From a virus, in IMG/VR virus record IMGVR_UViG_3300045988_023644, positions 1 to 47,150 of that record: 47,150 nucleotides of DNA; one strand, given 5' to 3'. A program made the position numbers and the translations under genes. Below, in pieces: positions 1 through 47,150 of this stretch. Position 1 is the stretch's first letter, and every line of letters starts with the position of its first letter. The notes beneath the pieces are model-generated. The model did not search any database. It was not told where the DNA came from and worked only from the letters and a program-made list of their open reading frames with translations.

Positions 1-119
1 ACCTCGTACATCAGCGCTGCAAACTTTTCCGTGTCAGAGGAATCCAGCCGCTCCGTGGGCATGTAATTGTCCTGCTCCACAATGCTGACGTGGGGAAAAC
101 TGGAAGGAGCCGCCACATA
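1..119. repeat. Terminal direct repeat, identical to 47032-47150 (circular closure overlap)
   Basis: Read directly: acctcgtacatcagcgctgc...ggaaggagccgccacata at both ends. Confidence 0.95.
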
Positions 120-203
120 CTCGCTTGTGGAAGTCACTTTTGGATAGGCTTTCGTCAATGCCTGCGCGATAGACCCGTAGATTTCATTTTCGATGTCGAT
201 CAC
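1..203 (-). CDS. Tail completion/terminator-like protein, N-terminal part (same gene as 46833..47150 across the junction, about 133 aa in total)
   Basis: GTG at 201-203 lies 7 nt after AAAGGAGG and overlaps (GTGA) the stop of 200..721. The frame continues into the repeat copy. Position is between the neck genes and the major tail gene. Confidence 0.6.
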   Translation of the reverse strand, partial: MIDIENEIYGSIAQALTKAYPKVTSTSEYVAAPSSFPHVSIVEQDNYMPTERLDSSDTEKFAALMYE

Positions 204-721
204 ACAAACACCTCCTTTGCCAGTGTGTACACTCTGGTCTCCAGTTCCTTCACCGTCTCATACATGAACATATTGGCCGGGTTGCCGTGGGTGATAACCA
301 CCGTTGTGCCGTTGGGCTTTTCCTTCACGAGGCCGTTTGTGCCCTGCTCACCGTAGTAGCCCCACGAACTCTGCTTGCCGTGTCCCTTGCCGTAGTTGCC
401 GCGCGTCATGCCCAGCTCATAAGCCTCCGGATGATTGTCCGGATACGTCACGCCGGTGCCAAACTCGATAAACAGAACAGAAGCCCCGATGGCTACAATG
501 GCCTTTGCGTTGCCCTCACGCTGCTCCACGGAAACGGAAACATCGTTTGTGCCGTCATAAACCGCCTGCGAGAACTTAGCTGACGCAATGGAAAGCCCCT
601 CCTCCGCCAGCCGGTCAATGAAGATGCCTGTCCGCTCCTTCAACCAGACTTCGTAAGAGGACAACTCTTTCATGAGTTTCCTGATGCCGGACACGCTCAA
701 GGGCACTTGAATCGTTTTCAC
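200..721 (-). CDS. Neck/head-tail joining protein (HK97 gp10-like)
   Basis: 173 aa, GTG start overlapping the upstream stop, synteny after the head closure gene. Confidence 0.5.
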   Translation of the reverse strand: MKTIQVPLSVSGIRKLMKELSSYEVWLKERTGIFIDRLAEEGLSIASAKFSQAVYDGTNDVSVSVEQREGNAKAIVAIGASVLFIEFGTGVTYPDNHPEAYELGMTRGNYGKGHGKQSSWGYYGEQGTNGLVKEKPNGTTVVITHGNPANMFMYETVKELETRVYTLAKEVFV

Positions 722-1089
722 GACACACTCACCTTCTGCACCGCGTAGGAAATGAAATTCCTCGACTTCGCCACCCGTTTTACGATGTAGTCATACAGCG
801 GCGTGCCGTCTTCCCGGTATTCCGGCTTCTTGTCCAGAAAGAGAACGGTGTTTTCGTCGATAGGACATTTCAGATCGTCCGTGATAATTACCTTGTCGTA
901 GGACACAAAATTACCGAACTGCTCTACCTGTGCACTTCCCACGCCGGTGGACACACTGGCCCGCAGCTTTGCGGCTTTTTTGTAGAAAACCCTGTAATCG
1001 CCGGTCATGCCGTATTCGTCTTGTACGGCCTCCTTGCGGTCGTACAAAAGGTAGTAAAACGGCACCTTGTTGCGCTCCATGATTTTCAT
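718..1089 (-). CDS. Head closure / head-tail adaptor protein
   Basis: 123 aa, RBS GGAGG 5 nt before the ATG, synteny. Confidence 0.55.
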   Translation of the reverse strand: MKIMERNKVPFYYLLYDRKEAVQDEYGMTGDYRVFYKKAAKLRASVSTGVGSAQVEQFGNFVSYDKVIITDDLKCPIDENTVLFLDKKPEYREDGTPLYDYIVKRVAKSRNFISYAVQKVSVS

Positions 1090-1090
1090 C

Positions 1091-1408
1091 TCAGCCTCCG
1101 ATCACACCGGCGAACGGTATAATGTCTCGCAAAAGAGACGGGGGCACATCGCCGTCCTCATAGGTAGCGTTCACGCCGTTTTCGCTGTGGGCGGTCTGAC
1201 CTTCGGCCCCCCGCTTATTCAGCAGATACACGGCGATCTCTATCTGCGCGTGCACATACCGTTCCGGCACTTCCGTCACGGACGGATCATAGGGGTAAGC
1301 CTTGCGGCACACCTTGTTCCCTGCGATAGCCAGATAGGCGGAAAGCACGTCCGGATCGTTCTCGCCTGTCATGGTGCTGACCATCGCGGTCATTTCGTCG
1401 ATACTCAT
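1091..1408 (-). CDS. Head-tail connector protein (gp6-like)
   Basis: 105 aa immediately downstream of the capsid gene. Acidic N-terminus and YLLNKRGAEG-type core typical of connector proteins. Confidence 0.55.
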   Translation of the reverse strand: MSIDEMTAMVSTMTGENDPDVLSAYLAIAGNKVCRKAYPYDPSVTEVPERYVHAQIEIAVYLLNKRGAEGQTAHSENGVNATYEDGDVPPSLLRDIIPFAGVIGG

Positions 1409-1434
1409 GCTTTCCGCCTATCCTTTCTTCTCAA

Positions 1435-2472
1435 TTAGCCGCCGACAGAGGCGGTGACCGCCTTGGTGTTCACGGGGTTATCCTCGCTGTTGGCGATAAA
1501 CACGCTGCGGCTGTAGGTGGGAGCGGTGAAGCTCTGGGCAATGCCCGTGAACTTGCCGTGATACCACTCGGGGCCGTGGTCAAGGCCGATCTGGCCGAAC
1601 AGCTGGTACTTCTCGCCTGCGCCGGTCTTTGCCAGCTGCTCCAGGAAGAAGTTGCCCTTGCCGGGAACGGGCTGATACACGGGGGAGATCACGTCCAGAT
1701 TCAGCAGCAGGGCCGTACCGGCAGGCAGGAACTCGCCAAGGAACAGATATACCACGCCGATGGGGGTCACTACGCTGGACAGGCGGATACCGTTGATTTC
1801 CCGCGCAGCGGGAACCACGGTCAGGCCGTTCTGCACGGCGTCGGCGTTGATCTGGAACATGGTGGTGGCATCGCACCACAGGGTCAGGCCCTCGTGTGGG
1901 GCGTTATTGCCGTAGATTTTCTTCACCATGTCGGCAATGTCCCACAGGCCCAGAGGCTTGGAACCCATCGCCTTGGCGTTGGTGGTAATGGCGGTCACCA
2001 GACCGCGGGTTTTGTTGATAGTGGCGTCGGTGGTGGCCTTGCTGTACACGCCGTTGACGAAGGTGTACTCGATGTCGCGGGCCACCTTCTGCATCTTGGC
2101 GGCCACCTGAAAATCCAGCTCGTTCATGGGGTTGGCCTGCTGGTTGGCAATGTTGATACCGCTCAGGGTGCCCATGTTGCTCTGCTTGGCGTAAGAGATA
2201 CCAACTGCTTCCATAAAGATCTGGGTCACGTTGGTCTTCTGCTCACGGGTGATAACGGAAGCGTCAGGCGCGGTCAGAGACGCGGTCTCGCTGATGGCGG
2301 GCTGAGTGCCGCCGCCGGTGGTGTATTCCTGACCGGTCACAAACTCCACATGGTTAGTGGTCTTGGCTCTGCCGCCGATGATGGAACTCAGGGGGGTGCG
2401 GGTGTTGCCCTTGTTGAAGAGCATACCGGAGTAATTCAGCACTCCGAAGCTGGTTGCGAAAGTATCAGCCAT
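1435..2472 (-). CDS. Major capsid protein
   Basis: 345 aa, strong RBS AAGGAGG, follows the scaffold gene, size and composition typical of an HK97-fold capsid protein. Confidence 0.85.
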   Translation of the reverse strand: MADTFATSFGVLNYSGMLFNKGNTRTPLSSIIGGRAKTTNHVEFVTGQEYTTGGGTQPAISETASLTAPDASVITREQKTNVTQIFMEAVGISYAKQSNMGTLSGINIANQQANPMNELDFQVAAKMQKVARDIEYTFVNGVYSKATTDATINKTRGLVTAITTNAKAMGSKPLGLWDIADMVKKIYGNNAPHEGLTLWCDATTMFQINADAVQNGLTVVPAAREINGIRLSSVVTPIGVVYLFLGEFLPAGTALLLNLDVISPVYQPVPGKGNFFLEQLAKTGAGEKYQLFGQIGLDHGPEWYHGKFTGIAQSFTAPTYSRSVFIANSEDNPVNTKAVTASVGG

Positions 2473-2487
2473 TTACTTGGCCTCCTT

Positions 2488-3057
2488 TTATTTAGATTCG
2501 GCCTGCGCTTGCAGGCGGGTGTAATAGGCCGCCTCTGCGTAATTGCCCAGGCTCTGTGCCTCTGCGGCCTTTTTGGCGTAATCCACGCCCTCGCTGCCAA
2601 CGCCAGCGCCGGGACGGGGCGTCTTTTTCAGCGCCTCCGCCTTGACCTGCTTGGCGTGGTTTTCCAGAAACTGTTGCTGGTTGGCAAACATCTTCGCCAT
2701 GTCGCCGTCCGTCAGCGCCTTTGCCGTGTCCTTTGCCAGCGCTTCATCATAGCCCTGGGCAACGAACTTCGCCGTGTATTCCGAAACCGTCTTGGCCTCC
2801 CGCAGCTCCGCAAGCTCTTTCTCCATGCTGGAAACACGCTCGTCCTGCTCCTGCTTTTTTTTGTCCTCGTCAGAGAGAAGGTCGTTGTGCTTCTTCTTCC
2901 ACGAAGCCGCCTCCGAGGCCGCCTTGTCGTAAACGTCCTTTTTTACATAGCCGCTGTAATCCGGCTCCGGGATGTCGTAGCTTTCCAATGCGGCAAGCTT
3001 CTGCTCCGCCGTCATGTCGGCAAAGCCCTCAATTTTGCTGGTGTCGATCTTAGGCAT
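2488..3057 (-). CDS. Capsid scaffolding protein
   Basis: Start moved to ATG 3057 (RBS GAAAGGA). Charged coiled-coil protein (MPKIDTSKIEGFADMTAEQK...) upstream of the capsid gene. Confidence 0.7.
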   Translation of the reverse strand: MPKIDTSKIEGFADMTAEQKLAALESYDIPEPDYSGYVKKDVYDKAASEAASWKKKHNDLLSDEDKKKQEQDERVSSMEKELAELREAKTVSEYTAKFVAQGYDEALAKDTAKALTDGDMAKMFANQQQFLENHAKQVKAEALKKTPRPGAGVGSEGVDYAKKAAEAQSLGNYAEAAYYTRLQAQAESK

Positions 3058-3176
3058 AATGTCTGTCCTTTCTGCGCTTTTTAGGGTGCATCTCCGCACC
3101 ATGCTGCGTTATGTCGGTTCTCTCCCGTTTTGCGTTTTTGGTAAGGCGGCTTCTCTGCCGCCAAACACCCGTTCGG

Positions 3177-3228
3177 GTGAAAAAACAAAAGAAAAGAGGC
3201 TACCGATACGTTTTCCGTACCGATAGCC
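3177..3228 (-). terminator. Intrinsic terminator between the portal and scaffold genes
   Basis: Minus strand reads GGCTATCGGTACG-GAAAA-CGTATCGGTAGCC (13 bp, 2 G-U pairs) followed by TCTTTTCTTTTGTTTTTT. Confidence 0.65.
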
Positions 3229-3326
3229 CCTTTTGGCTGTCCCAAACGCCCTATGCGCTTGGCTGTTCGTATTCTGTTTTTGACTTCACTTCCCAGATGC
3301 AGAGCTTTCCATTCCTCACGCCGATC

Positions 3327-4757
3327 TCAACCCTGTGTCTGCGGTTGAGTATCTGCTCGATCGCCTGCACCGCCGCCTCCGACAGTTTGATCTCCTGCAT
3401 TGACTGCCTCCTGTTTCCGTTCCTGTTCTTCCATATATTCCATACTCATCTTGTAAGCAAGCTGCGGATCGGAAAACAGGCCGCTGTGGGTAAAGGCCAG
3501 CACCGGCGCGATCTTGGGGTTGGAAAGCATCATGGTCAGCACGTTGGCCTTTTCCGTGATGTTTTCGTAATTCCGCCGGGTAAACCGGATTTCCAGCCCA
3601 GATAGCTTCAGCGACAGGTCGCCCAGATCGCGGCAAATGCGCAGAAGCAGCTTCAAAAACTCTTTTTCCGACCGCTTGAACATCAGCTCCGAATCCTTGG
3701 CTCTCGCCTCCGCCGCCGACCAGCCGTCCCGCATGATCACGGCAGAGCCGGTGTCCGAGGTGGAAGAACCGCCGTTCCGGTTTGGCATACCGCAGATGGT
3801 CAGCACTGTGTTGTACATGCTGTCCACCAGCGTCTGTGTCTGCGCCTGATTCATCTCCGAGGTCAGATATTGAATCTCTGCTTTCGTCTGCGCGTCAATG
3901 TCCTTGAACTTGATCGCGCCCATTTCTTTCAGGTTCCCGAAGTCCTCCGAGGAGATGTCCACGTTGTGGAACAGCATCAGCGCCTGAACAAACTGCTCCA
4001 CGCCGTCCAGACGGTTGCTCTCCACCGTGTTGATGGCGTCCAGCAGCGGGATCACAATCTCAAACGCGCCCAATCTTGCCTTGTTGGCGGGATATTCGAT
4101 AATGGGGATACCCAGATACTGCGGCTCACTGTGCAAAATGACCCATGTGTTGTTGACCTCGTAGTAGTGATCCTGCGTATAGCAGCTGAAAACCAGCGTC
4201 CCGTCCTCTTTCAGGATGTATTTCACGCCCATCAGCGGCGGATTGCCCAAAGCGGTGGAGTACACCACAAAGCAGTACCTGGGGTCAAGTGTGAAAATCT
4301 CAAACGGCGCTTCATCCTCATCCACGTCCGCCATATCGTCCGGCAGAATCATCCGGTACGATGTACCGCAGATGTGGAACCAGTCCGCCAATTCCTTGTC
4401 TTTGGCGGGCTTATCCTCGCTCAGAACGTAATCGTTCAGCCGCATTACGTTCTTTGCAACGCCCTCGTCGTCGCCCCGGCTCACATACTGTACCGGTTCG
4501 CCCATCAGGTAGCCCACCTTGAAGGACACGATCTCATTGGCCCGGTTCTCCACAATCTTGTTGTTGATCTCTGGACGAACGTCCTTCTCCCGGTTCAAAA
4601 TCGGCTGATCGCCCCGATAGTAGCGATAGAGATAGTCAATGTCCGCCTGATTCTGTAGGTGGACGAACAGGGCCTTTTGCAGCACGTCGATCACATTGCC
4701 CGTCGTGACCTCTGTCACATCCGTATAGATCACTCTGCGCCCAAATAATGCTCTCAT
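3327..4757 (-). CDS. Portal protein (SPP1 gp6-like)
   Basis: Start at ATG 4757 (RBS GGAAAGGAG). 476 aa directly downstream of terL, with a YYRGDQPIL...NNKIVENRANEIV-type portal signature. Confidence 0.9.
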   Translation of the reverse strand: MRALFGRRVIYTDVTEVTTGNVIDVLQKALFVHLQNQADIDYLYRYYRGDQPILNREKDVRPEINNKIVENRANEIVSFKVGYLMGEPVQYVSRGDDEGVAKNVMRLNDYVLSEDKPAKDKELADWFHICGTSYRMILPDDMADVDEDEAPFEIFTLDPRYCFVVYSTALGNPPLMGVKYILKEDGTLVFSCYTQDHYYEVNNTWVILHSEPQYLGIPIIEYPANKARLGAFEIVIPLLDAINTVESNRLDGVEQFVQALMLFHNVDISSEDFGNLKEMGAIKFKDIDAQTKAEIQYLTSEMNQAQTQTLVDSMYNTVLTICGMPNRNGGSSTSDTGSAVIMRDGWSAAEARAKDSELMFKRSEKEFLKLLLRICRDLGDLSLKLSGLEIRFTRRNYENITEKANVLTMMLSNPKIAPVLAFTHSGLFSDPQLAYKMSMEYMEEQERKQEAVNAGDQTVGGGGAGDRADTQPQTQG

Positions 4758-4790
4758 GCCTTGCTCCTTTCCACCTATTACTTCCCCTCT

Positions 4791-4807
4791 ATTGTACCAC
4801 ACTTTTT
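4791..4807 (-). promoter_or_regulatory. Candidate extended -10 promoter (AAAAAGTGTGGTACAAT) upstream of the portal gene
   Basis: The same 17-mer recurs at 13308-13324. It contains TGnTACAAT. Confidence 0.4.
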
Positions 4808-4858
4808 AAGCGGATAAAAGAGGTATACGCACGTTTAATTAGAATATTTGTAACTTTT

Positions 4859-6499
4859 TCAGCAGGGACGCTTGAAAATCTCCACTTTTGCGCCGTTCAG
4901 CGCCTGCGAGAACTCCGTCAGCATCGCCATGCCGTCGGGAACGTCGTCGTGCTTGTTCTTTCCCGCCACCGTGTAAGAGCAGAGCATGTCAATCATTCTG
5001 CCGTAATCGGAATTTCGCTTATACAGTGTCTCGTCCTTGAATAGAAAATGCTCCTTCACATACGCCGAATTGACGATGATCTTCGTCTCCTTATTCGCCG
5101 TGGTAAATTTCGTGGTAATGTGGGTGATCCCGTTCCGGTCTTTCACCATTCCTTGTACCTTTTCCGCCACTCTGCCGCCTGCGGAGTTGGATTCAAACCG
5201 GCAGGCGTTCACCTTGTCCCGCACCAGAATGTCGGCAAGCCGCACATCCACCACATCGGGCAGTCCGTTGTCGCATACGCAATCGTCGATGTAGTAATCC
5301 TGCCCGTATACATGGGCCACAGGGAGAAAGGCGTAGTCCGTGCCTTTGTCCTTCGTGTCGCAGATGCCAATGATGGCGTCTGGCTCCTTGTCCGGCAGCG
5401 TGAAATACCGTCTCAGCTCATCCGGATGGTACAAAAGGCCCTCTCTTTCGATAGGCTGATTCATGTAGAGCGCCCGCCAGCTGACGGAATCCATGATGTC
5501 CCGCTGTTCTTTGTAGAACTTGGTGGAAAACCCCACCCCGTAGGCGTAATCGAAGTTGGATTCGTCGTTTTCGTCCATTGCAGGGATGGCGATGAATTTC
5601 GCCCGGTCGTTCTTCTCGTATTCCCGCTCCAACCGTCCGATCACGTCATGTACCGACCATCTGGTGGCGATGTGCAGCTCCTTGCAGTGGTCGCCGATCT
5701 TTCTCTGCCGCAGGTCGGTGGTGTACATCTCCCACAGCTTGTCCAACCGCTCTTTTGACAAGGCCACTTCAATGCCGGATACCAAATCGTCGCAGTAGAG
5801 CAGCGTTGCCGCACGGTACAGACCGGCGTTGCCCGTTCCGATAGACGTAAATTCCAGCGTTTCAAATCGCTGGCACTTGTCCAGATCAATGCGGCAGTCC
5901 TTTGCATTGGTGTTGCTCACGTTGATGCCAGGAAACACATCGTGCCACAGATATTCCCCGTTTGCGTCGAAAATGCGTAAACATTCATCGTATACACCCC
6001 GCACGAAAGAATTGGAGTGGCTTCCCGTCAGCATGGGGTCGTTGGGATATTTTCCGCCCAGCCATGTGAGATAGAAGATGGCTAATGTGGTCTTTCCCAC
6101 GCCGGGGGGCAAGCTGATAGCCAGAAGGTCAAGCGTATCGTCCGCCAGCGCCTGCAAATCCTTTACCACGCGCCCCAGCATCTTCTTCCGGGGAGGATAA
6201 AACCTCTTTTTCGCTTCACGGTTCAGCTCCACATACGTCAGATAGCTGTCAAAATCATAGGGAGCCTCGAACAAAAGGCACTTTCGCCACTGTTCATAAA
6301 ACTTATCCGCCGCCTGTGGACAGGTTCTGATCTTCCCACGGCACTCTTGCAAGATTTTCTTGTTTTCGCCGTGTGCGGCGGCGTGATCCTCGTCCTCCCA
6401 GCTTCGGCACAGAGAAAACAGGTCATTGTACGCTCCGATATCCCCCGGGACCGCTTCAATTTTCGTCCGGATCGACTTCGCCAGTCTTTCGTAGTCCAT
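4859..6499 (-). CDS. terL: Terminase large subunit
   Basis: Start at ATG 6499. Walker A SLPPGVGKTT, C-terminal nuclease-like region, synteny with the portal gene. Confidence 0.9.
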   Translation of the reverse strand: MDYERLAKSIRTKIEAVPGDIGAYNDLFSLCRSWEDEDHAAAHGENKKILQECRGKIRTCPQAADKFYEQWRKCLLFEAPYDFDSYLTYVELNREAKKRFYPPRKKMLGRVVKDLQALADDTLDLLAISLPPGVGKTTLAIFYLTWLGGKYPNDPMLTGSHSNSFVRGVYDECLRIFDANGEYLWHDVFPGINVSNTNAKDCRIDLDKCQRFETLEFTSIGTGNAGLYRAATLLYCDDLVSGIEVALSKERLDKLWEMYTTDLRQRKIGDHCKELHIATRWSVHDVIGRLEREYEKNDRAKFIAIPAMDENDESNFDYAYGVGFSTKFYKEQRDIMDSVSWRALYMNQPIEREGLLYHPDELRRYFTLPDKEPDAIIGICDTKDKGTDYAFLPVAHVYGQDYYIDDCVCDNGLPDVVDVRLADILVRDKVNACRFESNSAGGRVAEKVQGMVKDRNGITHITTKFTTANKETKIIVNSAYVKEHFLFKDETLYKRNSDYGRMIDMLCSYTVAGKNKHDDVPDGMAMLTEFSQALNGAKVEIFKRPC

Positions 6500-6513
6500 T
6501 TTTACCCCCAAAC

Positions 6514-6553
6514 GCAAAAAAAGAGCTACCCGCATGTTTTCCATGCAGATAGC
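6514..6553 (-). terminator. Intrinsic terminator immediately upstream of terL
   Basis: Minus strand reads GCTATCTGCATG-GAAAA-CATGCGGGTAGC followed by TCTTTTTTTGCGTTT. Homologous to the hairpin at 3198-3228. Confidence 0.65.
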
Positions 6554-6600
6554 CCCTTTGGCTGTTGCTCACGCCCTCGCGGAAGCCTTATTTTGTTATG

Positions 6601-7791
6601 TTATTCCATCGGCACCAGCGTAAAATCTGCGCCGTATGTGTTGAAGATGTGTTCGTCCGTTCCAACTTCTATCACAGCGCTTTCCCCGCAGGACAGTGTG
6701 TAGGTAGAAACATTCCGTACCTCTGCGTACCCTTCCTCGTTTTTGTTGACGCTGTTTTTGTCGATGTAAATAATGCTGTTCTTCGCGTTTCCTGTTGCCT
6801 TGTATTTCCCAGCTGGAACCATGTACCAGATATATTCGTAGCTATCCAGCTGCATCTTTTTTCCGTACTCGCCAACAACGCCGTCAACGATCCGGATTTC
6901 TGTTCCGACAGATGTAGTGTCACCGGCTTCCGTCTCAACTTCTTTTCTTTCGGGAAGCGGGTATTTATCTGCATTGTTCTGCACGACGTTTCCGCCTACT
7001 TCTAGATAAATTAACTCCGCCGTGTTGTCTTCAACGTGGTAACCGGCGGTAAAGGAAACCTCGCTGTATACACCAAACGCATTTGGCGCGTCTACATGGC
7101 TTCTTACCGTGTATCGGTCAAACTGCCGCCCAAAAGACCAGTCCATAAGCGGAAAATCGGCAGAGCTTGGATAATTCAGGTATATCGAAACAGCGTCCTT
7201 TGTTTTGAAGATCAGCGTATCCTTGATTCCATCATCTACAATGAAGTTTTCGATCTTCCACGGCTCGTAGCCGTTCTTGTATAGGTCGATATCCATTCCG
7301 ACCTTTATCGACTGCACCGTTCCGTCTGCGCTGCAATAAACCCGCGCCGTAGTCCCGTTTGTGGAAAAACTGTACCGTGGGCCGGATGCCCAATCCTCCA
7401 CCTTTTCGATTTTCTTCGCGTCTTTGGCGTCAATGCCGATCTCTTCCAGAATGCGATAAAAAGACTTGATCGTCTCTCCCTCCACAACAAGGTCAGAATT
7501 ATCAGAAATGTTTTCTGTGTTGGCGTCTCCCGTGTTCATTTCCTTCTCGCTATCTTGGTGCGTTTCACTCTGCGTTTTACCAACCTCGGAACTTGGCTTG
7601 TGCGTAGTGGTCGGGCTTGACAACGAACCAATCAGTGTAAACACCACGAACCCGCCGACGCACGCGGCGCACACCACGAAGCATGGCTTTTTCTTTCGCT
7701 TCGTAAAAATGCACACCAGCAGCCACACAAAGCCGCCCAGCAGCCCTGCCATGCACAGCATCACCAGTTTGGCGCAGATGGATGATATCAT
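6601..7791 (-). CDS. Membrane-anchored protein of unknown function (2 N-terminal TM helices, about 320-aa extracytoplasmic domain)
   Basis: ATG 7791 lies 3 nt after the recombinase stop. Hydrophobic N-terminus ICAKLVMLCMAGLLGGFVWLLVCIF and FVVCAACVGGFVVFTLIG. Confidence 0.6.
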   Translation of the reverse strand: MISSICAKLVMLCMAGLLGGFVWLLVCIFTKRKKKPCFVVCAACVGGFVVFTLIGSLSSPTTTHKPSSEVGKTQSETHQDSEKEMNTGDANTENISDNSDLVVEGETIKSFYRILEEIGIDAKDAKKIEKVEDWASGPRYSFSTNGTTARVYCSADGTVQSIKVGMDIDLYKNGYEPWKIENFIVDDGIKDTLIFKTKDAVSIYLNYPSSADFPLMDWSFGRQFDRYTVRSHVDAPNAFGVYSEVSFTAGYHVEDNTAELIYLEVGGNVVQNNADKYPLPERKEVETEAGDTTSVGTEIRIVDGVVGEYGKKMQLDSYEYIWYMVPAGKYKATGNAKNSIIYIDKNSVNKNEEGYAEVRNVSTYTLSCGESAVIEVGTDEHIFNTYGADFTLVPME

Positions 7792-7794
7792 CAA

Positions 7795-8565
7795 TCATTC
7801 CCCCTTCAAAATCGCTTCGTGCGAATTCTTGCTTGCTTCTTTCCCGTACCTGTAGTTCCCGCGATAAGTGCTTTCGTTGCTCAAAATCGCCTGTACCGCA
7901 GAGTGCTTGAACTCTTTTCCTCTCTTGCTGCGATAACCGGCCTTGTTCAATTCGTCGGCAATGCCTTGCAGTGTCTTTCCCTCTTTCCGCAGGGCGAAAA
8001 TCTTCCGAACGATCTCTGCTTCATCCGGTACAATCTCCAACGTGCCATTTACAGGCCGATAGCCCAGCGGCGGTTTTCCGCCCGCGTATCCGCCGTTTCG
8101 CGCCGTCGCGTAGCGGCCCACTGTTGTTCTCAGTGCGATATTCTCGCTTTCCAACTGGTTGAAGGAGGACAAGATTCCGATCATGGCGCGGCCCCACGGT
8201 GTTGTAGTGTCTAGCGTCTCATTCAGGCTTACCAAGTCCACGTTGTTGTGCAAAAGATCATCCTCGATGATCGCCAGCGTGTCCCGTTGCTTTCTGGACA
8301 GCCGGTCAAGCTTAAAGATCACAATCACGTCGATCCCACCGCTTCTTACGTCCGCCAGCATTTCTTGCAGGCCGGGCCGGTTTGTATTCCGCCCTGTAAA
8401 GCCGTTGTCCTCATAGGTCTTGACGTAAAGCCATCCCTTGCTCTCGATGCATGCTTTTGCCATACGCTCCTGCTCAGGCAGAGAGACTTTCCCATCCTCG
8501 CCCTGCGCGTCCGTTGACACTCTTGTATATACGCATGCCCGCTTCATCTCATACATTGCACTCAC
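7795..8565 (-). CDS. Serine recombinase (resolvase domain plus partial recombinase domain, no zinc-ribbon/coiled-coil C-terminus)
   Basis: CVYTRVSTDAQ catalytic Ser motif, LDRLSR, GGKPPLGY linker. Only 256 aa. Confidence 0.8.
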   Translation of the reverse strand: MSAMYEMKRACVYTRVSTDAQGEDGKVSLPEQERMAKACIESKGWLYVKTYEDNGFTGRNTNRPGLQEMLADVRSGGIDVIVIFKLDRLSRKQRDTLAIIEDDLLHNNVDLVSLNETLDTTTPWGRAMIGILSSFNQLESENIALRTTVGRYATARNGGYAGGKPPLGYRPVNGTLEIVPDEAEIVRKIFALRKEGKTLQGIADELNKAGYRSKRGKEFKHSAVQAILSNESTYRGNYRYGKEASKNSHEAILKGE

Positions 8566-8598
8566 GCTCCATGTTCTCCATTTTCTGTATTGTACCAG

Positions 8599-8806
8599 AC
8601 TTACAATTATTTGTCAACTGTAATTGTAAAATATGCCTTTTTATTTTTTGGGGAATTTACGGGACTAACCCCCGCGCCTTCCGCCGCCGCACATCCCCCG
8701 CCCCGTCACTGGCTGCCGGGCGGCTCTCATACCCTATTTACAATTTTTCTTGAATTTTTGTAATATAACACTTGACATTTACAAAAATATCTATATAATT
8801 GTAAGT
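8599..8806. repeat. 12-bp perfect inverted repeat ACTTACAATTAT (8599-8610) / ATAATTGTAAGT (8795-8806) bracketing 184 bp
   Basis: Read directly. Related TAATTGTAA copies at 8621-8629 and TTACAATTT at 8738-8746. Confidence 0.7.
8772..8799 (+). promoter_or_regulatory. Sigma-A type promoter for the plus-strand cassette
   Basis: TTGACA (8772-8777), 16-nt spacer, TATAAT (8794-8799). Confidence 0.55.
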
Positions 8807-8920
8807 GCAAACCAAAAAGAAAAGCGCCCGGCCTCGACCAAGACAACCGGGCGCACCGCCAAGGAGAGCGGCGCAACCATTGTACCGCCTCCGCCGTAAA
8901 AAATCAAGGAGGAAATTACA

Positions 8921-9322
8921 ATGACAATCTATGACCGCATGACAAAAGAGCTTGAAGCCCGCAAGGATCGCAGCGCATGGAGCAAGGGCGTTACCACATA
9001 CGCCCTTGAACTGGTGGAACAGCTGGAAGAAGCTGCCGTGGGCGGTTACCTCGACGCGGCCGACCTGACGGCCCCGCGCATGCTCCGCAAGGCCCTATTG
9101 AACGGCGCGGACGATTGGAGCGCCTACAGCTGGGGCGGCTGCTCCCTGATCTACGATAGCGACATTGCAGAGCGCCTGTGCTGCCCGTCCGAACTCAAGC
9201 GCACCCGCAACGGGGAGCGCAGACCCAACAGCCGGGAAGAATGGCTAGACACTCAGGCCCGCGCACTGTCCCAGGCAGAAGCAAGAGTGCGTCGCGTCAT
9301 GCGCGACGTGCTGGAGGGCTGA
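8921..9322 (+). CDS. Hypothetical protein (family seen in Firmicutes integrative elements)
   Basis: 133 aa, RBS AAGGAGG 7 nt upstream. Confidence 0.7.
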   Translation: MTIYDRMTKELEARKDRSAWSKGVTTYALELVEQLEEAAVGGYLDAADLTAPRMLRKALLNGADDWSAYSWGGCSLIYDSDIAERLCCPSELKRTRNGERRPNSREEWLDTQARALSQAEARVRRVMRDVLEG

Positions 9323-9325
9323 ACG

Positions 9326-9592
9326 ATGGATATTAACGCAATCATGGCCGAACTGGCCCAGTACATCCGCATGCAGGAAGAAGCCGCCGCAATGGTGGAG
9401 AGCCTGAAAGACCAGATCAAGACCCAGATGCAGGCCGCAGGCGTGGACACGCTGGCCGGGGCCGAACACAAGGCCACCTACAAGGCCGTCACCAGCTCCC
9501 GCGTGGACACGTCCGCATTAAAGCGAGACCTGCCCGAGATCGCAGCCCAGTACACCAAGACTACAACCGCCCGCCGCTTCACTTTTGCATAA
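9326..9592 (+). CDS. Hypothetical protein
   Basis: 88 aa, tightly packed after 8921..9322. Confidence 0.65.
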   Translation: MDINAIMAELAQYIRMQEEAAAMVESLKDQIKTQMQAAGVDTLAGAEHKATYKAVTSSRVDTSALKRDLPEIAAQYTKTTTARRFTFA

Positions 9593-9603
9593 GGAGGGAT
9601 CAC

Positions 9604-9777
9604 ATGTTTCTAACGCCGCATATGCGCCGCATTGCCGACCAGATGCAGCACATCCACGAGGCCGCAGAGGCCCGCAGCGACAACCCGTTTTTCTGGGACT
9701 ACACACCCGCAGAACTGGCCGAGCTGGCAGAGCTGCGCCGGGCATACATGGCGGAGAAATCCGCCGCCGGTCTATAG
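9604..9777 (+). CDS. Hypothetical small protein (57 aa, below the ORF-track cutoff)
   Basis: ATG 9604 preceded by AAGGAGGG. Translates MFLTPHMRRIADQMQHIHEAAEARSDNPFFWDYTPAELAELAELRRAYMAEKSAAGL. Confidence 0.55.
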   Translation: MFLTPHMRRIADQMQHIHEAAEARSDNPFFWDYTPAELAELAELRRAYMAEKSAAGL

Positions 9778-9794
9778 GGGGGGGAGGTGAGCGC

Positions 9795-9863
9795 GTGACC
9801 TTGCTTTTGGTCCTCGCTTTCCCGCTGATGGTACTTGTTGAGATCGTCAAGCGGTCTAATTGA
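9795..9863 (+). CDS. Possible 22-aa hydrophobic micro-protein MTLLLVLAFPLMVLVEIVKRSN
   Basis: GTG 9795 lies 6 nt after GGAGGTG. Confidence 0.3.
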   Translation: MTLLLVLAFPLMVLVEIVKRSN

Positions 9864-9888
9864 CAAGCAGCCGCCAACATGCTACAAT
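9860..9888 (+). promoter_or_regulatory. Consensus promoter for 9931..10134
   Basis: TTGACA (9860-9865), 17-nt spacer ending in TGc, TACAAT (9883-9888). Confidence 0.6.
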
Positions 9889-9930
9889 TAACCTGATGGA
9901 CAGGGCCGCAGACCCGGAAAGGAGCGAAAC

Positions 9931-10134
9931 ATGGAGCGCATCATGGTAACCAACCGCAACGGCGCAAAGATCGATTTTCCCGCCGCCGTCGAGTTAATGG
10001 ACGACGAGACCCGCGAGGCCGTACACATGGAACTAGCCCCATGCACGGAACAGGAATTTTTCACGGCTTACGAGGCCGCCCACGCTGCAAAATTTGGAGC
10101 GTGGGAGCTAAGCAAGCCAAACCCGACATATTAA
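9931..10134 (+). CDS. Hypothetical small protein
   Basis: 67 aa, RBS GGAAAGGAG, own promoter and terminator. Confidence 0.7.
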   Translation: MERIMVTNRNGAKIDFPAAVELMDDETREAVHMELAPCTEQEFFTAYEAAHAAKFGAWELSKPNPTY

Positions 10135-10144
10135 CACCGCAGGA

Positions 10145-10173
10145 GCCGCCCACGCCGGGCGGCTTTCCTTTTG
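10145..10173 (+). terminator. Intrinsic terminator of the plus-strand cassette
   Basis: GCCGCCC-acgcc-GGGCGGC followed by TTTCCTTTTG. Confidence 0.7.
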
Positions 10174-10474
10174 CCCTCCACCAGATCACGCCCCAAAAGG
10201 GCGCTTTTCTTTTGCTCTAATACAGGCCGTTTTAAGCCGCTCTTGCGGCGTTCTACCCTGCGCCGCTGTCCCTATATTGCCGGGCAAATAAACGCCTTGC
10301 AGCGGCCTTTATTTGCCGTTCTGCGGGGTGTTATTTTGTGACCTGTTTTGCCCTCCATGCATCGCCAAAAATCGAACGTCCGTTCTTTTGCGCCGTTTCC
10401 GGAAGATTTCCTGTCAGATTTTCTGCAAAAAACGCAGCAGGCTCCCGCCGGATTCTGCGCCGGTGAGAGCCTGT

Positions 10475-10571
10475 CATAGTCGCGGCATAGTCGCGCGATA
10501 GTCGTTGAGATGGTCGCGAAAGTCGCAGACCATAGTCGCAAAAGTCGCTCAAAATACTCCAAAATAGTCGT
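10475..10571. repeat. Array of 8 same-orientation (A/T)AGTCG(C/T) boxes spaced 9-13 bp apart
   Basis: Box starts at 10475, 10486, 10497, 10509, 10518, 10531, 10540 and 10563. Confidence 0.8.
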
Positions 10572-10574
10572 TTG

Positions 10575-10639
10575 TACGAGATTCCGTGTATAAACCCCGC
10601 GTTTTTCTCACCCATTTTTCGAGGTATACGAGATTCCGT
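10575..10639. repeat. Two direct copies of TACGAGATTCCGT (10575-10587, 10627-10639)
   Basis: Read directly. The second copy abuts the terS stop codon. Confidence 0.8.
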
Positions 10640-11221
10640 TCAGTTTTCGTCGATCTCCACGGCGATATCGGTGAGATATTTCTGCTGCAAGTCCTCCGGC
10701 GATAGTTGCTCGCCCAAAGGCTGGTTGGGGGTCAAGACCACTTCCTGCTTGTCCTGATAGCCCATGTTGTTTTTCATCAAAAAAATACCCGCAACTGGGT
10801 TAATCTTGCCGTTTTGCATATAATCTTCCATCTGTGCGTTCAAAATTTGGTACGCTTTTTTGAGCGTGTGACGTACCTCAGCGGGCAAAACCTTCACATT
10901 GTTCTGCCTCGTCCCGTTTGCCCACCGCGTCAAAGTCTCCCGCGAAACACCAAAAGCAAGCGCTAAGCCTGCTACACTGGGCTTCATGTCGTTCTCTGCA
11001 CACAAATCGAAGTAGTCTGCAATTCTGGTAGATACCTGTTCTACGCTCTCCATATCGGGATCGTCCCACCTAAACATGGTAAGCGCGTGGTTTAAATACT
11101 TTGTGTTATCGCCGGGATTTGTCTGCACAGCGCAGTCGGGGCGTTTATTGCCTCCTGAGCCTTTTGGCCTTCCACGTCCGCGCTTGGGCGTTACCTCCAT
11201 GTCTATGACTTTATCGTTCAT
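10640..11221 (-). CDS. terS: Terminase small subunit
   Basis: Start at ATG 11221 (ATGA overlap with the upstream ORF). Basic N-terminus RGRGRPKG and an HTH-like PSVAGLALAFGVSRETLTRWANG. Confidence 0.8.
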   Translation of the reverse strand: MNDKVIDMEVTPKRGRGRPKGSGGNKRPDCAVQTNPGDNTKYLNHALTMFRWDDPDMESVEQVSTRIADYFDLCAENDMKPSVAGLALAFGVSRETLTRWANGTRQNNVKVLPAEVRHTLKKAYQILNAQMEDYMQNGKINPVAGIFLMKNNMGYQDKQEVVLTPNQPLGEQLSPEDLQQKYLTDIAVEIDEN

Positions 11222-11451
11222 TCTCCGTCTCCCTCTTGCATCTCGCCATCCACACGCACCAAGCTCCAAGAACAATGAAAGTCATTACAATACCCGCAAG
11301 TCGCGGCAATGTCCTGATGCTCTTTGTCCTTGTGCAGTTTGCAGCCAACAGGCCCAGTAGTTACACGCTTACCGTCAACTACTACTGTGCCGTGTTTGGC
11401 GTGGGTGCAGAAGTCACAGCATGGTGTGCAGTTGTTTCCGCATAGGATCAT
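11218..11451 (-). CDS. Cysteine-rich small protein (CGNNCTPCC...CKLH...CGYCNDFHC)
   Basis: 77 aa, RBS GGAGGAAG 6 nt upstream of the ATG. Confidence 0.6.
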   Translation of the reverse strand: MILCGNNCTPCCDFCTHAKHGTVVVDGKRVTTGPVGCKLHKDKEHQDIAATCGYCNDFHCSWSLVRVDGEMQEGDGE

Positions 11452-11587
11452 TTTCCGCTTCCTCCTTATCGCAGGTAGAAATATAGTCTTCTCGTTCTTT
11501 CTCGTGGTCGCGCCGCCCCATTTCCACGTACACTTCTTCCTTGGCCTGCTTGATAACCTCGTTGAACTTCTTTTTGCTGATAAACAT
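11414..11587 (-). CDS. Hypothetical charged small protein (57 aa)
   Basis: ATG 11587 preceded by AAAAGGAGAA. Overlaps the next ORF by 38 nt. Confidence 0.45.
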   Translation of the reverse strand: MFISKKKFNEVIKQAKEEVYVEMGRRDHEKEREDYISTCDKEEAENDPMRKQLHTML

Positions 11588-11957
11588 CTTTCGTTCTCCT
11601 TTTCCGTTTTTGTTCGGCTTCCCGCTTAGATTGTCACACGCTACCGGCAACTACGCTCCGAAAAGTCGCAGCCCCTATTCCGTCTGGTCAAACCGGTCTT
11701 GACGCATCAAGACAAGCGCAGTTTTCAGCGGACGTTGTCATTTCCATGTGAGCCATGCCGCACGGTCTCACATTGTCCGGGCGCTACCCGGCCTCTGGTA
11801 CGGCATTGCAGTCCTGCCCTGCTTTAGCGCTTCAAGAAAAGTCCCTGTCACTCGCTGTGGTCTCCCCTTACGGGGCACCTATGCCGCGTATGGGGCATAA
11901 GCCCCGATAAAGTCCCTTGCGGGCAAAAACGATTCAACGTTTTCATTCTTTTTGAAG
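11588..11957 (-). ncRNA. ORF-free, hairpin-rich region (candidate structured RNA or leader)
   Basis: Minus-strand hairpins CCC-GCAA-GGG (11914-11923), GGGGC-TTAT-GCCCC (11892-11905), CCCC-GTAA-GGGG (11864-11875), CCGGG/CCCGG (11777-11791), TGTGAG/CTCACA (11747-11772), GTCTTGA/TCAAGAC (11696-11713). Confidence 0.3.
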
Positions 11958-12605
11958 TTAAGCCGTGAGCTTGCGCGTGTTGGTCTGCATGATAAAGTCT
12001 TTTACCTGACCATACCCCCACCCACAATCGACAAGGCCGCTGACGAGGCGCTCCATTGACTGGACGGCCGCCAGATCGTCAGCAGAAAGAAAATCGCGCA
12101 AGTTTTCTTTTTCTCCTACCGAATATTCTTCCTTTAACTGCTTTGCGTTCTTCCCGAACAGGGCAGTATAAATGCAGTTTGTGTAAGTAGAGTAGGCGTG
12201 GCCGTGCATCCGCTCATCCTCCGCAGACTGCTGCAACGCCTTTGTCAATGCCTGACGCACGGCTATGCCCTTTTCCCGCTCAACAAGTTTGCCCCTAAGA
12301 GCTTTCTCCATCGCGTTGAATTGCTTGATGTACGCCTCTTTGAATTTCATCGCAACGTCTCCGATGTATCCCATGACAAGAAGCGTAAACCCGTCGCGGG
12401 TCATTATGTACATGGGCTGACTTTTGCCCTGTGCAGTCTCGTAGTGGGACAGTCCAAAGTTGGACACCAGAAACTCCTCGCTGCACCTTAGTTCTCGAAT
12501 ATCTCTTAAAACGTGTTTATGCTCTTTCCCAAACGTTTCTGCGACATCAAGGCTCGTGCAACAAGCCTTTTCTTCTTTTCCAAATTTCATCAATTCAACC
12601 AACAT
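11958..12605 (-). CDS. Rha family phage regulatory protein
   Basis: Start at ATG 12605. TSLDVAETFGKEHKHVLRDIREL motif. Confidence 0.8.
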   Translation of the reverse strand: MLVELMKFGKEEKACCTSLDVAETFGKEHKHVLRDIRELRCSEEFLVSNFGLSHYETAQGKSQPMYIMTRDGFTLLVMGYIGDVAMKFKEAYIKQFNAMEKALRGKLVEREKGIAVRQALTKALQQSAEDERMHGHAYSTYTNCIYTALFGKNAKQLKEEYSVGEKENLRDFLSADDLAAVQSMERLVSGLVDCGWGYGQVKDFIMQTNTRKLTA

Positions 12606-13114
12606 CTTATCAATCCTTTCTCGTTGATTATTTGCAGTTGCTTTCAAGAGCAGGAGTGGCTAAAACGGGCACCCTTTTGCTCATTCTATCCATTTTTTCA
12701 AGCCGCCTTTTACGCCGGACGGTCGGCACGTCTATTGGCAACCGTGTTATTTTTAGCCGCTCGATACACGGATAAAGCGGCAATGGTGCGTTTTCTTTCG
12801 GCTCTCGCCTATCCGCCTTGAGGAATCCGCACAACCCTTCGGAACTCCACGGTAAACGCATGGCGGAGCGCCTACCGCTTCAATGTTCTGGCACACTTTC
12901 GGGCGGGACGCTATGCCACTTGCCCACGGTAGTGCCGCACCGCTTTTCTCGTCTCGGATTCCGTCTCTACAGGCTCCGTATTGCCCAGCCGTTTTCTATG
13001 TGTCGGCACACTTTCGGGCCGGATGGGAGGCGCGACCTCCCGCCCCTGATCGTGGGGAAGCTCACGCAGTCCGGCGTATACCCGTCATATACCGCTGGCG
13101 GGAAAGCGGTTGAA
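12606..13114 (-). ncRNA. Candidate large structured non-coding RNA (about 510 nt downstream of the tRNA-like element)
   Basis: No ORF with an RBS. Many GC hairpins (13025-13041, 13043-13057, 13091-13110). Internal repeat GGCACACTTTCGGGC at 12890-12904 and 13005-13019. Confidence 0.35.
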
Positions 13115-13198
13115 TGGAGGCATTGGCGGGAATCGAACCCTGCATCGTCCATCGGCGGCGGTTTCCGCTGGGCGCTCTTCCAACTGAGCTACAATGCC
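13115..13198 (-). tRNA. tRNA-like element with a non-canonical anticodon arm (possible pseudo-tRNA or tRNA mimic)
   Basis: 7-bp acceptor GGCATTG/CAATGCC, D arm GCTC-AGTTGGAA-GAGC, T loop TTCGATT, encoded TCCA 3' end. No 5-bp/7-nt anticodon arm can be drawn. Confidence 0.4.
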
Positions 13199-13307
13199 GT
13201 GTGTGCCCGCCGCCGTGCAACGACGGGCCACAGAAAGGAGAATGAAAAATGAATGCTAGCAAGATGATGAATAGGAGGTGTCATAGGGCCTGCACGTCCC
13301 CGTGACC

Positions 13308-13324
13308 ATTGTACCACACTTTTT
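13308..13324 (-). promoter_or_regulatory. Candidate extended -10 promoter (AAAAAGTGTGGTACAAT) upstream of the tRNA-like/ncRNA region
   Basis: Identical 17-mer to 4791-4807. Confidence 0.4.
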
Positions 13325-13385
13325 GCAAAGTTTATAGTGCAAAAACGCGGATTTTCTAAAGTAGTTATTCTAATTAAGCACTTTT

Positions 13386-13970
13386 TCACACTTCCTCGAA
13401 ATACTTCACATCTCCGATACTGCAAACGTAAATCTGCCCCTCGTGGTATTCGCTGTGTCCGGCGATCTGGGGATTATAAAACACCGTCGCATTGCCGATG
13501 TCGGTAAATGTTTCGCCGTATACAAACACCTCACAAAAGGCATTCAGCGCCGCGTCAGACGCCCAGCTCGCCGGGGTGGTGTACTGATATTCCCTGCATA
13601 CGTCCTCCGGCGTGTAGCGGTTTCTGTGGCGATTGCAAGCGTTAAACAGGGCTTGTACAATGCCACGGCACTGGTCGGCATCGTTTCCCGCTTCTGCCGT
13701 AACGATCTGAAGCACCTTCGTCACGTCGTAGCCGAAGGTCTCAACCTCCCGGTCTGTTCCGATGGCTGCAATCACCGCCTCCGCGCTTTTCTCCGCGTCG
13801 TCCGGGTCTTCGTATGGTTCTTCGTGTGGGCCGCCCTCGATCACTAGAATCGTGCGCTCCTCGCGTTCCGGCCCCTTCTCAGAAAAGCCGGTCAGCACCA
13901 CCAGCGCCGCCGCCAGGATCAGCAGCACCCACGCAGCGGCAATAATGCGGTCATTTGTCGTTGGTTTCAT
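13386..13970 (-). CDS. Membrane-anchored cell-wall hydrolase-like protein (SleB/Hydrolase_2-like)
   Basis: Start at ATG 13970. TM helix IIAAAWVLLILAAALVVL, then LQIVTAEAG...ATVFYNP...IGDVKYF pattern. Confidence 0.45.
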   Translation of the reverse strand: MKPTTNDRIIAAAWVLLILAAALVVLTGFSEKGPEREERTILVIEGGPHEEPYEDPDDAEKSAEAVIAAIGTDREVETFGYDVTKVLQIVTAEAGNDADQCRGIVQALFNACNRHRNRYTPEDVCREYQYTTPASWASDAALNAFCEVFVYGETFTDIGNATVFYNPQIAGHSEYHEGQIYVCSIGDVKYFEEV

Positions 13971-13983
13971 TTGTTTTATGACG

Positions 13984-14256
13984 CTATCCCTCCTTTCTCT
14001 TACCGTAGGAGCAGAAAAAGTCCTCTGGCACCTCGCAGTCCACACAGACGCCGCAGGTGCAGAAGCGCCCGCCCACAGCTTCATAGCTGCGCTCACATTC
14101 CCGGCAGTAAACCACCGGGGCAACATCAGCGGTGGGAAGTTTCAACATATCCATCTGGATAATCGATAGCATCCTATTTTGAGCCACACTGTTCTCCGGC
14201 CTACGCATCCGCAAAACAGCTTTTACTGCCGCTGCTCGTTCAATGAATTCAACCAT
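13984..14256 (-). CDS. Hypothetical Cys-rich protein (90 aa)
   Basis: ATG 14256 preceded by GGAGGG 7 nt upstream. 8-nt overlap with lar. Confidence 0.5.
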   Translation of the reverse strand: MVEFIERAAAVKAVLRMRRPENSVAQNRMLSIIQMDMLKLPTADVAPVVYCRECERSYEAVGGRFCTCGVCVDCEVPEDFFCSYGKRKEG

Positions 14257-14512
14257 TGTCAGCCCTCCTGTTCCATGCTTCAGCGGCTTGCTCTTCTGTG
14301 TCGTAAATATGCACACCGCCCAAAACCCCGCCATCGCACTCATAGCTTGCAATCGGGCATTCCGGGTTTTCCTCGTGAGCGTGGTGAAGCATAAAGCCAA
14401 GCCCACTATAGGGATGCTCTCTATATGACTTATCATGCAGATTCCCTTCGTCATCACACAGAACAAGGCTAACTTTACCGCCGCAGAACGGGCAGGATTT
14501 TAACTCAAACAT
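14249..14512 (-). CDS. lar: Lar family restriction alleviation protein
   Basis: CPFCGG near the N-terminus and AAEAWNRR near the C-terminus. Confidence 0.75.
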   Translation of the reverse strand: MFELKSCPFCGGKVSLVLCDDEGNLHDKSYREHPYSGLGFMLHHAHEENPECPIASYECDGGVLGGVHIYDTEEQAAEAWNRRADNG

Positions 14513-15041
14513 CCTTCATCGCCTCCAATGCTTTCTCCGCCTCCTCGCGGGTCAAAAAAATCGTTTTCCCTACGGAACTTTCCACGTATGAGCAGAACGG
14601 GGTTGTATCAATGTCCCACCGTCCCTGTATTGCGAGGTATCTCATGTTGCTGACTTTGTGCTCTAAGATTTCTCCGGCAAACACTCTGTATAATTTATCG
14701 CCAACCTTGCACGGCAGCACCACCAGCCGACCGTCCTTGTCGGCCTCGGCCAGTTCGCGCAGTCTTTCAGCCGCAACGCCAAACGCTGAGACCAGTTGCG
14801 ACTTTGCCAGCAGTTTCGACCCTACAACGGCGTCGCTGACTTCCTCCGGCGCAGCTGCACGAATACCGGCGTACAGCACGCCGTTCAGCATCTGATAGCG
14901 GATCAGGCCCTTTCTCTCCAGCTCCTCCATCAACATCTCCCGCGCCTTCCGGCGCACCTCCGACCCGATGGCCTCCGGCTTGTCCGCCGACAGCGGATCA
15001 CAAATCAACTTACCCCACACAACAACGATTTTTTCTTTCAT
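14505..15041 (-). CDS. Hypothetical protein (shares a domain with 15038..15496)
   Basis: RBS GGAGGT. RLRELAEADKDGRLVVLPCKVGD. Confidence 0.65.
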   Translation of the reverse strand: MKEKIVVVWGKLICDPLSADKPEAIGSEVRRKAREMLMEELERKGLIRYQMLNGVLYAGIRAAAPEEVSDAVVGSKLLAKSQLVSAFGVAAERLRELAEADKDGRLVVLPCKVGDKLYRVFAGEILEHKVSNMRYLAIQGRWDIDTTPFCSYVESSVGKTIFLTREEAEKALEAMKDV

Positions 15042-15496
15042 GGCAATACCTCCAGTGACTTGATATACCCAGCCGCGATATTCTCACGGAAGATGTTCAG
15101 CGGCTGGGAAAACACGATTCCCGATGACACATAGCTCACAGAAAAATGAACATCCTTCATTTCCTGTGGATGTTCCGGGTCGCTTAAGTCCAGCATGGTC
15201 CCTCCCACCTCACACGGCAGAATAGCCACGCGCCCGGCCTTGTCAGCCTCGGCCAGCTCGCGCAAGCGGGTGTAACTGCAAAAATTCTCCAAATCAGCAA
15301 GACGCATCAGTTTCAGCGCGATCTCGTCTGCCTTATCTTTCGGCAGGACTTCCTCCGGCGTCAGCCCCGTGTCTAAATACTGACGCAGTAACGGGCAGTG
15401 GGCAGCCGGAACCGCCGTGCAGAACCCGCCGACCGCGGTACAATTTCCATTGTCCGTATGGCGAAAATTACAACGCAAGCAATTGTTCTTTTCCAT
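15038..15496 (-). CDS. Hypothetical Cys-rich protein (paralogous domain)
   Basis: Start at ATG 15496. RLRELAEADKAGRVAILPCEVGG. Confidence 0.6.
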   Translation of the reverse strand: MEKNNCLRCNFRHTDNGNCTAVGGFCTAVPAAHCPLLRQYLDTGLTPEEVLPKDKADEIALKLMRLADLENFCSYTRLRELAEADKAGRVAILPCEVGGTMLDLSDPEHPQEMKDVHFSVSYVSSGIVFSQPLNIFRENIAAGYIKSLEVLP

Positions 15497-15627
15497 CACT
15501 CCACCTCCCATTTCAGTTCGTCATACAGCTCACTGAACCGCTTGTTCCACTTTCTTAGCTCGAAGAAACAGTACACGCCCAACACGATCCACAGCCCGCT
15601 GGCGATGTTTTGCAACAGGTTCTCCAT
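15496..15627 (-). CDS. Small membrane protein (43 aa) MENLLQNIASGLWIVLGVYCFFELRKWNKRFSELYDELKWEVE
   Basis: ATG 15627 preceded by AGGAGGTGGAG. ATGA overlaps at both ends. Confidence 0.5.
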   Translation of the reverse strand: MENLLQNIASGLWIVLGVYCFFELRKWNKRFSELYDELKWEVE

Positions 15628-15929
15628 CACTCCACCTCCTGCGTCCAGAACTCGCGGCGGCAAGAGGCGCAAGAATTACTGTAAGGATTATAACAAATAG
15701 ATCCATTACGGAATTTTTTTAGCAAGTCTTTAGGGCATATATTTAGCACTCCTTCAATAACCTTTGCCTCCGGATACTGCTCCAGAAACACGCTTTGCCG
15801 TGTCTTGCGCGGGTGTGCAGCAGACCATTCCTCGGTGTTCTTCACAATTTGTGCCGCATCCACGCCCCACACCTCACTCATGGTACCGCACATTCTGTTC
15901 CGCTCCTCAATAAACTTCACAGCGTCCAT
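15627..15929 (-). CDS. Hypothetical phage protein
   Basis: Start at ATG 15929 (RBS GGAGGAAAA). Confidence 0.6.
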   Translation of the reverse strand: MDAVKFIEERNRMCGTMSEVWGVDAAQIVKNTEEWSAAHPRKTRQSVFLEQYPEAKVIEGVLNICPKDLLKKFRNGSICYNPYSNSCASCRREFWTQEVE

Positions 15930-16267
15930 CACATTTTCCTCCATTTGCACCCGTCACAGGCACCCTCGTGTGCTTGTTTGTGCTTGCCACAGTATTGGCA
16001 TAGCTCGTTCTTTATGGTGTGCAATTCTTCTTTAAGCCGCAAAACCTTGTTTGTTTTTGACACAGCCACGTCAAGCAATTCCTTGATGTCTCCCAGCGTC
16101 AGCCCCGTGTCCTCGTAGGCGGCGAGACGGCTCCACGCCGCTTCTTCCCACTTGCAATTCATGGAGCAGTCCCCGCCAACTTTGATGCATTCGGAGCCGC
16201 AAAAATGTGTGCAACATACGCCGTTTTCATGCGATGTTTGCTTGCTGTACTTAGTCAACCGATCCAT
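15929..16267 (-). CDS. Hypothetical Cys-rich phage protein
   Basis: RBS GAAGGAGGAA. AAYEDTGLTLGDIKEL motif common in Firmicutes phages. Confidence 0.6.
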   Translation of the reverse strand: MDRLTKYSKQTSHENGVCCTHFCGSECIKVGGDCSMNCKWEEAAWSRLAAYEDTGLTLGDIKELLDVAVSKTNKVLRLKEELHTIKNELCQYCGKHKQAHEGACDGCKWRKM

Positions 16268-16541
16268 CGTGTTCCTCCTTCACCGCCACAGCCTTTGCCA
16301 GCTGTGCCATGCCCTTATTCATGTCCTCTATCTGCTTATCCCGCCGCGCAATGGTGTCCTTCAAACTGTCGTTGGCTTTCATCAGTGCCTCGATGTGCCG
16401 CTGCTGGTTCTCGATCAGGTCAGCGGCGTATCCCATCGCTTTTTCGATACATCCAAACTCGGCAATCAGAGGACACGATCCTTCGCATTTCTTATGCTGT
16501 TCGCAGCACCGCAGCGCGGTCACGATCTCATCTCTTGTCAT
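16251..16541 (-). CDS. Hypothetical coiled-coil protein
   Basis: Start at ATG 16541 (ATGA overlap with the Dam stop, RBS AAGGAGGAA). Confidence 0.6.
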   Translation of the reverse strand: MTRDEIVTALRCCEQHKKCEGSCPLIAEFGCIEKAMGYAADLIENQQRHIEALMKANDSLKDTIARRDKQIEDMNKGMAQLAKAVAVKEEHDGSVD

Positions 16542-16985
16542 GTCATTCCTCCTTGCCAAATGGCGATCATACTGGGAAACGGTGCCGTTCCCATCGGCTT
16601 TCCGTCCAGCTCGAATTTCAGCCGCCCGCGCAGAAAACGTATCTCTGCCTTACCCAGAATGTAGTCGTGAAAACTGGCACGGTCAGTCCGCGCTGGAATC
16701 AGCAGCACCACCGTTGTCCCCGGCTTCTGTCCCTCCCGCCAGCACTTCTCTGTCCACAGCCCGGTTTCCTTGCTTCCGTAGGGCGGGTTACAAAACACTG
16801 TTTCGCCCCCCCCAATTTTGCCGCAAACCATCATCGCTTTGCGTGAAATACCGCGCACACTTGTGGTTTTCGTCACTGGCGGCAGCGTCCAGCGTGAAAT
16901 GGAACTCCGCGTCCAGCTCGTCAAACAGCTTTTGCGGCGTTTCCCAGAAATTCTTATCGCTGGAAAACAAAGCGTCGTTTACCAT
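16538..16985 (-). pseudogene. dam: Phage Dam-type N6-adenine DNA methyltransferase, frameshifted at a G8 run
   Basis: The N-terminal frame ends ...GLRQNWGGRNSVL*. The other frame continues GGGETVFCNPPYGS. The C8 run at 16806-16813 (G8 on the coding strand) joins them if read as G7. Confidence 0.8.
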
Positions 16986-18877
16986 GTCATTCCTCCTGAA
17001 AAAATATCCCAGTCGCCTTTCTCACCTGACTTCTCATCGCCGAAATGCTTTTTGGTCACGGCAATGGGGAATTGCTCAATTTCAGAACTCCACCGGCAGC
17101 ACTCTGCTCCGTGTATTCTCGCCCAGCAGACATTAAACCCCGAAATGCCATCAAACAAGCTCCCCAGCGTCGCGTCCTCCGGCAAATACCGCGCCATGCG
17201 CCGCAGCATCCAGTCCCAGAAGGGAAGGGCGATGGAGTTGCCCAGCGCCTTGTACCGTGGGCTGTCCGCACTTCCTTTCACTTTTATTTCGCGCCCGCGT
17301 TTATCTGTTTTAACCCAATCTCCAATATCTGTCCATCCGTCTGGGAAACCTTGCAGCCGTTCGCATTCCATCGGTGTCAGGCGGCGCACGACCATGTTCT
17401 GGCGCACTGTGTTGTTTAGGTTCAAACTGGTTCCACCGCTTTCTTTCGCCTGTAACGTTCCGTTGAGTTCTCCACCCTCGGTAAAGTTCCGGCAATCCAC
17501 GCTGCTGCATATCAGGTCAGTGCCGTCCTTATAGTCCCGTTGTTTGCAGCTACTTGCACACTCGGCAGCGCGGTAATCACCGAAGCCGTTCATCTGGTAC
17601 GTCAGCGGCACTTGGTTTCCGCCCGTGCCAATCCTCGCCTGCAACGCCGGGACCTGCTCCCCACACTCACGGATGACGTAACAGGCGTGTGTCATGTCCA
17701 GTACCACGCACGACGGCACATGGGCGTTCGCGTTCAGTGTGTGGCACGGTTTGCCGAACTCAGGCTGACTTCCGTTCTCCTTGCTGGTGATCTGCGTGGT
17801 GTCAAATGCCATCGCCGCCGGAGCCACCACAGCTGGTTTATTCCCGCCGCACTCGGCGTTCAGTGTAGGGGACAGTTTCTCTTGATAGCCGATGCTCCTC
17901 GCCTGTTCACTGTTGCCCAGCTTAAACCCGGCACATAGCACAGCTTCGCGGTTCAGGCCACTGCTTTCACGGGAACTGAGCGTAGGCGAAACGCCGTCAC
18001 CATCGTATACGCGCTGGCTCTGCGCGTCCCCCGGATTCATGCACATTACTCCGTGGCGGTCGCCAGCGGTCAGTGTGGGGGACGGGTCTCCCTCTTTGCC
18101 GATGCCAAGACCGTTTCCGCTGCCGTCGTGGTTGCGGCTTTCACCGCCACCCTGCCATCTTGTAGCTTTGTCGTTGATGGGGATAGCCGCAAATATGGCA
18201 GGATTGTTCACACCACCGCCAACACCGCCTTGCAGTGTAGGAGATTTTCCGTTTATGTCAAAAATGCGCTTGCTTTGGCAATCCCAAGCCGTCATGCAGT
18301 CCCCGACTGCCGGATTAAAACCGCTTTCAGCAGCTTCGGCAAATCCTTCCCCCGCCTCTCCGCTCTCCGCAATATCCCCTGGCAGGCTTTTGGGGTCAAA
18401 TTGTATTTCGGATGCGGTGTCTCCTCCAAAATCTGCGACAACCGAGATACGACGGCGGCGTTGGGGCACTCCCCAGTATTGCGCGTCATGAGTTCGCCAC
18501 ACCACGCTCCATCGTCCTCCCATTTCATCGTGGTAGCCCCCCCAGGTAGGCCAACCCTTTTCAGGCACTTCAATACCGGGGGCTTCCGGCTCGACGATTT
18601 TGATGATCTCTTCGAGCACGGCTGCGAAGTCTTTTCCTTTGTTGCTGCTAAAGGCGCCGACCACGTTTTCCCACACGAGATACCGAGGTCTGACCATGTC
18701 ACCTGTCCGTCCATTCCTTTTGTCCGCCTCCCTCATTTCTTTTACGATGCGTACCTGCTCCATAAACAGGCCGCTCCGCGCTCCCGCCAAACCGGCGCGT
18801 TTCCCAGCGATGGATAGATCCTGTCTAACAAGGTGAACCACCTGTAATACACCAAACGGGATCAATCTCTGCCCCAT
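16979..18877 (-). CDS. C5-cytosine DNA methyltransferase, main ORF: motifs IV(part)-VI-VIII, multiple TRD-like repeats, IX-X, then motif I-II at the C-terminus
   Basis: QDLSIAGKRAGLAGARSGLF, YLVWENV, GVPQRRRR, repeated (S)PTL units, RLTPMECERLQGFPDGW, YKALGNS, then LGSLFDGISGF...SEIEQFPIAV. Confidence 0.85.
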   Translation of the reverse strand: MGQRLIPFGVLQVVHLVRQDLSIAGKRAGLAGARSGLFMEQVRIVKEMREADKRNGRTGDMVRPRYLVWENVVGAFSSNKGKDFAAVLEEIIKIVEPEAPGIEVPEKGWPTWGGYHDEMGGRWSVVWRTHDAQYWGVPQRRRRISVVADFGGDTASEIQFDPKSLPGDIAESGEAGEGFAEAAESGFNPAVGDCMTAWDCQSKRIFDINGKSPTLQGGVGGGVNNPAIFAAIPINDKATRWQGGGESRNHDGSGNGLGIGKEGDPSPTLTAGDRHGVMCMNPGDAQSQRVYDGDGVSPTLSSRESSGLNREAVLCAGFKLGNSEQARSIGYQEKLSPTLNAECGGNKPAVVAPAAMAFDTTQITSKENGSQPEFGKPCHTLNANAHVPSCVVLDMTHACYVIRECGEQVPALQARIGTGGNQVPLTYQMNGFGDYRAAECASSCKQRDYKDGTDLICSSVDCRNFTEGGELNGTLQAKESGGTSLNLNNTVRQNMVVRRLTPMECERLQGFPDGWTDIGDWVKTDKRGREIKVKGSADSPRYKALGNSIALPFWDWMLRRMARYLPEDATLGSLFDGISGFNVCWARIHGAECCRWSSEIEQFPIAVTKKHFGDEKSGEKGDWDIFSGGMTW

Positions 18878-18908
18878 TTATTTTCGTAATATCGCCTAAA
18901 TGTTTCAC
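18825..18908 (-). pseudogene. Detached N-terminal fragment of the C5 methyltransferase (MKHLGDITKINGAEIDPVWCITGGSPC, then TAG)
   Basis: GTG 18908 lies 6 nt after AGGAGGTG. Ends in the catalytic GGSPC followed by TAG (18825-18827). The next conserved residues QDLS are in another frame. Confidence 0.75.
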
Positions 18909-18920
18909 CTAAATCACCTC

Positions 18921-19196
18921 CTAATCTCCAAACACCACGCCGCACTCGTCCTTCAGCACGTCCTTGATGTGCTTCCGCTTGATGCGGCCTTCGTTGATCT
19001 CCTCCGCCAGCTTCTCAAGGCACTCGTACAGATACGCGATGCTCTGCGTATCCCGGCTGTCCGATGTCTCCTCGAATACGTGCCAGCCGCATTTGTCCAT
19101 CAGCACCATTGCCACCATGTCCATGTTCTCCCGTGTGCCTTGCAACTTGCCACGCATAAAAATGCGGTCGTCCCTGCTCAAATGCTGTTTACCCAT
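18921..19196 (-). CDS. Hypothetical protein
   Basis: 91 aa, RBS GAGGT. Confidence 0.6.
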   Translation of the reverse strand: MGKQHLSRDDRIFMRGKLQGTRENMDMVAMVLMDKCGWHVFEETSDSRDTQSIAYLYECLEKLAEEINEGRIKRKHIKDVLKDECGVVFGD

Positions 19197-19197
19197 C

Positions 19198-20271
19198 TCA
19201 ATACCTCACTCCGATGTAGTCCAGCACCCGCGCATAGCCAAGGCCGTCTTTCGTGGGTTTCCACAGCCCATCCGTGTCGAATGCCCCGCCGCCGATGCAG
19301 AATTGGTAGTGCTTCGGGTGCGTAAGTTTCATGCGTTCAAAGCGGTTTGTGCCTTTTTCAAGATGACTTCCAAATCCGCAGAACATGCAGCCCGTCCTCT
19401 GGCATCCCGTGCAGTGCAGATTGCAGTCGATCAGCGTCGCGCCGTAGTCGTTCTCGCCGTCGCTGGCTACGATGTCGCCATACACGCTGGCGTAGGGTAG
19501 TTGGTGGTCTACGATGAAGCGAAGCACATCCTGCTCCGTCCAGAAACTCATGGGCTTAGATAAGGGACGCCTTCCTTCAAAGGCGTTGCAGCCGGTTTCG
19601 CGCCATTTTTGCATCCGCAGAAGACTTTCCTCCGCCATTGTTGCCGTCGTGGGCTTGACATCCGCTCGGTGCTCATAGCTCTTTGACGGAGACTTTTTCA
19701 TAATTCCACAGCACTTGTCTGATATGAGAAATGGAGCCGAAAGCAAATACTCCCACTTTTCACAGTTGTACATACTCTTTTCCCCATCGGCGCGTAAGAC
19801 TTCCCCACGCAATAGTTTCATACTTCGGCTATCTGGTGAACGCCGCGCTGTTTCTATCCGGTGCGCTACGTCTTTACCGATGATGCTGTACCCGTACTTC
19901 GTCACCACCTGTCGAATGTTCATCTTCGGGCGCAGACGGTGGAGGTTGACGGTCACGCGGGGAAACTCCCTCCGCAGCCACGCGGCGTACTCATTCACGA
20001 ACTTCTGAATTTCAGGGTATTCCAGCCCTGTGTTCACAAATACCAGATTGAGCTCCCACGGCGGCGTCCTAAAACTCGCCAGATACCGCGCCGCCAGATA
20101 CGCCAGCACCGTGCTGTCCTTTCCGCCGGAGAAACTGACGTAGCACTGCCCGCCCCACGCAGTATACCACTCGTCCAGCTTTTCGTAGGTCAGTATCTCC
20201 TTGTCCTGCACGTCCAGCGCCATCAGTTTCTTCGCCACTTCATTCGTCAGCGGCTGATTTATCGGCAGCAT
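19198..20271 (-). CDS. PAPS reductase-family (PP-loop) protein, IbrA/DndC-like, with a C-terminal Cys cluster
   Basis: SFSGGKDS PP-loop. CNLHCTGCQRTGCMFCGFG. Confidence 0.8.
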   Translation of the reverse strand: MLPINQPLTNEVAKKLMALDVQDKEILTYEKLDEWYTAWGGQCYVSFSGGKDSTVLAYLAARYLASFRTPPWELNLVFVNTGLEYPEIQKFVNEYAAWLRREFPRVTVNLHRLRPKMNIRQVVTKYGYSIIGKDVAHRIETARRSPDSRSMKLLRGEVLRADGEKSMYNCEKWEYLLSAPFLISDKCCGIMKKSPSKSYEHRADVKPTTATMAEESLLRMQKWRETGCNAFEGRRPLSKPMSFWTEQDVLRFIVDHQLPYASVYGDIVASDGENDYGATLIDCNLHCTGCQRTGCMFCGFGSHLEKGTNRFERMKLTHPKHYQFCIGGGAFDTDGLWKPTKDGLGYARVLDYIGVRY

Positions 20272-21023
20272 TACTCAGCCTCCACCAACTTGCCCTTTAC
20301 CAGCTTATACCAAGTGTCCGCTCTGATGTCCGTGCCGTCTACGACAAACGCTTTCCACTCTTTGATGTCCCAATTGTCCGCGTTTTCCTCACAGATCACC
20401 AGAACAGCACCAAGACCGCCTTTAATCTTCACGTCGTTACCGCGAACAAGGCCGCATCCATTTTTGCCAACAGAAACAGTTCCTTTTGCGGTGGCTGCGC
20501 CGTAAGTGCCTGCGGTGGCTGCGCCGTAAGTGCCTGCGGCGGCTGCGCCGCTATCGCCTGCGGTGGCTGCGCCGCGATAGCCTGCGGTGGCTGCGCCGCG
20601 ATCGCCTGCGGTGGCTGCGCCGTAAGTGCCTGCGGTGGCTGCGCCGTAAGTGCCTGCGGTGGCTGCGCCGCGATCGCCTGCGGTGGCTGCTTTCTGGTCG
20701 GTATGTTCCATTGTGGTATGCGCCTTGACGTACTCAACGTGAGCCTTTACCAGCCCGGGAATACCGATCTCCGCGCCCACCGTAAGCTTCTTGGCAACGC
20801 GCTTGCTATCACCTCCGCGTTCGTCGCTCACGCCTTCCATTTCCACTTCGCAATACCGGCTTCCTTCGCCGGGCGCGTAATAACTGAACACATCCAACGG
20901 CGCTTCACAAGCGTGCAAGCCCTGATTGCACAGCTTCACTTTGTCAACTTCCTGCGTGCCGCCGATCTCATACTGCAAACCTCTGCACTGCAAATTCTTG
21001 TCAAAACCCTTGTATGCTTTCAT
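20271..21023 (-). CDS. DUF7666-like protein with an internal 8-residue tandem repeat (GAATAGxx)
   Basis: N-terminus KAYKGF..L.CRG.QYE.G.....LC..GLHAC, then 8.5 copies of a 24-nt repeat. Confidence 0.65.
   Translation of the reverse strand: MKAYKGFDKNLQCRGLQYEIGGTQEVDKVKLCNQGLHACEAPLDVFSYYAPGEGSRYCEVEMEGVSDERGGDSKRVAKKLTVGAEIGIPGLVKAHVEYVKAHTTMEHTDQKAATAGDRGAATAGTYGAATAGTYGAATAGDRGAATAGYRGAATAGDSGAAAAGTYGAATAGTYGAATAKGTVSVGKNGCGLVRGNDVKIKGGLGAVLVICEENADNWDIKEWKAFVVDGTDIRADTWYKLVKGKLVEAE
20487..20690. repeat. 8.5 x 24-bp tandem repeat (tgcggtggctgcgccgtaagtgcc and variants), in frame within 20271..21023
   Basis: Units start at 20487, 20511, 20535, 20559, 20583, 20607, 20631, 20655 and 20679. 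Confidence 0.95.
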
Positions 21024-21042
21024 TCTTATTCTCCTATTGTCA

Positions 21043-21411
21043 TTATCTTTTTACCGCAATTTCTGTAATGGCGTAGCCATATTTTGCATGAAACATTTTC
21101 GCCTTAATGGCATACTTGTCTGTGCGAATCCCCTTTACATCCTCTGTAACGTGGAGCCAGTATACATTCCCGTTGCAGTCCGGTGTGGTTTTTCGCTCAT
21201 AGTCAAAATCTGCCTTGTAGTCCACGCCAAGCACACGATTCCCGTCCAGCCCGGTAAACGGCTCCTGCAAGCAGTATGTTTTCTGCAACTGCAAGTTCCT
21301 GATCTGACCGGCACGCAGCAGCAAAATCAACTCATCATACCGCCGTGCTTCTGCATGAGAATCAAACGTCAGGTTGCCGCGTTTGGCCTTTTTCGCGTTG
21401 TACTTACCCAC
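21043..21411 (-). CDS. DUF1064-like protein (nuclease-fold)
   Basis: KYNAKK...FDSHAEARRYDEL..L...G.I..L..Q pattern. Confidence 0.65.
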   Translation of the reverse strand: MGKYNAKKAKRGNLTFDSHAEARRYDELILLLRAGQIRNLQLQKTYCLQEPFTGLDGNRVLGVDYKADFDYERKTTPDCNGNVYWLHVTEDVKGIRTDKYAIKAKMFHAKYGYAITEIAVKR

Positions 21412-21643
21412 GCTCCAGCCCCCTTTCCCGAAATCCTTCGTAGTTGAGGATATAGCGGCGCTCCTTTGTCAATCGGCGCTGCTGCCCGCATCGTTGGCAG
21501 ATACCAGGCTCCCACCGATCTTTTGACGGATCGAAACGCTGTTCCCGCGTGGGCTGAACGATGTTGTTATCCTTCTCCAGCTCTCCGATGCATACAGGGC
21601 AAAGGCGCTTGGTATGTATTTGGTTGGCTTGATCAAATGTCAT
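21404..21643 (-). CDS. Hypothetical zinc-ribbon protein
   Basis: Start at ATG 21643 (RBS GGAGGGAAG). CPVC...CQRC. Confidence 0.55.
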   Translation of the reverse strand: MTFDQANQIHTKRLCPVCIGELEKDNNIVQPTREQRFDPSKDRWEPGICQRCGQQRRLTKERRYILNYEGFRERGLERG

Positions 21644-22460
21644 AGCTTCCCTCCAAAACCGACTTAACAAAACTGAGCTGTTCCTTCGCCTTTCTGCGCC
21701 GAATGCTGTCGCCGCGAAATACCAGAGGTACGCACATTTCCAGCACACGGTCATAAATGCGCTGATAGGCCATGTTCTTGGGATTGCAGATTTCGTCCAG
21801 CGTCAGGTTGGCGGTCACGATCAATGGCTTTTTGGACTTGTAGCGCTCGTCAATGACCATGTATACCGTTTCCAGCGCATAATCGCTGTTCCGTTCCGCG
21901 CCCAGATCGTCAATGACCAGCAGAGGATAATAGCGCATCTGGTCAATGATGTCCTGCTTGTCATATCCGGCGCTCAGAATGCGCGGAAAGCTTGTAATCA
22001 TGGCCGGAATCCCACGGTCAATCAACTGGTTTGCAATGCAGGCAGCTGCGAAGGTCTTTCCGTTGCCAGTATTGCCCCACAGCAGCAAGCCGCTGTTGCT
22101 CTTCGCCATTTCGTCCCATCGGTCTGCGTATCGCCTGCACTTGGCAAGCTCGTTTGTCATGGTGGCCCCGTCAAACCGGCAACCAGCAAGGCTCTTATCA
22201 CGGATGCCGTCCGCACGAAGCGTTTCAATGCGCAGGCGCAGTTCCTGATCCTGCCGCGCTTTTTTCTCCGCCTCGTACTTTCTGGCGGCGCAGGCGCACT
22301 GGCACTTGACGATCCGCACCTTCCCAGCAATGTCGATACGGCATTGCTTCTGCGTGTCGCAATGACCGCAATACAGCAGACCGTCCTTCTCGTAGTCCAG
22401 AACATCGCAGTCCTGCGCAACGTTCTGCGTAATGCTGTCGATGATGAAATCTGCGTTCAT
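21633..22460 (-). CDS. DnaC/IstB-like AAA+ helicase loader
   Basis: Walker A GNTGNGKT, Walker B LLVIDDLG. Confidence 0.85.
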   Translation of the reverse strand: MNADFIIDSITQNVAQDCDVLDYEKDGLLYCGHCDTQKQCRIDIAGKVRIVKCQCACAARKYEAEKKARQDQELRLRIETLRADGIRDKSLAGCRFDGATMTNELAKCRRYADRWDEMAKSNSGLLLWGNTGNGKTFAAACIANQLIDRGIPAMITSFPRILSAGYDKQDIIDQMRYYPLLVIDDLGAERNSDYALETVYMVIDERYKSKKPLIVTANLTLDEICNPKNMAYQRIYDRVLEMCVPLVFRGDSIRRRKAKEQLSFVKSVLEGSYDI

Positions 22461-23257
22461 AGGCTGTCCTCCGTACTGCCGTAGTCATAGGTAAACGGCT
22501 TATTTTGCTGTGCTTTTCCGCCGCGATCCTGCTCTCTGGCAAGCCACGAAGTGATAAACCTCTTAATTCCGCCGCGCGTCTTGCGCTTCGCCGGATTGGA
22601 ATCACACCAGCCTACCATGTTCCGAAGTTGCTGCCGCACGTTAACGTTGGGATACAGCTTTTCCCATTGAACCGCATCCGTCTCCTGAACGACATATGTC
22701 GTTCCGTCATTGAGAATAAGCTCGGCAACTGGCGGCGTGGATGCCGCTTGCGGCTCCGCGCATATATCTTCTTTGCTCTTCTCTACTCTACTTTTCTCTG
22801 CTTTACTTTGTTTTTCAATGTCAGCATTTTTTGAAAAAATGTTGACATTTTCAGCTTGAATGTTGACATTGGGGCAAATTTGGGCGACATTAACTAGAAG
22901 GATGTTGTAATCGACGCTGAGAACTTTACGGCGGCTGACTGCCTCGAAGTACCTTTTTTGCACCCCCTTTGAGGTCAGCACATGGTACTTGTCATATTTC
23001 TCTTTGTCGAACATCCCTCGTCTGATAGAAGCCTCTATTATTTCGGAAACGACGCTCCCACCCAACCCGACCTTGCGAGCAAACAAAAGCGCAACCTCCT
23101 CTGTCCATTCAATGTAGTAACCCGCCTTGCCGTAAATCTCTTGCAGCAAGTGAACGACTACACCAAATCCTGTCAAGCCAAATTCTGCCTCTATCAGTTC
23201 AAACTTTGCATCCAACGCGACATCAAGCGGAAAGTAGTCGATCCCGCTCTTTGCCAT
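22457..23257 (-). CDS. Replisome organizer / replication initiator (DUF4373-like N-terminal domain)
   Basis: MAKSGIDYFPLDV... N-terminus. Iterons inside the gene. Confidence 0.7.
   Translation of the reverse strand: MAKSGIDYFPLDVALDAKFELIEAEFGLTGFGVVVHLLQEIYGKAGYYIEWTEEVALLFARKVGLGGSVVSEIIEASIRRGMFDKEKYDKYHVLTSKGVQKRYFEAVSRRKVLSVDYNILLVNVAQICPNVNIQAENVNIFSKNADIEKQSKAEKSRVEKSKEDICAEPQAASTPPVAELILNDGTTYVVQETDAVQWEKLYPNVNVRQQLRNMVGWCDSNPAKRKTRGGIKRFITSWLAREQDRGGKAQQNKPFTYDYGSTEDSL
22817..22911. repeat. Five iterons (AATGTTGACAT and variants) at an exact 21-bp period: putative origin of replication
   Basis: Iteron ends at 22827, 22848, 22869, 22890 and 22911. Confidence 0.65.
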
Positions 23258-23265
23258 GACCTACC

Positions 23266-23691
23266 TCAGAACGGCAAAGAATCGTCCATGTCGTCCTCGA
23301 CCTCGTCGAAGTCCTCCGCGTCAACGTTGACCGGGGCTTTCGCCGCCTGATAGCTGCCGGGAGCGTTGTCACTGCGGCTGTCGCCAAAGTACACGTTGTC
23401 AGCAATGACCTCTGCATTGCGGCGCTTGTTGCCGTCCTTGTCCTGCCAGTCCCGGATCTGGAGTCGCCCTTCCACCACGGCCATGCGGCCCTTGGTGAAG
23501 TATTTGCTGACGAACTCCGCCGTCTGCCTCCATACAACGCAATCAATAAAGTCGGTTTTCTTCGTGCCATCGGCGTTCTTAAAATCGCAATCAACGGCCA
23601 GCGTAAATGACGTGACCGCCGTGCCGCTGTTTGTCCGCCGAAGCTCCGGATCGCGGGTCAAACGTCCCATAACGAAAATCTTGTTCAGCAT
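23266..23691 (-). CDS. ssb: Single-stranded DNA-binding protein
   Basis: OB-fold N-terminus MLNKIFVMGRLTRDPELR and acidic tail DDMDDSLPF. Confidence 0.9.
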   Translation of the reverse strand: MLNKIFVMGRLTRDPELRRTNSGTAVTSFTLAVDCDFKNADGTKKTDFIDCVVWRQTAEFVSKYFTKGRMAVVEGRLQIRDWQDKDGNKRRNAEVIADNVYFGDSRSDNAPGSYQAAKAPVNVDAEDFDEVEDDMDDSLPF

Positions 23692-23903
23692 TTCTTATCC
23701 TCCAGTCTGTACTCGGCGAAGCTCACGCTCTCGCCGTATCGGTTCTTGTTTGTCACTGTCCGCTTGCTGATGGCATGCCCTGCGTGGCGTAAGTCCCAGA
23801 TTCTCGCGCCCAGCCGGTAGCAGCCAAACTCACGGGCGGCGTCCAGTTGCGTGATGGGGCCTACCGTTTCCATGTATTCTAGGATTCTGTCGCACTGTGT
23901 CAT
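23685..23903 (-). CDS. Winged-helix DNA-binding protein
   Basis: 72 aa, RBS GGAGGG. Confidence 0.5.
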   Translation of the reverse strand: MTQCDRILEYMETVGPITQLDAAREFGCYRLGARIWDLRHAGHAISKRTVTNKNRYGESVSFAEYRLEDKKC

Positions 23904-23911
23904 AAGCCCTC

Positions 23912-24190
23912 CTATAAGTACGATTTCCCGAACTCGCGCCGGAAATCATCCTCTGTCCAGCCCCGTTCTTGCATGGCCTTGAGCTGCCCATAGCGGCGCA
24001 GGCGACGCATTTGGTCCCCGTTTCGGTGTACTGCGTCCCTGCCGGTCCGGTGGCATCGGTTGCCGCAGAGATAGACTGCAAGGCCGTATTTCTCGCTTTT
24101 CTTGCGGTACGCAGCACCAAATATGTGATGGTGCTCCAATGGGTCTGACGGGTCATTTCTGCCGCAAAGGAAGCATTTTCTTTCTTCCAT
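23912..24190 (-). CDS. Zinc-binding small protein (CFLCG...LEHHHIFG...LCGNRCH)
   Basis: Start at ATG 24190 (RBS GGAGGGGAG). Confidence 0.55.
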   Translation of the reverse strand: MEERKCFLCGRNDPSDPLEHHHIFGAAYRKKSEKYGLAVYLCGNRCHRTGRDAVHRNGDQMRRLRRYGQLKAMQERGWTEDDFRREFGKSYL

Positions 24191-24207
24191 TATTCTCTCC
24201 CCTCCGT

Positions 24208-24597
24208 TCAGTCTGAGACGTATTCCGGGCAGCGAAAAATGGCAAAGGATTTCATTTCGTCGTGCCGTCCCTGATGCTTTACCGTTGGAACGGCATCCCA
24301 TCCCTTCACAGGCTCCGGGTTCTTTTTTGACCAACTGCACCTGCCCGCGTATTTTTTGCATGACCAGCACGGCTGATTGACAGCCGGAGGGCCTCCCATT
24401 CGCCTTGCCTTTCTGCACCCGCAATCCCTTGCGTATTTCAAGTTCTTCGCGTATATAATCCGCGTGCCCCCGCATTTGCATCTGCAAAGCCAGCGTATTC
24501 CTTCGTTGGAACCTCCCGAACCAAGATCCTTTTCAACGGTGAGCATCCCGTATTTCTCCCCCGTGTGGTCTCGGTGGCGTTGCTTTCTTGAAGTCAT
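24208..24597 (-). CDS. Hypothetical Cys-rich protein
   Basis: Start at ATG 24597 (ATGA overlap). Confidence 0.55.
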   Translation of the reverse strand: MTSRKQRHRDHTGEKYGMLTVEKDLGSGGSNEGIRWLCRCKCGGTRIIYAKNLKYARDCGCRKARRMGGPPAVNQPCWSCKKYAGRCSWSKKNPEPVKGWDAVPTVKHQGRHDEMKSFAIFRCPEYVSD

Positions 24598-24926
24598 TTC
24601 GCCGTACCCCATTCCCGATCAAGCTGTGAATCCATCAGCCGGATTTGCAGTTTCATGGAGTTAATGGCCTCCATCGCGGATTTGTAAAGCACCTCGGCGC
24701 AATCACGGCTAAACCGAAGCTGAGCAATCTCTGACTTTCCCTTGCAAATGTCAGAAATAATCGTCACCGGCATACCGTTGTCCCGCTCTGTAAGCATCTG
24801 CTTGGCAAGCGCCACGCGGTAGTCTCGTTCGGCCTCCGCGTATTTCTGCCCGCGCCGCTTCATCTCCGAAATGGCAACGTCCAGCATCCGGCTCTTGTCC
24901 ATGATCTCAGTGACCAGATCAGCCAT
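24594..24926 (-). CDS. Hypothetical protein
   Basis: 110 aa, in an operon with erf. Confidence 0.55.
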   Translation of the reverse strand: MADLVTEIMDKSRMLDVAISEMKRRGQKYAEAERDYRVALAKQMLTERDNGMPVTIISDICKGKSEIAQLRFSRDCAEVLYKSAMEAINSMKLQIRLMDSQLDREWGTAK

Positions 24927-25503
24927 TGGCGGTCTCCATCGCCGCCCGTGCGGCCTTCATGCAATCCCAGCAAAGGCGGCGACCGTAAGCCTCAACGGCG
25001 TTCTGCGCGATGGTGTCGGCGGAGTACTCAGTACCCTTAAAGCGTTTTGCCGTGATCTTCTTGCCGCAGTCCTCGCAGGTAATGGCCTTTTTGGCTTCTT
25101 CGTCCAACTGTGCGGAGCTGATCTTGTCCGGGTCTTCTCCGGTGGGAATCGCAAACGTTCGCAGCCACATGTACTTAAATGCGTATGTCATTGCCTTGCC
25201 GCTGCCCTTGTCCTGCGTGTCCGCGCCGTCACCGCAGGACACCACTTCGATGTAATCTGCCGGGTCTTCGATGTTTACGATACGGTACTTCACGTCAACG
25301 TGGGTGATGTTTCCGATTCTGGTGGCGCTTTGCTCAACTGGAAATACCACCAGCTTATGCTTGAGCATGGCAGACCGCATGATAACCGTCACCTTTTCTT
25401 CGGACAACGCCTTGTAATTAGTCTGCCCAAATGAAACGTTATCGTCCTTTGCCAGATACTGCACATCCTGCATGACGGCAGCGATTTTCTCATAAATGTT
25501 CAT
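24919..25503 (-). CDS. erf: ERF family single-strand annealing protein
   Basis: GKAMTYAFKYMWLRTFAIPTGEDPD motif. Confidence 0.8.
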   Translation of the reverse strand: MNIYEKIAAVMQDVQYLAKDDNVSFGQTNYKALSEEKVTVIMRSAMLKHKLVVFPVEQSATRIGNITHVDVKYRIVNIEDPADYIEVVSCGDGADTQDKGSGKAMTYAFKYMWLRTFAIPTGEDPDKISSAQLDEEAKKAITCEDCGKKITAKRFKGTEYSADTIAQNAVEAYGRRLCWDCMKAARAAMETANG

Positions 25504-25994
25504 CACTTCACCCCCACATTCATGCTTGTGGCCAGCTCCGCGCCGTCAATGGAAACGCCAGTTTTCAGAAGAACGGAAATGTCGCTCTTGGCTACGCTGG
25601 GTGCGCTGTACTGTACCATGCTGTCATGTCCGTTAGTCACACACCAGTGCACCAGTTCTTCCATGTTGGTGATCTCCACGCGCGTACTTTTTCGGAACGA
25701 AACCGCACACTTAGCGCTCTTGAACGGATTACCGTCCAGAGCCTTGTCCAGATACTCAAGGAGCCGCTCCCGCTTCTTCTCCAAAGACTGGCGGCGCTCC
25801 GCAAGCGCCTTTTCCTCTGTGCGGATGGCCTTTGCTTCTGCATCCAGATTCTTTGTCCAGCACGCCACACTCTCGATCTTCTTGTCGCGCTCCATCTGCA
25901 AGGATTCAAAAGCATCGAAATCCTTGATCTCTCCGGTTTCTTCGTCAACCAGCGTCTCAAGCGCGTGGTCGATTTCGTATAAGCTTAAACTCAT
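25503..25994 (-). CDS. Siphovirus Gp157-like protein
   Basis: Coiled-coil N-terminus and position upstream of erf. Confidence 0.55.
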   Translation of the reverse strand: MSLSLYEIDHALETLVDEETGEIKDFDAFESLQMERDKKIESVACWTKNLDAEAKAIRTEEKALAERRQSLEKKRERLLEYLDKALDGNPFKSAKCAVSFRKSTRVEITNMEELVHWCVTNGHDSMVQYSAPSVAKSDISVLLKTGVSIDGAELATSMNVGVK

Positions 25995-26341
25995 GACTTC
26001 GCCTCCTGATAAAGTTTCTTCAAATCCGCCCAGCTGTTGCCGTCCAGCACATCATCCAGCCATGCCTCTTCCGTGTCGCCCAACTCCTGGGCGCCCATTT
26101 CAAACAGGTTGATAATGGCGATCTTGCGGCAGTCTGGGCAGAGAAAATGATTCTCGTACTTGCTGCCGACGTGTCCATCGTCCCATGTCACATGGGCGCG
26201 GCAGATGTCGCACTCGAACACCTCGTCATAATGGGTATCGCCGCAGCAGGGGCAGACATACGCCCCATCGTTCTTGTCCCAGAAATCCCGGTCATAGATG
26301 GGCTGCTCGAACTCCCGCCCCGTCTCATTGCATCGGAACAT
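25991..26341 (-). CDS. Hypothetical zinc-ribbon protein
   Basis: CPCCG...CDIC...CPDC. Confidence 0.55.
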   Translation of the reverse strand: MFRCNETGREFEQPIYDRDFWDKNDGAYVCPCCGDTHYDEVFECDICRAHVTWDDGHVGSKYENHFLCPDCRKIAIINLFEMGAQELGDTEEAWLDDVLDGNSWADLKKLYQEAKS

Positions 26342-26350
26342 GTAATCCTC

Positions 26351-26770
26351 CTATCCGTTCAGCGTCTTTTGTTCCGCGAACTTATAGCACATGTGTGCCG
26401 CATAGCTGATGGACTTGATCAGATCCAGCTCTTTGTCGCCGCGAATCTGTGACCATGCGTAGACGATCTCCTCCTCGCCGAAGGAAACGCCAAACCGCAA
26501 CTTGTCCGGATGAACGGACAGCGTCAGGTGGTAGCCAGTTGCCCCCCCCTGAACGACAGGTGTTTTCTCTTTTGGGAGAAACGCATCGTCCGGCAGATTC
26601 CACGTCTTGCGGACAAACTCAAGAACGGTATCGCTCATGGAACCGCGCGCAACGGCGTTATACCACACATTGCTGGTTCTGCCGATCTGCTTTGCAAGCT
26701 GTACCTGCGTTTCCGGCCTTGAATTCAGCCAATCACGCAGCGCCTGCGTGTCGATTTTTACTTGTGCCAC
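26351..26770 (-). CDS. Early protein with an HTH-like segment
   Basis: GTG 26770 preceded by AAAGGAGA. ETQVQLAKQIGRTSNVWYNAVARG. Confidence 0.5.
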   Translation of the reverse strand: MAQVKIDTQALRDWLNSRPETQVQLAKQIGRTSNVWYNAVARGSMSDTVLEFVRKTWNLPDDAFLPKEKTPVVQGGATGYHLTLSVHPDKLRFGVSFGEEEIVYAWSQIRGDKELDLIKSISYAAHMCYKFAEQKTLNG

Positions 26771-26772
26771 AT

Positions 26773-27012
26773 TTATCTCCTTTTCCCGTGGGCAAGCTTT
26801 GCACGTCTTGCCCGGTCTGTTGCTTTCTTGATCCCCGCGTATGCATCGTTCTGCGCCTGCTTGCACCTCTTGCGCACCTCATATCCGGCGTTGCGGGATT
26901 TCTCGTATTCCAGATACGGCTTGCAGGCGAAGAAGCACAGCGCCCGCCGGTCGGGACAATCCGGTGTACAGGGACACGGGATCGTCACATGGTGTTCCAT
27001 CATCACGCTCAT
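26773..27012 (-). CDS. Hypothetical Cys-rich basic protein
   Basis: RBS GGAGGT. Confidence 0.55.
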   Translation of the reverse strand: MSVMMEHHVTIPCPCTPDCPDRRALCFFACKPYLEYEKSRNAGYEVRKRCKQAQNDAYAGIKKATDRARRAKLAHGKRR

Positions 27013-27317
27013 TTTCCCAATACCTCCAATAGCTTGTCCCGCTTTTTGAATCGCTCCAACGGAAGTGCACCGCTTTCAAGCCGCGCGATGGAGCTTTGGC
27101 CGCAGCCTACCGCCTCGCCAAGCCCTCGCTGTGACCAGCCCATCCGTGTGCGGGATTTCTTGATCCAGCGCTGGCCTTCGGCATATTTCTCCTTGTTTTC
27201 GGCGTAGCGCGATCGCTGTTTCCGGGCGATGAACGATGCATTGACGGCCCGGTACTCCCGCATATACTGCGTGATATGCTCCTTGTGTTCCTCGTAATAG
27301 GAACGTCCGGCACTCAT
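27009..27317 (-). CDS. XRE-family HTH protein
   Basis: Start at ATG 27317 (RBS GGAGGGG). GWSQRGLGEAVGCGQSSIARLESG. Confidence 0.65.
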   Translation of the reverse strand: MSAGRSYYEEHKEHITQYMREYRAVNASFIARKQRSRYAENKEKYAEGQRWIKKSRTRMGWSQRGLGEAVGCGQSSIARLESGALPLERFKKRDKLLEVLGK

Positions 27318-27403
27318 CTCCGCCCCTCCAACCGGTCGATCAGGTGCATGAACTGCACGGCCACGGTCAGCGCTCCGATATAGATCATGATGTAAGCGAT
27401 CAT
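27314..27403 (-). CDS. 29-aa hydrophobic micro-protein MIAYIMIYIGALTVAVQFMHLIDRLEGRR
   Basis: ATG 27403 preceded by AGGAGGTACAT. Confidence 0.45.
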   Translation of the reverse strand: MIAYIMIYIGALTVAVQFMHLIDRLEGRR

Positions 27404-27412
27404 ATGTACCTC

Positions 27413-27661
27413 CTATGCTCTCACCAGCTGGGAAAGTTCCTCGGCGCTGAACCGCAGCAGCCTGTCCAGATTCTTGATGTCCTCGCACGTCCATGAGCCG
27501 CTGGCGAATTTGGCGTTCAGCGTGGAAATGCGAAATCCGGTCTTTCGAGCCAGTTCGGATTGTGACTGGATGTCGCGCTGTGCGCATTTGGTGCGGATGA
27601 TCTTCCGCATCGTCGTGGCGCGTGTCTCAACCGGGCTTTGCGCCCATGTACACTTTGACAT
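27413..27661 (-). CDS. HTH DNA-binding protein
   Basis: SQSELARKTGFRISTLNAKFASG. RBS GGAGAAAGG before ATG 27661 (alternative start at 27610). Confidence 0.6.
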   Translation of the reverse strand: MSKCTWAQSPVETRATTMRKIIRTKCAQRDIQSQSELARKTGFRISTLNAKFASGSWTCEDIKNLDRLLRFSAEELSQLVRA

Positions 27662-27666
27662 TGTTC

Positions 27667-27774
27667 TTGCCTTTCTCCGTTGTCTGTGCTACAATAAAGC
27701 CGCACATGACATTGTGCCTTTCATTTCATTTGCCCTGTTCGGTCTGCTATGCCGGGCAGGGCGCTTTTTTATTT
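27667..27774 (+). ncRNA. Candidate short plus-strand RNA (promoter plus terminator, about 70 nt) opposing the early operon
   Basis: TTGCCT (27667-27672), 17-nt spacer ending in TGc, TACAAT (27690-27695). Hairpin 27732-27762 followed by a T run to 27774. Confidence 0.4.
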
Positions 27775-28056
27775 CACGCAGAAAACGCGTCCCTGCTCGT
27801 TGAACTCTCTTACAAGCTTTTCATAAGCGGCCCGCGCCTGATCTTCTGTTGCGTAATACCCAACCGGAAGATAGCCCTTGAGCAGCACCCACTTTTCTTT
27901 GCACTGGTACGTCTTGCCAAGCTCAGGCTGTTCTCCCACGCCAATGGCCTTCTCGGTTTCCGTGTCCTCCAGCACAATGCGCTTCTCAACTTTGACCGTA
28001 TCAAAGTCATTGAGCGGGCAGCAGCTCATAAGAACCGGATTGTTAAGATAGTTCAT
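27769..28056 (-). CDS. Hypothetical early protein
   Basis: 95 aa, second gene of the leftward early operon. Confidence 0.6.
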   Translation of the reverse strand: MNYLNNPVLMSCCPLNDFDTVKVEKRIVLEDTETEKAIGVGEQPELGKTYQCKEKWVLLKGYLPVGYYATEDQARAAYEKLVREFNEQGRVFCVK

Positions 28057-28059
28057 TTT

Positions 28060-28263
28060 TCATTCTCCTTTCCGTTTTGCAATGACCGCATCTACAGCGG
28101 CCTCAAGGCGCTTACGCGCATCCGGCGGCTTGCGGTGGCCGTTCAGCAGCATACTCACATACGGACGCGTAACGCCAAGCTCGGCGGCTACCTCGTCATA
28201 AGTGATCTCGTGAACGTGCATCTTTCCCACAATCTTGCCAGTCCAGGATTCCAGCAAAATCAC
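28060..28263 (-). CDS. Cro-like HTH protein (first gene of the leftward early operon; start uncertain)
   Basis: TYDEVAAELGVTRPYVSMLLNG. AAGGAGGTG upstream. Confidence 0.6.
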   Translation of the reverse strand: MILLESWTGKIVGKMHVHEITYDEVAAELGVTRPYVSMLLNGHRKPPDARKRLEAAVDAVIAKRKGE

Positions 28264-28283
28264 ACCTCCTTAGTGTTAATTTG

Positions 28284-28480
28284 TTTGACTGCGGCGAAAA
28301 AGTTTGTTATAATGCCACTTGGCTTGATTTGTGGCATAGGTGTTTTTGGTGGAAACATCTCCCTGCCGCAATTCCCTACGCTTGTTGTTGCGGAGACTTC
28401 AGAGGGAAGTCAAGCCATTTTTCGGAAGATTCCCGGCTGTGATGCAACACAGGAGGGTTTTCTTTTCCGCCGCAGTCAAA
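28284..28480. repeat. 13-bp perfect inverted repeat TTTGACTGCGGCG (28284-28296) / CGCCGCAGTCAAA (28468-28480)
   Basis: Read directly. The left copy contains the -35 box of the promoter at 28285. Confidence 0.75.
28285..28313 (+). promoter_or_regulatory. Near-consensus promoter
   Basis: TTGACT (28285-28290), 17-nt spacer, TATAAT (28308-28313). Confidence 0.6.
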
Positions 28481-28487
28481 TTAGTGG

Positions 28488-28516
28488 TTGCAAAAGTTAA
28501 CAAAGTATGCTATTAT
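28488..28516 (+). promoter_or_regulatory. Promoter for the cI-like repressor
   Basis: TTGCAA (28488-28493), 17-nt spacer, TATTAT (28511-28516). Confidence 0.5.
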
Positions 28517-28610
28517 GGATTTGCGAGATACATATTAGCAATTTCGGACACGAGCATTTCTGCTGGGGTCTGGTTTTGTGTTAGCTTTTTCAACCGTAAA
28601 CACAGTATAC

Positions 28611-28656
28611 AGCTAGAAAAGTTAGAAGTCAATAACTGTTGTTAACTTTTCTAGCT
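28611..28656. promoter_or_regulatory. 14-bp inverted repeat AGCTAGAAAAGTTA / TAACTTTTCTAGCT (operator or attenuator hairpin) 33 nt upstream of the repressor ATG
   Basis: Read directly. Related AAAAGTTAAC at 28492-28501. Confidence 0.55.
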
Positions 28657-28688
28657 TTCTGCGTTTTGCACAAAAGGATGATCTAAAA

Positions 28689-29039
28689 ATGAGCGTTTTT
28701 TACGATAATTATGTCAGGCTGTGCGCATTGAACAATTTGAGCGAATCTGGTGCCGCAAAAAAGGTTGGTCTTTCTAATGCCGCCGCAAACGGATGGAAAA
28801 ATGGGAAAATGCCGTCCGCCATTACGCAAATCAAACTCGCAAATTTATTTGGCATTTCGCCAGGCGAGCTGATGGGCGCGCCTGCTATCTCGCCGCAGGG
28901 CGCAAAAAAAGCGCTCACCAAAACCAGTGAGCGCGAATTGGATATGTCCTTAATCAAGCGTCTTGTTCAGTTGACGCCGGACGAGATGGAGAAGGTCGAC
29001 GCATTTGTTCAAGGCCTATTAGCATCTCGTCAAGGATAA
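28689..29039 (+). CDS. cI-like XRE-family repressor (no peptidase domain)
   Basis: HTH SESGAAKKVGLSNAAANGWKNG. Divergent from the cro-like gene. Confidence 0.8.
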   Translation: MSVFYDNYVRLCALNNLSESGAAKKVGLSNAAANGWKNGKMPSAITQIKLANLFGISPGELMGAPAISPQGAKKALTKTSERELDMSLIKRLVQLTPDEMEKVDAFVQGLLASRQG

Positions 29040-29094
29040 GCTTTTCTTCGTGAGTGAGCTGCGATATGTATATTGCTGCTTGCTGTTCCGTCAT
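28954..29094 (-). CDS. Possible 46-aa ORF overlapping the repressor 3' end on the opposite strand
   Basis: ATG 29094 preceded by GGAGGA 8 nt upstream. Confidence 0.3.
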   Translation of the reverse strand: MTEQQAAIYISQLTHEEKLILDEMLIGLEQMRRPSPSRPASTEQDA

Positions 29095-29189
29095 GCTTCT
29101 GATCCTCCATCCAAATTCCTGCGTTAGAATAAGTGTTTCATTTATGTGCTTATTTAACACAACCTTATCTGTTTTGCAGCCGCTAGATG

Positions 29190-29309
29190 TGGTATAATTT
29201 TTGTGAGAGACCACTACCATAAAGGGAGGCGTTCCGCCCATGTCCCATCATTATAACTGGCCTGTGTAAGCCCTCCGCCGTCTCCGCAACAACGGCGGAG
29301 GGCTTTTCC
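29190..29309 (+). ncRNA. Small transcription unit: extended -10 promoter, 9-codon ORF (MSHHYNWPV), strong terminator
   Basis: TGgTATAAT (29190-29198), AAAGGGAGG, ATG 29240 to TAA 29269. Hairpin GCCCTCCGCCG/CGGCGGAGGGC (29270-29303) followed by TTTTCC. Confidence 0.45.
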
Positions 29310-29454
29310 CAACGGGCACCCACCATGCCCGCTGTGCAAAAACAGGGTAGCAAAAACAACTTGGGTAGGTCAATTCCGAAGATGGGTATTTGACAAAACT
29401 AGACATACCGACATTCGGGTATCTCCTACCCTACAATGGGAAGAGGAGCAGAAA

Positions 29455-30015
29455 ATGAGCAAGTCTTTACAGGATATATGCAGAGAGGCCAGAGACCGAC
29501 AGGGTATGACCAATCAGGACGTTGCAGACAATTCCAACGTGCCGCTTTCCAGTGTGCAAAACTTTTTTGCATCTACATCTAAAACGCCAACTGTAAATAA
29601 CTCCGGCAACATATGCCGTGCTTGTGGTGTTTCACTGGACAAGTATTTTGGCATCACGCCGGATGTTCTGCCGGAAGAGCAAATAGAACAAATGGAACGC
29701 GATCACAAAGCGGAGCTGGTAACGGCAAATCTGGAAGGACGGATAGAACAGCTTTCCAAGACCGAGAAGCGTATGCGAATATCGCTTTACAGTATCTCCG
29801 TCCTTGCTGTGGTTTTGCTAATGACGTTAATCGGCTATGTGGTGTTTGACTATCAGTTGCCCAACGTCGGTATTATTCAGGGTAAACAGGCTATCACTTT
29901 GGCATGGATCGTCATTGTCCTGCTGGCCGTCGGCGTTGGCGTGATCGCGTCGGCGTTTTTGAACGCCCTGCGATATGCGAAGAAGATTACAGAGGAAAAG
30001 GGGAGAGGGGAATGA
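29455..30015 (+). CDS. Membrane-anchored XRE-family HTH protein (HTH, coiled coil, 2 TM helices)
   Basis: GMTNQDVADNSNVPLSSVQNFF HTH. TM helices ISLYSISVLAVVLLMTLIGYVVF and ITLAWIVIVLLAVGVGVIASAFL. Confidence 0.75.
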   Translation: MSKSLQDICREARDRQGMTNQDVADNSNVPLSSVQNFFASTSKTPTVNNSGNICRACGVSLDKYFGITPDVLPEEQIEQMERDHKAELVTANLEGRIEQLSKTEKRMRISLYSISVLAVVLLMTLIGYVVFDYQLPNVGIIQGKQAITLAWIVIVLLAVGVGVIASAFLNALRYAKKITEEKGRGE

Positions 30016-38700: not shown

Positions 38701-40260
38701 CTAACTGTTGTTGTAGTGGTTGATGGCGGCGTTCAGCGCGGATTTTAAACTTCCGCTCCCCTCAAACAGCGCCGCCTTGACTTCATCGCCCTTTTCTTGG
38801 GCGCTGGGAAGCGGTCCGTATCCCGTACGGTTGCTGATGGCCGACCGCGCCGCGTTGAACGTAGCGGCGTAAATGGTCGCGCCAGAGCTGACACCCGTAT
38901 AGGGAGCGCTGCCGCCCTCGGCCTCCGCCAATTCCTTGATTTTCGCCAGCAGATTATTCCAGCGCCCCGCAGTCAGATTGCTGATGGGTTGCCCCTTCTT
39001 GATGTTGGCCGCATCCCATGTGGAATTGCTCCAGTAGAACAGGCCAATATTGCTCTTTGAGGCCACGATCTCCGCGTAGAAGCGGCTGGTGCTGTAAGTA
39101 TAGGACGGCTCATCCGTGTCGCGCTCCAGCGTTGACGTCGGCGTTGTGGCCGTGGAATTGGCGTAAAACCGGAAGATATACGGCCTAGAGTAGCCCGTCG
39201 CCTTTGCGATGCCCTTGACCGTGATAGTGGAATCGAAATTGACGGAGATGGCGTGGTACACCTTGTCCCGTACGTCCGATCTCAGCACGCCGTCCACATA
39301 GACCGACGCGCTGTTTATGCCTGCGCCAAGCTTGATATAGCAGGTGTACTCTGTTTTTTTCCACACGGCGTAGACCGTAACGCTCTTGGGGCTGCTGGAG
39401 CTGGTGGCATTGGTGACGAAGCTTACCGTGCCGTCGTACGTTGTAGTGGCTCCCGCGCTGCTGCCCCACCCAACGAAGGTATAGCCGCCCCGTATAGGCG
39501 TGGGGAAGTTGGACACGTCATAATTGACAGCGCCGCCGCTGCCCCGTGTAGACAGCACCGAGGATGCCCACGCTGTCGTGCCGTCGGCAAACTGACCACC
39601 GTTGGCATCTGCGTGCATCTGGTAGTAATAGGTCGGCGCGTAAGTGGCCGTCAGCGTCACCGTCCGCGTGCCGGGGCTGCTGGGTGCCGAGATGTAGTGG
39701 TCGTTATAGACGCCGTTGGCGTTGATCACCGTCCACGCCGATCCGCTGGATGGCGTGGCAATAACCGGGTAAGTGTATCCGTCCTCGTATCTAGCAATGT
39801 TGATATACAGTCGTCCTCCAGCGCCCACATCCACCGTGAAGTCGGTGCTGGCCACGTTGCTGGACGCAGAAGCGTTGACGCCAAAGCCCACCAGCTTAAT
39901 GCCGCTACCCAGAACCACCTTGACCTTATAGCTGGTAGTGCCAGCCGTGGCGGGGCCAACGCGGACGTACTTTGTCCCCGTCCCCACATTGAACGTCACT
40001 GTGCCGGATTGCAAATAGTCTACCTGCGTCCAGCTGGAGCCGTCCGAAGAAGTGTAGACATAGACTGGGAACGTGTAGCCGCTCTCGCACTCCGTCTCGC
40101 TGGCACGGATGGTAACGGTGGAATTGTCCTTGACGTAGCTCAGCGTCCACGACGTGGTGATCGTCGCGCCGTTGGGATAGGGGTCTGTAGCCGTGCTGTA
40201 GCTGGCGTGCACCACATACTGGCTAACGCCGGTGCCCAGTCTGCAATATAGTGTTGCCAT
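38701..40260 (-). CDS. Tail fibre/host-specificity protein with a Listeria-Bacteroides-type repeat
   Basis: GGYTFVGWGSS...VTVYAVWKK. Confidence 0.5.
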   Translation of the reverse strand: MATLYCRLGTGVSQYVVHASYSTATDPYPNGATITTSWTLSYVKDNSTVTIRASETECESGYTFPVYVYTSSDGSSWTQVDYLQSGTVTFNVGTGTKYVRVGPATAGTTSYKVKVVLGSGIKLVGFGVNASASSNVASTDFTVDVGAGGRLYINIARYEDGYTYPVIATPSSGSAWTVINANGVYNDHYISAPSSPGTRTVTLTATYAPTYYYQMHADANGGQFADGTTAWASSVLSTRGSGGAVNYDVSNFPTPIRGGYTFVGWGSSAGATTTYDGTVSFVTNATSSSSPKSVTVYAVWKKTEYTCYIKLGAGINSASVYVDGVLRSDVRDKVYHAISVNFDSTITVKGIAKATGYSRPYIFRFYANSTATTPTSTLERDTDEPSYTYSTSRFYAEIVASKSNIGLFYWSNSTWDAANIKKGQPISNLTAGRWNNLLAKIKELAEAEGGSAPYTGVSSGATIYAATFNAARSAISNRTGYGPLPSAQEKGDEVKAALFEGSGSLKSALNAAINHYNNS

Positions 40261-40266
40261 AGCTTA

Positions 40267-42351
40267 TCACCCGAACACGGCAGCGCCACCGCCGGACAGA
40301 ATTTCCGCCCACGTTTTGGACGTTCCTCCGGCAGACACGCCGCCGCCGGAAATGGCGACCGCGCCCTCTGTTGCTCCGCTGGTGGCGAAAGTGAAACGCA
40401 ACGTTCCACGATACATCTGGATGTCGTCAAAGTAGCCGTTGGCAACATACAGGTTAGACAGTTTATTGCCTGCATCCGAAATGGCTCCATATGGTACATA
40501 CCCGCCCACGCTGCCGCCCACGATCTTCGACGCATACAGGCTTTCAATCTGCGCGTTTCGGATCGTCGCGTTCTCAATGTCGATGTACTGCGCGCTCAGC
40601 GTACCCGTGATGTTGGCTGTGCTCAAATTGATGGACGTTGCCACGATCTCGCCGTCCACGTTCAGGGCATTAACGTGCAAGTCTACCTTGTCGGACGAAA
40701 TTTCCACGCCGTCCTTCTTGATGACGAAGGTGGAGCCGGTGGAATCGCTGGACACCTCCAGCGAGATTTTGTCCACCGTCTGATCAATCAGGCTTTGGGC
40801 CTGATTTCCATCGAGCTTGCCGCTGATCTGCGTCCGCAGTTCGCTGGCCGTCACCTCCAGCGTGGCCACATTGCCCTTTACGTCGCCGATCTCGCTGTGG
40901 ATGCCCTCGATATCTACTTTCAGTTTGTGATAGGCTCGGTACGCGGCAAACTCCCGCCGTTTGCTCTGCGGCGCTGGCTTCCGCCCCGTCCCGCCGGTGC
41001 ACTCGTAAGTAGCTCTGGCCCAGCCGCCGCCCCACTTCAATGCCATTCGGAAGATGGGCAGCGTTCGCGTAGTGCCGTCGCCGCCTACCACCTGAATGAT
41101 GTCGCCCGGCTCAATAGACCAGTCGCACACCGCGTCTACCGAGTTGGGCGTGTAGGCCGGGAACGCGATCAGCTTCTTATACAGGTCTTGCGCTTTTCCT
41201 CTGATCTCCGCCTCCGTGGAGCCGTAATACAGGGGATTGTCCAGCACCTGATACTCGTTGCCCGTTCCGTTTTCCGGCAGCATAACGCCCAAGTCGGTAT
41301 TGGCTACCTGCACATGCAGCGCCTGAACGGCGGGGGTCTCATACTCCGCAGGGGAATCCCCGAAATGTTGGTTCTGCGTCAGCTTCACGTTTTGAGAAGC
41401 AAACCACACCAGTTCCAGCTTGTCGTCCCGGCTCATCCGCGCATAGGCGCACGCCGTCTCTGCGATCCAACCCAATACATCCTTGCCCACAAGGCCGTTT
41501 CCGGCCATTGGCGCCGATGCAATAGGCTCTGTGCTGCCGGGGAAGGTGGTGGTATTCAGCGTCACGCCGACGTAAGTACACAGGCTTGCAAGCAGCTGTC
41601 CCCGTGTCAGCGGCCATGTGAGACCGGCCCACCAGTCATCCACGTCCACGTTGAACTTCTGCATCCCGTCCAGCGCTTCGCAGGAAATATTTGCTACCCG
41701 CCGCTGTTCCGGTGTCGAGAAGTAGAACGTTCCCAGCGGAACATACTCGTACTTGTTTACCGCGTCGGCGAACTCATACGCCATGTTCCCCTGATAGCTA
41801 ATGCCTTTTCCCGACCATTTCCCCAGCTTATACGCCAAAAAATCGTTGTCCACGGCCTTTGCTATCAGGGTCGTGCCGTCAATGGTAGCTGCCCACAGGT
41901 TCGTTCCGTCGCCCGCGTATAACATGTTGTTGACGATAACAAGACATGAGGGGGCAAATGTGGGCTGGTCACCCGTCACGCCGCTCAGATACGGCGCTGT
42001 GGCATTTGCCGTGATGGTCACCGCACTTTCCGTGCCGTAGCCGTACACCACGCCTAATTCGCTGCCAGACCATGTGTCCGTGCCGATCAAAGCGCCCAAA
42101 GACACCTTGCACTTGCCGAAAGTAAACCCATTCAGCAAACCGTGCTTGTTCAGGATCGTGGTTTTCAGTTCAGCAGAAACGCACTTGCCCACCGTCACAT
42201 CGGTTTCTTCGTTCAGGGGATAGGTAACTTCGATGTCCTTGACATCGTTGAACTTGGTGAAAAACGTACCGTCCTCAAACTGCATCAAGATGTCGGTTTT
42301 CACATGGTCGTCCATTGCCTTTGTGTGAAATGTGTTGCTGGCCTGATACAT
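40267..42351 (-). CDS. Tail tip / Tal-like protein
   Basis: Start at ATG 42351 (RBS GAAGGTGGAG). Large protein after the Dit-like gene. Confidence 0.6.
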   Translation of the reverse strand: MYQASNTFHTKAMDDHVKTDILMQFEDGTFFTKFNDVKDIEVTYPLNEETDVTVGKCVSAELKTTILNKHGLLNGFTFGKCKVSLGALIGTDTWSGSELGVVYGYGTESAVTITANATAPYLSGVTGDQPTFAPSCLVIVNNMLYAGDGTNLWAATIDGTTLIAKAVDNDFLAYKLGKWSGKGISYQGNMAYEFADAVNKYEYVPLGTFYFSTPEQRRVANISCEALDGMQKFNVDVDDWWAGLTWPLTRGQLLASLCTYVGVTLNTTTFPGSTEPIASAPMAGNGLVGKDVLGWIAETACAYARMSRDDKLELVWFASQNVKLTQNQHFGDSPAEYETPAVQALHVQVANTDLGVMLPENGTGNEYQVLDNPLYYGSTEAEIRGKAQDLYKKLIAFPAYTPNSVDAVCDWSIEPGDIIQVVGGDGTTRTLPIFRMALKWGGGWARATYECTGGTGRKPAPQSKRREFAAYRAYHKLKVDIEGIHSEIGDVKGNVATLEVTASELRTQISGKLDGNQAQSLIDQTVDKISLEVSSDSTGSTFVIKKDGVEISSDKVDLHVNALNVDGEIVATSINLSTANITGTLSAQYIDIENATIRNAQIESLYASKIVGGSVGGYVPYGAISDAGNKLSNLYVANGYFDDIQMYRGTLRFTFATSGATEGAVAISGGGVSAGGTSKTWAEILSGGGAAVFG

Positions 42352-42367
42352 TCTCCACCTTCTTTCC

Positions 42368-42775
42368 TCAGTTCTCAATCAGCGCGATACGGATCGGCAT
42401 ATACGTCAATTCGTTTCCGCTTACGCTGTAAATGCTGAAATGGGTATCCGGCACATAGAATGTCCCGATCTGGTACGTCTGGGTGTCCGGGCAGAAGAAC
42501 TCCACCGTAGCCTCACGCTTTAGATTGCTCTTGCTGTTAATGCCCAAAATAGACACCAACTGCGCCACATCATCGCCTTTGAGGTACGGCGTATTAAACT
42601 CGATCTTTGACGGCGTGTGTTCGCACGTCGAACGGATCAATACGCCGCCTGCGCTTCTGTCCGCGCTTTCCTCAATGCGCTGGTTGGGAATCGCGTCGTA
42701 AGTAGAAAGCTTGATAAACTTCGTGGGGAACACCGTCCCGTTGACCTTCAAAAGATATCCCGCAAATCCGCTCAC
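42368..42775 (-). CDS. Short distal-tail (Dit-like) protein
   Basis: Position directly after the tape measure gene. Confidence 0.45.
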   Translation of the reverse strand: MSGFAGYLLKVNGTVFPTKFIKLSTYDAIPNQRIEESADRSAGGVLIRSTCEHTPSKIEFNTPYLKGDDVAQLVSILGINSKSNLKREATVEFFCPDTQTYQIGTFYVPDTHFSIYSVSGNELTYMPIRIALIEN

Positions 42776-42779
42776 GCGC

Positions 42780-45620
42780 TCACCCCCTTACCAGTTCGTA
42801 AGCTTCTACGCTTTGGCTCACCCACCGTCCCGCAGAGGATGATGGTTTGCCCAGCGTGAATTCCTTCTTGGCCGTTGTCCGTGCGCTCTGGTCGATAGAC
42901 CGGACGTATTCAATCAGGCCGGTTTCCGCCAGCGCGTCGAATACCGCCTGCGCGATACCGTCCGTGATCTGGTCATTGTTGGCAACGGCGGTTCTTCGTC
43001 CGATGCCGCCCACCATCTCCGCACCTGCCTCCCGTGCGATAAACAGCTGCCCTTCGTCCACAAACCCGCCGTCTGCCAGATGGGGAACGGGGATTTCCGA
43101 AATATTGATTCCGAAATGACGACCACCGATGACAGGAACCCAATCAGGCAGCGTGAAGCTGATCCGATTCAGTGCGCGAATAATGGTGTTGACCACGCTG
43201 GCAAACAGCCCAGCGATTGCCGTTCCGATGCCTTTCACAACTTGAAGCATACCTTGCCAGGCTTGCTTCCAGTTCAGCGTAAGCACGCCGTTGACAATGC
43301 TCAGGATGCCGTTGATCACGTCGGTAACTGCCGCAAACATGGTTTTTAAAACGTCTTTGATGAAATCCAGAGTCCCCTTGACCAGCTGCTTGATTTCGTA
43401 AATCAGCCCGGACACAGCGCCGTTTTTAAACCCGGCAAATACACCCTCAAGCCATGTGAAAAGCCCATCAACGGCGTTTTTCGCAAGATCGACAGCCCCG
43501 ACAAGCAGGTTTTGTGAACCCGTCATAAACTGCTCAATGGAATTCAGGAGGCCGCCAAAGTCAAGGTTTGCAAACGCAGAAATAATGCCGAACATGCCTG
43601 CGATCATGTCACCCACATTCCCGATGGCAGCAATCGCGTCTTTCAGCGCATTAAGCACCACGGTGCCAAGCGGCATAAATACGTTGTCCATTGCCCACGT
43701 CCAAATCGGCATGATGCTTTGCAGTGCACTTCCCAAACCCGAAATCGCCTTTGCCAGCGCGTCAACAAGAACCGGAGCCAATTCATTGATTGTCCATAGC
43801 ATCAGCGGCTCCAAAACTGTGCCGTACACCTTGCCTAACGTATCCAGGACAGCGCCGCCGAATTGCTTCAAACCTTCCCACAAACGGCCAAAGCTTTCTT
43901 CCAGTTTTTTTGTGTCAATTTTGTCGAAGGTTTTCTTGATCCGGTTTATTCCGCTGATTACCAAATCAACAAACGGCTGGAATTTCTTTTTCCATGCGTC
44001 GATATTCTCGCTCACAGCCCCTTCAAGAAAGTCATACCCCGGCAGATCGATCCCAAGATCGCTGCCGCCAAGATTGCCTAACCCTCCCGCAGAGGAAGCG
44101 TCCGCCGTTTGGGGCATTACGTTCAGTTCGTCAAATCCCGCTAAGTACTGTTTCAGTTTCTTGGCAGAATCCGTGGCGTCGCTCAGGTTGTCGGCAATCT
44201 CGCCGGAACCCGTGGCCGCATTAGAAAACCCGTTTTTCCACACAGGCTCCTGCAATGTTACGCCAAACAGCTTGGCGATAGCCGCGATGATCTCCCGCAG
44301 TGCTTTGGCGAATGCAATCAGCACGGGGAGCACCTTTGTCAAAATGGGGATAAACAGATTGCCGATGGAGCGTGCCACCTGCTCCAACTGCGCCTTGAGT
44401 ACTCGCAGCATGTTGGTGGGGTTTTCCAACGTCCGTGCCATATCGCCCTGCACCTGCGTCACCTGCGTCATCATGGCGTAATACCGTAGCTGTGCTTTCT
44501 CCGCTTGCGTCATGGCGGAAACGCTTTTCGTAATGCCAAGATTCAAGGCTTCCTGCTGCAATCTCGCTACGGACAGGTCGTAACCCAACCGACGCAGAGG
44601 CTCCAGCTCACCCGCGATGCCGGACTGCACCTTCTGCATGGCATCCGAGAAATTGATGTTGTAGAACGACGCGATGTCATAGCCTAACTGCGTCAAATTT
44701 TTGGACATGAACGCCGCCTTATCCGCCGCCACGCCAAAGCCGGAAATAATAGTGTTGAATACACCCTGATTCCGCATCCATTCCGCCGGATCAATGCCCA
44801 TCACCTCGGAGACCTGCTGCGCATACCGATAAGCTTCTTCCGCGTATTCGCCCATTGACACGGTAAACAGGTTTATGTCCTCCTGATATTCGCCCGCCTT
44901 TGTGATGGCATAACCCAAAAAGCTTGCCACCTTTCGGAATGCATACAGCAGCGTGGCGAATTTTAAGCCCTTGATGGCAAGGCCGAACCCGTTGGTCTGC
45001 GTCGTGGCCTTTTTCATGGCGTTGTTGTACTGGTCCGAAGAAGAAATGACCTTCTGGATACGCGACGGAAAAGACGAAAAACCTGTAGAAACTTTCTGCA
45101 TCTCGTCCGCAAACGGCTTCATGGCCTCCGAAAGCTTTTTTATCTGTTCGGCAAACTTGCCGATGTCCGTCTTGTCCAGCTCTGCCATGACTTCCGGCAG
45201 CTTTTTTAGCTGGTTGATAAAGCTGCCCATCTGAGACTTGCCAAGCTCAGACAGAGGCCGTAAGCCGTTGGCAAGCGCTTCCAGTTTGCTTCCGCTTGTG
45301 TCCTGTATACTGTTCACCGCCGTGCTGATGGCGGACAACTGATTGCCGATGGAGGAGGAAATTTTCAGGTCCCGGAGGCCGTTCAGCTTTGACAGGGAAT
45401 CTGCCAGATTTGACAGCTTCTGAGATACATCCAGCCCCTTCACCGCGTCGGAAATGGCCGCAATGCCCTTCGCCGTGTTTTTTAAGCCTGTTGTGCCGCC
45501 CTGCGTGGCGGATTTCAGGTTTTCCAGCGCGTTTTTCAGCCGGTTAAGACCGTTTTCGGCGCTGGCGCTGTCGTTGGAGATTTTAAATTCAAGGCCTTGC
45601 AGCTCCACATTTTCAGCCAT
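42780..45620 (-). CDS. Tape measure protein
   Basis: 946 aa, helical and low-complexity, after the G/GT chaperones. Confidence 0.9.
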   Translation of the reverse strand: MAENVELQGLEFKISNDSASAENGLNRLKNALENLKSATQGGTTGLKNTAKGIAAISDAVKGLDVSQKLSNLADSLSKLNGLRDLKISSSIGNQLSAISTAVNSIQDTSGSKLEALANGLRPLSELGKSQMGSFINQLKKLPEVMAELDKTDIGKFAEQIKKLSEAMKPFADEMQKVSTGFSSFPSRIQKVISSSDQYNNAMKKATTQTNGFGLAIKGLKFATLLYAFRKVASFLGYAITKAGEYQEDINLFTVSMGEYAEEAYRYAQQVSEVMGIDPAEWMRNQGVFNTIISGFGVAADKAAFMSKNLTQLGYDIASFYNINFSDAMQKVQSGIAGELEPLRRLGYDLSVARLQQEALNLGITKSVSAMTQAEKAQLRYYAMMTQVTQVQGDMARTLENPTNMLRVLKAQLEQVARSIGNLFIPILTKVLPVLIAFAKALREIIAAIAKLFGVTLQEPVWKNGFSNAATGSGEIADNLSDATDSAKKLKQYLAGFDELNVMPQTADASSAGGLGNLGGSDLGIDLPGYDFLEGAVSENIDAWKKKFQPFVDLVISGINRIKKTFDKIDTKKLEESFGRLWEGLKQFGGAVLDTLGKVYGTVLEPLMLWTINELAPVLVDALAKAISGLGSALQSIMPIWTWAMDNVFMPLGTVVLNALKDAIAAIGNVGDMIAGMFGIISAFANLDFGGLLNSIEQFMTGSQNLLVGAVDLAKNAVDGLFTWLEGVFAGFKNGAVSGLIYEIKQLVKGTLDFIKDVLKTMFAAVTDVINGILSIVNGVLTLNWKQAWQGMLQVVKGIGTAIAGLFASVVNTIIRALNRISFTLPDWVPVIGGRHFGINISEIPVPHLADGGFVDEGQLFIAREAGAEMVGGIGRRTAVANNDQITDGIAQAVFDALAETGLIEYVRSIDQSARTTAKKEFTLGKPSSSAGRWVSQSVEAYELVRG

Positions 45621-46074
45621 TTGCGCCACCGCCCTTCTCAAATTTCTTGTTTATTGCCAAAGCAAACATCTGCATATACGCTTTGGCTTTTTTGTCCCCT
45701 GCGTTTTGCTCCGCGTTCTTCTTGTCCTTCGGTCTGTCGTACAGCTCATAGGGCTTATCACGATACGGAACAGGCTTCGCGCCCTTCTTGGCAAAGGCGT
45801 GCATCACCGGCACAACGTCCAGTAACGCTTCGTAGATATACGCGCCTTGCAGCCACAGGTCTTGGTTTCGCATGTCCCGTTTCAGTTTCCAAGCCTTACG
45901 GTAGTAGGTGACAAGCTCCACGTCCATTTCCCAGAACTGTTCATAACTCATGCCGATAGACAGATAAAACGGAAACACTTTCCTAAAAACATTCGTGTAA
46001 GCAAACGAGGGGGCGGGGTCGTCCCCACCCCCTCCATCCTCGGAAAACAGGTCGCTTACATACCCACTTTCCAC
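45613..46074 (-). CDS. Tail assembly chaperone, -1 frameshift extension (GT-like)
   Basis: Lies in the -1 frame relative to 46056..46394, entered at the slippery site GGGAAAC. Confidence 0.7.
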   Translation of the reverse strand: MESGYVSDLFSEDGGGGDDPAPSFAYTNVFRKVFPFYLSIGMSYEQFWEMDVELVTYYRKAWKLKRDMRNQDLWLQGAYIYEALLDVVPVMHAFAKKGAKPVPYRDKPYELYDRPKDKKNAEQNAGDKKAKAYMQMFALAINKKFEKGGGANG

Positions 46075-46394
46075 GTCGGGTTTCCCTCTTCGCCCTCCTC
46101 GGGGTCAGAGAGCAGCGTCATGGCGGTGTCGTTGTACATCTCCGCCAGCGCCATCACCAATTCGTCCTTGTGGGACAGCTTGGCGAAAATCTCATCCTTC
46201 GTGGACTGCTTGGTGTCCCGGTGGTTTGCCAGAAACGCACCGGAGAACAGCAGCGGAATCATGATATTGGGCTGATCGGGCAGTTTGTTGATGTCAAAGC
46301 CGCTGGATTCCATCTGAGCCGCCGTCTTTCTGGTATACTCCAGCAGATAATTCTTGCCGTTCTTCGCGCCGGAAATGGTCAGTGTCTTTGCCAT
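46056..46394 (-). CDS. Tail assembly chaperone (G-like)
   Basis: 112 aa, acidic C-terminus, between the major tail and tape measure genes. Confidence 0.75.
   Translation of the reverse strand: MAKTLTISGAKNGKNYLLEYTRKTAAQMESSGFDINKLPDQPNIMIPLLFSGAFLANHRDTKQSTKDEIFAKLSHKDELVMALAEMYNDTAMTLLSDPEEGEEGNPTWKVGM
46080..46086 (-). promoter_or_regulatory. Programmed -1 frameshift slippery heptamer G_GGA_AAC
   Basis: The zero frame reads GAG GGA AAC. The -1 frame continues GGG AAA CCC GAC GTG GAA AGT, which is the frame of 45613..46074. Confidence 0.7.
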
Positions 46395-46397
46395 CTC

Positions 46398-46829
46398 TTA
46401 TTCCTCCTCAAGCTGAATGGGCGTGGACGGTGCAATGGTGATGCCAATGTCCACCACCTCGTTGACGCCGCCGCCAGTGGGATACGCGGTCAGCTGGCCG
46501 TCAAAGCTGAATTTGCCGTCGCTGCCGGTGGGGGTCAGCACGCCGCCGCTTTCCGTGCCGCCGAACCAGACGGCAAACTTCTCGTTCTTGCCCTCCAGCG
46601 CCTTGAGAGCCTTGTAATCCGTCAAGTCGTAGTTGGCCGTGAAGCTCAGGCCATCCAGAGACTGGATACCGGCAATGTAGGTCTGCATCTTATCGGAAAG
46701 GGTGGTGGTTTCCAGCATCTCGGGGTCTCCGCCCAAATCGGGGAACTCCTTGATGTCGATCAGCTTGGTATAAGCGGATTCGGAAGCACCCTTGTGCATA
46801 AGGAACACTTTATAAGTGCTGATTGCCAT
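46398..46829 (-). CDS. Major tail protein
   Basis: 143 aa, RBS CAGGAGG, upstream of the chaperones. Confidence 0.75.
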   Translation of the reverse strand: MAISTYKVFLMHKGASESAYTKLIDIKEFPDLGGDPEMLETTTLSDKMQTYIAGIQSLDGLSFTANYDLTDYKALKALEGKNEKFAVWFGGTESGGVLTPTGSDGKFSFDGQLTAYPTGGGVNEVVDIGITIAPSTPIQLEEE

Positions 46830-46832
46830 AAA

Positions 46833-47150
46833 TTACCTCCTGTATAGTTTCGTTCCGTCTGTTTCCGCCCGATACCGGGCCACAAGACGGTAGATGGTTG
46901 CGTTTTCAAGATTGGGAATAGGTGACAGGGCGATGCGTCGGAAATTCCGGGCATACATCATTTTGTCGATAAAGCTCATGATCTTCCGGCACTCCGCTTT
47001 TTTACCGGGGGATTTGTTGGAATAGACGTTCACCTCGTACATCAGCGCTGCAAACTTTTCCGTGTCAGAGGAATCCAGCCGCTCCGTGGGCATGTAATTG
47101 TCCTGCTCCACAATGCTGACGTGGGGAAAACTGGAAGGAGCCGCCACATA
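46833..47150 (-). CDS. Tail completion/terminator-like protein, C-terminal part (continues from 203..1 across the junction)
   Basis: Open to the window edge. In frame with 120-203 on the circle. Confidence 0.6.
   Translation of the reverse strand, partial: YVAAPSSFPHVSIVEQDNYMPTERLDSSDTEKFAALMYEVNVYSNKSPGKKAECRKIMSFIDKMMYARNFRRIALSPIPNLENATIYRLVARYRAETDGTKLYRR
47032..47150. repeat. Terminal direct repeat, identical to 1-119
   Basis: Read directly. Confidence 0.95.

Follow-up and report, generated by a model that had tools for sequence, protein, structure and literature searches.

Natural circular permutation between motifs II and III in a family of predicted phage cytosine-5 methylases, with a putative recoding site inside the catalytic motif

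The window, that is, the whole 47,150-nucleotide stretch analysed here (IMG/VR record IMGVR_UViG_3300045988_023644), is the genome of a temperate, tailed phage and includes genes for terminase, portal, tape measure and integrase proteins. Relatives are found in Clostridia/Oscillospiraceae MAGs and in Faecalibacterium phages, and the window methylase is a gut-phage gene. It lies on the minus strand, as do all of the features described below, and opens with a GTG start codon (18906–18908) that is preceded by the strong Shine-Dalgarno sequence AGGAGGTGAT, read directly at 18913–18922. The first 27 codons, MKHLGDITKINGAEIDPVWCITGGSPC (18828–18908), align to GDI...GFPC of M.HhaI and comprise the GTG, motif III (LGDI, 18888–18899) and the GGSPC half of motif IV, the last residue of which, Cys27, is the putative catalytic nucleophile. 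A TAG stop (18825–18827) follows directly after Cys27. Together with the next base it forms a clean 4-nt insertion, TAGA (18824–18827), between the TGT (Cys) and CAG (Gln) codons of PCQ, so that the remainder of the gene lies in the +1 frame. This main reading frame extends for 614 further codons (16982–18823), from QDLS, the rest of motif IV, through motif II to a tail, with its stop at 16979–16981, and is identical to the database protein P0001 from residue 19 onward. A first-pass annotation had described one gene from start to end; the motif segments that it listed, with their coordinates, and the GTG at 18908 with its ribosome-binding site are all present in the sequence, but the gene is in two parts, divided by the TAG, rather than a single ORF. 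The interruption had been implied there only by the words 'repaired gene'.

In the main frame, motif VI (RPRYLVWENV, 18662–18691; ENV invariant in the family alignments) and motif VIII (QxRxR; GVPQRRRRISVVADFGG, 18422–18472, aligned to GIPQKRERI of M.HhaI) are followed by a variable region at 17399–18298, corresponding to residues 203–502 of the repaired protein. The region holds eight TL-type recognition modules: M1 (18191–18298), M2 (18044–18190), M3 (17936–18043), M4 (17825–17935), M5 (17702–17824), M6 (17594–17701), M7 (17504–17593) and M8 (17399–17503). Next come motif IX, VVRRLTPMECERLQGFPDGW (17333–17392; aligned to RRLTVRECARVQGFPDDF of M.HaeIII), and motif X, RYKALGNSIALPFWDWMLRRM (17195–17257). 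The WENV, PQRRRR, RRLTPMECERLQGFPDGW and YKALGNS cores of motifs VI, VIII, IX and X are all present and are invariant across the family. Only then, in the same frame as motifs IX and X, does the AdoMet-binding segment appear (17033–17167), with motif I (LGSLFDGISGF, 17135–17167) and motif II (SSEIEQFPIAVTKKHFGDE / WSSEIEQFPIAVTKKHFGDE, 17033–17092), and the protein ends in an acidic, subgroup-specific tail, KSGEKGDWDIFSGGMTW (16982–17032). The motif order is thus III-IV-VI-VIII, eight modules, IX-X, I-II.

The last codons of the tail overlap the ATG of the adjoining gene (16538–16985), which encodes a Dam-type N6-adenine methylase (PF05869); the idea that the C-terminal I-II segment belongs to a separate downstream gene was therefore rejected. 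The Dam-type gene is frameshifted at a G8 tract (16806–16813), and some decay of the methylase module is accordingly possible in the window. L209 and L211 have the same G8, whereas in L210 and six further contexts the tract is G7 and in frame. The C5 gene carries a tract of its own between motifs VI and VIII, which in the window is an in-frame G7 (18537–18543), whereas Faecalibacterium phage FP_Toutatis has G9 and phage Lelie G14 at the homologous position, the two being otherwise 99.9% identical (1 SNP in 1.6 kb). Differences in homopolymer length of the kind associated with phase variation are therefore present at both genes. Across the family, the poly-G tracts are hypervariable.

A further ORF of 140 amino acids (MDGQ...SRLSQILEE...KACQGILRRAERRGKDLPKLL...), termed ORF B, is embedded in the +1 frame over motifs VI–VIII and the linker (18292–18714). 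Its frame is open for at least 142 codons in all 132 unique relatives, whereas the median for the third frame is 39 codons, and over the conserved part of ORF B the methylase frame shows suppressed synonymous variation. The ORF is also present in relatives with the canonical motif order.

The window gene is predicted to encode a DNA cytosine-5 methyltransferase, presumably with catalytic activity. The 632-residue ORF scores 76.5 bits against PF00145 (cut-off 22), the profile comparison that had been proposed as a check on the assignment; the score against TIGR00675 (71 bits) is under the cut-off of 100.65, as would be expected of a split and reordered match. When the sequence is un-permuted by placing motifs I–II before the N-terminus, it aligns in one stretch to residues 16–112 of M.HhaI (E ~3e-12), matching the landmarks F18-x-G-x-G-G-F, E40, GDI and PCQ, and so the C-terminal segment from LFDGISGF to SEIE is colinear with motifs I–II, as had been claimed. 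Within it, LFDGISGF corresponds to F18-AGLGGF of M.HhaI and SEIE to NEWD (E40); the second Gly of motif I is Ser in the window copy and Gly or Ala in relatives. GGSPC and QDLS, which are split by TAG+A in the window, form a contiguous PCQ in intact family members. An AlphaFold2 (AF2) model, as called for by the first-pass annotation, was obtained for family member P0168 (pTM 0.69), in which the core and the C-terminal segment have pLDDT values of 81–97 and the I–II segment itself is folded as strand-helix-strand-helix (pLDDT 87–97). Its best structural matches are M.HhaI, M.HaeIII, DRM and DNMT1. No fold was resolved across the TRD region as a whole in the P0168 model, and AF2 applied to the closest intact homolog gave no usable model (pLDDT 31).

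The C5 methylases are the textbook example of conserved motif order. Nevertheless, motif I follows motif X in every one of the 120 best database hits, with PCQ near residue 25 and motif I 40–60 residues from the C-terminus; in each, the N-terminus lies between motifs II and III, a Type B permutation. A search for homologs of the same order with a IX-X-I-II junction probe returned 637 clusters (50% identity) at E<=1e-30, and each of the 150 cluster representatives listed aligned to the probe as a single stretch without a break. The permuted order is therefore a family trait, as the initial interpretation required, and not a one-off rearrangement of a canonical gene, an order that none of the 120 best homologs retains. 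The data point to a large natural family of circularly permuted phage C5 methylases. The initial comparison with a beta-class topology holds in that a catalytic block, TRDs and an AdoMet block succeed one another, but motif III stays at the N-terminus. The proposal that KH(F/L)GD at both termini is the footprint of a duplication did not survive alignment: HFGDE and KHLGDI match adjacent, different segments of M.HhaI, the join FGDE|KHLGDI corresponding to NFGE|KPEGDI with one gap. In other family members the C-terminal end reads KKWFGEE or KKHFPEEE, unlike the HFGDE of the window, and in a tandem-fused relative the two segments stand side by side as TRFPG-MKHLGDI.

The modules of the variable region behave like cassettes, in keeping with multi-TRD enzymes. 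Among the 120 homologs, the module boundaries coincide with the edges of whole-module deletions and insertions: some relatives individually lack M3, M3+M4, M5 or M8, and further units have been inserted at these same positions. Individual modules also occur in unrelated phage C5 methylases, where their identity exceeds that of the core; M2, for instance, shares 68% identity with the variable region in the C5 methylase of Vibrio phage CP-T1. No Bacillus phage sequence was matched among the best hits. The family repertoire comprises at least 12 module types. The TL-type units of the first-pass annotation are therefore borne out, although they number eight and not five, and the window enzyme is probably multispecific.

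The interruption is likewise shared. The shift site, GGTGGTTCACCTTGT-TAG-A in the window (18824–18842), is present in 42 of 83 loci, or about half of the permuted family, and at least 119 IMG/VR loci carry it, all of the permuted family and 106 of them with exactly GGTGGTTCACCTTGTTAG; the identical interrupted ORF recurs in independent samples and assemblies. Some 45 diverged N-terminal peptide lineages have GGTGGTTCACCTTGT-TAG-[A/C/T] in nearly invariant form. A conserved GGTGGTTCACC block accompanies the TGT and TAG; TGT, a wobble-read codon, encodes the Cys throughout, and the base directly after TAG, the fourth of the insertion, is never G. Neither TAA nor TGA in place of TAG, nor AGY-Ser variants of the block, were found among the shift-site alleles, and the codon block never occurs together with an intact PCQ within the permuted family. 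Across 34 non-redundant haplotypes, a single codon accounts for 82–100% at the GGSPC positions, compared with 35–79% for flanking conserved residues, while the intact alleles mostly use GGC GGC AGC CCG TGC. All 34 of these haplotypes have a strong Shine-Dalgarno sequence and a GTG start; the intact alleles start with ATG or TTG, and their ribosome-binding sequences are mostly weaker. Downstream of the site, the ORF is full length in 37 of the 42 shift-site loci, as against 36 of 41 intact alleles, and the IX-X-I-II region is under purifying selection (dN/dS 0.12, dS ~1.4, 24 shift-site lineages). Interrupted and intact alleles are near-identical 3′ of the site and differ in the 81 nt 5′ of it, which makes the site a mosaic boundary at which recombination is active; recombination with intact alleles could contribute to the low dN/dS. 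Covariation was weak for either candidate RNA helix (shuffle p 0.03–0.06).

On this evidence, the interruption is not random damage, and the implied need for repair can probably be set aside: the site is conserved and is likely to be a functional recoding site, the best reading being a putative programmed +1 frameshift. Like the prfB site, it presents an in-frame stop at a nucleotide-conserved position with the downstream frame under protein-level selection. The prfB-type re-pairing and spacing are lacking, however: a +1 move takes UGU to GUU, on which tRNA-Cys cannot re-pair, and GGUGGU ends 6 nt before UGU, not 3.

It is probable, therefore, judging from sequence comparison, that the window gene belongs to a natural, Type B, multi-module family of phage C5 methylases, the interrupted copies of which would be read by a +1 shift at UGU-UAG-A. 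Motifs I–II are joined directly to the motif X helix at the C-terminus, and the C-terminal strand-helix-strand-helix would take its normal place in the Rossmann-type core, so that the protein would be expected to work as an ordinary C5 methylase. Cys27 would attack C6 of the flipped-out cytosine, with the methyl group coming from AdoMet. With many modules, one enzyme could methylate many different short sequences, and such methylation may shield the DNA of the temperate phage from the restriction systems of its Clostridia/Oscillospiraceae hosts. Full-length enzyme would need the ribosome to move +1 at UGU-UAG-A, and the product would read ...GGSPC-R-QDLS.... We know of no C5 methylase with an extra residue between the catalytic Cys and the conserved Gln, and the inserted Arg (Ser in TAGC/TAGT alleles) might inactivate the enzyme. 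If the frameshift occurs, UAG-N would most likely act as an inefficient gate that limits a promiscuous and potentially harmful methylase. A more ambitious proposal, to which we give slightly less than an even chance, is that UCA-CCU-UGU-UAG-N, 27 codons from the GUG and inside PCQ, is a new programmed +1 recoding signal that gates a hyper-multispecific enzyme, and that the ORF overprinted on motifs VI–VIII is coding and conserved from the canonical Streptococcus and Izemoplasmatales genes to the permuted family. One gene would then combine Type B permutation, recoding, dual coding and homopolymer phase variation.

The mosaic boundary and active recombination at the shift site would also be expected if the TAG-N copies were null 'off' alleles, favoured under methylation-dependent restriction, with their 3′ parts kept by recombination with 'on' alleles. 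On/off-like poly-G variation does occur elsewhere in the family, and a one-residue insertion after the catalytic Cys could inactivate the enzyme in any case. We nevertheless regard null alleles as unlikely, since five codons are fixed even at their synonymous positions, as are the TAG and the TGT, while flanking synonymous sites have been randomised over ~45 lineages, and secondary lesions are not commoner than in intact alleles. Nor does the explanation give any reason for the absence of TAA and TGA, or for a 27-codon leader that keeps its start, GD(I/V) and GGSPC.

A second possibility, which we consider quite improbable, is that the 27-codon ORF is a regulatory leader and that the downstream ORF reinitiates at the GUG in GGUGGU, giving a Cys-less MVHLVRQDLS... 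protein that binds DNA through its TRDs without methylating it or is joined non-covalently to the 27-mer. That GUG is in the downstream frame, 12 nt before the TAG and inside the invariant block, and in one subfamily it is the sole possible start because stops precede it, yet no Shine-Dalgarno sequence lies ahead of it. Pairing of UUCACCU is possible either with AGGUGAA in the start-codon region or with the GGUG close by, an arrangement reminiscent of attenuators; the conserved Cys codon and GGSPC, on the other hand, argue that the leader is part of the enzyme, and the downstream catalytic motifs VI and VIII are still strongly constrained. Split C5 methylases do occur, both natural and engineered (PMC5944983). 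Reinitiation, however, would cut directly behind the nucleophile and leave it on a 27-residue peptide, unlike any functional split known to us; those separate motif VIII from the TRD, or motif II from motif III.

It is more doubtful again that the conserved 18–22 nt block is a DNA-level target of recombination or of a nuclease for exchange of the 5′ cassette, the frame break being a by-product. The mosaic boundary falls exactly at the shift site, and mobile insertions do occur at other places in genes of the family (in P0125 an intein-like insert follows ENV, and in L130 motif IX contains an insert with HNH), but the site has no associated recombinase, repeat or inverted repeat partner, the downstream ORF has been preserved, and the restriction to TAG, to TGT and to a fourth base other than G is of a translational type. 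Finally, the suggestion that the window copy is a pseudogene, rearranged or decayed in this one case, or a product of faulty assembly, to which the in-frame stop after 27 codons and the frameshift in the adjoining Dam-type gene might point, is refuted almost entirely by the motif order, which all close homologs and hundreds of clusters share, the same interruption in at least 119 viral contigs, the identical ORF in independent assemblies and the intact-PCQ versions in cultured Faecalibacterium phages.

If the preferred reading of a programmed +1 shift reflects a true frameshift signal, TAG-N would be a new bacterial recoding motif and a new means of dosing a toxic DNA-modifying enzyme, and annotation pipelines would be miscalling about half of these genes as truncated. 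If ORF B is expressed, it would rank among the rare well-supported examples of long dual coding on one strand in bacteria and phages. Eight or more swappable modules would make this an extreme case of phage anti-restriction, and the module set would provide a ready kit for matching TRD sequences to DNA targets.

Among known systems, contiguous, cassette-like TRD units between motifs VIII and IX are shared with the SPR-type enzymes. M.SPRI, M.Phi3TI, M.Rho11sI and M.H2I are Bacillus phage orphan C5 methylases with contiguous TRDs of ~40 residues and a TL core between motifs VIII and IX, and their presumed role is protection from a wide range of host restriction systems. They have three to five TRDs and the canonical I–X order, whereas the window enzyme is permuted and has eight. 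The canonical-order relatives in a Streptococcus prophage (Javan422, QBX27888) and an Izemoplasmatales MAG (L006) are ~40–56% identical to the window family over motifs III–VIII, and share with it the II–III junction sequence TRKNLPEVKHLGNI and the embedded +1-frame ORF; unlike the window gene, they have motifs I–II at the N-terminus and are without the TAG-N site. The site itself resembles prfB (RF2) in having an in-frame stop in the A-site, a weak-termination context, a conserved position early in the gene and an SD-like G-rich element upstream. It differs in that the stop is UAG, read by RF1, rather than UGA, the SD-like spacing is 6 nt rather than 3 nt and UGU cannot re-pair in +1; moreover, it is without obvious autoregulatory logic and lies inside a catalytic motif, to which it would add one residue. 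The two-subunit M.AquI finds a likeness in the L100/L111 lineage of the family, which is split by a stop, followed by a Shine-Dalgarno sequence and a start, after the first TRD module. That split lies inside the TRD array of a permuted enzyme, whereas in the window everything beyond the shift site is encoded as one chain.

Rearranged C5 motifs are also a feature of plant DRM2/ntDRM, the structure of which matches the P0168 model. The DRM breakpoint differs, giving VI–X and then I–V, and the DRM enzymes are eukaryotic, with a single specificity context and no TRD array. In the Type H/J group (M.BssHII, M.Alw26I, M2.Eco31I, M.Esp3I and M2.BsaI), which is also natural, motif X likewise precedes motif I, and an origin by duplication and then truncation is presumed, as a further likeness to the window family. 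As initially noted, these known permuted enzymes break elsewhere: the Type H/J break is in the variable region (IX-X-I-VIII) and thus leaves both structural domains intact, whereas the window family has an internal variable region, starts at motif III and is cut inside the AdoMet-binding half of the large domain. The closest counterparts are laboratory enzymes from the only systematic permutation study of C5 methylases, in which the engineered Type B permutants were the most active of all engineered topologies (Slaska-Kiss et al. 2018, PMC5944983). cp62M.MpeI, with approximately wild-type activity, and cp58M.SssI share exactly the II/III breakpoint with the window family, together with the motif X helix fused straight to motif I and the order III-X-I-II (PMC5944983); evolved cpM.HaeIII variants, at least those of the first group cited there, have the same Type B topology. 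The same authors stated, with surprise, that the II/III breakpoint is absent from nature and offered weaker AdoMet binding as the reason (PMC5944983), which agrees with the first-pass view that the architecture was undescribed; the block order of this natural gene has so far been known only from engineered enzymes. Hundreds of gut-phage clusters now answer that surprise by using the breakpoint in nature, and the idea of weaker AdoMet binding becomes testable on natural proteins. The engineered enzymes are single-TRD and CG- or GGCC-specific, whereas the window family is natural, abundant and multi-TRD, with the recoding site in half of its members.

The C5-cytosine methylase gene lies on the minus strand of the window and is read from a GTG start at 18906-18908, preceded by a perfect Shine-Dalgarno (SD) sequence, AGGAGGTGAT, at 18913-18922. 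Translation from the GTG yields MKHLGDITKINGAEIDPVWCITGGSPC and then meets a TAG stop at 18825-18827, while mechanical listing of open reading frames returns a 632-residue ORF in the +1 frame (16979-18877, minus strand), in which the second half of motif IV, QDLSIAGKRAGL..., begins at residue 19. Set against its intact relatives, the gene has a clean 4-nt insertion, TAGA, that separates the TGT (Cys) codon from the CAG (Gln) codon. Without the insertion the methylase comprises 641 residues, in which motif III (LGDI) comes first and is followed by motifs IV (GGSPCQDLS), VI (WENV) and VIII (PQRRRR), a variable region of 300 residues, motifs IX (RRLTPMECERLQGFPDGW) and X (YKALGNS), and only then motifs I (LGSLFDGISGF) and II (SSEIEQFPIAVTKKHFGDE), with a tail of 17 residues completing the C-terminus.

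The origin of the C-terminal segment was examined with an 'un-permuted' construct, in which the segment was moved ahead of the N-terminus and the product searched against PDB sequences. The construct aligned in one stretch to residues 16-112 of M.HhaI (E about 3e-12), with matches at FxGxGGF, the motif II Glu, FGDE|KHLGDI (FGE|KPEGDI in M.HhaI) and PCQ, which identifies the segment as motifs I-II, as the first-pass annotation had claimed. Nor does the segment belong to a separate downstream gene, since the gene found there, which encodes a Dam-type N6-adenine methylase (PF05869; 16538-16985, minus strand) and whose ATG overlaps the C5 stop, is distinct. Searched against 5.8 billion proteins, the repaired methylase gave 120 listed matches (64-100% identity, 514-687 aa), and in all 120 PCQ or QxRxR lies close to the N-terminus, with 40-60 residues separating motif I from the C-terminus. 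A 122-residue junction probe spanning IX-X-I-II, searched against 1.84 billion 50%-identity representatives, identified 637 clusters at E<=1e-30 and aligned unbroken in 150 of the 150 cluster matches listed. The permutation is thus the defining trait of a large methylase family as opposed to a one-off rearrangement, and the initial reading of the gene as a permuted C5 methylase stands.

Canonical-order relatives with the same II-III junction sequence are represented by the methylase of Streptococcus prophage Javan422 and by locus L006. In two cluster representatives, P0146 and P0150, a pair of permuted copies is joined in tandem and in frame (...X-I-II-TRFPG-MKHLGDI-III-IV...), which recreates a canonical I-X unit across the junction; such fusions are the intermediate expected under a duplication-truncation model. 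The KH(F/L)GD strings at the two termini, previously taken as the footprint of a duplication, are instead adjacent segments of the canonical loop, as is apparent from both the M.HhaI alignment and the tandem fusions.

The AlphaFold (AF2) model of P0002, the closest intact homolog, was unusable (pLDDT 31) because the alignment of 51 close relatives was too shallow, and a shorter, more diverse set took its place. The second AF2 model, of P0168, the shortest full-length member (405 aa), was prepared with 28 diverse relatives and has a pTM of 0.69, with the core and the C-terminal segment at pLDDT 81-97. The C-terminal segment is predicted to fold as strand-helix-strand-helix, as motifs I-II should, while the TRD region of the P0168 model is without a resolved fold. 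Foldseek searches with the model retrieved M.HhaI, M.HaeIII, ZMET2, DRM and DNMT1 at probability 1.0; the alignments were partial, as expected, because the method is order-dependent and the chain is permuted.

Module boundaries within the variable region were derived from pairwise alignments with the 120 homologs. Whole segments are deleted at recurrent boundaries (residues 288-323, 288-360, about 361-401 and 468-502), and other units, for example RIRGGCDGGGKGALVQTEKSGTLGTGNDQTIF and CMATQQGGAELRTDDRAPTLTAAAGMSGNNQPV, are inserted at similar boundaries in homologs. Because these whole-segment indels share recurrent boundaries, the region could be divided into eight units (M1-M8) of 30-49 residues each, raising the earlier count of 'at least five' TL-type units. 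An x-T/A-L-x core is present in seven of the eight, M7 having ASSCKQRDYKD there instead. Single units also turn up in unrelated C5 methylases, within their variable regions, and M2 is 68% identical to a segment from Vibrio phage CP-T1, compared with about 35% for the cores. A search of the variable region against PDB sequences matched motif IX of M.HaeIII alone, and consequently no TRD was matched to a known specificity. The organisation is that of the multispecific phage methylases, with specificity itself being predicted. To our knowledge, the window's gene has more units than any Bacillus enzyme known.

Next, the interruption after Cys27 was considered, which the first-pass annotation had only implied by speaking of a 'repaired gene'; it proves to be conserved rather than accidental. 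Among 83 related loci, 42 have a TAG-N allele, i.e. TAG plus one base between TGT and CAG, and 41 an intact PCQ, the downstream ORF being full length in 37/42 of the former and 36/41 of the latter. A search of IMG/VR with a degenerate pattern permitting any synonymous codon for GGSPC matched at least 119 loci, each of them carrying the permuted N-terminus of 27 codons, which span about 45 N-terminal peptide lineages and include exact GGTGGTTCACCTTGTTAG in 106 cases. TAG is never followed by G, the next base being A, C or T; no variants with TAA or TGA in place of TAG were found, and none with AGY-Ser in the GGSPC block. Across 34 non-redundant haplotypes, each codon of GGT GGT TCA CCT TGT is 82-100% fixed, whereas the commonest codon at flanking conserved residues accounts for just 35-79%; the usual codons of intact alleles are GGC GGC AGC CCG TGC. 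The same block followed by an intact CAG was found only in nine unrelated canonical methylases and never in the permuted family. Every TAG-N allele starts with GTG behind a strong SD, independent samples contain the identical interrupted ORF, and in the IX-X-I-II region of 24 TAG-N lineages the median dS is 1.39 and dN 0.17 (dN/dS 0.12). Taken together, these observations argue that both frames are read as protein and that the TAG-N site is under nucleotide-level selection. The allele was not found in the GenBank collection of cultured phages, but only in uncultured human faecal phages. Codon 3 of TAG-N alleles is CAT in 34/34 (18906-18898 in the window, and related loci) and codon 8, if Cys, is TGC in 18/18, which hints at a further nucleotide-level constraint near the start.

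The interruption is probably a conserved recoding site, and a programmed +1 frameshift seems the likeliest event. In the simplest mechanism, the shift would take place while UGU occupies the P site and UAG, which is RF1-specific, the A site; AGA, AGC or AGU would be decoded next, and the product would read PC-(R/S)-QDLS. Consistent with a shift, the fourth base gives weak termination, the P-site codon is wobble-read, the nascent chain has Pro at position -2 and an SD-like G-rich element is located upstream; ribosome queuing would, moreover, be promoted by a leader so short and so heavily initiated. Conversely, GUU permits no re-pairing, the spacing of the site differs from that in prfB, and an additional residue would follow the nucleophile. 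Long-range and local RNA helices are possible, with UUCACCU pairing with AGGUGAA in the start region or GGUG with CACC, although covariation is weak. Reassignment of TAG (code 15) or read-through was rejected, given that in-frame reading leads to unrelated sequence and an early stop; the window contains no tRNA genes. A slipped-strand origin, or reversal, of TAGA is ruled out because the site is without a repeat, and a TAGA/TCTA mini-hairpin is not conserved by TAGC alleles. Literature searches returned nothing relevant on frameshifting in phage cytosine methylases.

Embedded in the +1 frame of the methylase gene, a candidate overprinted ORF of 140 codons (18292-18714, minus strand) covers motifs VI-VIII together with the linker. 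All 132 unique relatives keep this frame open over 142 codons or more, as against a median of 39 for the third frame. The C-terminal 50 residues of its putative product (LS.IL...KY.LS.KAC.GIL.RA..RGK.LP..L) are conserved above the methylase frame on the same DNA, where synonymous variation in the methylase frame collapses (commonest-codon fraction 0.83-0.99 versus 0.52-0.59 upstream). The ORF is found also in canonical methylase genes, in the Javan422 prophage of a Streptococcus isolate and in an Izemoplasmatales MAG (L006), and matches 5,951 or more database clusters, most of them 'hypothetical proteins' of 140-177 aa, with no match in Pfam, PHROGs, NCBIfam or PDB. It is presented as a candidate overprinted gene.

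Between motifs VI and VIII the C5 gene contains a poly-G tract, G7 and in frame in the window (18537-18543, minus strand). In the cultured Faecalibacterium phages FP_Toutatis (L207) and Lelie (L208) the PCQ of the permuted gene is intact, and over 1.6 kb the two differ by one SNP (99.9% identity) and by tract length (G9 versus G14), the tract being out of frame in both. About 8% of unique relatives are frame-shifted here, such that the upstream methylase frame enters that of the embedded ORF. A second tract marks the start of TRD module SYAVRIRGGCDGGGKG, which is absent from the window (L082, L130, L200, L102); a G7 tract puts the methylase frame in phase with the TRDs and a G8 tract the embedded ORF's frame, the latter in about 19% of unique sequences. 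Many database 'proteins' (P0127, P0248 and others) are embedded-ORF/TRD fusions. The Dam-type gene of the window is out of frame owing to G8 at 16806-16813, whereas in a related phage genome from another sample with an identical C5 ORF (L210) the tract is G7 and the gene, of 148 aa, is intact; G7 occurs in six further contexts and G8 in two others. The difference suggests phase variation, with homopolymer sequencing error an alternative.

The window, the genome of a temperate tailed phage, encodes terminase, portal, major head, tape measure, integrase and a DnaC-like loader, and the methylase module is flanked by replication genes and the terminase. Its upstream neighbours, both on the minus strand, encode a PAPS-reductase-like protein (phrog_424; 19198-20271) and a protein in which GAATAG(D/T/Y)(R/Y) is repeated in a long tandem array (phrog_4433; 20271-21023). 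Among relatives, the ENV of motif VI in P0125 is immediately followed by an intein-like insertion of about 340 residues (columns 88-426 of the family alignment), and motif IX of L130 is interrupted, in frame, by about 190 residues that resemble an HNH endonuclease. The permuted gene of one lineage (L100 and L111, on contigs of about 130 kb) is broken by a TAA past the first TRD module, behind which come an SD and a TTG start that keep the frame; the enzyme would then consist of two subunits, in a manner reminiscent of M.AquI.

Slaska-Kiss et al. (2018; PMC5944983) engineered permutants of M.MpeI and M.SssI and found activity to be by far the highest in the 'Type B' variants, whose chain begins between motifs II and III; cp62M.MpeI was comparable to wild type. 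In their screen of 20,677 REBASE entries they recovered 27 natural C5 methylases with a permuted order, each with its breakpoint in the variable region. Our literature search found no later report of a natural Type B C5 methylase, and permuted C5 enzymes are not discussed in a classification preprint (10.1101/2023.12.13.571470). As the breakpoint here falls between motifs II and III, the window's methylase family is a natural Type B permutation, sharing its breakpoint with the engineered enzymes.
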